Shown here in pieces: positions 1 to 39,650 of a stretch of 39,650 bases of DNA; within the stretch, counting starts at the first letter, position 1, and the number at the start of each line of letters is the position of its first letter. The notes under the pieces are model-generated. The model had not been told where the DNA came from. It did no database searches and saw nothing but the letters and a program-made list of their open reading frames with translations. This stretch comes from a virus (lineage: Duplodnaviria; Caudoviricetes), in IMG/VR virus record IMGVR_UViG_3300012910_000001, positions 1 to 39,650 of that record. One strand, given 5' to 3'. Both the position numbers and the translations under genes were made by a program.

Positions 1-123
1 GGATCTATTATTAGCCAGGAAAATGAGTTCTTGTTTGACTCTATTTTTTTCGTTCTCGATTTCGATAAGTTGTTGTTTGATCTCAAGCTCTTTGTATTGC
101 AAATCTCGATATTTTCCAGATGA
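1..123. repeat. Terminal direct repeat, copy 1 (identical to 39528-39650)
   Basis: Exact 123-nt match between the two ends of the window. It falls inside a gene, so it is most likely an assembly circularisation overlap. Confidence 0.95.
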
Positions 124-738
124 TTGAACCCATTCTTTAGAATTGATTTCTTCAGCTTCTTTATATGAAGGGGATGGTGGATCTTTTCTTTGAACTCTGT
201 CCCAGAACTCCATTTCTTTTTCAATGAGTCGAATAGTATAGTCATTATCTTTTTTAACCTTAAAGATTGTAAAGTCAGAGTCAGAAACATAACTCATATA
301 GTAGCATTCAGATAGCCCAGTTACTTCCATCTGATGTTGCAATTGAGGCATATACTTTTCAGGTACAATTTCCTTTTTTGCAAGATTATGATCTTCTCGA
401 CCCGGACACTTTATCTCAACTAAACATTTACCTTCCAGTTCAAATCCATCTAAGCTCGCAGACATCCAAGAATGATCAGGATGGACTAATACCCTAGGGG
501 TCATGAGATAACCCGTCTCAGCCTCAAATAATGCAAGAGCTTTAGGTTCCAGCTCAATACCTCGTCTCATCGAATAGTTTGAACTGGAAAGAGATTCTTT
601 TGGGTTGGTTTTTTCATGATAAAGCTGCAAAGAAGTTTTCCAAGGACTTACTCCAAAAATTATCGGAGCGTCACTTGCCCCGATATGGTTTCGTCTAAAT
701 TCGTGCCATTCAGCACTTCTTTGTTCAAGATGCATCAT
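1..738 (-). CDS. YqaJ/lambda-exonuclease-like recombination nuclease, N-terminal part (continues across the origin to 39366; about 299 aa in total)
   Basis: Not in the ORF track. Manual translation gives MMHLEQRSAEWHEFRRNHIGASDAPIIFGVSPWKT..., with later SASLDG and VEIKCP motifs. It is in frame with ORF 39366..39629 after circularisation and sits next to the RecT-like gene. Confidence 0.9.
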   Translation of the reverse strand, partial: MMHLEQRSAEWHEFRRNHIGASDAPIIFGVSPWKTSLQLYHEKTNPKESLSSSNYSMRRGIELEPKALALFEAETGYLMTPRVLVHPDHSWMSASLDGFELEGKCLVEIKCPGREDHNLAKKEIVPEKYMPQLQHQMEVTGLSECYYMSYVSDSDFTIFKVKKDNDYTIRLIEKEMEFWDRVQRKDPPSPSYKEAEEINSKEWVQSSGKYRDLQYKELEIKQQLIEIENEKNRVKQELIFLANNRS

Positions 739-1513
739 CTTTTTCCTCAAGTATTGATTGTTGATATTCAGAGCTCTTCATCAAGAAAGCTTTTTTTGTG
801 CCCTCGTAGCAAGAAAGTGGAAGCATGGAAAGAGATTCTATTTTCTTCTCTTTTACTAACCTATCATTGAATCTGATTTGGAATTCAGGAGAACATAAAA
901 GTAGTAATGACTCCAACTCAGCACATTGTTCTTCAGATATGGTTGATTCAGATTGGATAACTTCTTCATAGGCAACTGTTTGCATGGAATTCTTTTCTGC
1001 TTCAATAGCTGATGAAATTTCACCTTCAACATAACAACCCTTAATTACATCCGCAAAAAGCTGTCTTGCTAATCTTGTCAAAGCTCGAGCAAAAAGCATG
1101 TCATCAGGGTATTTCTCCCATACATTTTTATAGATACCAGCCATCTTAGCCTCTTTAATGCTAAAGCTTGCTGTCCAGGTATCACCATTGTCTGACCTCT
1201 TTCCTTTTAGAATGCAAATTTCTGAAGTAGATTTTTCATCTTTTATGATGCTATGACCTTGATTCCGAATCATATAATTCATGGTATTTGCTGAAAGTTC
1301 AACTTTTCCATTTACAAAATACATAGCTCCATTAAGTGCATCTAAAGGATTTAATCCAATACTTCTTGATTTCTGTACAATTGTGTAAATCCCTACCTCA
1401 CCCATTTTAGCGTAGTGAGGGGTTTTCATAAGAGCAGCACACATTTTCTGAGTTTGCTCAATTTCTTTTAAAGATTTAGAAAATTCATCTTCATGTTGTA
1501 AGGATAAAGTCAT
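725..1513 (-). CDS. RecT/Red-beta-like single-strand annealing protein
   Basis: GLNPL..MYFVNGKV and W.KYP..ML.ARA motifs; paired with the YqaJ gene. Likely start is the ATG at 1513. Confidence 0.8.
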   Translation of the reverse strand: MTLSLQHEDEFSKSLKEIEQTQKMCAALMKTPHYAKMGEVGIYTIVQKSRSIGLNPLDALNGAMYFVNGKVELSANTMNYMIRNQGHSIIKDEKSTSEICILKGKRSDNGDTWTASFSIKEAKMAGIYKNVWEKYPDDMLFARALTRLARQLFADVIKGCYVEGEISSAIEAEKNSMQTVAYEEVIQSESTISEEQCAELESLLLLCSPEFQIRFNDRLVKEKKIESLSMLPLSCYEGTKKAFLMKSSEYQQSILEEKDDAS

Positions 1514-1515
1514 GA

Positions 1516-1851
1516 TTAATCTCCGTAAGTTTCGTAGTATTTTCGGTCTTCCCAATCTTCTAATATTAGCTGCGTCATTAGTTTGAAATCATCATTAAGG
1601 GCAGCTATATGCTTGTCATTTAGGGCTAGTTTCTTTACTATTTCCAAGGCTTGAGGAAGCTCATTCTCGTAGCTGCAAGCAATGGTTGCCGCCATTGCTT
1701 CAGCGTAGAGAGGATCAATTACCCTGTAAAGCCGCTTTACAGCCTCTGCTTTATAGTCTTCCATTTGAGATTCAATATACATATCTGTTTCTTGTTTTCT
1801 AGTAAGTTGTTGCATATATTCCTTTGCCATTTCAGCTGGGGTTAAAAACAT
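1516..1851 (-). CDS. Hypothetical early protein
   Basis: 111-aa ORF with AGGAG RBS, in the leftward operon. Confidence 0.7.
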   Translation of the reverse strand: MFLTPAEMAKEYMQQLTRKQETDMYIESQMEDYKAEAVKRLYRVIDPLYAEAMAATIACSYENELPQALEIVKKLALNDKHIAALNDDFKLMTQLILEDWEDRKYYETYGD

Positions 1852-1852
1852 G

Positions 1853-1933
1853 TTAATCTCCTATAAGCATTAGTAAAAATGTAGTGCATATAATTAAAAT
1901 AAGTCCTGTTACAGTTTTTAAGTAATCATTCAT
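1853..1933 (-). CDS. 26-aa single-transmembrane peptide (MNDYLKTVTGLILIICTTFLLMLIGD)
   Basis: Manual translation. Overlaps the stop of the upstream ORF and ends just before the next ATG. Confidence 0.5.
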   Translation of the reverse strand: MNDYLKTVTGLILIICTTFLLMLIGD

Positions 1934-2054
1934 CGGCTTCACTATCCTTATTCAGTTTAAGTTCTAATAACTTCAAAAGTTCTCTTTTGGTCATTTCCTC
2001 TTCATAATCATCAAAATCCTGTGGTCTCAAAGCTTCAAACCACTCCTGGTCCAT
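1926..2054 (-). CDS. 42-aa acidic hypothetical protein (MDQEWFEALRPQDFDD...)
   Basis: Perfect AGGAGG RBS; first gene of the leftward operon. Confidence 0.65.
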   Translation of the reverse strand: MDQEWFEALRPQDFDDYEEEMTKRELLKLLELKLNKDSEADE

Positions 2055-2165
2055 TTTTCCTCCTTGACAGAATCACATCTCACGTGTTGTAATCACGTAT
2101 ATATTGCAAATGTAACATGCTGTTATCATTTTGTGCAACATGAAAGATTCAAAAAGGATGGATTA

Positions 2166-2420
2166 ATGAAATTAAAAGACTGGATGAAGGAGAATCGTTG
2201 GAGTGTTAAAAGTTTTGCAGAACATATTGGAGTGAGCCGACTAACCATTGATAGAGCCTTGAACAAAGTCAAAGGCACTTTAACTATTGAAACGATGATG
2301 ATGATTGAAAAGTCGACTAATGGAAAGGTCAAATGCAAAGATCTATTTCCAAGGCAGGAAGAATCGAAAGAAAAAAAGAATAAGAAAAATAAAGACAAAG
2401 AAGAAAATAGCGCGAAATAA
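2166..2420 (+). CDS. Cro/XRE-like helix-turn-helix regulator
   Basis: MKLKDWMKENRWSVKSFAEHIGVSRLTIDRAL...T.GKV...DL pattern; divergent from the recombination operon; likely start is ATG 2166. Confidence 0.8.
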   Translation: MKLKDWMKENRWSVKSFAEHIGVSRLTIDRALNKVKGTLTIETMMMIEKSTNGKVKCKDLFPRQEESKEKKNKKNKDKEENSAK

Positions 2421-3000
2421 ACAGAATAGGTTGATATTTTTTGATAACGCATCGTAAATTTCTTTAAAAACTTCATACATATTTTTTAAATTACTGTATT
2501 TAGATTTTTATTCAAATAAATATTTAAAGAACTGGGTAGAAATTCAAAAAGATAGGGCAAGGAATTTAGGGGAATGAGATTAAAATAATGATTTTAGTTT
2601 ACGTGAATTTAAAGAGAATGTTAAAACTATTCCATAAACCCAAAGCAATAAAAAACCTTAAATGATACTATCTTTTGATGAATTAATGCAACTATTATTA
2701 TGCGGTAAGATCGATTACTTCACTTATGGAAAGCATTGCTACATGAGATCGGATAGGTTGTTTTAGGTGTATAAGTCTAGCCTAGAAAAAAACTTCTCTA
2801 GGCTAGCCAGAAATTGTCAGACTAAAATTGCCAGGAACAAAAAGAAAAATCATTAAGATGATTTGTCATTTAGGGTTATTTAATTAATATCTACTTTAAT
2901 TAAATAAAAAAAGGTCATTAAACTCAGCAGTTTATGATCTAATCTTAAATTTTTCCGACAATTTCTGCAAACAAAAAGAAAAAGTTTACAGGAGAAATTT

Positions 3001-3876
3001 ATGTCAGACGAAAAAAAATCAATTTGCAGAGTAGTCCACAATAAGAACTATACAGTAGTAAACAACCACATTTGCAAAGACAACACAATATCATATAAAG
3101 CTAAGGGAATTTGGTTATATGCCTTTAGCCGGCCCGATGATTGGCAATTTTATGAATGTGACATAGTTAATAATAGCAATGAGGGAAAAGATTCTATTAA
3201 ATCTGGATTAAAAGAACTTGAAGAAGCAGGTTATTTAGTTAAAGAAAGACGAACCAATCAGAAACATCAATTTATTGGATGGTCATATACATTTTATGAA
3301 GTTCCCAATGAAATTAAAAAAATGTTTCCGAAAGCGGAAAAACCCTATGTCGGGAAAACCTTAGATCGGGAAAACCCGCCCCTACTAAGTACTGAATTAT
3401 TACCAAGTACTGAAGAACAACAACAAAAGGACATATCGCCTGACGGCTCTGTTGTCGCTTTTCAAGAAATGCTAAAAAACACAGGGCTATCCACGAAAGA
3501 TAAAGCCTCCATTATGAATTACGCATTAAAAAATAAAATTTCTCAGGAGGACTTTGCTAATGCGATCAACTTTGTCTTAGCTCCAGACTTTCATGTAAAC
3601 ACTACGTTAACGAAATCAATCATGTGGGCATTAAAAGAGAAGCCCAAACTACCTGAACCAGTCGATGAGAAAAAGAACAAAAAACTTGCGGAATATGCAG
3701 AACAATTTTTACATTCTACAGGATGGAACTTAGAAGCCTTAAACGACAATGTCCTTATTTTTTCAAAAACACCGACAAATAGTAATACTTTTTCAGTCAA
3801 ATATTCAGATTTAATGTTCAAAACCAGATTAGATGCAATATTAATGCAATTAAACTTTAAAAAAAGATCACAATGA
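3001..3876 (+). CDS. Phage replication initiator (N-terminal HTH)
   Basis: NYTVVNN..D..ISYKAKG...SRPDDW...LKELEEAGYL N-terminus typical of phage replisome organisers; internal iteron-like repeats. Confidence 0.8.
   Translation: MSDEKKSICRVVHNKNYTVVNNHICKDNTISYKAKGIWLYAFSRPDDWQFYECDIVNNSNEGKDSIKSGLKELEEAGYLVKERRTNQKHQFIGWSYTFYEVPNEIKKMFPKAEKPYVGKTLDRENPPLLSTELLPSTEEQQQKDISPDGSVVAFQEMLKNTGLSTKDKASIMNYALKNKISQEDFANAINFVLAPDFHVNTTLTKSIMWALKEKPKLPEPVDEKKNKKLAEYAEQFLHSTGWNLEALNDNVLIFSKTPTNSNTFSVKYSDLMFKTRLDAILMQLNFKKRSQ
3335..3414 (+). repeat. Iteron-like repeats, putative replication origin inside the initiator gene
   Basis: CGG(A/G)AAAACC at 3335, 3351 and 3367 (16-nt period), then AAGTACTGAA at 3387 and 3405. 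Confidence 0.6.
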
Positions 3877-4253
3877 TCCTTCTTAAATCATATAGCATTC
3901 CTATTGAGATCGTAAATGAAGCTTCCGGAACTTATTCCAATCAGCATTGGAGAGCTAAAAGCTCTAGGCATAAGCAACAAAAAGCTATAGTGAAAATTAC
4001 TTTGAGAGAACTTTTTATTTATGCAAATAAAGCCATAACTGTAAGATTGATCCGAATTTCCTCAAGAATGCTCGATTGCGAGGATAATTTGCCTTATGAC
4101 TTCAAATGGGTCAAAGATTCTATTGCGGACGTTTTAAAGCCCGGTTTAAGGCCTGGAATGGCCGATGGCAGTAAGTTAATCAAATGGGAATATGCACAAG
4201 AAAAGGGAAAACCTAAAGAAAAAGCAATGAGGGTTGAGATTTATGAAAGTTGA
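3873..4253 (+). CDS. RusA-like Holliday junction resolvase
   Basis: R..LD.EDNL...FK.VKD.IAD motif; size and position after the initiator. Confidence 0.6.
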   Translation: MILLKSYSIPIEIVNEASGTYSNQHWRAKSSRHKQQKAIVKITLRELFIYANKAITVRLIRISSRMLDCEDNLPYDFKWVKDSIADVLKPGLRPGMADGSKLIKWEYAQEKGKPKEKAMRVEIYES

Positions 4254-4440
4254 AAATGAAGAAGAAAAAGTAAACGTGATAACTATTGAAGAAAAAAATT
4301 TAAGGAAATCCTTGATAAGGATCGCTTCATACACTGCTTATGTGACTATGCTATGCTCTAAAGGGATCATTAAATGTTGTGATCAAGGGATTAAGGATAT
4401 AAATGATGAAGTTGAAAAAATCATTGAGGAAATAAAATGA
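4243..4440 (+). CDS. Hypothetical protein
   Basis: ORF overlapping the end of the RusA-like gene. Confidence 0.55.
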   Translation: MKVENEEEKVNVITIEEKNLRKSLIRIASYTAYVTMLCSKGIIKCCDQGIKDINDEVEKIIEEIK

Positions 4441-4512
4441 CGGTCCACAACGAACCGCCAAGTCTTTATCTTAACACACCTAGAAGTGCAAATGTAATTT
4501 AATTTAAAATTT

Positions 4513-4683
4513 ATGTCAAAAAGGAAAGAATTGATGCTCTGCAAGAAATGCAAAACACCTTTGAAATTGAAAGGAACTTACATGGTTGGAATGTTTGTGG
4601 ATTGGTGGGAATGTCCGAAATGTGACGAAAATGAGGAGCCAGATATTGAGAATAAAGAAGAAAAAAATGACGGCTCATTATAA
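4513..4683 (+). CDS. 56-aa zinc-ribbon protein
   Basis: Manual translation MSKRKELMLCKKCKTPL...WWECPKCDE (CxxC...CxxC); below the ORF-track cutoff. Confidence 0.6.
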   Translation: MSKRKELMLCKKCKTPLKLKGTYMVGMFVDWWECPKCDENEEPDIENKEEKNDGSL

Positions 4684-4805
4684 GCCGCCAAATATTCATT
4701 TAAAACATCCTAGATAGGATAGTTTTATAGTAAGTGAAAATTTAAATTTGTGTCAATTTGAAGGTAAATGATGGATTGGATTAGCGTTAAGGATAACTTG
4801 AAATT

Positions 4806-5087
4806 ATGAAAGATAAAGATTTAGAGGATGACCTATTAGAAAAAATTGTACAAGAAATTGCAAAAAATCACCGAAAAATAATTGATGATTGGTGCAAGGC
4901 CTATATGGCTCAATTGTATGAAGAAGGTTATGATATTAAGCCTGGTTCTTTCACTTTGAATGAGCAGGAGGATATGGAACTGTCAAATGGGAAGACGGGA
5001 AAAAGATATTGGTTTGAAAGGGGAGTTCCTCATTATCACCCAAAAGAACAAGATCTGGAGAATAATGGAATTGACGAAAGAGATTAA
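4806..5087 (+). CDS. Hypothetical protein
   Basis: 93-aa ORF in the rightward early operon. Confidence 0.65.
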   Translation: MKDKDLEDDLLEKIVQEIAKNHRKIIDDWCKAYMAQLYEEGYDIKPGSFTLNEQEDMELSNGKTGKRYWFERGVPHYHPKEQDLENNGIDERD

Positions 5088-5221
5088 ATCTACGCTGCGT
5101 GAGATGAAAAGACGACCTTATTATAATCAGGATGAATGATGGATTGGCCAACAGCTTTTTGTTGTGTAGGATGCAGTTTTGCCGCTGCTTTAGCATTATG
5201 GAAAATATTTGATGTGATGCC

Positions 5222-5338
5222 ATGAATTGGATTAGCGTTAAAGACAGACTTCCCAAAGATGATGAGTATGTTTTAGTCTATCATTATGATGATTGCCATA
5301 TAACAGTTGGATATTTTGAAAGTACTAATAGTGGCTAA
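5222..5338 (+). pseudogene. Truncated DUF551-like gene
   Basis: MNWISVKDRLPKDDEYVLVY... but it stops at 38 aa, without the C-terminal WMPLP motif seen in 10834..11037. Confidence 0.55.
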
Positions 5339-5500
5339 AAGAAGAAGTAAAGTAATAATTAGAAAGTCAAATGGTGATATTGTTCATAAAATAAATCCTA
5401 TTACTTTTACTTTCCACAATGGCTCACAAATAATTGACAACTGAATTGACCGCGGTCAATTATTACATAACGTAGATTATCAGACTTTACTATGGACGGA

Positions 5501-5520
5501 TTCGAATCCCTCCTTGCCCA
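5501..5520 (+). other. tRNA 3'-end fragment (T-loop to discriminator), attP-core-like
   Basis: TTCGAAT-CCCTC-CTTGCCC-A fits T-loop, T-stem 3' strand, acceptor 3' strand and discriminator. No matching 5' half upstream. Confidence 0.5.
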
Positions 5521-5849
5521 ATACAAACAAAATCTAGTTTATATATTTTCTTTTAATTTTAGCTTTATCAGCTGTAAGATCCATTCTTGTAATGTTACTC
5601 CAGATTTATAAGCTTCGGATTTAGCTGAAGAATGAACTTCTTTTGGAAGACGTACTGAACAGAACTTCTTATTCTCTTTCATATTTTTCCTAAAAATAAA
5701 AAACTATCGCTAAAGTGCACAATATTATACAAAATTAAAAGCGCACAAATCATACAAACTTATTAAAAAATATGCTGGAGCATTAATATAAGTCTAGGTA
5801 ATTTTGAGTTTGCGGGTAAGTAATTAAAATTTTAAAAATGGAGTCTCTT

Positions 5850-6542
5850 ATGTGCAAAGAAGATATGAATAGAAAAGATTGTTGCTGCTGTATTCAAGGA
5901 CCTCAAGGCCCTGCTGGATTACAAGGAGAACAAGGTATTCAAGGCGTTCCAGGAGCTCAAGGTATCATGGGTCCAGCTGGCGCTCAAGGAGTTCAAGGCT
6001 TACAAGGTCCTCCAGGAATTTGTAGACCAGAAGATTGTCAAGGCGGAGAAAATGGATCTGCTTGTGAATCCTACGCTAACCTATGGGCACAACCGCCTCA
6101 AATTTTAGGTGCCAATGGTGCAGCTAATGACGCAGTATTGTTTCAATTCCAAAATGCTGTTGTCGCAGCTGATTTTGATCTTTCTATGATGGCTATTGAT
6201 GGATCGGTTAAATTCTTAAAATCTGGTATTTACCGTATTAACTATGGCGCAGAAGCAAAAGTTTCTATGCCAATCCCTACTCCAGTGCCAAGCTTTAGTT
6301 TTGGTCTATGGAAAAATGCAGTCCTCATTCCTGGATCTACAATCTCAGGCTATACACAAGCCCCAGCAGATGACACTGTCCAAATCACTGGAGAAGTCAT
6401 AATAAATATTGTTGCTAATGACGTTATCAAGTTGCGCAATGCATCTTCTAATGGCGTTGATATGACTCCAAATACAGTTGGAATTTCATTCCCTGTAACA
6501 GTTGCTACACTTAATATAAATTGTCTTAAATCTTTAGCTTAA
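5850..6542 (+). CDS. Collagen-like protein with BclA/C1q-like C-terminal beta domain
   Basis: Run of Gly-X-Y triplets flanked by Cys clusters; C-terminal F...GIY.I.Y...ANDVIKLRN pattern. Start at 5838 or 5850 (GGAG RBS favours 5850). Confidence 0.75.
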
Positions 6543-6552
6543 TCTTTTGCGT

Positions 6553-6582
6553 TCCCGTTCGCATCATAAACGGGATTTTTTT
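6553..6582 (+). terminator. Rho-independent terminator
   Basis: TCCCGTT/AACGGGA stem followed by T7. Confidence 0.7.
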
Positions 6583-6633
6583 ATTTCAATTTTTTCTTAA
6601 AATTAGTATTTTACATGAAAATAACGAGGTAAA

Positions 6634-6822
6634 ATGCCATCTGAATTATCCATAACTGTAAAAAACGAAGAAAAAAGACAGACAACTAAACATTTGATAT
6701 ATGATGTTTATACCGTTCATGAAGAAGATGAGACCATTAAAGAATTAATCGATCAGGCCATTAAGGAATTTAATGCTGAAGTGGATAAAGTTCAGGTTAA
6801 GATCACAATGGATATGAAGTAG
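6634..6822 (+). CDS. Hypothetical protein
   Basis: 62-aa ORF with GAGGT RBS. Confidence 0.7.
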   Translation: MPSELSITVKNEEKRQTTKHLIYDVYTVHEEDETIKELIDQAIKEFNAEVDKVQVKITMDMK

Positions 6823-7194
6823 TTAAGATTTAAATATAGAGGAAATGAGTAGCAAAGAAGAGAGCAGGTCATAGTTGGTTACAGGCGAATTAATAGCATG
6901 AATTGGTAGATCTTCATATGATTTTATCATCTCATCCAACATTTTTAATTTGTCTTCTCGTGATAATTTTTCTTTGTAAAGCGGCTTTACATCTGAATTT
7001 GCTTCTATAACCTTAACGATAATTTCATTACCTTGTTCATCTACGCGTAAGAAGTTATTCCAGTCAATTGAGCTACATTCCATTTTAAGTCCTCCACTTA
7101 CAGAAATATGACCACAAGTGCAGGTAACATAATCACCTTCATGGAAGCTCTCAATTGTAGATTGGCATAGTTTACATTTGGCTCTATTTTTCAT
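6823..7194 (-). CDS. Zinc-binding hypothetical protein
   Basis: N-terminal NRAKCKLC...IES.H..DYVTCTCG...VSGG motif. Confidence 0.7.
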   Translation of the reverse strand: MKNRAKCKLCQSTIESFHEGDYVTCTCGHISVSGGLKMECSSIDWNNFLRVDEQGNEIIVKVIEANSDVKPLYKEKLSREDKLKMLDEMIKSYEDLPIHAINSPVTNYDLLSSLLLISSIFKS

Positions 7195-7460
7195 TCAAAT
7201 GTCTCGTATTTATCCCAATCAAAATCGGGGAATTTTTCCTTTAGTTCCTGATATACTTGATCGGTCATATCATTGAATTTGTGCTCTTCATATGTTGACA
7301 TATCATTAACTATTTCAAAATTATACCCCTGACAATTTTTCATGGAAATCATTTGAGGTAGGGGGTGATGAGGATGATAAATGCATTTATCGCTAAAGCT
7401 TTTAGGCGCCCACATTTGTTCTTTTGCTGAATAGTCTACGGCAAACCAATATATACCCAT
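7191..7460 (-). CDS. Hypothetical protein
   Basis: GAGGAG RBS; ATGA overlap with the next gene. Confidence 0.7.
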   Translation of the reverse strand: MGIYWFAVDYSAKEQMWAPKSFSDKCIYHPHHPLPQMISMKNCQGYNFEIVNDMSTYEEHKFNDMTDQVYQELKEKFPDFDWDKYETFE

Positions 7461-7533
7461 AAAAATTACTCCTCTTTAATTTTTATTCTTGTATGTGTTA
7501 AAAAATGAATTATTAACATAAAAAGGATTTCAA

Positions 7534-7971
7534 ATGCCAGCACCTAAAGGACATGCTCCATATAATGTAAATGGAGAAGGTGGAAGACCACTTAAATATA
7601 CTAAAGAAATCATAGAGAAATATGCAGATGAATTTGAAAAATGGCTCGAAGACGATGAAAATTTTTGGTTTAAAGATTTTGCTATTAAAAACAAATTCAA
7701 TCCTGAACTATTCCATGTTTGGGCAAAAGAAAATGAAAGGTTTTCTAAAGTTTTAAAAACTGCTAGATTAAAACAAGAATCAAAGTTATTTAAATCTGCA
7801 TTAGTTAATTCATTTAATGCAGGAATTGTTAAATTTGCATTAAACGTTCATCATGGATGGGTTGAGAAGAAAGAGACAGTGCACACAAACAATCCAGACA
7901 ATCCAGTTCCGGAATGGATTATGAAATCAGAAGGCACATCAAAAGACCTAGTGAATGATGACAAAGAATGA
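7534..7971 (+). CDS. terS: Terminase small subunit
   Basis: MPAPKG...GGRPLKY N-terminus; immediately upstream of terL. Confidence 0.8.
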   Translation: MPAPKGHAPYNVNGEGGRPLKYTKEIIEKYADEFEKWLEDDENFWFKDFAIKNKFNPELFHVWAKENERFSKVLKTARLKQESKLFKSALVNSFNAGIVKFALNVHHGWVEKKETVHTNNPDNPVPEWIMKSEGTSKDLVNDDKE

Positions 7972-9436
7972 AAATCCTCTTTCTGATCCATATTGGAGAA
8001 TAAATAATCTTTATCAGATCGTAAATAAGAGTGGTCGCAAGATCACTTTTAATCTTAATTGGGCACAAGAGGAGTTGTATCGCAATATGTGGTATTGCAA
8101 TGTAATTCTTAAGGCTAGGCAACTTGGAATAAGTACTTTTGTCTGTATGCTTTTTCTTGATAGATGTTTGTTTAATCCCAATCAATCAGCTGGAATTATT
8201 GCACATACTCTTGAAGATGCTCAGCAGATGTTTCGGCGTGTTAAAGTAGCATATGATAGTCTTCCTAACGAAATTAAATCTGTAATATCGGCTGATAATG
8301 ATACATCGCAAATGCTTAAATTCTCCAATGGATCAAGTCTTAGGGTCGGAACTTCATTACGTTCAAGTACCTTTCAATATCTTCACATATCTGAGTTCGG
8401 TAAAATATGTGCAAAGTTCCCAGACAAAGCCCAGGAAATTGTTACCGGATCACTTAACACAGTCGAATCCGGCCAATATATCTTTATCGAATCTACTGCT
8501 GAAGGTAGGTCTGGTTACTTCTATGACATTTGCAAGCATGCGGAAAATCAGAAGAAATCCAAGGTTGAGCTTAGTAAATTGGACTTTAGATTTAACTTTT
8601 TCCCTTGGTGGAAAGAACCTTCATACCGCATTGGAAATTCATTTCCTATTAACCAAGAAATGCAAACGTATTTTGCTCACTTGAAATCTTTAGGCATTGA
8701 AATAGATCAAGAACAACAAGCTTGGTACATAGCTAAAGAAGTGATGCAGAAAGAGGATATGCGAAGAGAGTATCCTTCTACTCCTGAAGAAAGCTGGGAA
8801 GTTTCTAATGAGGGATTGTATTATGGAAAATACATGACATTAGTTAGGGCAGAAAAACGTATTGGATTTGTTCCTTATGATGAACAATTACCCGTTCATA
8901 CAGCTTGGGATCTTGGTTATAACGATTCAAATGCAATTTGGTATTTCCAGATTCATAAAAAAGAAATAAGACTTATCGATTACGATGAAGGAAGCGGAGA
9001 ATCTCTTTCCCATTGGCTTGGTGTTCTTAAATCAAAACCGTATGTGTATGGGAAACATATCGCTCCTCACGACATCATGGTTCATGAGTATAGTTCGGGA
9101 ATGACGAGACAAGCAGCAGCTCGTAAAATGGGATTCAATTTCTTGCCTGCTCAAAAGGTAGAAATAATCCCTGGAATTGATGCGGTTAGAAATATGTTAA
9201 ATCGATGCTGGTTTGATGAAAAGAAGTGCGCTAAAGGATTGAAGGCAATAGATAACTACAAGAAAGATTGGGACGATAGAAACGTTTGTTGGAGATCTAA
9301 ACCATTGCACAATTGGTCAAGTCATGGAGCAGATGCCCTACGCACTCTTGCTACTGGATTGAATTATGTAGAGGAAAAAAATTCAGTCACTAGTCATAAT
9401 CCTATGCAATACATACAAAATAGGTTCGCTGGATGA
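7955..9436 (+). CDS. terL: Terminase large subunit
   Basis: ILKARQLGIST (Walker A), LHISE (Walker B), IESTA coupling motif, WDLG and SHGADA nuclease motifs. Confidence 0.95.
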   Translation: MMTKNENPLSDPYWRINNLYQIVNKSGRKITFNLNWAQEELYRNMWYCNVILKARQLGISTFVCMLFLDRCLFNPNQSAGIIAHTLEDAQQMFRRVKVAYDSLPNEIKSVISADNDTSQMLKFSNGSSLRVGTSLRSSTFQYLHISEFGKICAKFPDKAQEIVTGSLNTVESGQYIFIESTAEGRSGYFYDICKHAENQKKSKVELSKLDFRFNFFPWWKEPSYRIGNSFPINQEMQTYFAHLKSLGIEIDQEQQAWYIAKEVMQKEDMRREYPSTPEESWEVSNEGLYYGKYMTLVRAEKRIGFVPYDEQLPVHTAWDLGYNDSNAIWYFQIHKKEIRLIDYDEGSGESLSHWLGVLKSKPYVYGKHIAPHDIMVHEYSSGMTRQAAARKMGFNFLPAQKVEIIPGIDAVRNMLNRCWFDEKKCAKGLKAIDNYKKDWDDRNVCWRSKPLHNWSSHGADALRTLATGLNYVEEKNSVTSHNPMQYIQNRFAG

Positions 9437-10026
9437 ACTGCAACTTTTGCAATCAAGTAATTATAAATCCTACTAAGAGAAAATTGTATGATTTTAAAAG
9501 AAGAGGGAAAATATATTGCTCTTCAGAATGTGTAAAAATAAAAAAATCACTTTCTTCTAGAGAAAGAATGATAAAAATGAATAAAGAATATGCGAGTGAT
9601 AGAATGAAGAAAAACAACCCTTCATTTAATAAAGAAATAATTAAAAAAGGAATACTCACAAAGATAAAAAAAGGTTCTTTTCATAAAACTCCCATTATTC
9701 AAGGGGGTAATGGTAAAAAAACACCAATTCCCGTTCAGATGCTTAACGATCGTTTAAATTGGACCTTAAGATATATTTTTCGAACTGGCGTGCATGGTTT
9801 TTATCCTACGCATTATAAACTAGAAATAGCTAATCAAGAGAAACAGATATGCATAGAGATAGATGGAAATAGCTCATATTCTCGAAAAGATGAAGCGAAG
9901 AAAAAAGAAGAATATTTAGAGTCAAAAGGATGGATTACCTTGAGATTCAAAAATAAAGATATTTTGAAAAATCTTGAATCTTGCGTTCAGACTTGTTTAA
10001 AAATATATGAAGAAAGAAGAATGTAA
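9433..10026 (+). CDS. Free-standing endonuclease-like protein (basic DNA-binding N-terminus plus DUF559/Vsr-like domain), possibly inactive
   Basis: CxxC...YCS..C, RMKKNNP, and ICIEIDG...YLESKGW..LRF motifs. Confidence 0.65.
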   Translation: MNCNFCNQVIINPTKRKLYDFKRRGKIYCSSECVKIKKSLSSRERMIKMNKEYASDRMKKNNPSFNKEIIKKGILTKIKKGSFHKTPIIQGGNGKKTPIPVQMLNDRLNWTLRYIFRTGVHGFYPTHYKLEIANQEKQICIEIDGNSSYSRKDEAKKKEEYLESKGWITLRFKNKDILKNLESCVQTCLKIYEERRM

Positions 10027-10114
10027 GAATGAATTAGTAGCTTGTGTTTGTATGAATAAGGATGAAAATGAACTTGTTAAAAGACCTGTTGTATATGAAA
10101 AATAGGTTCGCTTG

Positions 10115-10837
10115 ATGATAATTGACTGTATTTCAGACCTACATGGTTTCTACCCAAAACTAGAAGGTGGCGACTTGCTTATTGTGGCTGGAGATTTAAC
10201 GGCTACGGATAATGAAGATGAATACTATAAATTCAATTCATGGATTTGTGAGTTAGATTATAATAAGAAAATTGTCATAGCAGGAAATCACGACAACTTA
10301 CTTCAACAAAATTGGTTTGAATATTTAGAGGGTCCTCCAGCATTTGAATATCTCTGTGACTCAGGAACCGAATTTTCTTATCATGTTGAGGGATTTCCTG
10401 AAGAAGATGAAGCATTTCTTCCAAGCGGGAAAAGAACTCTAAAAATCTGGGGATCTCCTTGGACTAAAACATTTCCTGGAATGAACCCTAAATGCAAAGC
10501 TTTTACTGTTGATACCGAAGAAGAATTGGCTGAGAAATGGGAGTTAATCCCAGAAGATACTGATATTTTAATAACTCATTCTCCATCATGGGGATTACAT
10601 GATGCAAACATAAAACATGAAAGATGTGGAAGTAAATCATTGACTCATTGGATTGCCAATCATGTAGATGCATTAAAACTTTTCGTATGTGGACACATTC
10701 ATGAAGCATACGGAATATATGATGTTAGATCAATTCAAGACTCTCTGAATAGCCCAAGATCTACTGTTCATATTAATTGCAGCCACGTAAACGAACGATA
10801 TGAACCATTCAATAAGCTTCTAAGGGTCATTTTATGA
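10115..10837 (+). CDS. Calcineurin-like metallophosphoesterase
   Basis: SDLH, AGD, GNHD, ITH and GHIH metal-binding motifs. Confidence 0.9.
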   Translation: MIIDCISDLHGFYPKLEGGDLLIVAGDLTATDNEDEYYKFNSWICELDYNKKIVIAGNHDNLLQQNWFEYLEGPPAFEYLCDSGTEFSYHVEGFPEEDEAFLPSGKRTLKIWGSPWTKTFPGMNPKCKAFTVDTEEELAEKWELIPEDTDILITHSPSWGLHDANIKHERCGSKSLTHWIANHVDALKLFVCGHIHEAYGIYDVRSIQDSLNSPRSTVHINCSHVNERYEPFNKLLRVIL

Positions 10838-11037
10838 GTGAATGGATTAGTGTTAAAAATAGACTGCCTGAAAAAGATACTAAGGTTCTAATTTATTACC
10901 ATTCATATATGGATGTAATGGAATATTGGCATGATACCGAAGAAGGAAAACCTAAATTTTATGGGCCTCCTAATCCTCCAATTGATTATGTTAGCTATTG
11001 GATGCCATTGCCACAACCTCCAAAGAATGAGGATTGA
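10834..11037 (+). CDS. DUF551 family protein
   Basis: MSEWISVKNRLPE...VSYWMPLPQPP. Confidence 0.85.
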   Translation: MSEWISVKNRLPEKDTKVLIYYHSYMDVMEYWHDTEEGKPKFYGPPNPPIDYVSYWMPLPQPPKNED

Positions 11038-11279
11038 ATATGAGTAGATGTACAAAAAAATATGGATCTGCACCTATTATTTTTTTAGACGAAGAAAAAA
11101 GAAAAGAATGGGAGTCGATCGATCATTCCATTCGAAAAAACGTTTTCTCACTACTTAACGAATATGCGGATAAAATGGAAATGAAAGTATGTATTGAAAT
11201 GTTATGCAATGTAATCATCGATATGGATAAGCGAATTCAAGAACTGGAAGAATTAAAGAACCCTATAACAGTAGATTGA
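11034..11279 (+). CDS. Hypothetical protein
   Basis: Overlapping ORF in the same operon. Confidence 0.6.
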   Translation: MNMSRCTKKYGSAPIIFLDEEKRKEWESIDHSIRKNVFSLLNEYADKMEMKVCIEMLCNVIIDMDKRIQELEELKNPITVD

Positions 11280-11341
11280 TAAATTTAAATATTTAATGTA
11301 CATTCTACTTTTAGCTATGTAATGAGCTACCGGAGGATGTC

Positions 11342-13462
11342 ATTTCTTATAATATTGCGCCTTTTAATAATAACATAGAGCCTAGCCAAGGAAATGTTAA
11401 GCAATGGCTAGATAGTCTTTACACTAGATATCAGCCCCTCGAGCAAAGCCGCTGGAATCAGGCCAACATAGACACATTATTCTATGCTGGCGAGCAATCC
11501 TTTGTTAATCGGTATTTTAATTTTAATAATACCTCTTCATTCAATAAATATTATTTCAACTTAGTGCAACAGCCCATAAATATGGTGACTGGGTACGAAA
11601 GACAACATCGTAAAAACTTTAGCTATATTCCTACTGAGGGAGCAGATGCCCTTACTACCGATCAATATAATAAGTTAATCACTCATGTTGCCAATGCTGG
11701 ATCTATACATGAACAGAAATCAAAAGCTAAAGAATTAGCCGCTATATCTGGAATGGTACTAGCTCAGCCTTATCTTGATTATACTGGAGATGATCAAGCG
11801 CAAGGGGAATTAAAGGTTAAGATTTGGGAATATAATAGTTTCTTAGTTGATCCTTATTTTAGATCTCCCGATATGTCAGACGCTCAATTTGTGTGGTGTC
11901 AGGAATATATAAGCAAGCAAGAGGCAGAAGCAAGATTTCCAGGTAAGACTAATATGATTAGTCCAATGTCAGGTAGCCCTCAAAGATACGGGTCGTTTTA
12001 CTTTTTGCCAGAAAATTACAACATGGCTCGAAACGATCTGATGGTCTTATCCTATGTATGGTATAAATGGCGTAGAAAGAAAAAACGTTTATATAGCCGA
12101 AAACGTAATCAATTCTTTGATTATGCCGGGGGTGATGGGCAACTTGAGGCAATCCTTTACAACATTCCAGATATGCAACCTGTAACTGTTGAAACTCCAT
12201 GCTGGAAGCTTGCCACCGTTTTAAATGATCAATTGATGTTTCAAGGAGAAAATCCACTTGGGTTTGATTCTTGTCCTTTCATTCCATACTTTTGGAATTA
12301 TGATCCTCATATTAATTATTATGATCTTAGAGTTAGATCGCTAGTATACCCCATGAGATCTCCTCAGTTCTTAGCTAATCATAAGATAATCAATAATAAT
12401 GACATTGCAGCAGCTACCATTAATGCTGGATGGAAACGTAAGATTGGTGCAGTAGCTAATGAAGACAATCTCAAGAAATCAGGTCAAGGTTGGGATGTAA
12501 TCATTAATGAAGGATATGAACTAACAGACTGTGAGAAAATCATTCCAAGTGCTGTGCCTGAAAGTGATTTAGCATTAGCCCAACAAATGATAGATCTTAT
12601 TTACAATACTTCAGGTATTAATTTAGAGAATTGGTCCGGACAAGATGATAAACAAATAAGTAGCCTTACAATGCTTATGAAGCAAGCTGCTAATCTAATG
12701 GTATTTCAAAAATACTTTGATCAGTGGGACTTTTCAGATAGATTATTAGGAGATAAACTTCTTCAAATCCCTCTTAACAATTGGAATGCTGAAAAAGTTG
12801 GCCTTTATATAGGAGAAGAGCCATCCCCTTATTTCTACTCTAAAGTATTTTCTAAGTATCAAGTCTTAGTAGAAGAATCAGATTTAACACCCACTCAGCA
12901 AAACTTACAAGCTCAGCAGATGTTTGAGGTTAATGAAAGATTTGGCCGCGAAGTGTTCACACCATCTCAAATTGTTCCGAAGCTTAACATTTCTGGAAAA
13001 GCTGAGATTATTCAAATCATGCAGCAACAAGAACAACAACAAGCAGCTATGCAAAATGAGATGCAGAATACACAACATGCGTTTGAGCATGCTAAGATGC
13101 AAGAGTTGATGAGTAAAGCTGCTGCGAACATAGCCAGAGCACGTGAAGATCATAGCCGTTCTGAAAGTAACCTGGGACTCTACGAAGAGAGATTGTCGAT
13201 GATCGAGCGTAATAGGGCTCTTACTCTTAAAGAGAAACAAGCAGCTTTAAGAGAACTTTTAGAAAGCATGCAATTGTTTGGAAAAATGGAAACGGAATAT
13301 GCAGAAAATAAACTAAATATCGATGCCTATAATATTCGATCAGAGGAAGAATTAGAAAAACAAGATGTTCATAGGCGAACTGAAGCTAATAAATTCCTAG
13401 AGCAAATAATGGGATCTGTAGGTATGAATAATCCTTCCCAACAACAAGAACAAATGGTATAA
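11342..13462 (+). CDS. Portal protein (podovirus/P22-like), probable ATT start
   Basis: Large gene between terL and the scaffold/capsid genes, with a Q-rich coiled-coil C-terminus. The frame is open from 11315 and GGAGG lies 5 nt before ATT 11342. The ORF track starts it late, at 11564. Confidence 0.8.
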   Translation: MSYNIAPFNNNIEPSQGNVKQWLDSLYTRYQPLEQSRWNQANIDTLFYAGEQSFVNRYFNFNNTSSFNKYYFNLVQQPINMVTGYERQHRKNFSYIPTEGADALTTDQYNKLITHVANAGSIHEQKSKAKELAAISGMVLAQPYLDYTGDDQAQGELKVKIWEYNSFLVDPYFRSPDMSDAQFVWCQEYISKQEAEARFPGKTNMISPMSGSPQRYGSFYFLPENYNMARNDLMVLSYVWYKWRRKKKRLYSRKRNQFFDYAGGDGQLEAILYNIPDMQPVTVETPCWKLATVLNDQLMFQGENPLGFDSCPFIPYFWNYDPHINYYDLRVRSLVYPMRSPQFLANHKIINNNDIAAATINAGWKRKIGAVANEDNLKKSGQGWDVIINEGYELTDCEKIIPSAVPESDLALAQQMIDLIYNTSGINLENWSGQDDKQISSLTMLMKQAANLMVFQKYFDQWDFSDRLLGDKLLQIPLNNWNAEKVGLYIGEEPSPYFYSKVFSKYQVLVEESDLTPTQQNLQAQQMFEVNERFGREVFTPSQIVPKLNISGKAEIIQIMQQQEQQQAAMQNEMQNTQHAFEHAKMQELMSKAAANIARAREDHSRSESNLGLYEERLSMIERNRALTLKEKQAALRELLESMQLFGKMETEYAENKLNIDAYNIRSEEELEKQDVHRRTEANKFLEQIMGSVGMNNPSQQQEQMV

Positions 13463-13508
13463 AAAGATTAGTTTAAAATTAGCCATATTAGGCTTAAGGG
13501 ATGTAATT

Positions 13509-13766
13509 ATGGAAGATAGTCAAAAAAAGGGATCTGCAGCTATGTCCGGGGGCCAGAAAATAGATGACCATTCCTTCTGGGCAGGGAAAGGATCTAATGG
13601 TTCTGTATTCCCAATGGGTGCAAAAACTAAGAATGAATCATCTGCTGAAGGTGCAGGTAATCTTCCTAAGTATGAAGACACTACAGAGCGCATTAGAGCA
13701 GCTCAAGTAGAATGTACTAAGAAGATTAAGGCTCATCAAGGTAGACTTCCTCAATATAGAAACTAA
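13509..13766 (+). CDS. Small hypothetical head-module protein
   Basis: 85-aa ORF downstream of the portal. Confidence 0.65.
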   Translation: MEDSQKKGSAAMSGGQKIDDHSFWAGKGSNGSVFPMGAKTKNESSAEGAGNLPKYEDTTERIRAAQVECTKKIKAHQGRLPQYRN

Positions 13767-13808
13767 TTTACTATTAAATCCATGAACGACTTGGTAATAT
13801 AGTGAATT

Positions 13809-13959
13809 CGGGGCATTAGGGTGCGAAGTCTAGTGCTCTGTTTATAACTTTGATAGATTCATTGAGCAAGGTGTCGCGCTTAATAAGCAAGCCCGTTGAC
13901 GAGGCGGCAGGTAAAATCTGCACTATACATTTCGTTGCCGACGTGCTCTTGGATCTGTC
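13809..13959 (+). ncRNA. Candidate structured RNA
   Basis: GC-rich intergenic segment with a 12-bp hairpin and a multi-branch domain; many G.U pairs on the + strand. Confidence 0.5.
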
Positions 13960-13974
13960 TTTTAAAGGAAATAT

Positions 13975-14265
13975 ATGAAAAAGTCATCAAGTCAACGCAT
14001 AAATTCCAAATCTGGTTTTGCAGATCCTGCTAAGATCAAAACGCAACGACCAGAAGATAAACCAAAAGATGGCGTACCATATCCACTCGGTTGGGATTTT
14101 CGTTGCCCTCAATATGATCAGAGAAGCAGTAACTTTGTGAATGCAGGAACGAATTACGGTGTTGGACATAGACAACCAGTAGGTCATACAGGTAATCCTA
14201 AAGAAAGAGTGGATACACTTCCATTTGGTCGACCTACGACAATGCGTGTGGATGAGACAGAATGA
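13975..14265 (+). CDS. Small hypothetical head-module protein
   Basis: AAGGA RBS; 96 aa. Confidence 0.7.
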   Translation: MKKSSSQRINSKSGFADPAKIKTQRPEDKPKDGVPYPLGWDFRCPQYDQRSSNFVNAGTNYGVGHRQPVGHTGNPKERVDTLPFGRPTTMRVDETE

Positions 14266-14435
14266 AAAAGCTTAAGCATACTAAAGAATGGCATGCACCC
14301 AATACCAAAGTTGGCATGGGCGACTATTACGGCACTGCAGTAAAGAATCCTCAAGGAAGAATTATAGAAGATAGTATGGGCTATAAATCTATGAATCCAG
14401 CTGATCTAAAGAATCCTCCGAAATCACTCGCTTAG
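14262..14435 (+). CDS. 57-aa hypothetical protein (MKKLKHTKEWHAPNTKVGMGDYYGTAVKNP...)
   Basis: ATGA overlap with the previous gene; manual translation. Confidence 0.6.
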   Translation: MKKLKHTKEWHAPNTKVGMGDYYGTAVKNPQGRIIEDSMGYKSMNPADLKNPPKSLA

Positions 14436-14916
14436 ATCTCACATCTTGTAATTTTTCATCGACAATAGATTTTAAAATCAATCTCGCTCTTTCTTCTGGC
14501 ATATCATCAGGATGTGGCTTTTCAAGTTGTTTCCTTTTATGCTTAAACATCTCAATAGACCATGCAACCTCATTACTCTCTGTTACTAATCCTTTATCAT
14601 ATTGAGGCCACATTTCACGAGGTGGTATAAGCCAAACTACTTCAACTATGTCAGTTTTAGAAATAGCCCGAAATAGATAAGAGTTAGTTTGTGCTTTTGG
14701 AATGGAAAGTCTTGGCTGCCATAGCATGCGTTTATTAACACCATCATCGGCTGTTCTTGGATGAGCAAAGAGATAAACATATGGAGATTTCTCTTGTATG
14801 GCTAAAGAATCAGGATTTTTCTTTAAGCAATCTTCAGCACCTTGAAATATATTGATCGATTGATCTTTTACAAAATGCTGCAATCTATCATGTGTTTCAA
14901 GTTTATTTATTTTCAT
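14389..14916 (-). CDS. Hypothetical protein, antisense within the head module
   Basis: 175-aa ORF with normal globular composition. Confidence 0.75.
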   Translation of the reverse strand: MKINKLETHDRLQHFVKDQSINIFQGAEDCLKKNPDSLAIQEKSPYVYLFAHPRTADDGVNKRMLWQPRLSIPKAQTNSYLFRAISKTDIVEVVWLIPPREMWPQYDKGLVTESNEVAWSIEMFKHKRKQLEKPHPDDMPEERARLILKSIVDEKLQDVRSKRVISEDSLDQLDS

Positions 14917-14992
14917 TTATTGCCATCAATTTCAAATTTTAGTTTAATTCAATTAATCCAATCGCCGTGTAGCGTAATACCAAAGGGATAAT

Positions 14993-15643
14993 ATGACAGT
15001 ACCATCACAAGAAAATCAAGCACAAGAAACACAAGTTAGCAATAAAGAGTTTAATTTTCGAGCACTTGAACAAAAATACCAACAGCAATTAGCTGCAGAA
15101 CGAGCAGAGAAAGAAAGACTTTTCCAAGAATTACATCAAAGAAAACAACCAGAACCTCAGGAAGAAGACGAAGATTCTGAACCTTATGTTGATCATAAAA
15201 AATTACGAAAAGAACAAGCTAAGTTCGGCCAACAGATCAAACAAGAGACCCAAACAGAAATACAAAAAGCAGTAAAAACCGCATTAAATGAAGAGCGTAA
15301 ACAAAATTGGATGAAAAATAATCCTGATTTTTATGATGTCATGCAACATGCAGAAAAGTTTGCTCAAATGGACCCAGAACTTGCAGAATCAATTTTAGAA
15401 ATGCCTGAGGGATTTGAAAGACAAAAGTTAGTATATAAAAATATTAAAGCTTTAGGAATGCATAAACCCCAAAGTAAAGAGCCTTCTATTCAAGAAAAGA
15501 TAGATGCTAATAGAAGAAGTCCTTACTACCAACCGTCTGGTGTTGGAGCAGCTCCTTATGCTCAAGTAGGCGATTATAGTTCAGGTGGTCAGAAACAGGC
15601 CTATGAGAAGATGATGCAACTAAAGAATCAACTTAGATTGTAA
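14993..15643 (+). CDS. Putative capsid scaffolding protein
   Basis: Charged, Q/E-rich coiled-coil protein directly upstream of the capsid gene. Confidence 0.65.
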   Translation: MTVPSQENQAQETQVSNKEFNFRALEQKYQQQLAAERAEKERLFQELHQRKQPEPQEEDEDSEPYVDHKKLRKEQAKFGQQIKQETQTEIQKAVKTALNEERKQNWMKNNPDFYDVMQHAEKFAQMDPELAESILEMPEGFERQKLVYKNIKALGMHKPQSKEPSIQEKIDANRRSPYYQPSGVGAAPYAQVGDYSSGGQKQAYEKMMQLKNQLRL

Positions 15644-15849
15644 AGCCGCTTTACAGGATAATATTGTGTCAGAAATTTATTGACACAATATTATTTCAGA
15701 TAGATATTTAAATTACGCAAGCATAAGCGTTATATGCATTCGCGTTAGAGGAATTCGCATACCTCGACAGACATAAAAGAGAACGGACGTAGTTACGCAT
15801 CGTCCACGGATCATATGTCAAAATCACATCTGACACTTTAGGTACAGAT

Positions 15850-18131
15850 ATGAGTATAACTACTACGTCTAACCTCGGTCCTATGATTTTGCAATCACTA
15901 GCTCCGGCGATGTTATACGTTCCTACGCCCACAATGAATTATATTACTATCTGCGACAAAGTTTCTATGCCAGCAAATGGCGGAACTACTTGCAGATTTA
16001 TGCGCCCACGTGCGTTAACACCACCTACTGTCCAATTGGGCAATTCCGGAATTGATCCTCCGGCCCAAGTGCCTCAGAGGGATATTATAGACGCGCAAAT
16101 GGCGTTTTTCGGTGAATTGGCTCTTGCAGCCTAACCAGTGCCGAAACTATTGATGATCCTGGGTTACCTGTTCATAAGGGATTACCCAGTAGACTGGATG
16201 TATCATCAATGAGCAGGTTTTTGAAGAATGGCCTGCTATAAATCTGCTCTAATTGACTTGGAACCCCTCATTACCTGAGGGCAACAAGGGGCAAGTGTTT
16301 AATTGTTATTAAAAGTATGGTTTCTACAGTGAAGTTTTTTAAGTTGATCCATCAAACTCAATCGTTGATCAATAATTTCTTGCGATATGCGTTGTACACC
16401 TTGTTTTCCTGGCTGATACTCGGAACAAAAATATGTACTTCTCATTTTCAAAAGAATCATTGCTTGTTCCTTCTTGATAACAAGATAAGGAATCATGAGT
16501 TCACAAAGATGGGTCAAGCAATCACCTGTGCATTTCCAACTATAGACTGGACCTTTACAATTTATAGCGCGTTGTTTAGGCGTATATTCGCTTTTCCAAC
16601 CGCCAAAATTAGTATAAAGCCAATCTGTGAGGCATTTATCAGTTGTAGTAATACCTATAATGGTTTGAAAAAAACCTGTTCCTCGGATTTTATCTTTATT
16701 ACCATAATTTCCGATAAACAGAGTTCCTTCGCCATCAATAATGCCAGCAAGATATGCAATTTGGCCCACTGTGTAATCAACTCGTGTATATTTACTTTTC
16801 GACATAAAAACTCCTATGTTTAATGTCAGTGTAATTCTACATGATTAACAATTAAATGTACAGCCTGAACGACTAAGGCGAGTGGACACAGTAATGTGAA
16901 GCGATAGTCTGATCTGCAACTATATACGAAATTGCAGAGACATACAGAAATGATATGTCCTCACAATAACATGTGGAGTAACAAAAGTGTATACTTCAGG
17001 ATCAAGAAGGTGTTTTAGCTTGGGTATCTGAACGCTTGGCTGCTTAAGCTACGGCCAAGAGTCTTGACGATGAAATGGTAGCAATGCGTCAAGCCGAGGA
17101 TTGAGATTAAGTCCTCGATAAACTGAACCTGATTGACTTGGAAGGCTAAGGTTTATATAAACTATGCCGACAAGGGGCAAGATGATGAAAATAGAGTTTA
17201 CTAATTTTAACTGTGTAGAATGTGGTGAAGAAAGCCCGTTCGCAGTTATGAAAGTTCCATTTAAATGCAAATGCAAATGCGGATTTGCAACATTGGATAA
17301 AAAACTGTTTAAGGGAAGTGAATACCCCGATAGTTTGAAGAAATTCTATGATAAGTTTAATCAGCCTGAGAGACTGAGTGGTTTAGAGTCAGAAATGACT
17401 ATGCGACAGTCCGAACCAGACAACGAAAGGTCTGGAGTTTAGTAGAAATGCTAAACCGCCAATAATTGACCGAAAAATAGACCGCGGTCATTTAATGGTC
17501 ATAAAGTAACAGAGTGTTAATTCTCAGAGACTACATTGTATCTGCTGCTTCGCAAATTAATGCTGGTGGTGGGTCAAATGGCTTTAATCCAACAAACTTA
17601 GGTTTGACGGACTTTAGCCTTGTAGCAACGACTCTTGATACTAACAATGCCTATAAGTTCATGTCAGGTATTGAAGGTATGGATCGTTTTGGTACAGGCC
17701 CTATAAGAAGCGCATATTTCATGCTAAGCTCAACAGAGCTTCAGTCTGATTTTGATGCTTTAGTTGGTCAAGGTGTATTAAACAACTGGAACTATCCGTC
17801 CAATGCGTCAGCATTGCCATCGGAATGGGGCTCAGTTTATAATTTACGTATTTTAACAAGCTCTGAGGCTCCAGTAGCACGTAATGCTGCTATTAATAAC
17901 CTTGGTCAGTTGAATGACGTTTATTACAACACCGTTTTAGGAAAGCAAGCGATTACGCATATCAAGCAAGATGGTTATTCCATGAACTTGATTTATCGTG
18001 ATCCTTACTATTCAGGCATGTTAGCTCAAAATGCGACTTTAGCGGTTAAATTCGCTCAAGCACAAGCGCTGACACAAGATACGGCTATCCGTAATCTTTT
18101 ATCAACACGCTTAAGCAACTTGGGGGTATAA
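15850..18131 (+). CDS. Major capsid protein (N4-gp56-like), 5 exons: 15850-16113, 16193-16218, 16990-17041, 17078-17101, 17517-18131; 326 aa after splicing
   Basis: Joined exons total 981 nt and give one frame: ...AQMAFFG|TGCIINEQV|ILQDQEGVLAWVSERLA|VAMRQAED|LILRDYIV...EWGSVYNLRIL...DPY...ATLAVK. Every junction has exon-U/intron-G ends and an internal guide sequence. Confidence 0.88.
16114..16192 (+). other. Core-less mini-intron 1 (79 nt)
   Basis: IGS CCAGT-G-CCGAAA (16135-16146) is complementary to the ligated junction TTTCGGT|ACTGG. Ends in G; contains an in-frame TAA and breaks the frame. Confidence 0.8.
16219..16989 (+). mobile_element. Group I intron A (771 nt) carrying an antisense LAGLIDADG gene
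   Basis: P1 AGCAGGT/GCCTGCT with U.G; P3 TCTGCTC(16243)/GAGTGGA(16880); P7 GACTA(16871)/TAGTC(16905); terminal G16989; P10 TGAAG/CTTCA. Confidence 0.9.
16299..16805 (-). CDS. Single-motif LAGLIDADG homing endonuclease
   Basis: IAYLAGIIDGEG motif and the typical PYLVIKKEQA C-terminal motif; own AGGAG RBS. Confidence 0.9.
   Translation of the reverse strand: MSKSKYTRVDYTVGQIAYLAGIIDGEGTLFIGNYGNKDKIRGTGFFQTIIGITTTDKCLTDWLYTNFGGWKSEYTPKQRAINCKGPVYSWKCTGDCLTHLCELMIPYLVIKKEQAMILLKMRSTYFCSEYQPGKQGVQRISQEIIDQRLSLMDQLKKLHCRNHTFNNN
17042..17077 (+). other. Core-less mini-intron 2 (36 nt)
   Basis: IGS GCTAC-G-GCCAAG (17048-17059) is complementary to the ligated junction CTTGGCT|GTAGC. Ends in G; in-frame TAA at 17045. 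Confidence 0.8.
17102..17516 (+). mobile_element. Group I intron B (415 nt)
   Basis: P1 CGAGGAT/GTCCTCG; P3 CTGAACC(17123)/GGTTTAG(17380); P7 GACTG(17372)/CAGTC(17407). Shares ATTGACTTGGAA, ACAAGGGGCAAG, CAGCCTGA and GTAACA..AGTG with intron A; terminal G17516. Confidence 0.9.
17182..17442 (+). CDS. Small intron-encoded Cys-rich ORF (zinc-ribbon-like)
   Basis: CVECG...CKCKCG; AAGGGG lies just upstream; the frame runs on into the intron core. Confidence 0.4.
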   Translation: MMKIEFTNFNCVECGEESPFAVMKVPFKCKCKCGFATLDKKLFKGSEYPDSLKKFYDKFNQPERLSGLESEMTMRQSEPDNERSGV

Positions 18132-18132
18132 G

Positions 18133-19266
18133 ATGACTGAATATAATAAAATGGCTAGAGGTAGTTTTACATCTACAGGAATGGCGGAAATTATTAAGTT
18201 GCCGTTCAGGCCTGACTATGTAGAATTTTTTAATTATACCTTGGCTAATACTGCGGCTACATCTCAGAATGTTATTTCTGGAAAATGGCAGTACCCAATG
18301 GCGCAAGGATCTGCTGTAATTCAAGGTTATAATGCTACTCCTGCACTTATCTATGATACAGTGACAACAGGTGGTATTAGTACTTTTTCAGCTGGGCAGA
18401 TGCTTCAGTATGGACCTACATTTGTGGTATCAGATATTACAAAAGCAAATCCTGCTTCTGTAACAACAACCACAAATCACGGTTTAAAGAGTGGAGATGT
18501 GGTTATTCTTGAAGGTTTGTTTGAAACAACAACTACAGGGATGCCTCAAATTAATGGTATTCCTTTCACTGTAACTGTAACAGGTCTCACAACCTTTACA
18601 ATTCCTTGGAATACAAACCAATCTAACTATACTGTTATTAGTGGTGCTGCGACAGGTACACCTAGGATGAAGCAAGTTCTTTATCCGTTCTTGTATTTTC
18701 CTGGTACTACTTTCATTAGTAATATTACACTTGGAACAACTACAACAATCGATACAACAGATGCTCATAATTTTGTCGTAGGACAACAGGTAGCATTCCG
18801 TATTCCATCTCAATGGGGTACAGTTGAATTGAATTCATTACCAAATATTGTTACGCCTGGATCTCCGATCTATGCTTATGTGATTGCGGTAACGGATTAC
18901 AACACTGTAGTTGTTAACTTTGATTCATCTGCATATACAGCATTCAATAGCAATCAAACTGTTGCGAGCGTCCCAGGACTCTCATATCCTCAGATTGTTG
19001 CAGTTGGTGATGTAAACACGGGTGGTGTTCAAGTTTCAGCAAATTCCGCTTTGTATCCACCTCCTTATTTTGTTCCAATTGGAACAACGAGAGTAAATAC
19101 AATCAACGGACCTGCAATTCAAGGTGCATTTGTAAATAATACAAGCCAAGGTTTCATTATTGGAGCTGGTGTAGGCACTGTTCTAACAACAGGAGAACTT
19201 GTTGGAGCAGAAGGAAATGTTATTTATTGGAGAGCCCTCTATCATGATATAGGCATTCCGAACTAG
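18133..19266 (+). CDS. Virion structural protein (possible capsid decoration) with FCCH-like beta domains
   Basis: Directly after the capsid gene; ITKANPASVTTTTNHGL..GDVV..GMPQING pattern. Confidence 0.7.
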   Translation: MTEYNKMARGSFTSTGMAEIIKLPFRPDYVEFFNYTLANTAATSQNVISGKWQYPMAQGSAVIQGYNATPALIYDTVTTGGISTFSAGQMLQYGPTFVVSDITKANPASVTTTTNHGLKSGDVVILEGLFETTTTGMPQINGIPFTVTVTGLTTFTIPWNTNQSNYTVISGAATGTPRMKQVLYPFLYFPGTTFISNITLGTTTTIDTTDAHNFVVGQQVAFRIPSQWGTVELNSLPNIVTPGSPIYAYVIAVTDYNTVVVNFDSSAYTAFNSNQTVASVPGLSYPQIVAVGDVNTGGVQVSANSALYPPPYFVPIGTTRVNTINGPAIQGAFVNNTSQGFIIGAGVGTVLTTGELVGAEGNVIYWRALYHDIGIPN

Positions 19267-19305
19267 TAATTTCAAGTTGTATTAAATAATTTAATATATC
19301 ATCTT

Positions 19306-19332
19306 AGGGTGGGGACAATAAGTCCCTACCCT
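19306..19332 (+). promoter_or_regulatory. GC-rich stem-loop after the capsid/decoration genes
   Basis: AGGGTGGGGAC-aataa-GTCCCTACCCT, 11-bp stem with no clear U tract; may be a partial terminator or mRNA stabiliser. Confidence 0.5.
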
Positions 19333-19343
19333 TATAGGTTATT

Positions 19344-19775
19344 ATGACAGCTCTCCCAGGTGTAATTAGTTTTCCAATTCCTCTTTATCAAAACGTAGAA
19401 ATTCACACCGAATATTATCAACCCCGACGTTTTGTTATAGAAGATATAGATCTTGGACTAACAACTTTAGTCACTACTACAGAAGATCATGACTATGTAA
19501 TTGGACAACTAATTCGTCTCATTATCCCAGCTCAATTTGGATCTTATCAGCTGAATGAAGTTGAAGGTTACGTTATTTCTATTCCTAATTTGGATGAAGT
19601 GGAAGTGGATATTGATTCATTAAGAAATGTAGATCCTTTTATTTCTGCTACAGTCACAACAGCAGCTCCACAAATATTAGCAATAGGGGATATCAACACG
19701 GGCGCAATAAACTCTAACGGTAGAAGAGATAACATTACTTATATCCCTGGAAGCTTTATCAACATTTCCCCCTAA
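19344..19775 (+). CDS. Virion protein, paralogous to the C-terminal domain of 18133..19266
   Basis: I.LG.TT...TT..H..V.GQ....IP.Q.G...LN and PQI.A.GD.NTG are shared between the two. Confidence 0.7.
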   Translation: MTALPGVISFPIPLYQNVEIHTEYYQPRRFVIEDIDLGLTTLVTTTEDHDYVIGQLIRLIIPAQFGSYQLNEVEGYVISIPNLDEVEVDIDSLRNVDPFISATVTTAAPQILAIGDINTGAINSNGRRDNITYIPGSFINISP

Positions 19776-19840
19776 TAGTTCTAGACTTTTGTTAAAATTC
19801 AGACTATAAATAAAATTAAATTTTAAGTTATAGGTGAAAC

Positions 19841-20416
19841 ATGGTCGAAAAACCCAAACCCACAAGCTCACTTGCAGAAAAAGAATTAGACAAAGCAGAA
19901 GCACAGTTTAAAGAGTTTGATGAAAATGTAAGGTCGTTAACTCTTGACCGCATGAATAAGGCTCCCAATTCTGATAGAGAAATGCAGACTACTATGTCGC
20001 AGAATCAATTAGCTAAATCTACAGATGTTTATCTAAAACCTCATACATCTATTGGATCTCAAGAAAAGTTTAATGAAAATTATAGAAAAGAATATGAATA
20101 CGCAAAAGAATATGTAAATTTCATTGCAGAAAACAAGATGATCATCGGTGAAATCATCGAGATGTGGACAAAACCCTTTCCTGGTCTTCCGGCCCAATTT
20201 TGGAAAATTCCAGTTAATAAACCTATTTGGGCACCTCGTTATGTAGCAGAACAAATTAAGCGTGCAAAATATCATATCCTAAGCATGAGAGATACAGTCA
20301 CAGCAGGAGCTGATCAAATGGGCCAATACTTTGGAACTATGGCAGTAGATAGCACAATACAACGACTAGATGCTCATCCTATTGGTGGATCTAAATCTAT
20401 CTTCATGGGCGCATAA
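19841..20416 (+). CDS. Hypothetical morphogenesis-region protein
   Basis: AGGTG RBS; 191 aa. Confidence 0.75.
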   Translation: MVEKPKPTSSLAEKELDKAEAQFKEFDENVRSLTLDRMNKAPNSDREMQTTMSQNQLAKSTDVYLKPHTSIGSQEKFNENYRKEYEYAKEYVNFIAENKMIIGEIIEMWTKPFPGLPAQFWKIPVNKPIWAPRYVAEQIKRAKYHILSMRDTVTAGADQMGQYFGTMAVDSTIQRLDAHPIGGSKSIFMGA

Positions 20417-20453
20417 ATGCATGATGTAAAGCGGCTTTACATTGGGGTGACTT

Positions 20454-21893
20454 ATTAATCTTTTAGACGATGTAATCACTTATGTTAGACGGTTAATTAA
20501 AACTCCGTCTAACTCCTCAATAACAGATGAATTGTTGATAGACTATATCAATAGATTTACCATGGAAGTTCAGCTTCGTATTCAGTTATTTGATTTTAAA
20601 ACTAAGTATCAGTTTCAAACTCAGCCTGGTGTCGATCAGTACAACATGCCCTTGTATTCCATACAAACTTCCCCGACAGGAAGTAATCAACAAGTTTATA
20701 TGTATCCCGTTTATCAGGGGTTTGTTGGTCCGGCTTATATCGGAGGAGTACAAGTTCATTTAGAAACTCAGAAAGATAAATTTTTTGCAGTATGGCCTAA
20801 AATTGTGCAACAAAGTTTTGTTGTGGCTCAAGGTGATGGAACAGCAGGCCCATATACATTGCAGATTCCTTTCATAGGACCGCAAACAAACCCTCCAAAT
20901 CCACCATTTAATGCCATTTTAAGAGGTCATGTTGATATTACGGGGATTATATCTACTGGTGTCAATGTAGATCCTCCTTTAGCTACTACGATTAATAATT
21001 TCATTCCTGAGATTCAAACCACAAGCGTGGATTCAGCTGTATATTTTACATCAATTGATGCAACAGGAAGTAATGTAATCGTGGCAGATAGTGGAGAATT
21101 CCTGAATACCAACGTGAATTTGGGATTATTAATGAAACCCGGTAAAGCTCCTTATGGAAATACGGAACTACCTGGAGGATATGGTTCATTAGTAACTATA
21201 ACCGGAATAACACAAGCCGTCCAAGCTGTTATAACGGCAAATAATACATTCATAGTCGGGCAGTTAATAGAGATTAATAATGTATTGGGTATGACTCAGT
21301 TAAACGGTAATACTTATTCTATTGTTAACGTCACTCCCACCACAATAACCATTAATGTAGATTCGACAGCTTTTGGAGCTTATGTTTCAGGTGGAACAAT
21401 ATCTGGTCCAAATTCAGCTTCAACACAACCTAATATGATTAATTATCTTACAGGTGAAGCAAATGTTACATTTCCAACAGCAATACCTGTAGGAAATAAT
21501 ATCAATGCACAATGTTATTTCTTTCAAACAGGATTGCCAAGGGCTGTTTTATTCTACAATAATGTTTTAACCCTACGGAGTCCACCAGCTCAAAGCTATT
21601 TAGTCGAGCTAGATGCTTATTTAACTCCTGCTGCTTATCTTACTTCTGAATCTGCACTTCCTTTTGGTTATATGGCTGAATATTTATCACTTGGAGCAGC
21701 AAGAAAGATACTTTCAGATACAGGAGATGCTGAGCTACTAGCTTTTTATGAACCAAGATTTAGAGAACAAGAAGCATTAGTTCATATACGTAGTCAAAGA
21801 CAATGGACAGCTACAAGAACTCATACGATTTATAGTATGGGACATGGATCTCATTTGAACGGAATTAACAATTTAGGCGGAAGCGCTTACTAG
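20454..21893 (+). CDS. Putative head-tail adaptor / tail tubular protein, probable ATT start
   Basis: The frame extends upstream of the tracked start to ATT 20454 (xNLLDDVITYVRRLIK...), after GGGGTG. Helical N- and C-termini flank beta inserts. Confidence 0.6.
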   Translation: MNLLDDVITYVRRLIKTPSNSSITDELLIDYINRFTMEVQLRIQLFDFKTKYQFQTQPGVDQYNMPLYSIQTSPTGSNQQVYMYPVYQGFVGPAYIGGVQVHLETQKDKFFAVWPKIVQQSFVVAQGDGTAGPYTLQIPFIGPQTNPPNPPFNAILRGHVDITGIISTGVNVDPPLATTINNFIPEIQTTSVDSAVYFTSIDATGSNVIVADSGEFLNTNVNLGLLMKPGKAPYGNTELPGGYGSLVTITGITQAVQAVITANNTFIVGQLIEINNVLGMTQLNGNTYSIVNVTPTTITINVDSTAFGAYVSGGTISGPNSASTQPNMINYLTGEANVTFPTAIPVGNNINAQCYFFQTGLPRAVLFYNNVLTLRSPPAQSYLVELDAYLTPAAYLTSESALPFGYMAEYLSLGAARKILSDTGDAELLAFYEPRFREQEALVHIRSQRQWTATRTHTIYSMGHGSHLNGINNLGGSAY

Positions 21894-21900
21894 GAGGATA

Positions 21901-22491
21901 ATGCCTAATTTTACTTACATAACAGGAATTCCAGCCGCTTCTCATAATCCATCTACTGATCAGCCTGATATGCAAATCAACACCAATTCTATAGATGACA
22001 TCATTGAAGTGGATCACTACAGTTTTAACGATAATAATGGTGGTTATCACAAAAAAGTTTCTTTAGTTAATAATGCTGGCCCTTTTCCTACTCCTGGAGG
22101 TGTTGGTAGTGTTTTATATGGTTCTGGTAATGAGTGGATTTTTACTACTGCTGCACTTGCGGGAGCAGGTATTCAAATGACTTTAGGAACAAAACCTCCA
22201 ATTGCATTGCCTAGAGGAAGCACATTTTTACCAGGAGGACTTCTTTTACAATGGGGAAGTGGAGCAACGGCAGCTGGAGTTTTTAACGACACGTACACAT
22301 ATCCAATGACTACTACTTTTGGGATATTTTCAGGTGTTCAATCAGGAACAGGAACAACTATTACAAATGCATCGATTTTAACAGGTGGACCTCCTCCCTA
22401 TTCTAATGTGTCTGTTATAGCTAAATTTACTAATGGGAGTTTTGTTACTAATGGAACAATAGTATATTGGTTAGCAGTAGGGCAACCTTAA
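21901..22491 (+). CDS. Tail fibre-related protein
   Basis: LPGGLLLQWG...YWLAVG motif common in phage fibre C-terminal domains; AGGAGG RBS. Confidence 0.65.
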   Translation: MPNFTYITGIPAASHNPSTDQPDMQINTNSIDDIIEVDHYSFNDNNGGYHKKVSLVNNAGPFPTPGGVGSVLYGSGNEWIFTTAALAGAGIQMTLGTKPPIALPRGSTFLPGGLLLQWGSGATAAGVFNDTYTYPMTTTFGIFSGVQSGTGTTITNASILTGGPPPYSNVSVIAKFTNGSFVTNGTIVYWLAVGQP

Positions 22492-25400
22492 TGACAACCA
22501 AGCTCATTGTTGGTCCTATAGATAAGGGTTACACCACTAACCGCCTGGCATTCAATATCGACAATGATGCTTTTCCAGTTCTTAAGAATGCTTATCAATG
22601 GCGAGGAAGAATCAAAAGAAAAAGGGGAACTGAATTTCTTAATAGATTAACTCGATATATCAATTCCATTATTTCAGCATATGCAACATCAGTTTCGACT
22701 ATTACCTTAAATGGATCTGGAGAAGGCAATTTAATTACTGGATTTGGCCTACAGACAAATTCTAGCATTGTTCCTGGATCAGTGACAATAACAGCCCCTG
22801 GTCCTACTTTATATACTGATCCCGATATGGACGGTACACTCTCTCCAAGTGGGACTATTAATTACTCAAATGGAGATATAGTTATATTAGCTGAATCTGG
22901 GAATTCTATATCTGTCATATTAAAATACTATCCTACATTGCCTGTTATGGGTCTTGAGGATTTCATTTTAAGAACAGAAGAGTTTCCATTTACCATTGGT
23001 TTTGACACAAGATATGCTTACAATATTTTGCCTGTATTTCCCTATTCGGTTTATGACATAAGTTTTTATAAAAATCCCGCTGTAGATGCGGTCAATCTTC
23101 CTGGATATGTTGCTAAAACAGTATGGACACCTTTAACATGGAATGGACAAGATTATCAGCAGTTTTGGACGACTAATTATGAAGGTGCCTTTTGGGCCAC
23201 TAACGGGGTAGAAGTTCCTTTTGATCCTACTAATGTTGGAATGCAATATAAATTTATTACCGGAATAACGATAGATCAAGCAGGTAATGGAGTTTATGGA
23301 GTGGGAAATGTACCGGCTCTTGCAACATTAACAATAGTGGGTCATGGGTTAGTCGTTGGAGATTTTGTTTTTATAAACGAAGTTTTTTTTGATCCTGTAA
23401 CTGTTACGGGGATTGATGGTATTAATTTTCAAACTGGTTATGTAGTTGTAGTGGTAGATGCCAATACTGTTCAAGTGGAATTTCCTTTTGCCATACTTAC
23501 AGGAATTTACGTTTCAGGTGGGATTGCCCAATATTTAACCAGTAGATCGGATGTTACAAAAGATAACATTCGTTGGTATGATGGAGATCCTACAAATGGC
23601 AGTATATTAGCCCCAGGATTTTCTCTAGGTAAGGGATGGGTTAATTTTATGCCACCTTTGTCTCAATTTGCATTTAGTGTAGGTGATGCGCCTCTTGGTG
23701 TTTATTATTTAGTCGGCGCTAAAATGTTAACTCAATTTAAAGATCGTCTTGTTGTTTTTGGACCTGTGATTCAAACATCAGCAGCAGGGAGCCAGATATA
23801 CCTTGAAGATACAATTATTTATAGCCAAAATGGTACACCTTTTTACACTGCATCTTTTACGGATGATCCAGTATCTGCCAATACTGTTTTCCATCCTATT
23901 TTAGTTCCGGTGAATCAGATTGCATCAGCTCCTTCTTGGTTTGAAGATCAAACGGGATTTGGAGGTTTTATTGATTCAGGACTTGATGAATCGATCAATA
24001 CCATTGGAACTAATGAAGATGTACTTGTTTTAGGATTTGATACCAATCAAGTTAGAATGGTGTATACAGGTAATGACATTGTCCCTTTCAATCTTTTTAT
24101 TGTTAACTCTGAACTTGGAGCCACTAGCACATTTTCAGTAATTAGTATGGACCAGGGGATTTTGACACGAGGAAATCGGGGATATACGATAACGAGTCAA
24201 ACAGCTTCTCAAAGAATTGACTTAGATAATCCCGATCAAGTTTTTGAAGTTGCTAATCAAAATAACGGAACAGAAAGATTTACAGCATCTAGGGATTTCA
24301 TTAATGAATGGGTTTACTTTACCTATCCATCTAATCAAGAAGATGCCACCCAATACAGATTTCCTACAGAAACTTTTCAGTATAATTACCGTGATAATAC
24401 ATGGGCAATATTCAAAGAGAGTTTTACAACTTATGGAGCTTTTAGATTTCAAACAGGATTTACATGGGCAACGGTTGGGTTAGAATATCCTACTTGGTCA
24501 GTTTGGAATGATCCTTGGGATGCTGGAAACTCAACATTGCTCCAACAAACAGTTATTGCAGGAAATCAGCAAGGATTTCTATTTATAAGAGCGGTAGGAA
24601 CAGGAGAAGGGCCATCATTAGCTATACAGAATATAGTTGGAAGTATTGTTACATCACCTGATCACTGCTTAGATAATAATGATTTTATTGTTATTTCAGG
24701 TGTTCTTGGTACGATAGGTCAAGATGTGAATGGTAAGATATTCCAAGTTCAAAATCCTTCTCTCAATTCATTTACTTTAAAACCTTCGATAGTAGGAACT
24801 GGGACATATTTAGGAGGAGGAACAATTACTCGTCTCTATATTCCATTTATTCAAAGTAAGCAATTTCCTGTAGCATGGGCATTGGCTAAGAAAACAAGAA
24901 TTGGAGTTCAGCAATATTTACTTACATTCACTCCTAATGCTCAGATTACTTTATATATCTATCTCAGTACTGCGGATGAGACCCCATTTAATTTTGGTGA
25001 AATTGTTCCTGCGATTGAACCTGAAAATAATGGACTCATATACAGTTCTGTTTTACTGACATGTCCAGAAAGCACGAATCTAGGGCTAACTCCTGCGAAT
25101 ACCAACCTACAACAGCTTAATTTAATTGGGTCGAATGGATCGTCGCAAAATCCACAAAAACAGATCTGGCATAGAATAAATACCTCTCTTATAGGAGATG
25201 TAGTTCAGGTTGGGTTTACTATTTCACCTGAGCAGATGAGTTCGTTTGAATCTGCTGGGCCATCATTTGCAATAACTGGAGCTTCCCAATCTACTTCAGC
25301 TGTTATATTGACTACTGCAAAATTTGGTGAGAATACTATGGTTAAAATCACTGGTGTAATGGGAATGACAGAACTTAACTTCCAAAGTAACCTTTATAAT

Positions 25401-25577
25401 ATTTATAGAGTCATTTCATCAACAGATACCGATGTAACTTTAGAGGTAGATTCAACAGGATTTGATGCCTATGTTTCAGGTGGAACTATTACTCCTGTTG
25501 CAAATAGAAATTCAACTGCTGAGGTTGAACTACACGCTATGATATTAGATATGACGCCTTCAATGATGTTGAGTTAA
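22491..25577 (+). CDS. Large tail protein (nozzle / DNA-stabilisation-like)
   Basis: About 1030 aa, beta-rich, placed between the adaptor and the ejection-type genes; TAATG coupling at 22491. Confidence 0.65.
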   Translation: MTTKLIVGPIDKGYTTNRLAFNIDNDAFPVLKNAYQWRGRIKRKRGTEFLNRLTRYINSIISAYATSVSTITLNGSGEGNLITGFGLQTNSSIVPGSVTITAPGPTLYTDPDMDGTLSPSGTINYSNGDIVILAESGNSISVILKYYPTLPVMGLEDFILRTEEFPFTIGFDTRYAYNILPVFPYSVYDISFYKNPAVDAVNLPGYVAKTVWTPLTWNGQDYQQFWTTNYEGAFWATNGVEVPFDPTNVGMQYKFITGITIDQAGNGVYGVGNVPALATLTIVGHGLVVGDFVFINEVFFDPVTVTGIDGINFQTGYVVVVVDANTVQVEFPFAILTGIYVSGGIAQYLTSRSDVTKDNIRWYDGDPTNGSILAPGFSLGKGWVNFMPPLSQFAFSVGDAPLGVYYLVGAKMLTQFKDRLVVFGPVIQTSAAGSQIYLEDTIIYSQNGTPFYTASFTDDPVSANTVFHPILVPVNQIASAPSWFEDQTGFGGFIDSGLDESINTIGTNEDVLVLGFDTNQVRMVYTGNDIVPFNLFIVNSELGATSTFSVISMDQGILTRGNRGYTITSQTASQRIDLDNPDQVFEVANQNNGTERFTASRDFINEWVYFTYPSNQEDATQYRFPTETFQYNYRDNTWAIFKESFTTYGAFRFQTGFTWATVGLEYPTWSVWNDPWDAGNSTLLQQTVIAGNQQGFLFIRAVGTGEGPSLAIQNIVGSIVTSPDHCLDNNDFIVISGVLGTIGQDVNGKIFQVQNPSLNSFTLKPSIVGTGTYLGGGTITRLYIPFIQSKQFPVAWALAKKTRIGVQQYLLTFTPNAQITLYIYLSTADETPFNFGEIVPAIEPENNGLIYSSVLLTCPESTNLGLTPANTNLQQLNLIGSNGSSQNPQKQIWHRINTSLIGDVVQVGFTISPEQMSSFESAGPSFAITGASQSTSAVILTTAKFGENTMVKITGVMGMTELNFQSNLYNIYRVISSTDTDVTLEVDSTGFDAYVSGGTITPVANRNSTAEVELHAMILDMTPSMMLS

Positions 25578-25579
25578 TT

Positions 25580-26050
25580 ATGAGCTCGAATTTCATAAAC
25601 CAGGTAGCCTATCTTCGAACTTCTAGAGAGTTCCCCGAGGAACTTCATCAACTGAGCGTTGAAGTCAACAAGATGTATGTAGACATAGCCAATGCAGTTA
25701 ATGTCAGAACCATAGGGTTATTTTCAGTAAATAGACCAGCCCAAACCGGAGAAAGCTTCTACATCGTAAGAAATAGCCGACAGCAAACCGCTAGACAGGT
25801 TTATTCTTTTACTACTACTGCTGCAATAAATCACACAGTGAATGTCACTTTTCCAGGTCAATTCATTAAATGTACAGGATCCTACACGGATGGAACTAAT
25901 ACTTTTGGCCTATTCTTTGCTTCTTCTGTTGCTATTGCAGGACAGATAACTTTTTATGTGACTGATACACAGATTATTTTTTTAGTAGGAGCGGGAGCGC
26001 CAGCTTTGACTTCCGGGCTTATTATCTTGGAGTGGTTGATGGATGTGTGA
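25580..26050 (+). CDS. Hypothetical virion protein
   Basis: 156-aa ORF in the operon. Confidence 0.7.
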   Translation: MSSNFINQVAYLRTSREFPEELHQLSVEVNKMYVDIANAVNVRTIGLFSVNRPAQTGESFYIVRNSRQQTARQVYSFTTTAAINHTVNVTFPGQFIKCTGSYTDGTNTFGLFFASSVAIAGQITFYVTDTQIIFLVGAGAPALTSGLIILEWLMDV

Positions 26051-26101
26051 CTATTGAATATAATCGACCCCTTTTTTATAATATCCGAAAAAAGGATATT
26101 G

Positions 26102-26755
26102 ATGAAATCACACCCAAGAAAAGTTTATAGAGAAGGTCAAAGATTTGGAAATCTTATCGCAATTGAATACATTAAGCCAAAAAGTTATCTTTGCCTGTGT
26201 GATTGTGGAAAAAATAAAATAATAAAAACAAGTAACTTAGTATGTAAAAAAACTACTTCTTGCGGATGTCTTAGAGCTGTCAATTCGCAAGATTATCAAG
26301 AAAAATTAAAAGAAAAACTCCTAAAAAATATAAAAATCGATGGTAATGGCTGTTGGATTTGGCAAAAATCTAAACATCGGCAAGGATATGGTAATTTTTG
26401 TTGTAACCGGAAAGTTTTATTGGCTCATAGGGTTTCATGGACTATTTTTAAGGGGAATTTAGATTTAGAGATTCTGGTTTGCCATACATGCGATAATCCC
26501 CCTTGTTGTAATCCAGAACATTTATTTCTAGGAACAGATAAAGATAATTCAATTGATGCTTTTTCAAAGGGAAGAATAAAAAGACATAAAGGAGAAAATC
26601 ATGCACGCTCTAAATTTAAAAATGAAGATATTGAAAACATAAGAAGTTTAAAACGTGAAGGTAAAACACAAAAAGAAATAAGTGAAATGTATTCGGTAAC
26701 AATAAGTGCGATTAAACACATTTTAAAAAAAAGAACATGGATCCATATTCCCTAA
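26102..26755 (+). CDS. Free-standing HNH homing endonuclease
   Basis: GCWIW...GYG...AHRVSW...VCHTCDNPPCCNPEHLFLGT..DN; N-terminal CLCDCG..SCGC; C-terminal HTH. Confidence 0.9.
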   Translation: MKSHPRKVYREGQRFGNLIAIEYIKPKSYLCLCDCGKNKIIKTSNLVCKKTTSCGCLRAVNSQDYQEKLKEKLLKNIKIDGNGCWIWQKSKHRQGYGNFCCNRKVLLAHRVSWTIFKGNLDLEILVCHTCDNPPCCNPEHLFLGTDKDNSIDAFSKGRIKRHKGENHARSKFKNEDIENIRSLKREGKTQKEISEMYSVTISAIKHILKKRTWIHIP

Positions 26756-26811
26756 TTTTGTATACAAATAATTCTTTGATAAGTTTATTCTAAAGTTAAA
26801 TCGAGGTTCAT

Positions 26812-27429
26812 ATGAGTTATGGAATGCAGCAATCTTCCACAGGGTTTAATCCAACGTCTACTAATACTGGAATGATGAAAGAAAAGATTCCTTCAGGATA
26901 TAAAAAAGGTGCGATTAATAATTTTACTCCTGAGCAAATGCAATTATTTCAGCAGATGTTTGGTCACGTAGGCTCAGATAGCTTCTTATCTAAGCTTGCG
27001 GGTGGTGATCAAGGAATGTTTGATGAGATTGAAGCTCCAGCATTAAGACAATTCGGTGAATTACAGGGTAATTTAGCCTCAAGATTTAGTGGAATGGGAG
27101 GACTTGGAGCACGTAAAAGCAGTGGATTCCAAAATACAATGAACTCGGCAGCTTCTAATTTCGCTCAACAACTTCAATCCCAAAGACAAGGCCTCCAACA
27201 GCAAGCATTACAAGACTTAATGGGATTTAGTAATACATTGCTTGGTCAAAGACCTCAAGAGACATCTTTGATTAAGAAACAGCCAAGTCAATGGGGTCAA
27301 ATTGTAGGAAAATTAGCAGGGGGACTGCCTGGAGCAGTTGCTGGATATGCAGATGATGGATGGAAAGGGGCTGCTCAGGGTTTTGCATCAGGATTTGAGG
27401 CTTTAAATAAAGGAATGGGTGGATTTTAA
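26812..27429 (+). CDS. Putative ejection/internal virion protein
   Basis: G/Q/M-rich with an amphipathic Gly-rich C-terminus; position typical of podoviruses. Confidence 0.55.
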   Translation: MSYGMQQSSTGFNPTSTNTGMMKEKIPSGYKKGAINNFTPEQMQLFQQMFGHVGSDSFLSKLAGGDQGMFDEIEAPALRQFGELQGNLASRFSGMGGLGARKSSGFQNTMNSAASNFAQQLQSQRQGLQQQALQDLMGFSNTLLGQRPQETSLIKKQPSQWGQIVGKLAGGLPGAVAGYADDGWKGAAQGFASGFEALNKGMGGF

Positions 27430-28517
27430 TGGTACAAATTTACGAAGAAAATAGAACACCTTCCTTTGTTCAAAGTATATTGGGAGGAATTAGTGAAGGT
27501 ATAGCACCTGCAATTAAAAATTATCAAGCATCCCAAAAGAATAGACAAGCTAATCAAATGGCGAATGAATTATTAGGAATGGATGTTTCAGGATTAAATG
27601 AAAAAACCCGTGATCAATTGATTATTGATAGATTCAAAAATCAAGGGCAATTGGCTGAAAATGATGTTAGTTATCAAACAGTAAAGGAAAGATTTGGTGA
27701 CAAGTTCGCAAATTTATATAAAGCTTCCCCTGAAGGCGCAAAAACCCAATTGATAACCCATGCACTAGATGCCATTCAAAGAGGAGATGATTTGTCAGGC
27801 CTTTTGGATATAGCTCAACCAAATGAAAATAATTCCGATGAACTACCTACTGTTTCTCCAAAAAAACCTCCTGGAATTACTCCTAAAGAATGGGCAAAAC
27901 AAAAATCTACTCAACTTTATGATATAAATAAGCCAATATTAAAAGAGGCTGGAGAACTTAGAAAGAATCTACAAATGCAAGAACAAGCCATTGAAGATTT
28001 AATGGAGGCTTCTCCCCATGTAGGAATAAGAGATTGGGTAGCAGATTATTTTGATATTGAACCTTTCAGAAGTGAATCAGGAGCTAAATTTAAAACAGCT
28101 GTAAAAGACTTTTTTCTTTCAGACATCTCTCGTGTGGGCGCGCGTCCGAATCAGTGGGTTGAGAAACAATTATTATCTGCGCTTCCTGTAGCTGGAAGAT
28201 CTCCAACATCCAATATGATAACCACAGCTGGATTAAGATTTAAAAAGGACCTATCTAAAAAGCGTTTAGAAATCATTGATGAATTGAGTGACAAATATGG
28301 ATATTCTGAAATTGATTTAGACAAAACTGCTAATAAAATGATGAAATCCTATGTGGTGGAAAGACAAAAGCTTTTAGAAAATGAGATTAGAGATATTAAA
28401 AATCGTGAAAGTAAGCTATCAGGAAGAAAGGTTAGAGTTACTGATCAAACTGGTCAAGCATATGAAATCGATGAAAGCGAAGTTGAGCTTTTACCAGAAG
28501 GTTATTTAATACAATGA
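27429..28517 (+). CDS. Putative ejection/internal virion protein
   Basis: Helical, charged 362-aa protein translationally coupled to its neighbours. Confidence 0.55.
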   Translation: MVQIYEENRTPSFVQSILGGISEGIAPAIKNYQASQKNRQANQMANELLGMDVSGLNEKTRDQLIIDRFKNQGQLAENDVSYQTVKERFGDKFANLYKASPEGAKTQLITHALDAIQRGDDLSGLLDIAQPNENNSDELPTVSPKKPPGITPKEWAKQKSTQLYDINKPILKEAGELRKNLQMQEQAIEDLMEASPHVGIRDWVADYFDIEPFRSESGAKFKTAVKDFFLSDISRVGARPNQWVEKQLLSALPVAGRSPTSNMITTAGLRFKKDLSKKRLEIIDELSDKYGYSEIDLDKTANKMMKSYVVERQKLLENEIRDIKNRESKLSGRKVRVTDQTGQAYEIDESEVELLPEGYLIQ

Positions 28518-30250
28518 AAGTTCCTCTGACTCTAAAAAAAATACAAACATCTTTTCAGCAACCGGAAATTTATAATGAGAATGATGATGTACCTGAAACT
28601 AAAGATAAAAAGCCTCAGCCAATATCTTTAAGAAAAATAGAAGACGAACCTTCTTTTACAGGCAATGAAGATTACGATAACTATATTCGTTCAGCATCAC
28701 AAATTCCTCAAGGAATAGCTGAAGCCACACCACCAGGAATAGCAGCAGGTTTATGGCAATTACTTGGGCAAGGTGAGGTTTTAGATCCTGAAGAAATTGA
28801 GCATATTAAAGCAATTTCTGAACGTGAAGGAATTCCATTTGATGAAGAAAAGTATATGGAAGCTGCACAAAATGCTCTTGGATCAGTTCCTACAGTATCA
28901 AATATTGCACGTGGCATTGAAGAAAGAACGGGGTTACCTTTAGAGGCTAAGACTGACATTCAAAAACGTGTTAGATTAGCTTCAACTGCTGGTAAATTTC
29001 AACCTGGAACAGTAGCACAAAAGGCAGTAGCTGCCGGAGTTGCTCCACTTGCTAAAGAAGGGCTCAAACGAGCAGGAGTTCCTGAATTTCTTGCTGAACC
29101 TGCCTCTTTGGGTGTATCAAGCATTGCAGGGTCAAAAGCTCCAAAGATTGATGTTACAAAAGCAAAAAAACCTTCTGGATTAACAACAAGACAATTTGAA
29201 AAATTAGAAAAACCTGTTGAAGTTTCCGAAAAAAAAATAAAACAAATTGATCAAAAGCTTGAGTCTGATTTTAGAGATATTGCCAGTGATATTATTGAGA
29301 AGTCTCCAATCAATGAAACTCATTCAGAGCTAAAAAATGACGTAGGATTTAAACTAGCTGCGGAAGAAGCTTTTGAAAAGGTAGACAAACTTGCTGAAAG
29401 CATTAATGAAAAGGTTGATTTAAAAGATCTTAAAAAAGATCTCGCAAACAGAGCCTCCAAAGAAAATAAATCTGGAATTACAGAGTTAGAATTTGATAAA
29501 GAATATAACAAAAACATTAAACAATTTATTAAAGATACTAAGGGAAAAGATGCCTCAATGAGTGAAGTTATTCGCCAATATAGAAAGAACAACGAAGCCT
29601 ATGGCAAGTCATGGGAATCAGGAAAATCCACTGATTATAACGTAGCTAAAAGAGAATCTTTATTAGATTATAATAGAACCATTGCAGATATGATTGAGAA
29701 AAAATTTCCAGATACTGAGTTTTCAAATCTATTTAAATCCAGCAATGAAAAGTGGAAAAAAATCATGGATGCTGAGGCAGTTGATGCCTATGTGAATGAT
29801 ATATTTGATGGTAAAATAAATTATAAAAAGTCAGGAGAATTTTTTAATAAAAAACAGAAACAGATATTCAAAAGAGCATTAGGTGATGAGGGATATAAAA
29901 ACTTCGAACAGTTAAATAAAGATTTCATGTCCACTGAGAAAGCTTATAAAATGATGAAAGTGGCTAAAGAAAAAGGATATGTAGATTTAGCTAAAACGGG
30001 TATTTCTTATCTTATTCATCCAAAATTAGCTGCCACAAAAGTGGGAATTGGTATGGCTAAGGGAGCATATCAATCGCTTTGGCAATCTTTATTGGATAAA
30101 CCTCAAATGGCGGTAATTTGGGACAAAGGAATTAAAGCATTTCAGAAGGGTGATTTTTCTACAGCTGAAAAACAATTCAATAAAATGGAAGAATCTAGAG
30201 TTAAAGCATTTAAAAAATTCAAAGAAAATAAGTCTGATCAATCCAAATAG
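28514..30250 (+). CDS. Putative ejection/internal virion protein
   Basis: 578-aa helical protein, last of the trio. Confidence 0.55.
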   Translation: MKVPLTLKKIQTSFQQPEIYNENDDVPETKDKKPQPISLRKIEDEPSFTGNEDYDNYIRSASQIPQGIAEATPPGIAAGLWQLLGQGEVLDPEEIEHIKAISEREGIPFDEEKYMEAAQNALGSVPTVSNIARGIEERTGLPLEAKTDIQKRVRLASTAGKFQPGTVAQKAVAAGVAPLAKEGLKRAGVPEFLAEPASLGVSSIAGSKAPKIDVTKAKKPSGLTTRQFEKLEKPVEVSEKKIKQIDQKLESDFRDIASDIIEKSPINETHSELKNDVGFKLAAEEAFEKVDKLAESINEKVDLKDLKKDLANRASKENKSGITELEFDKEYNKNIKQFIKDTKGKDASMSEVIRQYRKNNEAYGKSWESGKSTDYNVAKRESLLDYNRTIADMIEKKFPDTEFSNLFKSSNEKWKKIMDAEAVDAYVNDIFDGKINYKKSGEFFNKKQKQIFKRALGDEGYKNFEQLNKDFMSTEKAYKMMKVAKEKGYVDLAKTGISYLIHPKLAATKVGIGMAKGAYQSLWQSLLDKPQMAVIWDKGIKAFQKGDFSTAEKQFNKMEESRVKAFKKFKENKSDQSK

Positions 30251-30318
30251 CTAAATGGGTCATATCCTATCAACTCGCAAATAATCCAAAAAGCAAAGCA
30301 AGCTATAAATCCAATCAT
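30238..30318 (-). CDS. 26-aa hydrophobic peptide (MIGFIACFAFWIICELIGYDPFSYLD)
   Basis: TAATG coupling to the upstream minus-strand gene. Confidence 0.45.
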   Translation of the reverse strand: MIGFIACFAFWIICELIGYDPFSYLD

Positions 30319-30536
30319 TACTTATCTCCTTCTCGAGTACCATGATTTGCATATTTAAGATGTGATTTAAAATCAGCATCCTGTCTTTCAAGTTTTCCAT
30401 GAAAGTCTTTAGTTTCTTTTTTTATTTCATCAATAACTCGCATAACATGAAGAAAATCTGTTCTACTTTGTCTTGTTGCCCATAAGAACATTCCTAAATT
30501 AGCTCCTACTATTGTAGATACTTGTAACCAATCCAT
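30318..30536 (-). CDS. Small transmembrane + coiled-coil protein, paralog 1
   Basis: MDWLQV..I.G.N...FLW...SR.D...KDFHG.L. Confidence 0.7.
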   Translation of the reverse strand: MDWLQVSTIVGANLGMFLWATRQSRTDFLHVMRVIDEIKKETKDFHGKLERQDADFKSHLKYANHGTREGDK

Positions 30537-30976
30537 TATTCATCCCCGTATTTGTTTAAGGTTAAAGGCGCATAATCTTTCCAATTATTAGAAATTTCAG
30601 AGCATTTATCTTTACATTCTGACCAAAAATCACAAATATGGGATTGCAGATTTCTTTCTACTTGATGAAGTTTTATACTAAACATAAAAATATCCCATCC
30701 CGAATAAATTCTTATAATTTCTTTTGACATGTGTTTTGTGTGACAAAATCCTAATCTGTACGCTTCAAGAACTTTTAAAGCTCTCCAATCATCAATGTAT
30801 TCTTGATCGTTTGTTTTTATCTGAGAGAGTTCTTTTTTATAATTTTCTTTCCAATCTTCTATGCAAGATTCTTTTACATCATCAAAAATATTTTTTTGTC
30901 TATCTACTATATGGCATTCTATTTCAGGAAATTTATTTTCGATGGCTGTTTTTACTGGTAATAAATTTTTATTCAT
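30536..30976 (-). CDS. Hypothetical protein
   Basis: 146 aa, AAGGA RBS, coupled to the next gene. Confidence 0.7.
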   Translation of the reverse strand: MNKNLLPVKTAIENKFPEIECHIVDRQKNIFDDVKESCIEDWKENYKKELSQIKTNDQEYIDDWRALKVLEAYRLGFCHTKHMSKEIIRIYSGWDIFMFSIKLHQVERNLQSHICDFWSECKDKCSEISNNWKDYAPLTLNKYGDE

Positions 30977-31082
30977 TTCTTATTCCTTTCTTCTAATTTT
31001 TCTATTCTCTTAAATGTTATCCAATGTAAAAGCATATTCATTAAAATAGAAATTGGTATTAAAATTAGTAAGATTATTTCAA

Positions 31083-31271
31083 TCATTTTTTATTTTTTTC
31101 CTCGATAGCGCAAAGTCTTCCATGAAAATCTTTCATTTCAGTTTGAATAGAAGTTATCATTTGTTTTGTCCAGGATTCTAATGCTCTATGATCAGCACGT
31201 GATTCAGTTCTTACCCATAAAAATAAAACAATATTCGATCCAATTATTGCTAAAACTTGCTCCCAATCCAT
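31083..31271 (-). CDS. Small transmembrane + coiled-coil protein, paralog 2
   Basis: MDWEQV..I.G.N...FLW...SR.D...KDFHG.L. Confidence 0.7.
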   Translation of the reverse strand: MDWEQVLAIIGSNIVLFLWVRTESRADHRALESWTKQMITSIQTEMKDFHGRLCAIEEKNKK

Positions 31272-31272
31272 T

Positions 31273-31488
31273 TTATTCCTTTATCAAAGTATTGTGACTA
31301 TTATAACTCATTAAACCTAACCTAATTGTCTCTGACTTAGAGATCCTATAGGAACATGTTTTCCCATTTCCTGTTTTAAATGCAGCCAGATATCCACGTT
31401 TAATCATATTCTGAACTGTATTAGGATGAACTCCTATATATTCAGCAAATTCCTTAACCTTAAGGAAGTCTTTTTCTTCATATTTCAT
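31273..31488 (-). CDS. Excisionase-like (MerR/HTH_17) DNA-binding protein
   Basis: FLKVKEFAEYIGVHPNTVQNMIKRGYLAAFK.G....YRI. Confidence 0.8.
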   Translation of the reverse strand: MKYEEKDFLKVKEFAEYIGVHPNTVQNMIKRGYLAAFKTGNGKTCSYRISKSETIRLGLMSYNSHNTLIKE

Positions 31489-31595
31489 GACTTTATTATA
31501 TCAATTTGTGTTAATAAGTGAAAGTAAATGAAATTATTTGACAAATACCAAAATTTAATTCATTGTGAACTTTAAATTTAAATTTGAGGCGCACA

Positions 31596-34019
31596 ATGGG
31601 CATGGCAGTAGGTATAGGTGGATTAATTTCAGTTCCCCCAGCAGCAATTAGAGGACATGGAGTTCCTCCAGAATCATTCAAAGCTCAGCTTGGTCAAATG
31701 TATTTTGACATGGATACTTCTCCCCCAACTTTATACATTTATAACGGATTAACTTGGGATGCAGGTGGAGATTCTGAAGCGACAACAACCTCTTTTGGAA
31801 GTGTTCAACTAGCTACTTTAGCAGAACTACAAACTGGATCTGCTCCAGCGGGTGCATATGTTCCAACTGCAAATGATGTAGCAACTGTTATCGCAGGTGT
31901 TGTTGCAGGTGCTGTTCCCCCAGCTACAGAAACACAAGCGGGTATTGCCCAAATCGCAACTCAAGTTGAAACAGATGCAGGAACAGATGATACAACAATT
32001 GTAACCCCTCTAAAACTTACCAATTTTATTGGTGCTAGTGGAGCTCCAGGTTCATTTACAGATCTTACCGCTACTGGAGCAGTTTCTTTTACTGGTGCAA
32101 CTGGCGGTATCACAATGACATCCGCAACAGCTTCAAGTTTTGGGACAACAGGTGCAGGCATAGATCTTACTCTTTCTAGTGCAGCCGGTCGAGTAGTTGT
32201 AAATGGTGAAGAAGCAGCAGCAGATGCTGTAAGAGTCCTATCTGCGGCCGGTGGTCTCGATGTAGATGTAGCTCTTCAAATGAACCTCACATCTTCGCAA
32301 AATGCTGTAGATGCAGTTCGTATTCTTGCTAGTGCAGGCGGTATTGATATTGATGCAGTGGGAGCCGCCACAGAAGATATTAATATTACAAATACTGGCG
32401 GATCTATTGTTCTTCAATCAACAGAAAGCGCTGTAGACTCAATCGATATTATTTCCACAGCTGGGGGTATTAGGCTTAGAGCAACAGGAGCAGCTGCTAC
32501 AGAGGATATTTCTCTGACTGCAACAGGAAGCTCTATTGTTCTTAGTGCTACTGAGGCAGTTTCAGATGCGATTAATATTGATGCGACAGCAGGTGGAATT
32601 GATGTTGATGCAGCTGGTCAAATTAATATCGCAACATCGCAAAGTGCTGCGGATTCGATAGTTATTGAATCAACTGCGGGAGGTATTGATATACTTGCAT
32701 CAGGTGCAGCAGCCGGAGAAGATATCGATATCATAGCAACAGGATCAAGCGTTAATATAACTTCGACAGAAAACGCAGCCCAAGCCGTCTATCTAAGAGC
32801 AAATGGTGGCACGTCAGAAACAGTTCAAATTCATGCTGACCAAGGTACAGGGGCTGCAAGTGTTCTTGTTTTATCAGATGTTGGCGGTGTTACAATCCAA
32901 GGTGGATTGTCTTCAGCTGATGCAATTAATATTGTAGCCTCGGGGGTAGGAGGAGGGATTGATATTGATGCAGGAACAGCAGGATTTATAGTAGATACAA
33001 CAGGCGGGATTTCATTGGATGCCGCAGCGGCTTCTAATTTTACTGCCACTGGCGCTTTCGATATCACAATTCAATCAACATTAGGAAGCATCTTATTAAA
33101 TGCTGGTGAAGCAGCAGCCGATGCAATAAACATTGATAGCACAGGTGGTTTTGATTTAGACGCTGCTCTACAGATTAATATTGATTCTGCACAAGCAGCA
33201 GCTACGGCAGTCCGTATTAATGCAAGTAATGCGGGTGGTGGTATCGATATAGATGCGGGAACTACAGGGATAGCAATTGATACTACGGGAGCCTTTAGCA
33301 TAGATGGCGCAGCCGCTTCAAATGTGACTACTACAGGAGCGGGCATTGATTTAACATTATCCTCAGTTTTAGGGTCTGTGCTTGTTTCATCTACTGAAAA
33401 CGCAGCACTTGCTATTAGATTACATGCTAATGGTGGAACAAGTGAAACAATCCAATTACATTCCGATCAGGGGACTGGAGTAGGGTCTATCAATCTCTTG
33501 TCAGATGTTGGAGGTATAACACTAACGGCGACAGGCCTTGCAAGTGCGGATGCAATAAATATCGAGGCTCCAGCGGGTGGTATCGATATGGATTCTGCTT
33601 TGCAAACTAATATCGCTTCTTCTCAAGCTGCTGCAACAGCCGTTCAGATAACTGCATCTAATGGTGCAGGGGGAATCACTTTAACTTCCGGCACAGGGAA
33701 TATTAATGCAGCTGGAGGTCATCTTGCTATTACATCTGTTGCAAAAACTCTTCTTGTTAATGGAGGAGCAGTTACAGACTTTATCGGAACGGCTACTTTA
33801 ACAGGGGGCCAAGTCGTAATAGCTAATACAAATATTGCGACAGGTGACGTTATTCTCATGGAAAGAACGGCCGTTAATGCCTCTACTGCTTTAGGAATCC
33901 TGACCTACACGATTAGTAACGGTGCTAGCTTTACTGTTACCTCAATGGGTGTAACTACGGCTACGCAATTGGCTGCTGATGTGTCTTCATTTGTTTATTT
34001 TATCGTTCGTCCAACGTAG
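31596..34019 (+). CDS. Long repetitive tail fibre/spike-like protein
   Basis: A/G/T-rich with many GGIDID-type repeats; ATETQAGIAQIATQ.ET..GTDD...VTP fibre motif. Confidence 0.7.
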   Translation: MGMAVGIGGLISVPPAAIRGHGVPPESFKAQLGQMYFDMDTSPPTLYIYNGLTWDAGGDSEATTTSFGSVQLATLAELQTGSAPAGAYVPTANDVATVIAGVVAGAVPPATETQAGIAQIATQVETDAGTDDTTIVTPLKLTNFIGASGAPGSFTDLTATGAVSFTGATGGITMTSATASSFGTTGAGIDLTLSSAAGRVVVNGEEAAADAVRVLSAAGGLDVDVALQMNLTSSQNAVDAVRILASAGGIDIDAVGAATEDINITNTGGSIVLQSTESAVDSIDIISTAGGIRLRATGAAATEDISLTATGSSIVLSATEAVSDAINIDATAGGIDVDAAGQINIATSQSAADSIVIESTAGGIDILASGAAAGEDIDIIATGSSVNITSTENAAQAVYLRANGGTSETVQIHADQGTGAASVLVLSDVGGVTIQGGLSSADAINIVASGVGGGIDIDAGTAGFIVDTTGGISLDAAAASNFTATGAFDITIQSTLGSILLNAGEAAADAINIDSTGGFDLDAALQINIDSAQAAATAVRINASNAGGGIDIDAGTTGIAIDTTGAFSIDGAAASNVTTTGAGIDLTLSSVLGSVLVSSTENAALAIRLHANGGTSETIQLHSDQGTGVGSINLLSDVGGITLTATGLASADAINIEAPAGGIDMDSALQTNIASSQAAATAVQITASNGAGGITLTSGTGNINAAGGHLAITSVAKTLLVNGGAVTDFIGTATLTGGQVVIANTNIATGDVILMERTAVNASTALGILTYTISNGASFTVTSMGVTTATQLAADVSSFVYFIVRPT

Positions 34020-34091
34020 TATTTAAATTTAAAATATGATATTAAATCAAATGAATCACCTGTTGAAGAAACTAAAACCGAATAGGTAAAT

Positions 34092-34412
34092 ATGGCAATA
34101 GATAATAGCGCAATAGCTGTCGCTGCACCGGAGCTGATTACCACAATGGATGGTACTAATAAACTTATTGGGAGTCTTGTTGCTAATCCTACAATCATTA
34201 TTTTTGATAATCAAAGCACCACAAGTGTGGTTTTATCAATTAATGATGTGCAATGGAAAACTTTTACAGGAGCTGGGGCTCTCGTATTAGATTTAAGAGC
34301 AGCTCATGGAAATGCTACCAATTACTCGTTTAGAGTAGGTGATACATTTTTTGGTAATGGAGCTGCAAATGGAAGTTTTTCTATCTCTTATTTATATGCC
34401 CAAAACTTTTGA
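34092..34412 (+). CDS. Hypothetical virion protein
   Basis: 106-aa beta-rich ORF with AGGT RBS. Confidence 0.7.
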   Translation: MAIDNSAIAVAAPELITTMDGTNKLIGSLVANPTIIIFDNQSTTSVVLSINDVQWKTFTGAGALVLDLRAAHGNATNYSFRVGDTFFGNGAANGSFSISYLYAQNF

Positions 34413-34420
34413 GGTGATTT

Positions 34421-34981
34421 ATTAGCCAAATATATAAAACACTATCTTCTGGGGGACCAATCCCACCTGTTATACCAACCTCTTTTGTAACTCAAAACGG
34501 AACTGCAGTTCCGGCAGCAAACATACTTTTAGTAAATGCAAATGATTCCACAGAAAACAATGATAATGGAATCATAACTAAAGGTGGCGTGGTTGGAACG
34601 GGAACAGCAAACGAAGTAGATATAGTTATTACTAATAGAGTTCAAGGCAGCGCTACAACTATAGGGGCGGCTACATCTACGATAATAACTTTTACGCCTA
34701 CAGTTATAGGAACTTATGCATTTGAATTTAGACTAGCAGCTTACAATACTACAAGTTTACTTGGCTCAGGAGCCAGTTTATTTGGAGCAATCAGATTTGA
34801 TGGAGTAAATTCAAACGTATGTGATCTTTTCGATGAAATAAATAATGATGAAGGCGCTATGACAGGGACAAATCTTGCTGTGATTTCTTCAGGTGCAAGT
34901 ATGCTACTTCAAGTTACTGGATATGCTGCACAAACCATTAATTGGTCGGCAGTTGGATTATATACATTTGTGGGGGTCTAA
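34421..34981 (+). CDS. Tail-associated protein, probable ATT start
   Basis: The frame extends from the tracked GTG 34589 up to ATT 34421 (xSQIYKTLSSGGPIPP...), after GAGGTG. Confidence 0.65.
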   Translation: MSQIYKTLSSGGPIPPVIPTSFVTQNGTAVPAANILLVNANDSTENNDNGIITKGGVVGTGTANEVDIVITNRVQGSATTIGAATSTIITFTPTVIGTYAFEFRLAAYNTTSLLGSGASLFGAIRFDGVNSNVCDLFDEINNDEGAMTGTNLAVISSGASMLLQVTGYAAQTINWSAVGLYTFVGV

Positions 34982-36546
34982 TGGCTGGATCAAAAAATGA
35001 TGTCGTCGTAGGAAAAAATGCAGACTTTAGTCAAGCAGGTGCGCCTAATGCAACTACATCTGAAGCAAATGGTCTAGCAACTAATGGCCAATTATGGATA
35101 GGAACCACCGCATTAAATGCAGGTGGGACTCATGTTAATGTTGGTTTATTAACTTCTCCAAATGGAAGCATCACATTTGGGTATTCATCTCCTAATATCA
35201 CTGCTCAAGTAACAGGTGGTTCAACTGTGGGGCAGACCATTACCGGAGATACTGGAGGTGCTTTAAGCCCTACAGCTGGAAATTGGAATATATTAGGCCA
35301 ACAGTCAGGAACAATTCCTGTAGTGGATACCATTGGGACAGCTCCAAGTACTTTGAGAGTGGAAGACAGAACTTGGAATACTTCTTTGGTTGTAGATCCT
35401 TCAGCTACTGTTGGTTTGAGAGGAACTTTTCAAACTATAACAGCAGCATTAGCTGCAGCGGTATCTGGTCAAGACATCTTTATTAGACCGGGAACTTATA
35501 CAGAAAATTTAACATTGAAAGCTGGTGTTAATTTAACATCATTTTTATGCGATTCTTCTCCATCAAATAATGCCGGGGTTTCTAGCACAATAATCATTGG
35601 TAAATTGACATGTACTTATTCAGGAACGGTTGGAATTTCAGGATTAGAATTAAGAACTAATTCAGATTTCTGTATAGAAAGTACCGGTGCTAATGAAGCT
35701 TATTTAAATGTGTTTAAATGTAATATCAATGCACTAAATAATACAGCTATCAATGGTACTAACGCAAACTTTAGACCAAAGTTTACAGAATGTACTGGAA
35801 ATTTAGGAACAACAGGCATAGCTTTATTTACTTTTTCTACAGCGGCATTGCCAAATTTTAATAACTGTAATTTTACGAATATCGGAAATTCAGCAACTGC
35901 TTCTACTATAGCTGGTGGTCAGTTGCAAATGAATAACACTCGTTTTGAGTCTTTTTCCATAACAACTTCTTCAACTGCTACTTTAAGGCTTTACAATTGC
36001 GTATTTGAGAATAGCAATCTTATTGCTATTACCCATGGTGGAGGAGATTCTTTTTGTTATGGATGCACATTTGCTTCCGGAACTGCATCTGCTGTATCTG
36101 TAGGATCAGGTTCAACTTTAAGATTGGTAGATTGTCAAATAACTTCTACTAATACAAATGCAGTGACAGGCTTAGGTCAAGTAAGATATTCAGGATTAGT
36201 GTTCCCAGATGCTTCCTCTTTAATCAATACAACAACACAAGTTCCAAATGTAAGGTCTAATGATGCTGTAACAATTGTAACTCCAGGTGCTTACCCCTAT
36301 ACTACAATTCCTCAAGATGCGGTTATTTTAGTGGATTCTTCTTCAGCAAGAACAATAGTACCTCTTGCATCCCCATCTACTGGCCAAGTTCATAGGATCA
36401 AAGATAATGTTGGGTCAGCAGGAACAAATAATATTACCATCACCCCTTCAGGAAAAAATATTGATGGAGTGGCTTCATTTGTAATTGCAACTAATTGGGG
36501 AAGTGCGGATATCGTGTATAACGGAACGCAATGGAATTGTTTATGA
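34981..36546 (+). CDS. Tail spike with pectin-lyase-like beta-helix
   Basis: FQTITAALAAA..GQDIFIRPGTYTENLTLK cap motif followed by Asn/Cys-ladder repeats. Confidence 0.7.
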   Translation: MAGSKNDVVVGKNADFSQAGAPNATTSEANGLATNGQLWIGTTALNAGGTHVNVGLLTSPNGSITFGYSSPNITAQVTGGSTVGQTITGDTGGALSPTAGNWNILGQQSGTIPVVDTIGTAPSTLRVEDRTWNTSLVVDPSATVGLRGTFQTITAALAAAVSGQDIFIRPGTYTENLTLKAGVNLTSFLCDSSPSNNAGVSSTIIIGKLTCTYSGTVGISGLELRTNSDFCIESTGANEAYLNVFKCNINALNNTAINGTNANFRPKFTECTGNLGTTGIALFTFSTAALPNFNNCNFTNIGNSATASTIAGGQLQMNNTRFESFSITTSSTATLRLYNCVFENSNLIAITHGGGDSFCYGCTFASGTASAVSVGSGSTLRLVDCQITSTNTNAVTGLGQVRYSGLVFPDASSLINTTTQVPNVRSNDAVTIVTPGAYPYTTIPQDAVILVDSSSARTIVPLASPSTGQVHRIKDNVGSAGTNNITITPSGKNIDGVASFVIATNWGSADIVYNGTQWNCL

Positions 36547-36573
36547 TTATAAAATATAAATTAGGATTTTTTT

Positions 36574-37224
36574 ATGGCAAATGTAGGGAAAGGGACAACA
36601 GGAACAGTCCTTCAAGGCGCTGGAACTGGATCAAGTCCTAAATTTTCAACTGCTACATATCCAGCAACTGCGACTGGCACAGGAACAATTCTTAGAGCTG
36701 ATGGAACAAATTGGGTCGCTAGCACTGCAACCTACCCGAATACTGCAGGCACTTCAGGAAACGTACTGACATCTGATGGAACAAATTGGGTAAGTTCTGC
36801 TGCTTCTTCATCAGTATTTTATAATGGTTATTTAGCAACTGGATTAGCTGGGAATACCCCAGTCGATTCAACAACATATTATCCTTTTCAAAGTTCTGGA
36901 TTAATTGGAAATACATCATCATCATCGACTCCTAATCGCGTATATGTCACTACTGCTTTTACCCTAAACAAAGTATATGGAGTTTTTACAGTTGGTGGAA
37001 CTTTAGGATCTGCAGAAAATGTTATAGTGTTTGTTAGAGTGAATGACACGACTAATACGAATATTTCCAGTACGGTTCAATTGACATCTGCAACAGTCGC
37101 TTTTAACAATACTTCATTGGGAGTTGCACTTTCTCCTGGAGATTTTTTTATGTTTGGCTTTACTTGCCCTGCATGGGTAACAAATCCAACAACAGTGAAT
37201 TTCATGGTAGGATGGTCTAGCTAA
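36574..37224 (+). CDS. Tail fibre / receptor-binding-like protein
   Basis: TATYP.TA...G..L..DGTNWV repeats; C-terminal beta domain. Confidence 0.65.
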   Translation: MANVGKGTTGTVLQGAGTGSSPKFSTATYPATATGTGTILRADGTNWVASTATYPNTAGTSGNVLTSDGTNWVSSAASSSVFYNGYLATGLAGNTPVDSTTYYPFQSSGLIGNTSSSSTPNRVYVTTAFTLNKVYGVFTVGGTLGSAENVIVFVRVNDTTNTNISSTVQLTSATVAFNNTSLGVALSPGDFFMFGFTCPAWVTNPTTVNFMVGWSS

Positions 37225-37246
37225 TCACATTAAAAAGGAAAAGAAT

Positions 37247-37405
37247 ATGAAATTTATCAGTTTGTTTCTTTTAACAACAATAATGGGATGCTCATCTGAA
37301 GATATTCAAAATCCTGAACCTAAAAATTTGCCACTAGAAAAAGAAATAAATAAAATCAAACAACACCCTATTATGAAAAAGGTAAGTGATGGACAAAAAA
37401 ATTAA
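37247..37405 (+). CDS. 52-aa putative lipoprotein
   Basis: MKFISLFLLTTIMG-C signal/lipobox-like N-terminus; AAGGA RBS. Confidence 0.5.
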   Translation: MKFISLFLLTTIMGCSSEDIQNPEPKNLPLEKEINKIKQHPIMKKVSDGQKN

Positions 37406-37523
37406 AGCCATTCAAAAAAAAACTAAATCATTAGCCAAAGATGAATCTAAACTTCTTAAAGCTGATAAGAAGATGGATAAAAAAATGGCTAAATGCGATA
37501 TGAAAATGGCTAAAAAAAAGTAA
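37389..37523 (+). CDS. 44-aa lysine-rich peptide
   Basis: MDKKIKAIQKKTK...MAKKK; AAGGT RBS. Confidence 0.5.
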   Translation: MDKKIKAIQKKTKSLAKDESKLLKADKKMDKKMAKCDMKMAKKK

Positions 37524-37524
37524 T

Positions 37525-37800
37525 TTAATTCGATTGGTTGATAAAAGGGATCACTTCGGCTCTTTGAGGTGATCCCTGTTTTAATTCCTCTAGCTCTATC
37601 TTTATTTTATGACAAAGATCTCTTAAGATCTCTACTTCTTCCTGAATCGTAGAAAATCTAGCGAATAAACCTTTCTGAACATTCTGACACTTCTTATCTA
37701 AAATTCTGAAATCTTTTTCAATTAATGTAATATCTAATTTAGTTGCTGGAGTTTTGTGTTTTTCTAAGTCTAAAAAGTCCAATTGAATCGCAATTGTCAT
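37525..37800 (-). CDS. Hypothetical coiled-coil protein
   Basis: 91-aa ORF (IQLDF...VQKGLFAR). Confidence 0.6.
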   Translation of the reverse strand: MTIAIQLDFLDLEKHKTPATKLDITLIEKDFRILDKKCQNVQKGLFARFSTIQEEVEILRDLCHKIKIELEELKQGSPQRAEVIPFINQSN

Positions 37801-37906
37801 AGGATGTTATTCTTACTTTAAGTTTTTTAAAAATTTCGTGTCGTTGGGACGAAATTTTATCTAGAACTAAATTTATATTCCACTGAAAGGAATTTTTATG
37901 TAGATT

Positions 37907-38092
37907 ATGAAAAAAAAGTTTATAGGTAAAAAAATGGAATCCATAAAACAAAAATCTAAAGTGAAAAAAGTGATGAAAGAATTCAAAGAAGGCGATCTTC
38001 ATTCTGGATCTAAAAAAGGACCTCTTGTTAAAAATCCTAGACAAGCTACCGCAATTGCAATGAGCGAAGCTAAAATCAAAAGGAAGAAATGA
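37907..38092 (+). CDS. DUF6496-like small basic protein
   Basis: KVMKEFKEGDLHSGSKKGPLVKNPRQATAIAMSEA. Confidence 0.7.
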   Translation: MKKKFIGKKMESIKQKSKVKKVMKEFKEGDLHSGSKKGPLVKNPRQATAIAMSEAKIKRKK

Positions 38093-38337
38093 TCCAAGAT
38101 GGATGGGGATATGGAAAATCTAACTATTGGCCGTATGTAGCAAAAAAGGTTGCTAAAGATGAATCTGAAGAATGCGAACATATAGATAACCAAGACTTAT
38201 TAGTTAAAATTAGATATATGTACGACCCCAATTCATATAATGTGAAAATAAAGGTAAGATGCGCTTCTTGTTTTGAGACTTTTCCTAAAACTTCACAAAA
38301 AGTAAAGCAGAAGTTCTTGGAATTCTACGGAAAATAA
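38089..38337 (+). CDS. Hypothetical zinc-binding protein
   Basis: CEH...CASC; ATGA overlap. Confidence 0.6.
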   Translation: MIQDGWGYGKSNYWPYVAKKVAKDESEECEHIDNQDLLVKIRYMYDPNSYNVKIKVRCASCFETFPKTSQKVKQKFLEFYGK

Positions 38338-38412
38338 CTATATTTTTCATACATATGAAAACCTAATTTCGTGTATACGATATCGATACATGCACACAAA
38401 ACAGGGATTTTA

Positions 38413-39261
38413 ATGTATAAATATATTCTCATAGCTTTCGTATTCATAACACTTCAAGCTTTTAGTAGTGAAAGATGTGAATTTTCCTTAAATGATTTTA
38501 TCAATCATCATTCTAGTACAAAGGTTACAGTAAAACCTCGTGCTATGGTAAAAATATTCGAAGATAGTAAGCAAAGTTTTCTTGAAGAAGCAAAATTTGC
38601 AAGGATATCGGCAAATAAATATTTTATCGAAGCTGAAAAATATTCAAATTTTTCTTTTAGTTTAGATATTCAAGAGCAAATCAAAGCACTAACAAGTTCA
38701 TCGATTGGAACTTTTCTTATACAAAATCCTAAAGAAAAAATCTTAGTCGTTGCTTTATCAGTGATAGGAGATTGTGCGGCTCAGTATGTGTCAGGAGCTT
38801 ATGAAAACTATAGTAATTTTAAACGAAATATTGGATTAGCTGCAGCTGAATTAGAAAGATGTAACGCAGCTTTGAGCATGTCTATGGGAGCATCCCTATT
38901 TATTCATCATAACCTAACTTATGAAGATTATTATCTTGAAATTTCAGAAAACGTTGAAAGTTCTATAAACTATTTGATAATAGTAGAAATGTATGCAGCA
39001 TTAATGGAAAAACCTCTTGATAGCTATGCTCTTTCAGCTAAAATTCAAGTGATTAGAGAAAGTATGGTTAAGGAAATACAAAACTTTGGGCGTATAGTTA
39101 CAAAGCATTCTCATAAAATTAATTCGTTAATGGAAAATCTCCCTGAAATACTTGCAGAATGCAACCCAATAGACCGAGGATTAACCACTGAAATTTACTA
39201 TACACTGAAGACAGTTCTTAAGAAAATAACGATAGCAGAAAGAAGGCTAGAAATTGGGTGA
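38413..39261 (+). CDS. Putative secreted/membrane protein
   Basis: Signal-peptide-like MYKYILIAFVFITLQAFS from ATG 38413. Confidence 0.65.
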   Translation: MYKYILIAFVFITLQAFSSERCEFSLNDFINHHSSTKVTVKPRAMVKIFEDSKQSFLEEAKFARISANKYFIEAEKYSNFSFSLDIQEQIKALTSSSIGTFLIQNPKEKILVVALSVIGDCAAQYVSGAYENYSNFKRNIGLAAAELERCNAALSMSMGASLFIHHNLTYEDYYLEISENVESSINYLIIVEMYAALMEKPLDSYALSAKIQVIRESMVKEIQNFGRIVTKHSHKINSLMENLPEILAECNPIDRGLTTEIYYTLKTVLKKITIAERRLEIG

Positions 39262-39311
39262 AAAAGTAAAAAATAATTTACATAAATTGTTGTATTGTAT
39301 ACGGTGAATTC

Positions 39312-39342
39312 AAGAAAAGAACCTCCTTACTCTTTTCTTTTT
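39312..39342. terminator. Possible terminator between convergent genes
   Basis: AAGAAAAGA/TCTTTTCTT inverted repeat running into a T tract. Confidence 0.35.
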
Positions 39343-39365
39343 AACATCCATCTATCCCCAAAGAT

Positions 39366-39650
39366 TTAGGTCTCTGGGGATTTTTCATCTTTTAAAGTCA
39401 CGATCCAAGATTCTATTGGAGCTTTTCTATATAGGTCTAGTTCTACATTTTTAAGCTCTGGGATACGTGCATACTCCACTGGACCTTTGCGGATGTATTT
39501 TGTAAGTTTAAGGCCATCTCCATGCGCGGATCTATTATTAGCCAGGAAAATGAGTTCTTGTTTGACTCTATTTTTTTCGTTCTCGATTTCGATAAGTTGT
39601 TGTTTGATCTCAAGCTCTTTGTATTGCAAATCTCGATATTTTCCAGATGA
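39366..39650 (-). CDS. C-terminal part of the YqaJ-like exonuclease (wraps from position 1)
   Basis: In frame with 1..738 through the terminal repeat. Confidence 0.85.
   Translation of the reverse strand, partial: SSGKYRDLQYKELEIKQQLIEIENEKNRVKQELIFLANNRSAHGDGLKLTKYIRKGPVEYARIPELKNVELDLYRKAPIESWIVTLKDEKSPET
39528..39650. repeat. Terminal direct repeat, copy 2
   Basis: Identical to 1-123. Confidence 0.95.

What the first reader, a model, noticed from the sequence alone, without database searches (positions are those of the whole stretch)
16107..17117. Core-less 'satellite' mini-introns (79 and 36 nt), each paired with a downstream full group I ribozyme in the major capsid gene
Seen in sequence: restoring the capsid frame requires removing 16114-16192 and 17042-17077, and both contain in-frame TAA stops. 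Each follows an exon U, ends in G and carries a 12-nt internal guide sequence exactly complementary to its own ligated junction, with G.U at the cut site (CCAGT-G-CCGAAA vs TTTCGGT|ACTGG; GCTAC-G-GCCAAG vs CTTGGCT|GTAGC). Established: these are the P1, P10 and omega-G substrate elements of group I splicing, but catalysis needs the P3-P8 core, which 36 or 79 nt cannot hold. Each mini-intron sits 26 or 24 nt upstream of a complete group I intron. Inference: one ribozyme core processes two sets of splice sites, its own and those of a non-autonomous satellite. This would also make the full intron hard to lose, because its loss would leave an unspliceable stop in an essential gene. I know of no described phage system like this, but I could not check the literature.
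Basis: partly seen in the sequence, partly recalled or inferred. Interest (0 to 1): 0.97.

Follow-up and report, generated by a model that had tools for sequence, protein, structure and literature searches.

The report
Core-less introns borrowing a neighbour's ribozyme
Two tiny inserts break this phage's capsid gene, carry the splice-site signals of self-splicing introns but no catalytic part, and have a strand complementary to the sequence right beside the next complete intron, which likely cuts them out, so one RNA enzyme would remove two introns.

Summary
Confirmed. The N4-gp56-type capsid gene needs four excisions: two group I cores (771, 415 nt) and two core-less inserts (79, 36 nt) with U/G ends and their own guide sequence. 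The micro-exons are near-invariant in 82 uninterrupted homologs. Relatives gave 81 distinct core-less inserts at four capsid sites (the window's two included), plus portal-gene cases. All lie upstream of a core intron (36 of 36 genomes in the protein-selected set). Each insert's tail is complementary to the exon abutting the partner's P1. This tether follows the partner site over 21-168 nt and covaries with synonymous changes (0 of 20,000 swaps). Read-through of retained inserts ends in AA/VA-stop (75 of 81), as for solo cores (76/84) but not partner cores (6/80). Thirteen core-less inserts carry a long ORF (LAGLIDADG in the two scanned) beside ORF-less cores. Best reading: the downstream core excises the satellite in cis, then itself (about 0.78). 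I have no RNA data. This scan reported the mini-introns and the degron before on other DNA; ten literature searches found no natural case. Relatives also show 1-4-nt inserts and a displaced G, suggesting ribozyme RNA editing.

The parts
15850..16113 (+). Major capsid gene exon 1 (codons 1-88); ends in the U of the satellite-1 G.U pair
   Evidence: an uninterrupted homolog scores above the cut-off of TIGR04387 N4-gp56
16114..16192 (+). Satellite 1: 79-nt core-less insert at CDS nt264, ends in G
   Evidence: core score 0; 37 distinct inserts at this site
16114..16134 (+). In-frame read-through tail ending Leu-Ala-Ala-stop (ssrA-like ending; degradation inferred)
16135..16146 (+). Satellite-1 guide sequence: P10 strand 16135-16139, G16140 opposite U16113, P1 strand to 16146
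   Evidence: (pair probabilities 0.58-0.97)
16148..16157 (+). Tether strand of satellite 1; complementary to 16202-16211 (10 bp), which abuts P1 of intron A
   Evidence: (probabilities 0.73-1.0)
16159..16189 (+). Extra hairpin in satellite 1, not general in the family
16193..16218 (+). Micro-exon 2 (26 nt): P10 partner, tether partner 16202-16211, P1 strand of intron A 16212-16218
16219..16989 (+). Intron A, complete group I core: P1 strand 16231-16237, P3 16243-16249/16880-16886, P7 16871-16875/16905-16909, no P2, terminal G 16989
   Evidence: (profile hits and covariation)
16299..16805 (-). Antisense 168-aa ORF in the P6 region of intron A, LAGLIDADG-like (likely homing endonuclease)
   Evidence: motif seen; BLASTP E 4e-6 to a Pfam LAGLIDADG protein; weak I-MsoI hit E 4e-5; no Pfam hit; PHROG label says HNH
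16990..17041 (+). Exon 3 (52 nt)
17042..17077 (+). Satellite 2: 36-nt core-less insert at CDS nt342; stop 17045-17047 after Leu-Ala-Ala; guide 17048-17059 (G17053); tether strand 17063-17069
   Evidence: three more inserts at this site
17078..17101 (+). Micro-exon 4 (24 nt): tether partner 17087-17093, P1 strand of intron B 17095-17101
17102..17516 (+). Intron B, complete group I core: guide 17105-17117, P7 17372-17376/17407-17411, terminal G 17516
17164..17442 (+). 92-aa Cys-rich ORF overlapping intron B; no family, may not be a gene
17517..18131 (+). Exon 5 (codons 123-326 and stop)
   Evidence: (PHROG major head protein)

Best explanation
The two short inserts are core-less group I intron remnants that keep their own splice-site helices, and each is likely excised in cis by the complete group I intron just downstream. 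Seen in sequence or by comparison: each satellite supplies P1 with the G.U pair, P10 and the terminal G, followed by a tether strand complementary to the exon bases ending 7-11 nt before the partner's 5' splice site. In predicted folds the satellite P1, the tether and the partner P1 form together. Both P1 helices would then hang from almost the same point, the short A-rich linker that leads into P3 of a core without P2. Inferred steps: (1) the folded core docks the satellite P1 and free guanosine cleaves it; (2) the satellite's terminal G enters the P7 site and P10 aligns the micro-exon for ligation; (3) the partner P1 docks and the core splices itself out. Satellite-first order is inferred because the tether needs the partner P1 in place. 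Until splicing, ribosomes would stop at the satellite's stop codon, and the truncated capsid protein ends in hydrophobic-Ala-Ala, a predicted protease tag. Satellite and core likely spread together by homing with co-conversion, using an endonuclease carried by either member.
For: Dependence: among 152 distinct protein-selected genomes, 36 of 36 with a satellite have a core as the next insert, against 11 of 116 others with a core at nt285-435. All 81 distinct satellites have a downstream core, one cut by a contig end. Guides: P1 >=6 bp in 80 of 80, P10 >=4 bp in 76 of 80. Tether: the true partner is in the top 5% of positions in 72 of 80 and best among known partner sites in 70 of 80; own exon beats exons of relatives (1491 against 1232+-31, 0 of 20,000 swaps). 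With the rule fixed, it ranks first in 6 of 7 portal-gene satellites and 4 of 4 new capsid ones. All three helices have probability >0.5 in 63 of 66 short units. Cores: P3, P4, P5, P6, P7, P8 and P9 covary in 55 short introns. Tag: 75 of 81 against 6.7 shuffled; solo cores 76 of 84, partner cores 6 of 80. Exon codons are recoded to supply the tag in 21 of 21 satellites whose stop lies in the exon: 19 use a codon pair seen in 2 of 137 uninterrupted loci. A full intron exists at nt264 (L224). Engineered group I ribozymes excise internal segments of other RNAs (PMC2532722, PMC6155759, PMC4094466).
Against: The tether window (-7 to -11) was chosen, and related genomes are not independent. Two nt264 satellites with a nt296 partner pair at -14, and 10 of 80 fail the best-site test. 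U/G ends are favoured by my aligner, so 81 of 81 is partly built in. In the engineered reactions the ribozyme, not the substrate, supplies the guide. The lack of a tag in partner cores fits a fast second step but also a partner-first order. Cores were called with a profile built from this family; Rfam did not detect them.
Confidence: 0.78

Rival explanations
1. The satellites are removed by a group I core in trans: the partner (or any intron) splices itself first, and the free ribozyme then binds the satellite P1. The tether serves folding only.
For: Partner cores lack the AA-stop tag (6 of 80), as expected if a transcript with the satellite removed and the core retained hardly exists. Trans excision works in vitro and in E. 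coli (PMC6155759 passages).
Against: The tether ends next to the P1 of one particular downstream core and changes with that core's site. No satellite has only upstream cores. A released core has no tether.
Confidence: 0.1
2. Relay variant of the best model: the excised satellite's terminal G, still in the G site, attacks the partner's 5' splice site in place of free guanosine, so a satellite-core fusion RNA is released.
For: It would couple the two excisions and explain the loss of the tag in partner cores. 3'-terminal G acts as nucleophile in trans excision (PMC2532722 passages).
Against: No direct evidence. A pre-folded core explains the same pattern. Six of 80 partner cores keep the tag.
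Confidence: 0.04
3. The inserts splice by themselves or with a protein (host factor or intron maturase), like the small fungal rDNA introns that are reported to have their own P7.
For: PaSSU (67 nt) is reported to splice in vitro with help from flanking RNA and shows P1, P10 and an intron-3' exon helix (PMC3160393).
Against: 0 of 66 short and 0 of 15 long satellites hold the family P7 motif pair (the motif test finds 98 of 198 cores). Self-sufficient inserts should occur alone and never do. Many satellite-core pairs carry no ORF at all (22 of 80).
Confidence: 0.04
4. The inserts are not spliced: ribosomal bypass, stop read-through, defective genes or assembly errors.
For: No spliced copy was found among my loci (best match of a spliced CDS to an insert-free locus 96.7%).
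Against: Take-off and landing codons match in 0 of 81. Lengths run from 29 to 987 nt in all three frame phases. Guides and tethers covary with exon codons. The read-through product is under selection for an AA-stop end. The window is a complete genome.
Confidence: 0.04

Closest known systems
Small degenerate group I-like inserts of fungal nuclear SSU rDNA (Phialophora PaSSU 63-75 nt; Arthonia, Porpidia) - PMC3160393, whole text read; Grube et al. 1996 seen only as a reference title
   Same: Under 100 nt; G.U in P1; P10; a helix between the middle of the insert and the 3' exon; most of the core absent.
   Different: Those are described with their own P7 and a terminal U and as self-splicing with help of flanking rRNA, with no partner intron named. 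Here there is no P7, the terminal base is G, the helix abuts the P1 of a specific downstream ribozyme, and the host is a phage protein gene.
Engineered trans excision-splicing, trans insertion-splicing and spliceozymes (PMC2532722 and PMC6155759 passages; PMC4094466 abstract and Discussion; PMC11417360 abstract)
   Same: A group I core removes a segment (1 to 100 nt) that is not itself and ligates the flanks.
   Different: These are laboratory constructs in which the ribozyme carries the guide. Here the substrate carries the guide and a natural tether, in cis, and the core also splices itself.
Phage group I introns in late genes (Bastillevirinae PMC11878797, term search and one passage; crAss-like capsid genes PMC7886860, passages; T4 td and Twort orf142, recalled)
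   Same: Introns A and B are ordinary members in anatomy, with an ORF in a peripheral loop and in-frame stops; capsid genes with several introns are known.
   Different: Each described intron has its own core. No core-less dependent insert was seen in the passages read.
Tandem group I introns, twintrons and trans-spliced (split) group I introns (PMC8393795 passages)
   Same: Several intron modules or fragments cooperate at one locus.
   Different: Twintron modules each have a core or splice as one unit with no retained exon. Split introns rebuild one core for one pair of splice sites. Here one core would serve two pairs with a retained exon between them.
Euglenoid group III introns and the spliceosome (recalled; listed in PMC8393795 table)
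   Same: Minimal introns that keep only splice-site elements and depend on a catalytic domain from elsewhere.
   Different: Those are group II chemistry with trans-acting factors. This is a group I analogue with a dedicated cis partner.

Membership tests
Group I intron (introns A and B) | 5' splice site after a U paired with G in P1 | tested here: met
   U16218.G16231 and U17101.G17111, 7-bp P1 each
Group I intron (introns A and B) | Terminal G and P10 | tested here: met
   G16989 and G17516; P10 6 bp in B, interrupted in A (read from sequence)
Group I intron (introns A and B) | P3-P7 pseudoknot with a G-C pair in P7, and a P4-P6 domain | tested here: met
   Compensatory pairs in P3, P4, P5, P6, P7, P8 and P9 over 55 family introns; elements located in the window. 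Helix names are assigned from recalled group I anatomy.
Group I intron (introns A and B) | Match to Rfam group I model | tested here: not met
   No group I hit at E<=1; subgroup not assigned
Group I intron (introns A and B) | Guanosine-dependent self-splicing | not testable with these tools
   needs an in vitro assay
Group I intron (satellites) | P1 with G.U, P10, terminal G | tested here: met
Group I intron (satellites) | Own catalytic core P3-P9 | tested here: not met
   core profile score 0; no P7 motif pair in 81 of 81. They work like group I substrates but are not group I ribozymes.
Small fungal rDNA degenerate introns (PaSSU type) | Own minimal P7 and terminal U, in SSU rDNA | tested here: not met
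   terminal G, no P7 motif, protein gene (against PMC3160393)
Twintron / tandem intron | Intron modules nested or adjacent without a retained exon | tested here: not met
   24- and 26-nt exons between the modules encode conserved residues
Translational bypass elements (T4 gene 60 type, recalled) | Matching take-off and landing codons | tested here: not met
   0 of 81
ssrA-like C-terminal degron (recalled: hydrophobic-Ala-Ala end read by ClpXP) | Product ends in x-Ala-Ala more often than chance | tested here: met
   68 AA plus 7 VA of 81; shuffled mean 6.7, max 14
ssrA-like C-terminal degron (recalled: hydrophobic-Ala-Ala end read by ClpXP) | Protease-dependent turnover of the product | not testable with these tools
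   host unknown; needs an assay
N4-gp56 family major capsid protein (TIGR04387) | Score above curated cut-off | tested here: met
   homolog L001 (97% identical to exon 5) scores 71.7 against a cut-off of 60; the window's own spliced product was not scanned

The most novel reading that the evidence does not exclude
These phages have turned group I cores into multi-site mRNA-processing enzymes. One core removes a tethered core-less intron and then itself. Core-less elements are mobile in their own right, carrying a LAGLIDADG gene in the P1 loop and trading mobility for splicing with an ORF-less core. At the extreme, in relatives, one core's guide serves a second site to delete a 1-4-nt insert, and moves a single G 39 nt downstream to repair the frame: natural insertion/deletion RNA editing by a group I ribozyme.
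Probability: 0.4. Interest if true: 0.97.

Novelty: categorically new. Interest (0 to 1): 0.9.

Why it matters
Group I introns are taught as one ribozyme for one pair of splice sites. A natural class that keeps only the substrate helices and borrows a neighbour's core would be a living example of the split between catalyst and intron that is invoked for the origin of spliceosomal and group III introns, here in group I chemistry and testable with a short transcript. It shows how a selfish intron can become hard to lose, and how an endonuclease gene can sit in an essential gene without its own ribozyme. The tether rule is a design principle for ribozymes that remove chosen segments from mRNA. 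It also means that capsid and portal genes of this phage group are mis-called by ORF and Rfam annotation.

Tried and rejected
Rfam 15 scan of the window: no group I hit. Search for RNA runs: none was listed, which is no evidence either way; read laying could therefore not be used. Search for an insert-free near-identical copy among my loci: none above 96.7%. GenBank phage collection: no match to the capsid protein, so no cultured relative. Host not identified: genome-contig hits fall in bins of unrelated phyla, which I do not take as host evidence. First alignment pass (minimum intron 15 nt) mis-parsed the nt312 long inserts and the 1-4-nt inserts; replaced. Rows dropped before counts: loci whose alignment began after residue 10 (among them L117 and L156, which carry short inserts); L212 and L222 (no capsid hit); L330, L332, L333 and L335 (chance pattern matches); a 2-nt call near the start codon of L227, taken as alignment noise. 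Two weakly scoring inserts (L068 nt296, L223 nt182) were counted as cores: L068 on inspection of its sequence, L223 on its score and 5' sequence. The L074 guide was set by hand. The L347 portal satellite was mis-parsed and read by eye. A partner-specific core feature was sought: partner cores cluster on a core tree (15 changes against 53 shuffled), but so do insertion sites, and the G.U-to-P4 distance is 23 nt in both classes, so no special feature can be claimed. A P9.0-like pairing of satellite 3' ends was not established. Only 50 of 108 intended records were scanned for cores in other genes, with a pattern that finds about half of the cores. Rejected readings: exon skipping, ribosomal bypass, self-splicing, artefact (see rivals). 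Literature searches found no natural case. The library lacks most subscription papers, and no supplements were read.
Full report
OBSERVATION. The window is a complete 39,650-base virus record with terminal repeats, with terminase, P22-like portal and capsid genes. The capsid gene lies in five pieces. Removing 16114-16192 (79 nt), 16219-16989 (771 nt), 17042-17077 (36 nt) and 17102-17516 (415 nt) yields one 326-residue frame. Every insert follows a U and ends in G. The two short ones each hold a 12-nt guide for their own ligated junction (7 bp P1 including G.U, 5 bp P10), with an in-frame TAA directly before it. Each guide is unique in the window. In 82 distinct uninterrupted homologs the micro-exon residues match in 75-82 of 82 per position, so both micro-exons must be kept. 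A close homolog passes the cut-off of the N4-gp56 capsid family.

THE LONG INSERTS ARE GROUP I CORES; THE SHORT ONES ARE NOT. Rfam 15 sees nothing. I built a profile from 55 short family introns. It hits the window four times at E 1e-11 to 1e-18, the two halves of each long insert, and nowhere else convincingly. Compensatory pairs in that alignment outline P3, P4, P5, P6, P7, P8 and P9, with P3 crossing P7 (helix names from recalled group I anatomy). There is no P2: the distance from the G.U guanine to P4 is 23 nt in 140 of 145 cores. Short inserts score 0 and lack the P7 motif pair. Intron A carries an antisense LAGLIDADG-like ORF (weak, no Pfam hit).

A FAMILY, NOT A ONE-OFF. I collected 326 sequences (325 loci plus the window) by protein search and by pattern. 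Of these, 324 had a capsid hit and 137 were uninterrupted; the other 187 went through a spliced aligner allowing inserts from 1 nt. This gave 81 distinct core-less inserts of 29-987 nt at CDS nt264 (37), nt275 (15), nt312 (28) and nt342 (1), and 198 distinct cores. The window's own two are among the 81 through L091, its own record. A later scan gave three more nt342 inserts and one more at nt264; L350 has the window's two-unit layout. For dependence I used only protein-selected loci: 231 complete genes, 152 distinct. All 36 with a satellite have a core as the next insert; 11 of the other 116 have a core in the same zone. Over all 81, the next insert is a core in 80, and the last has a core cut by the contig end. 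A full 712-nt intron occupies nt264 in L224, so an autonomous form exists at a satellite site. Outside the capsid gene, a scan of 50 records found nine cores, all at the start of the portal gene. Seven have a 30-55-nt satellite upstream by alignment, an eighth by eye, and one stands alone.

THE TETHER. After its guide, each satellite has a 5-12-nt strand complementary to the exon bases ending 7-11 nt before the partner's 5' splice site, next to the partner's P1. In the window these are 16148-16157 with 16202-16211, and 17063-17069 with 17087-17093. The strand changes with the partner: nt264 satellites point to nt290, 303, 360, 366 or 432, at 26 to 168 nt. The true partner ranks in the top 5% of positions in 72 of 80 cases and is best among known partner sites in 70 of 80. 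Tails fit their own exon better than relatives' exons at the same site (1491 against 1232+-31, 0 of 20,000 swaps), which reflects compensatory change at synonymous codon positions. The window was chosen after seeing the data and genomes are related, so these are not clean probabilities. With the rule fixed, it ranked first in 6 of 7 portal satellites (the seventh has a bulge) and 4 of 4 new capsid ones. Exceptions: two nt264 satellites with a nt296 partner pair at -14; those partners have an ORF-bearing segment between P1 and P3. Satellite P1, tether and partner P1 are each predicted at probability >0.5 in 63 of 66 short units. This scan's note e1-9718420 reports the same tether; I had noted it before reading that note.

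THE STOP CODON IS TAGGED. Translation into a retained satellite ends in Ala-Ala or Val-Ala in 75 of 81 (shuffled mean 6.7), and in Leu-Ala-Ala for both window satellites. In 21 satellites the stop lies in the next exon in a shifted frame. There the exon uses a codon pair that supplies the tag: 19 of 21 use a pair found in 2 of 137 uninterrupted loci. Solo cores beyond nt182 carry the tag in 76 of 84, partner cores in 6 of 80, early cores in 2 of 34. L351 is a satellite without the tag, and the early portal satellites lack it too. That such an end is a ClpXP signal is recalled knowledge, and turnover is untested. The tag itself was noted by this scan before; I saw the solo/partner contrast in none of the notes shown. 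It implies that ribosomes meet the satellite first and seldom meet a retained partner.

MOBILITY. Thirteen of the long nt312 core-less inserts with a complete partner hold an ORF of 100 residues or more, and all 13 partners hold none. Conversely, 45 of 67 ORF-less satellites have a partner with an ORF. The two long-insert ORFs scanned are LAGLIDADG proteins, placed 5' of the guide, in the P1 loop. On a tree of the 3' half of the gene (191 rows), each satellite class is as scattered as shuffled labels (for example nt264: 35 changes against 33), and near-identical neighbours differ in content. The tree is poorly resolved and cannot separate homing from general recombination.

MECHANISM. Shown: anatomy, dependence, tether covariation, tag. 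Inferred: the partner core docks the satellite P1, cleaves with free guanosine, binds the satellite's terminal G, ligates along P10, then docks its own P1 and leaves. Both P1 helices would hang from the start of the same linker into P3. Established chemistry supports feasibility: group I ribozymes excise 1-100-nt segments from other RNAs in vitro and in E. coli (PMC2532722, passages; PMC6155759, passages; PMC4094466, abstract and Discussion). In those constructs the ribozyme carries the guide. I put cis excision by the neighbour at 0.78, trans excision at 0.10, relay, self- or protein-driven splicing and no splicing at 0.04 each. No RNA run was listed. The scan's note e1-7847740 reports a spliced form for a 61-nt insert in another genome; I could not test it.

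AN EXTREME CASE IN RELATIVES. Eleven distinct genomes with a core at nt207 all have a 1-, 2- or 4-nt insert ending in G after a U at nt243. A pattern scan for inserts of 1-30 nt there gave 12 matches, all with that core, and a scan for that core gave 10 true matches, all on contigs already found with the insert. The nt207 guide pairs with the nt243 junction by 6-7 bp of P1 and 4 of P10. Its first P10 base fits nt243 in 11 of 11 and its own junction in 0 of 11. The four genomes whose insert is a single G also lack the first G of the Glu95 codon at nt282; the shifted frame meets a stop, and differences among them are synonymous only in the repaired frame. In those four, nt282 matches the guide at 6 of 7 with a terminal U; in the other seven it does not. 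Excision of the G followed by re-insertion, the reverse reaction described in PMC6155759, would explain this. The block probably has one origin, so the four are not independent. This is a lead, not a result. The scan's index returned nothing on it.

COMPARISON AND NOVELTY. The nearest natural case is the 63-78-nt fungal rDNA inserts with P1, P10 and an intron-exon helix, but they are described with their own P7, a terminal U and no partner (PMC3160393, whole text). Twintrons and split introns differ as listed (PMC8393795, passages). Intron-rich phage capsid genes are known (PMC7886860, passages). A term search in the Bastillevirinae survey showed no degenerate or trans-spliced intron (PMC11878797). 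In-frame stops in unspliced T4 td are standard, and an ssrA tag appears there only as an engineering proposal (PMC8565351, passages). PMC11417360 was seen as abstract only. Ten searches found no natural neighbour-spliced group I intron; subscription papers are mostly outside the library. The scan has reported such mini-introns on at least five other windows. Verdict: real, a new kind of dependent intron if the inferred catalysis holds; interest 0.9.

Noticed in passing
L027, L063, L074, L178 (capsid CDS nt243 and nt282; e.g. L027 about 2714-2755): One extra G after the Asp81 codon and one missing G at the start of the Glu95 codon; the guide of the nt207 core fits both sites. Candidate G-transfer RNA editing by a group I ribozyme.
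   Followed up: partly
L060, L096, L175, L180, L182, L177, L181 (capsid CDS nt243): 2- or 4-nt inserts ending in G after a U, always with the nt207 core whose guide pairs with this junction: candidate 2-4-nt introns.
   Followed up: partly
L027:2784-3733, L040, L060, L063, L074, L075, L096, L175, L177, L180, L181, L182, L189, L210 (nt312): Core-less inserts of 946-987 nt with a long ORF in the P1 loop (LAGLIDADG in the two scanned), beside ORF-less partner cores (L189's partner is cut by the contig end); L190 (325 nt) and L178 (93 nt) look like decayed forms.
   Followed up: partly
L342-L349, first 150 nt of the portal gene: Satellite-plus-core units in a second gene, at four satellite sites (one read by eye), with the same tether.
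   Followed up: yes
window 11342-13462: The portal frame is open about 74 codons upstream of the called GTG start; the likely start is ATT after a GGAGG site, and homologs show other non-ATG codons there.
   Followed up: partly
window 16299-16805, minus strand: LAGLIDADG-like ORF antisense to intron A; the opposite strand is also open (16317-16823). Noted before by this scan.
   Followed up: partly
window 16167-16176: A second stretch of satellite 1 is complementary over 10 nt to the partner's own P1 exon strand and could hold the partner's splice site closed until the satellite is processed; seen only in this insert.
   Followed up: no
L068 nt296 intron: The partner core has different conserved motifs from the family type (profile score 21), so satellites may use more than one core subtype; nt296 partners carry an ORF between P1 and P3.
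   Followed up: partly
L054 nt360 intron: Partner-type core (immediate stop, no tag) without any satellite: probable satellite loss.
   Followed up: no
L140, L236, L350, L352: Capsid genes with five or six inserts; the gene has some 40 distinct insertion sites across the family.
   Followed up: no
window 9433-10026 and 26054-26755: Free-standing nuclease-like genes (DUF559; HNH) after the terminase and among late genes.
   Followed up: no
window 18133-19266, 20532-21893, 22467-25577: Three late proteins each carry an E1_FCCH-like domain above the Pfam cut-off, unusual for a phage annotation.
   Followed up: no
window 5838-6542: Collagen-repeat protein with a weak BclA_C-like end, placed among early genes.
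   Followed up: no

Follow-up and report, generated by a model that had tools for sequence, protein, structure and literature searches.

Group I introns are regarded as self-contained, each with one core and one pair of splice sites. The locus described here raises the question of how an insert can leave a coding sequence when it has splice signals of the group I type and no catalytic core. The DNA analysed (the window, 39,650 nt in all) is a phage-like region whose sequence is covered by contigs of four DNA runs, which also show alleles of relatives. Its capsid gene, at 15850-18131, has five exons and four inserts of 79, 771, 36 and 415 nt, located at sites 264, 290, 342 and 366 of the coding sequence (CDS), each following a U and ending in G. 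A free-standing DUF559 nuclease-like gene (9433-10026) lies between the terminase and portal genes, and a non-coding stretch upstream of the capsid start (15650-15830), with an inverted repeat near 15650-15695, is a possible structured leader.

7955-9436: terminase large subunit
11564-13462: P22-type portal
15850..16113, + strand: exon 1 of the major capsid gene, 88 codons, ending in U
16193..16218, + strand: micro-exon 2, 26 nt, with P10 strand 16193-16197, tether target 16202-16210 and host P1 strand 16212-16218
16990..17041, + strand: exon 3, 52 nt
17078..17101, + strand: micro-exon 4, 24 nt, with P10 strand 17078-17082, tether target 17087-17093 and host P1 strand 17095-17101
17517..18131, + strand: exon 5, 204 codons and stop, phrog_1357 major head protein

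The five exons joined give a 326-aa ORF, and any single insert that is kept truncates it, with in-frame stops soon after each junction. The window gene matches phrog_1357, and its relatives carry the source label 'N4-gp56 family major capsid protein'. Both micro-exon peptides are present, uninterrupted, in intronless homologues. Two of the inserts have a recognizable group I core and two do not.

16114..16192, + strand: satellite intron A, coreless, 79 nt, CDS site 264, 0 bits to the core model; P10 strand 16135-16139, P1 guide 16140-16146, extra hairpin at about 16159-16189, terminal G at 16192
16219..16989, + strand: full group I intron B, CDS site 290, partner of A, 106 bits to its own core model; guide 16231-16237, ATAAA 16238-16242, P3 16243-16249/16880-16886, P7 16871-16876/16904-16909
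16299..16805, - strand: endonuclease-like ORF of 168 aa, antisense in intron B (phrog_5046, E 2.9e-21)
17042..17077, + strand: satellite intron C, coreless, 36 nt, CDS site 342, 0 bits to the core model; P10 strand 17048-17052, P1 guide 17053-17059, terminal G at 17077
17102..17516, + strand: full group I intron D, CDS site 366, partner of C, 79 bits; guide 17111-17117, ATAAA 17118-17122, P3 17123-17129/17380-17386, P7 17370-17376/17407-17412

Introns B and D have the P3 and P7 pairings, the U|...G ends and P1, their helices being assigned by hand from the known structure of group I introns, and they look like ordinary members of the group I introns of phage protein genes. In the parts of the literature available, such introns are described with a U-G pair at the 5' splice site, a terminal G and P1/P10 guides (PMC3984707, PMC7886860, PMC11878797). 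An Rfam search returned no group I family for the introns of the window, either at the gathering score or at E values up to 10. The antisense ORF of intron B has no Pfam match, and the sense strand across it (16317-16823, +) is likewise open for 168 codons. Intron D holds a cysteine-rich 92-aa ORF (17164-17442), for which no family match above the cut-off was found.

Inserts A and C, which we call satellites, keep only the U|...G ends, P1 and P10, and each precedes a full group I intron. In both of them the exon-end U is paired with a G in P1, a terminal G is present and P10 forms with the 3' exon; the catalytic core P3-P9, with its G site in P7, is missing. Lacking this core, they fall outside the group I introns, yet from their sequences they look like group I substrates. 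Across the satellites of related genes, the guide G and the terminal G are 22-38 nt apart (53 in window A), which leaves no room for a core, and a search for a P7-like pair or motif in satellites, down to 29 nt, found none. These observations bear on the possibility that such mini-introns splice themselves with the help of exon pairing, as was claimed for small inserts (63-75 nt) in Phialophora rDNA with P1, P7, P10 and a pairing between the intron middle and the 3' exon (available portion of PMC3160393). This explanation has hardly any chance of being right, since satellites shrink to 29 nt and have no P7-like pair, and self-splicing would account neither for the obligate downstream intron nor for the aiming at its P1 that are reported below.

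The preliminary description of this DNA had proposed a second helix, the tether, that links each satellite to the micro-exon behind it.

16149..16157, + strand: 5' strand of tether A, pairing with 16202-16210
17063..17069, + strand: 5' strand of tether C, CTTGACG, pairing with CGTCAAG at 17087-17093

Both pairings are exact Watson-Crick helices at these coordinates, and both begin just after the guide as described, 2 nt past 16140-16146 in A and 3 nt past 17053-17059 in C. Tether A can be extended by one U-G pair to 10 bp. A match this long anywhere in the exon arises in 0.2% (A) and 0.7% (C) of 5000 shuffled satellite tails, and the predicted pair probability is higher in tether A (0.999) than in C (0.77). 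With z scores of -2.97 and -2.96, the local folds place satellite P1, tether and partner P1 next to each other; for site C, the model fold is the centroid, and the minimum-energy fold differs. Tether and P10 cross, and thus form a pseudoknot. Almost every micro-exon base had been said to be engaged in pairing, and the actual share is about 80%, with 21 of 26 and 19 of 24 bases in P10, tether or P1.

Another pairing was considered in satellite A, where 16166-16175, within the extra hairpin, is complementary to 16209-16218, the exon strand of the partner P1, and could act as a switch for the order of splicing. It is disfavoured: the match has a chance of 0.002 in shuffles, but its ensemble probability is 0.0 and the fold is 6.6 kcal/mol worse. 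It is confined to satellite A of the window, relatives being without it, and a scan for long-tailed relatives gave two matches, both outside capsid genes and read as chance.

To place the window among its relatives, 423 loci were gathered by protein scans and satellite pattern scans (the latter covering 120 of about 190 in the metagenome set), of which 308 had a capsid match and 115 without one were dropped. Together with the window, 309 loci were mapped with a spliced aligner, giving 210 distinct genes. In the first 80 loci, ends other than U|...G were penalized but allowed, and the aligner never picked them; later runs imposed the U for split codons. Satellites come mostly from the pattern scans and so are not a random sample; the scan for site 342 returned mostly chance matches, and ten genome-bin matches bear many different labels. 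Among 386 mapped insertions, 129 lie at sites 264, 275, 312 and 342, and all of these score 0 bits against a core model built from 85 compact introns. The few other low-scoring inserts are cut off, mis-mapped or of a different core type. Group I cores of a second type are present in this gene at sites 296 and 270 (L068, L243, L047, L080), and at site 296 they also follow satellites.

Among distinct satellite-partner pairs, P1 has at least 6 bp in all 96 and P10 at least 4 bp in 94, and a terminal G is found in 129 of 129 satellites, a count to be read with the aligner's preference for G in mind. GTAAC/T stands within the last 14 nt of 208 of 220 full introns as against 8 of 129 satellites. The reading frame that enters an unspliced insert often ends in Ala-Ala-stop, as at 16114-16134 and 17036-17047 of the window; with the related loci included, this ending is in frame for 100 satellites (of 125) and for 94 full introns (of 208), and occurs 0-2 times in the other frames. 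It resembles the ssrA degradation tag, and in many satellites its codons overlap the guide or the tether.

Satellites are accompanied by full introns. Complete genes from the protein-based scans have a satellite in 26 of 108 cases, with a downstream intron for 27 of 27 satellites, and over all sets each of the 96 satellites in genes whose alignment reaches the C-terminus has the next intron within 170 nt. Satellite-free genes have any intron at CDS 265-434 in 11 of 82 cases. For the 21 satellites with no mapped partner, the alignments stop at a known partner site. A strict need of the partner intron for a satellite is ruled out, as introns at 360 (4 of 16), 366 (2 of 35) and 432 (10 of 12) occur with none directly upstream. 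The preliminary description had also tied an identical ATAAA linker, with no P2, to the tether. In B and D the linker indeed stands directly before P3 with no P2, but it is a trait of the whole family, with or without a satellite, and is ruled out as a mark of partner introns: leaving out sites 207, 243, 296, 308, 369, 429, 435 and 489, the linker is at most 7 nt in 78 of 80 resolved partners (83 examined) and in 103 of 103 resolved non-partners (114 examined), and the guide G is 12 nt from P3 in 181 of 183 resolved full introns. An apparent P2-like helix that encloses an ORF is seen in four partner introns at site 296, an assignment made with no control.

The tether was then measured in relatives. 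The next insertion was available for 108 satellites; six were dropped for a low-scoring or mis-mapped one, and the remaining 102 reduce to 96 distinct pairs in 14 site combinations. A tether was taken as anchored when the helix started within 9 nt of the guide and ended 6-12 nt before the partner splice site; energies, summed from stacking values, are approximate. Over the 96 distinct pairs the anchored tether averages -13.7 kcal/mol, compared with -3.8 kcal/mol for shuffled tails; 90 reach -8 kcal/mol or lower, 83 have P<0.05 and 89 are in the top 5% of coding-sequence positions. Against the exon of another partner site the same tails give -3.9 to -6.7 kcal/mol, and exon swaps among satellites at 264 with partners at 290 (264-to-290) are worse in 370 of 372 comparisons. 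When no anchor is imposed, the best helix lies at the tether place in 50 of 64 exons of at least 38 nt (8.9 expected), another helix scoring best in the other 14. The weaker cases are found at site 264. Tethers of the 264-to-360 combination have 5-6 bp, with P<0.05 in one of five and a swap test that is worse in 4, the same in 10 and better in 6, i.e. no covariation; 3 of 15 264-to-303 tethers miss P<0.05, and in three 264-to-296 cases 14 nt separate the end of the tether from the splice site. Satellites at this site can have a second helix to exon +6..+9, found in 15 of 15 with a partner at 303, 5 of 5 with 360, 2 of 2 with 432 and 1 of 2 with 366, and rare elsewhere (1 of 14 at site 275, 0 of 27 at site 312).

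The geometry of the tether could be defined from these pairs. In 86 of 91, the base that faces exon -8 lies at position 1-3 of the satellite tail, and the partner's 5' splice site is followed across exons of 21-168 nt. Judged from these alignments, the constant of the tether is adjacency to the partner P1, not exon +10. A target that starts at +10 and ends 1 nt before the host P1, initially described as the common geometry, holds for both window micro-exons but fails as an invariant: +10 applies to short exons only, and exons of 38-168 nt keep the target 7-12 nt before the partner splice site.

The covariation across homologous loci that had been suggested as a check was examined in 24 aligned relatives of tether A. 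Eight tether pairs are 100% paired, and three of them have changed on both sides (G-C 20/A-U 4; G-C 23/U-A 1; G-C 16/U-A 7/A-U 1). The combined score of tether plus P10 was reached by 0 of 500 shuffles, and slid registers are 15-59% paired. Kinship of the sequences can inflate such counts; in tree-aware tests on independent pairs, 4 of 4 agree at each of two positions, which is too few for P<0.05. These compensatory changes, together with the re-aiming of the tether to its current partner, support the earlier claim that the architecture reflects selection rather than decay.

Decay of the gene, or bypass of the inserts by ribosomes as happens to an insert in T4 gene 60, might explain why stops follow each junction so closely. 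We give this next to no credence. Take-off and landing codons mismatch at both sites, 14 coreless inserts at site 312 are 325-987 nt long, the covarying P1, P10 and tether indicate selection on RNA pairing, and a satellite is present in as many as 26 of the 108 complete genes mentioned above.

The strongest sign of selection on the tether is its re-aiming. Satellites at site 312 differ in their tethers, of which there are three, according to whether the partner is at 350, 360 or 366, and the same bases before 366 are targeted by satellites at four sites. In L162 and L192 the tether spans 168 nt to site 432, with a compensatory change. In two further loci, L240 and L262, it passes over one full intron and abuts the next, at 303:

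L240:2344-2601, and L262: full intron at site 282, between the satellite and its addressed partner at 303

These two loci rule out the rule that a satellite addresses the nearest intron, and they constitute a natural test of partner choice.

The tether begins 1-3 nt past the base of the satellite P1, and its target extends to the base of the partner P1, so that both substrate helices emanate from one junction. We propose that the tether hinges the satellite P1 at the base of the partner P1 and that the partner ribozyme quite probably splices out both introns. Docking of the satellite P1 on the partner core is the best reading of the comparative evidence, which supports it. This junction would bring together the bases of the two P1 helices (guide +1 to +3 on the satellite side) and the tether, with the 5-nt (A)UAAA linker connecting it to P3, so that both P1 helices would be at nearly equal distance from the core and either could swing into the single active site. 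Guanosine would then cut at the satellite U-G pair, and the satellite terminal G, typically 4-9 nt past the tether, would enter the G site while P10 aligns the exons for ligation. In this division of labour the satellite would provide the U-G pair, P10 and terminal G, and the partner the G site and catalysis. In long exons, the 3' splice site would be kept close by the second helix of site-264 satellites to exon +6..+9. The favoured order is removal of the satellite first, in cis. As the junction needs only the exon, the partner guide and the core, it would also work with an excised partner that is still paired to the ligated exons, in a reaction like trans excision-splicing.

Some points speak against sharing of the core. 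The proposal gives no account of what keeps the partner from splicing first; GTAAC/T is mostly missing in satellites, so that the route of their terminal G to the core is a presumed one; and the three 264-to-296 tethers named above end 14 nt off, with partners that seem to have a P2-like helix.

Placing both P1 helices within reach of one core would also suit a satellite P1 that is a mere alternative 5' splice site of the full intron, used for exon skipping or regulation, the satellite itself not being removed alone. Exon skipping by phage group I introns is named in the title of a paper on Twort. In the capsid gene, however, a message that skips micro-exon 2 is out of frame (101 aa), and one that skips micro-exon 4 lacks 8 conserved residues; satellites also keep their own terminal G, with the aligner preference noted above, and a covarying P10. 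We thus regard this alternative as very unlikely.

It is unlikely, in our opinion, that any free group I intron RNA can remove satellites in trans while the tether does another job, e.g. timing the partner P1 or closing a loop around the 3' splice site. In exons of 24-26 nt a single helix lies against the partner P1 and at the same time closes the 3' splice site loop, and the separate exon +6..+9 helix of all 264-to-303 and 264-to-360 satellites would fit such a job. However, all 96 satellites in complete genes have a downstream intron although many genes have upstream introns, and the tether tracks the P1 base of one partner in a register of 1-3 nt over 21-168 nt.

Coreless inserts are not always small. 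Among the satellites at site 312, 13 of the 14 that are 325-987 nt long hold ORFs of 288-296 aa in the P1 loop, and 4 of 4 tested ORFs pass the Pfam LAGLIDADG_1 cut-off.

L027:2284-3233, L040:2263-3234, L348:2037-3023 and L359:3015-3971: coreless site-312 inserts of 946-987 nt with double-motif LAGLIDADG ORFs in the P1 loop

These long forms share their guide, tether and terminal G with the site-312 forms of 30-56 nt, which indicates that a homing endonuclease can travel with splice signals alone.

Searches of the open-licence literature turned up neither a natural group I intron that lacks its core and is spliced by a neighbour nor a tether of this kind. Homing endonuclease ORFs and several introns per capsid gene are described in phages (PMC3984707), crAss-like phages (PMC7886860) and Bastillevirinae (PMC11878797); the available parts of these papers describe no such element, and satellites differ from those introns in having no P3-P9 core and a helix to the exon at the P1 base of another intron. 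In vitro, a group I core can excise a coreless segment ending in G and join the flanking exons (available parts of PMC2532722 and PMC4094466). Such trans excision-splicing ribozymes and spliceozymes were made in the laboratory and bring the guide themselves, whereas satellites are natural, contain their own P1/P10 guide and add an exon-mediated tether. The small 'degenerate' PaSSU introns of Phialophora, in fungal SSU rDNA, are 56-81 nt long and have P1, P10 and a pairing between intron and 3' exon; unlike satellites, they are said to keep P7 and to self-splice, they reside in rRNA, and the available portion of the paper mentions no partner intron or aiming at a neighbouring P1 (PMC3160393). 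Euglenoid group III introns are reduced group II introns without the core domains, and organellar twintrons or tandem introns join several intron modules (available parts of PMC8393795 and PMC6140425). The chemistry of group III differs from that of satellites, and in these sources the modules of group I twintrons are whole introns, nested or side by side, each with a core and with no exon between; here one module is coreless and a conserved coding exon stands before the core. This study adds a family-wide examination of the putative tether, which covers its covariation, register and re-aiming, the case in which it passes over an intron, its division into two helices and the forms that carry an endonuclease.

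Satellites probably represent a natural class of non-autonomous group I introns, made of splice-site guides plus an address helix that picks one neighbouring ribozyme, some of them mobile with LAGLIDADG, and with the address rewritten for each partner. The comparative data point to one core serving two introns of one mRNA, the second as small as 29-36 nt, through a re-aimable address helix of 5-12 bp. Annotation is affected, as 26 of 108 related complete capsid genes have such an insert and Rfam misses all introns of the window. The arrangement suggests how small removable inserts and programmable ribozyme substrates might be designed, and how homing endonuclease genes may reside in an essential gene without a ribozyme of their own. 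If the proposal is true, satellites with LAGLIDADG ORFs would be mobile parasites of the catalysis of another intron. The family would also be a natural system, open to simple tests, in which introns leave catalysis to a shared RNA, and would parallel, among group I introns, the separation of splice signals from a common catalyst through which the spliceosome arose.

Follow-up and report, generated by a model that had tools for sequence, protein, structure and literature searches.

The major capsid protein (MCP) gene of this phage raises the question of how four inserts crowded within 102 nt of coding sequence, two of them only 79 and 36 nt long, can be removed from its transcript. Group I introns are by definition self-sufficient ribozymes. 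The main point of our analysis, which was absent from the initial annotation of the locus, is that two of the four inserts are mini-introns without a recognizable catalytic core. We refer to these as satellites and to the core-bearing introns that follow them as hosts.

The capsid gene consists of five exons and four inserts

The window, by which we mean the whole 39,650-nt stretch of DNA analysed, is a complete phage genome with terminal repeats. The capsid locus is flanked by terminase, portal, and tail genes, and its coding sequence is divided as follows:

15850-16113, + strand: MCP exon 1, 264 nt, codons 1-88, final base T
16193-16218, + strand: micro-exon 2, 26 nt
16990-17041, + strand: micro-exon 3, 52 nt, final base T
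17078-17101, + strand: micro-exon 4, 24 nt, encoding part of a predicted spine helix
17517-18131, + strand: MCP exon 5, 615 nt, 204 codons plus stop

The inserts of 79, 771, 36, and 415 nt (I1 to I4) lie at coding positions 264, 290, 342, and 366. T is the last base of every 5' exon and G the last base of every insert. The joined frame encodes 326 amino acids with no internal stop; it aligns with all 33 full-length relatives among the 120 listed at 86.5-96.5% identity and with its best match, P0002, without a gap (304 of 315 residues, 96.5%). The same four insert boundaries were obtained with a profile-to-DNA spliced aligner, the penalty of which favours a T before and a G at the end of each insert. 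The ORF list for the locus holds only pieces of 94 and 205 aa. These results bear out the initial annotation in its description of five exons with 26-, 52-, and 24-nt micro-exons, of four insertions between coding positions 264 and 366, of group I-type splice sites, and of a gene that gene callers see as two fragments.

The initial annotation had also named the product as the major capsid protein and asked for a check of the HK97 fold by structure prediction, and here too the results agree. A model of the relative P0031, which is 89.9% identical to the MCP without gaps (84 diverse rows), gave a pLDDT of 90.5 and matched the N4 capsid (TM 0.78, E 1e-19) and HK97 (1ohg, E 7e-10). A profile search matched four PDB capsid proteins, and the MCP also matched the major head family phrog_1357. 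The MCP is thus predicted to be an HK97-fold, N4-gp56-like major capsid protein, the fold being taken from P0031. Two relatives have gaps in the part of the protein where the introns cluster, of 9 residues in P0016 and of 13 in P0051; the gap in P0051 covers coding positions 243-282, which are the two sites of a G anomaly described below.

Two of the inserts contain a predicted group I-type core

The larger inserts, I2 and I4, were resolved into the following features:

16219-16989, + strand: host intron I2, 771 nt, compact group I-type core (profile E 5e-11 and 8e-17)
16231-16237, + strand: I2 guide for P1
16240-16298 and 16859-16984, + strand: I2 core halves, with an ORF in the P6 loop
16299-16805, - strand: I2 endonuclease ORF, 168 aa, single-motif LAGLIDADG-like, antisense inside I2
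17102-17516, + strand: host intron I4, 415 nt, compact group I-type core (profile E 2e-7 and 1e-12)
17111-17117, + strand: I4 guide for P1
17120-17183 and 17354-17515, + strand: I4 core halves, from the core profile
17164-17442, + strand: I4 short ORF, 92 aa, Cys-rich, overlapping the P6 loop and running into the core

In both introns the U of the 5' exon is paired to a G in P1, and the terminal G is present. A core profile trained on 62 short introns matched 159 of 159 inserts at ordinary sites (the 62 training introns included), I2 and I4 among them, and found no further cores in the complete genome. Helices P3, P4, P6, and P7 covary in 34 related ORF-less introns, on a core structure drawn up manually from a single row: of 782 cells, 97.3% pair, two-sided changes occur in 17 of the 23 pairs, and the first P7 pair is G-C in all 34. 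Because these helices covary in relatives and the profile matches, we class I2 and I4 as compact group I-type introns and predict that they self-splice. The Rfam group I model found nothing in either at its gathering score or at E<=5, for which the ORF insertions and the compact core may be responsible; Rfam scans otherwise returned three chance matches (E 0.08-4.8).

The motif of the I2 ORF aligns with that of I-MsoI (E 3.9e-5), and the ORF matches phrog_5046, a family labelled HNH (E 2.9e-21). No Pfam family was found for it at E<=0.1, a nearly identical ORF at locus L081 scored below the cut-off, and the 92-aa ORF of I4 matched no Pfam or PHROG family. Opposite the antisense endonuclease gene, a sense-strand frame of 168 codons (16317-16823, +) is open; it has no family match, and several relatives have similar long sense frames. 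A promoter-like site (16862-16834, -; 9 of 12 consensus matches) lies just upstream of the endonuclease start at 16805, a weak signal, as the region has 14 sites of this kind where 7.7 are expected. By eye, G/A positions on both strands beside P3 (alignment A2, columns 47-49 and 143-145) appear to change in parallel, which suggests a non-canonical pair.

Two mini-introns have guides but no core

The smaller inserts and the exon segments that face them are laid out as follows:

16114-16192, + strand: satellite I1, 79 nt, no core, terminal G, small extra hairpin
16132-16134, + strand: I1 in-frame stop, after ELALAA
16135-16139, + strand: I1 strand of P10, partner 16193-16197 in exon 2
16140-16146, + strand: I1 guide, P1 of 7 bp with G.U at the splice site
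16148-16157, + strand: I1 tether strand, 10 bp with exon 2, partner 16202-16211
16212-16218, + strand: exon 2 segment, 5' strand of host I2 P1
17042-17077, + strand: satellite I3, 36 nt, no core, terminal G
17045-17047, + strand: I3 in-frame stop, product end Leu-Ala-Ala
17048-17052, + strand: I3 strand of P10, partner 17078-17082 in exon 4
17053-17059, + strand: I3 guide, P1 of 7 bp
17063-17069, + strand: I3 tether strand, 7 bp with exon 4, partner 17087-17093
17095-17101, + strand: exon 4 segment, 5' strand of host I4 P1

I1 and I3 each have a P1 of 7 bp, a P10 of 5 bp, and a terminal G, and each is devoid of a P3-P7 core; no P7-like helix was seen in either. The tail of each is complementary to an exon stretch that ends 8-9 nt before the 5' splice site of the host, such that satellite P1, tether helix, and host P1 follow one another immediately ahead of the host core. 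These same three helices were present in the thermodynamic centroid fold of each window cassette (z -2.5 and -3.1).

We collected loci from relatives by protein similarity (80 viral, 14 from genome bins) and by DNA patterns for small and large inserts. The 148 close-family loci were reduced to 126 distinct ones before counting. Further pattern searches gave at least 203 loci, 75 of 203 without a capsid match, and loci with low scores were searched again using a diverse profile (67 loci, of which 57 were distinct and 51 were scored). Two of the 19 pattern matches for site 264 (L095 and L096) were fortuitous, falling outside capsid genes, and were excluded.

None of the 70 inserts at sites 264, 275, 312, and 342 matched the core profile, I1 and I3 included, even though 14 of them exceed 150 nt. 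A P1 of 6-10 bp with G.U at the splice site was found in all 69 satellites for which the following intron is known, and a P10 of at least 4 bp lies directly beside P1 in 67 of the 69, with two-sided changes. The shortest satellites, at 29 nt, consist of almost nothing besides P1, P10, and tether, and no sequence is common to satellites at different sites. Judged from sequence, I1 and I3 are group I-like substrates and not group I ribozymes, because they gave no match to the core profile and lengths of 29-79 nt are too short, and they are best called non-autonomous.

The nearest precedents for such small inserts are fungal rDNA introns of 56-81 nt (Phialophora PaSSU), which according to the available text of that report are likewise very short, retain P1 and P10, and are missing most of the core; they also pair the middle of the intron with the 3' exon, as the satellites pair with an exon (PMC3160393). 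A 67-nt Phialophora intron with these pairings is reported there to splice in vitro, raising the prospect that the mini-introns, too, splice themselves or are excised by protein (PMC3160393). The same text differs on several counts, in that P7 is said to be retained and the introns are described as self-splicing with no neighbouring core (PMC3160393). The satellites are found in a protein gene, have no P7, and have a nearly obligatory downstream core, and their tether tracks the position of the host. Self-splicing inserts would need no core downstream, yet 69 of 70 satellites have one. Together with the lengths down to 29 nt and the lack of a P7-like helix or of any sequence shared between sites, this makes autonomous or protein-mediated excision very unlikely.

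The tail of each satellite follows the site of its host

The tether was evaluated in 55 satellites. The tether score, with the register taken as the best of 7 offsets, averaged 17.8 compared to 8.6+-0.3 for shuffled tails. Within a search window of -20 to -6 the tether ended at -8 to -10 from the host splice site in 48 of the 55. Exceptions are the three 264-296 loci and L168, in which it ends at -15. The tails follow the partner site, whether this is at 290, 303, 350, 360, 366, or 432, and satellites at the one site 264 differ in their tails according to whether the host is at 290, 303, 360, 366, or 432. In L165 the tether bypasses an intervening intron and reaches the host at 309. For 7 of the 55 satellites the satellite's own window failed to beat all distant-site windows.

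Individual loci were also compared within classes. In the 264-290 class 124 of 126 tether cells pair, and synonymous changes in the exon are matched in the tail; 18 of 160 tether cells are unpaired in the 312-366 class. Own-locus duplexes exceeded all 2000 within-class permutations for both of these classes, the same analysis being weak for 312-350 (0.05) and 275-366 (0.02). The layout recurs at sites 243, 259, and 264 in capsid clades that are 30-46% identical (7 loci measured). There, none of 34 small inserts had a core, and the tether score was 19.1 compared to 8.7+-0.4 (n=32).

Satellites apparently depend on a downstream core

The next insert after a satellite is a core intron for 69 of the 70, and the 70th is on a cut contig. 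Among 72 distinct loci selected by protein alone, a core beyond position 285 was present in all 19 satellite loci compared to 5 of the 53 others (table 19/0/5/48; Fisher 3.6e-13, uncorrected for relatedness). An upstream core without any satellite was seen in nine distinct loci of the protein-selected set; a satellite accompanied by an upstream core alone was not found. We also considered whether the hosts in turn need their own satellites, and rejected this, since lone cores were found at 290 (17), 309 (2), 360 (3), and 366 (2). A satellite was present in 29 of 31 host-selected close-family loci at 366. Because lone cores exist at host sites, the dependence of satellite upon core is one-way.

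An alternative to removal by the adjacent core is that satellites are removed in trans by an excised host intron or a free core, with adjacency reflecting co-inheritance during homing. Homing can co-convert nearby inserts, which would count in favour of this possibility. Engineered group I ribozymes that remove segments in trans have also been described, as far as the accessible text of the reports goes (PMC4094466, PMC2532722). For a trans-acting enzyme, however, there would be no need for the tail to match the exon stretch just before host P1, and it does so even across distances of 96-168 nt to the host. Nor would such an enzyme account for the nine loci with an upstream core that have no satellite, or for the lack of any satellite with an upstream core alone. 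We therefore regard removal in trans as unlikely.

A model for removal of the satellite by the neighbouring core

We propose that the MCP gene contains two cassettes, each consisting of a satellite, a micro-exon, and a host, and that the host ribozyme likely removes the satellite in cis before it removes itself; we assign this reading a probability of roughly 0.78. The tether and host P1 would take the place of P2/P2.1 of other group I introns, allowing the satellite P1 to dock in the host core, which would then cleave the satellite 5' splice site with guanosine. The satellite 3' splice site would lie in the loop closed by the tether, its terminal G being bound by the host core. P10 would guide ligation and in this manner pick the satellite 3' site over that of the host. 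Once the satellite is removed and the exons are ligated, the host would splice itself normally. Removal of the satellite probably comes first, given that ribosomes would stop within it and that the hosts are mostly without the tail that characterizes stand-alone introns (see below). A point against the scheme is that the terminal G belonging to the core should compete with the satellite G for the G site.

The initial annotation had pointed out that joining a mini-intron 5' site to the 3' site of the following intron would skip exon 2 or exon 4. The arithmetic is correct: without exon 2 the frame shifts and meets a stop at codon 102, and without exon 4 the frame is kept and the product has 318 aa. 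The annotation went on to suggest that splicing order could gate capsid output or give a variant subunit; taken as a selected switch, this would include a subunit shorter by eight residues. A satellite P1 docked in the host core, used with the terminal G of the host, would indeed yield exactly the skip product, and skipping has been reported for Twort orf142 and for more than 47% of SIOphi polymerase transcripts in the text available to us (PMC11878797). This part of the annotation is not supported, in that P10 fits only the adjacent exon. In both window cases P10 of the mini-intron forms 5 bp with the exon that directly follows it, compared to 0 bp with the skip exon, and the means over 69 relatives are 5.6 and 0.36 bp, respectively. 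Exon 4 encodes residues 115-122, which lie inside a predicted spine helix (105-132) that skipping would cut; its residues are mostly invariant in 31 relatives, and the segment is present in all 33 full-length relatives, even in two that are without other segments. The exon 2 skip product lacks the Ala-Ala tail discussed below, and cassette exons range from 24 to 168 nt in varied frame, so that no common skipped product would result. A selected switch is accordingly improbable. Under the cis-removal model skip products are an expected error of the cassette scheme and not its purpose, and exon skipping may occur as a by-product.

Read-through into satellites ends at Ala-Ala

Translation of unspliced RNA into I1 would end in ELALAA-stop and into I3 in Leu-Ala-Ala-stop. 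A C-terminal Ala-Ala, as in the ssrA tag, is a signal for degradation by ClpXP, and both window satellites have such an ssrA-like end. By analogy, this end would send truncated capsid protein made from unspliced RNA to ClpXP. Ala-Ala-stop was found in 62 of the 70 satellites, compared to a mean of 4.65 after shuffling. Where a site-264 satellite has its stop in the next exon, its length is 2 mod 3 (14 of 14), the frame that gives xAA or xVA.

We compared the tails of hosts and of stand-alone cores. At positions 182 and beyond, an Ala-Ala tail was found in 6 of 69 hosts compared to 62 of 71 stand-alone cores; I2 and I4 are both without it. At shared sites the values are 6 of 45 hosts and 9 of 13 stand-alone cores, and in a distant clade the values for site 309 are 0 of 18 and 2 of 2, respectively. 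The contrast is weak at site 290 in distant clades (stand-alone 4 of 17, hosts 1 of 13). As further exceptions, the tail is missing from 4 of 6 stand-alone cores at 296, 360, and 366, from 5 of 32 distant satellites, and from all 19 introns located before position 182. The most straightforward interpretation is that host introns are seldom reached by ribosomes, which fits a satellite removal closely coupled to splicing of the host.

An in-frame stop and a hairpin after a potential take-off point are also features of translational bypassing, for which T4 gene 60 is the type case, and one may ask whether the small inserts are spliced at all or instead reflect an assembly artefact, a dead gene, or such bypassing. 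Since T closes the codon ahead of each insert and G closes the insert itself, however, take-off and landing codons cannot match, and the covariation of P10 would have no use in bypassing. The satellites span 59 clusters of exon DNA at less than 85% identity, with reading frames intact. We consider it extremely improbable that the inserts remain unspliced.

Endonuclease-bearing satellites and one- to four-nucleotide inserts in relatives

Thirteen coreless satellites of about 950-990 nt at site 312 hold an ORF of 288-296 aa in the P1 loop (L027:3841-4716, L040:3841-4704, and 11 more), with LAGLIDADG above the cut-off in both of the two scanned. Twelve have a visible host, and these hosts are short (196-338 nt). 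Because the ORF-bearing satellites adjoin short hosts, the pairs suggest a division of labour, with mobility provided by one partner and catalysis by the other.

A second arrangement was found in nine loci with a core intron at 207 (L027, L060, L063, L074, L106, L115, L123, L125, and L126). The spliced aligner was run here with a minimum insert of 1 nt. A frameshifting insert of 1-4 nt that ends in G is present at 243 in all nine loci, compared to 0 of 115 others covering the region. The 5' exons at 207 and 243 end in the same hexamer, which is also found in 17 of 113 loci without the intron. The guide of the 207 intron would form a P1 of 6-7 bp and an adjacent P10 of 4 bp at site 243 in 9 of 9 loci. 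The 1-4-nt insert is likely excised naturally by the upstream intron using its own guide. In L027, L063, and L074 the extra G at 243 coincides with the absence of a G at about 283; translation in the shifted frame from 243 to 283 runs into a stop, and synonymous conservation is seen for the original frame. From the sequence it looks as if the RNA would have to lose a G at one site and gain one at the other.

Relation to known systems and significance

The capsid gene of crAss-like Zeta phage, in five fragments, is a precedent for a multi-intron capsid gene (PMC7886860), and LittleE has an intron in its capsid gene (PMC3706429), as described in the accessible portions of these reports. Twort orf142, the Zeta MCP, and LittleE resemble the present locus in having a U before and a G at the end of the insert, micro-exons, virion genes as targets, and an intron-encoded endonuclease; that of LittleE is antisense, like the I2 ORF (PMC3706429). 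The available descriptions of these three contain no coreless insert or tether, whereas half of the inserts here are without a ribozyme. For the Zeta MCP, intron-type domains are encoded in three of the four spacers, the fourth being uncharacterised in that account (PMC7886860). Spliceozymes and trans-excision-splicing ribozymes are alike in that a core excises a foreign segment, down to a single nucleotide (PMC4094466, PMC2532722). As described in the same sources, these engineered ribozymes act in trans and bear the guide themselves; the cassettes here are natural, are proposed to act in cis, and have the guide on the substrate. An in-frame stop just inside the intron is described for bacterial and phage group I introns, for which translation of unspliced RNA likewise ends early in the intron (PMC3984707). 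The MCP inserts differ from the introns in the accessible text of that paper in that the end is held at Ala-Ala, sometimes by way of the frame-shifted next exon, and in that the tail is mostly absent from hosts shielded by a satellite. In searches of open-access papers we found no coreless phage introns spliced by a neighbour, no natural tethered satellites, and no Ala-Ala tails in natural introns.

Capsid genes of this kind are annotated as fragments because gene callers and Rfam miss all four inserts. Both cassettes are short, at about 250-300 nt without their ORFs. For the broader view of non-autonomous introns we see the balance as even: one ribozyme may serve tethered satellites that bring their own guides, in the manner of a small natural spliceosome, endonuclease-bearing satellites and catalytic hosts may form a partnership in which mobility is exchanged for splicing, and cores in relatives may also remove 1-4-nt inserts with their own guide and move a single G between two sites, a natural RNA editing by ribozyme. 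If the model is true, a 29-79-nt element consisting of guide and tether and processed by its neighbour would be the splicing counterpart of a non-autonomous transposon. It would also provide a natural model for the separation of catalyst and substrate, which is often assumed in accounts of how spliceosome-like splicing arose.
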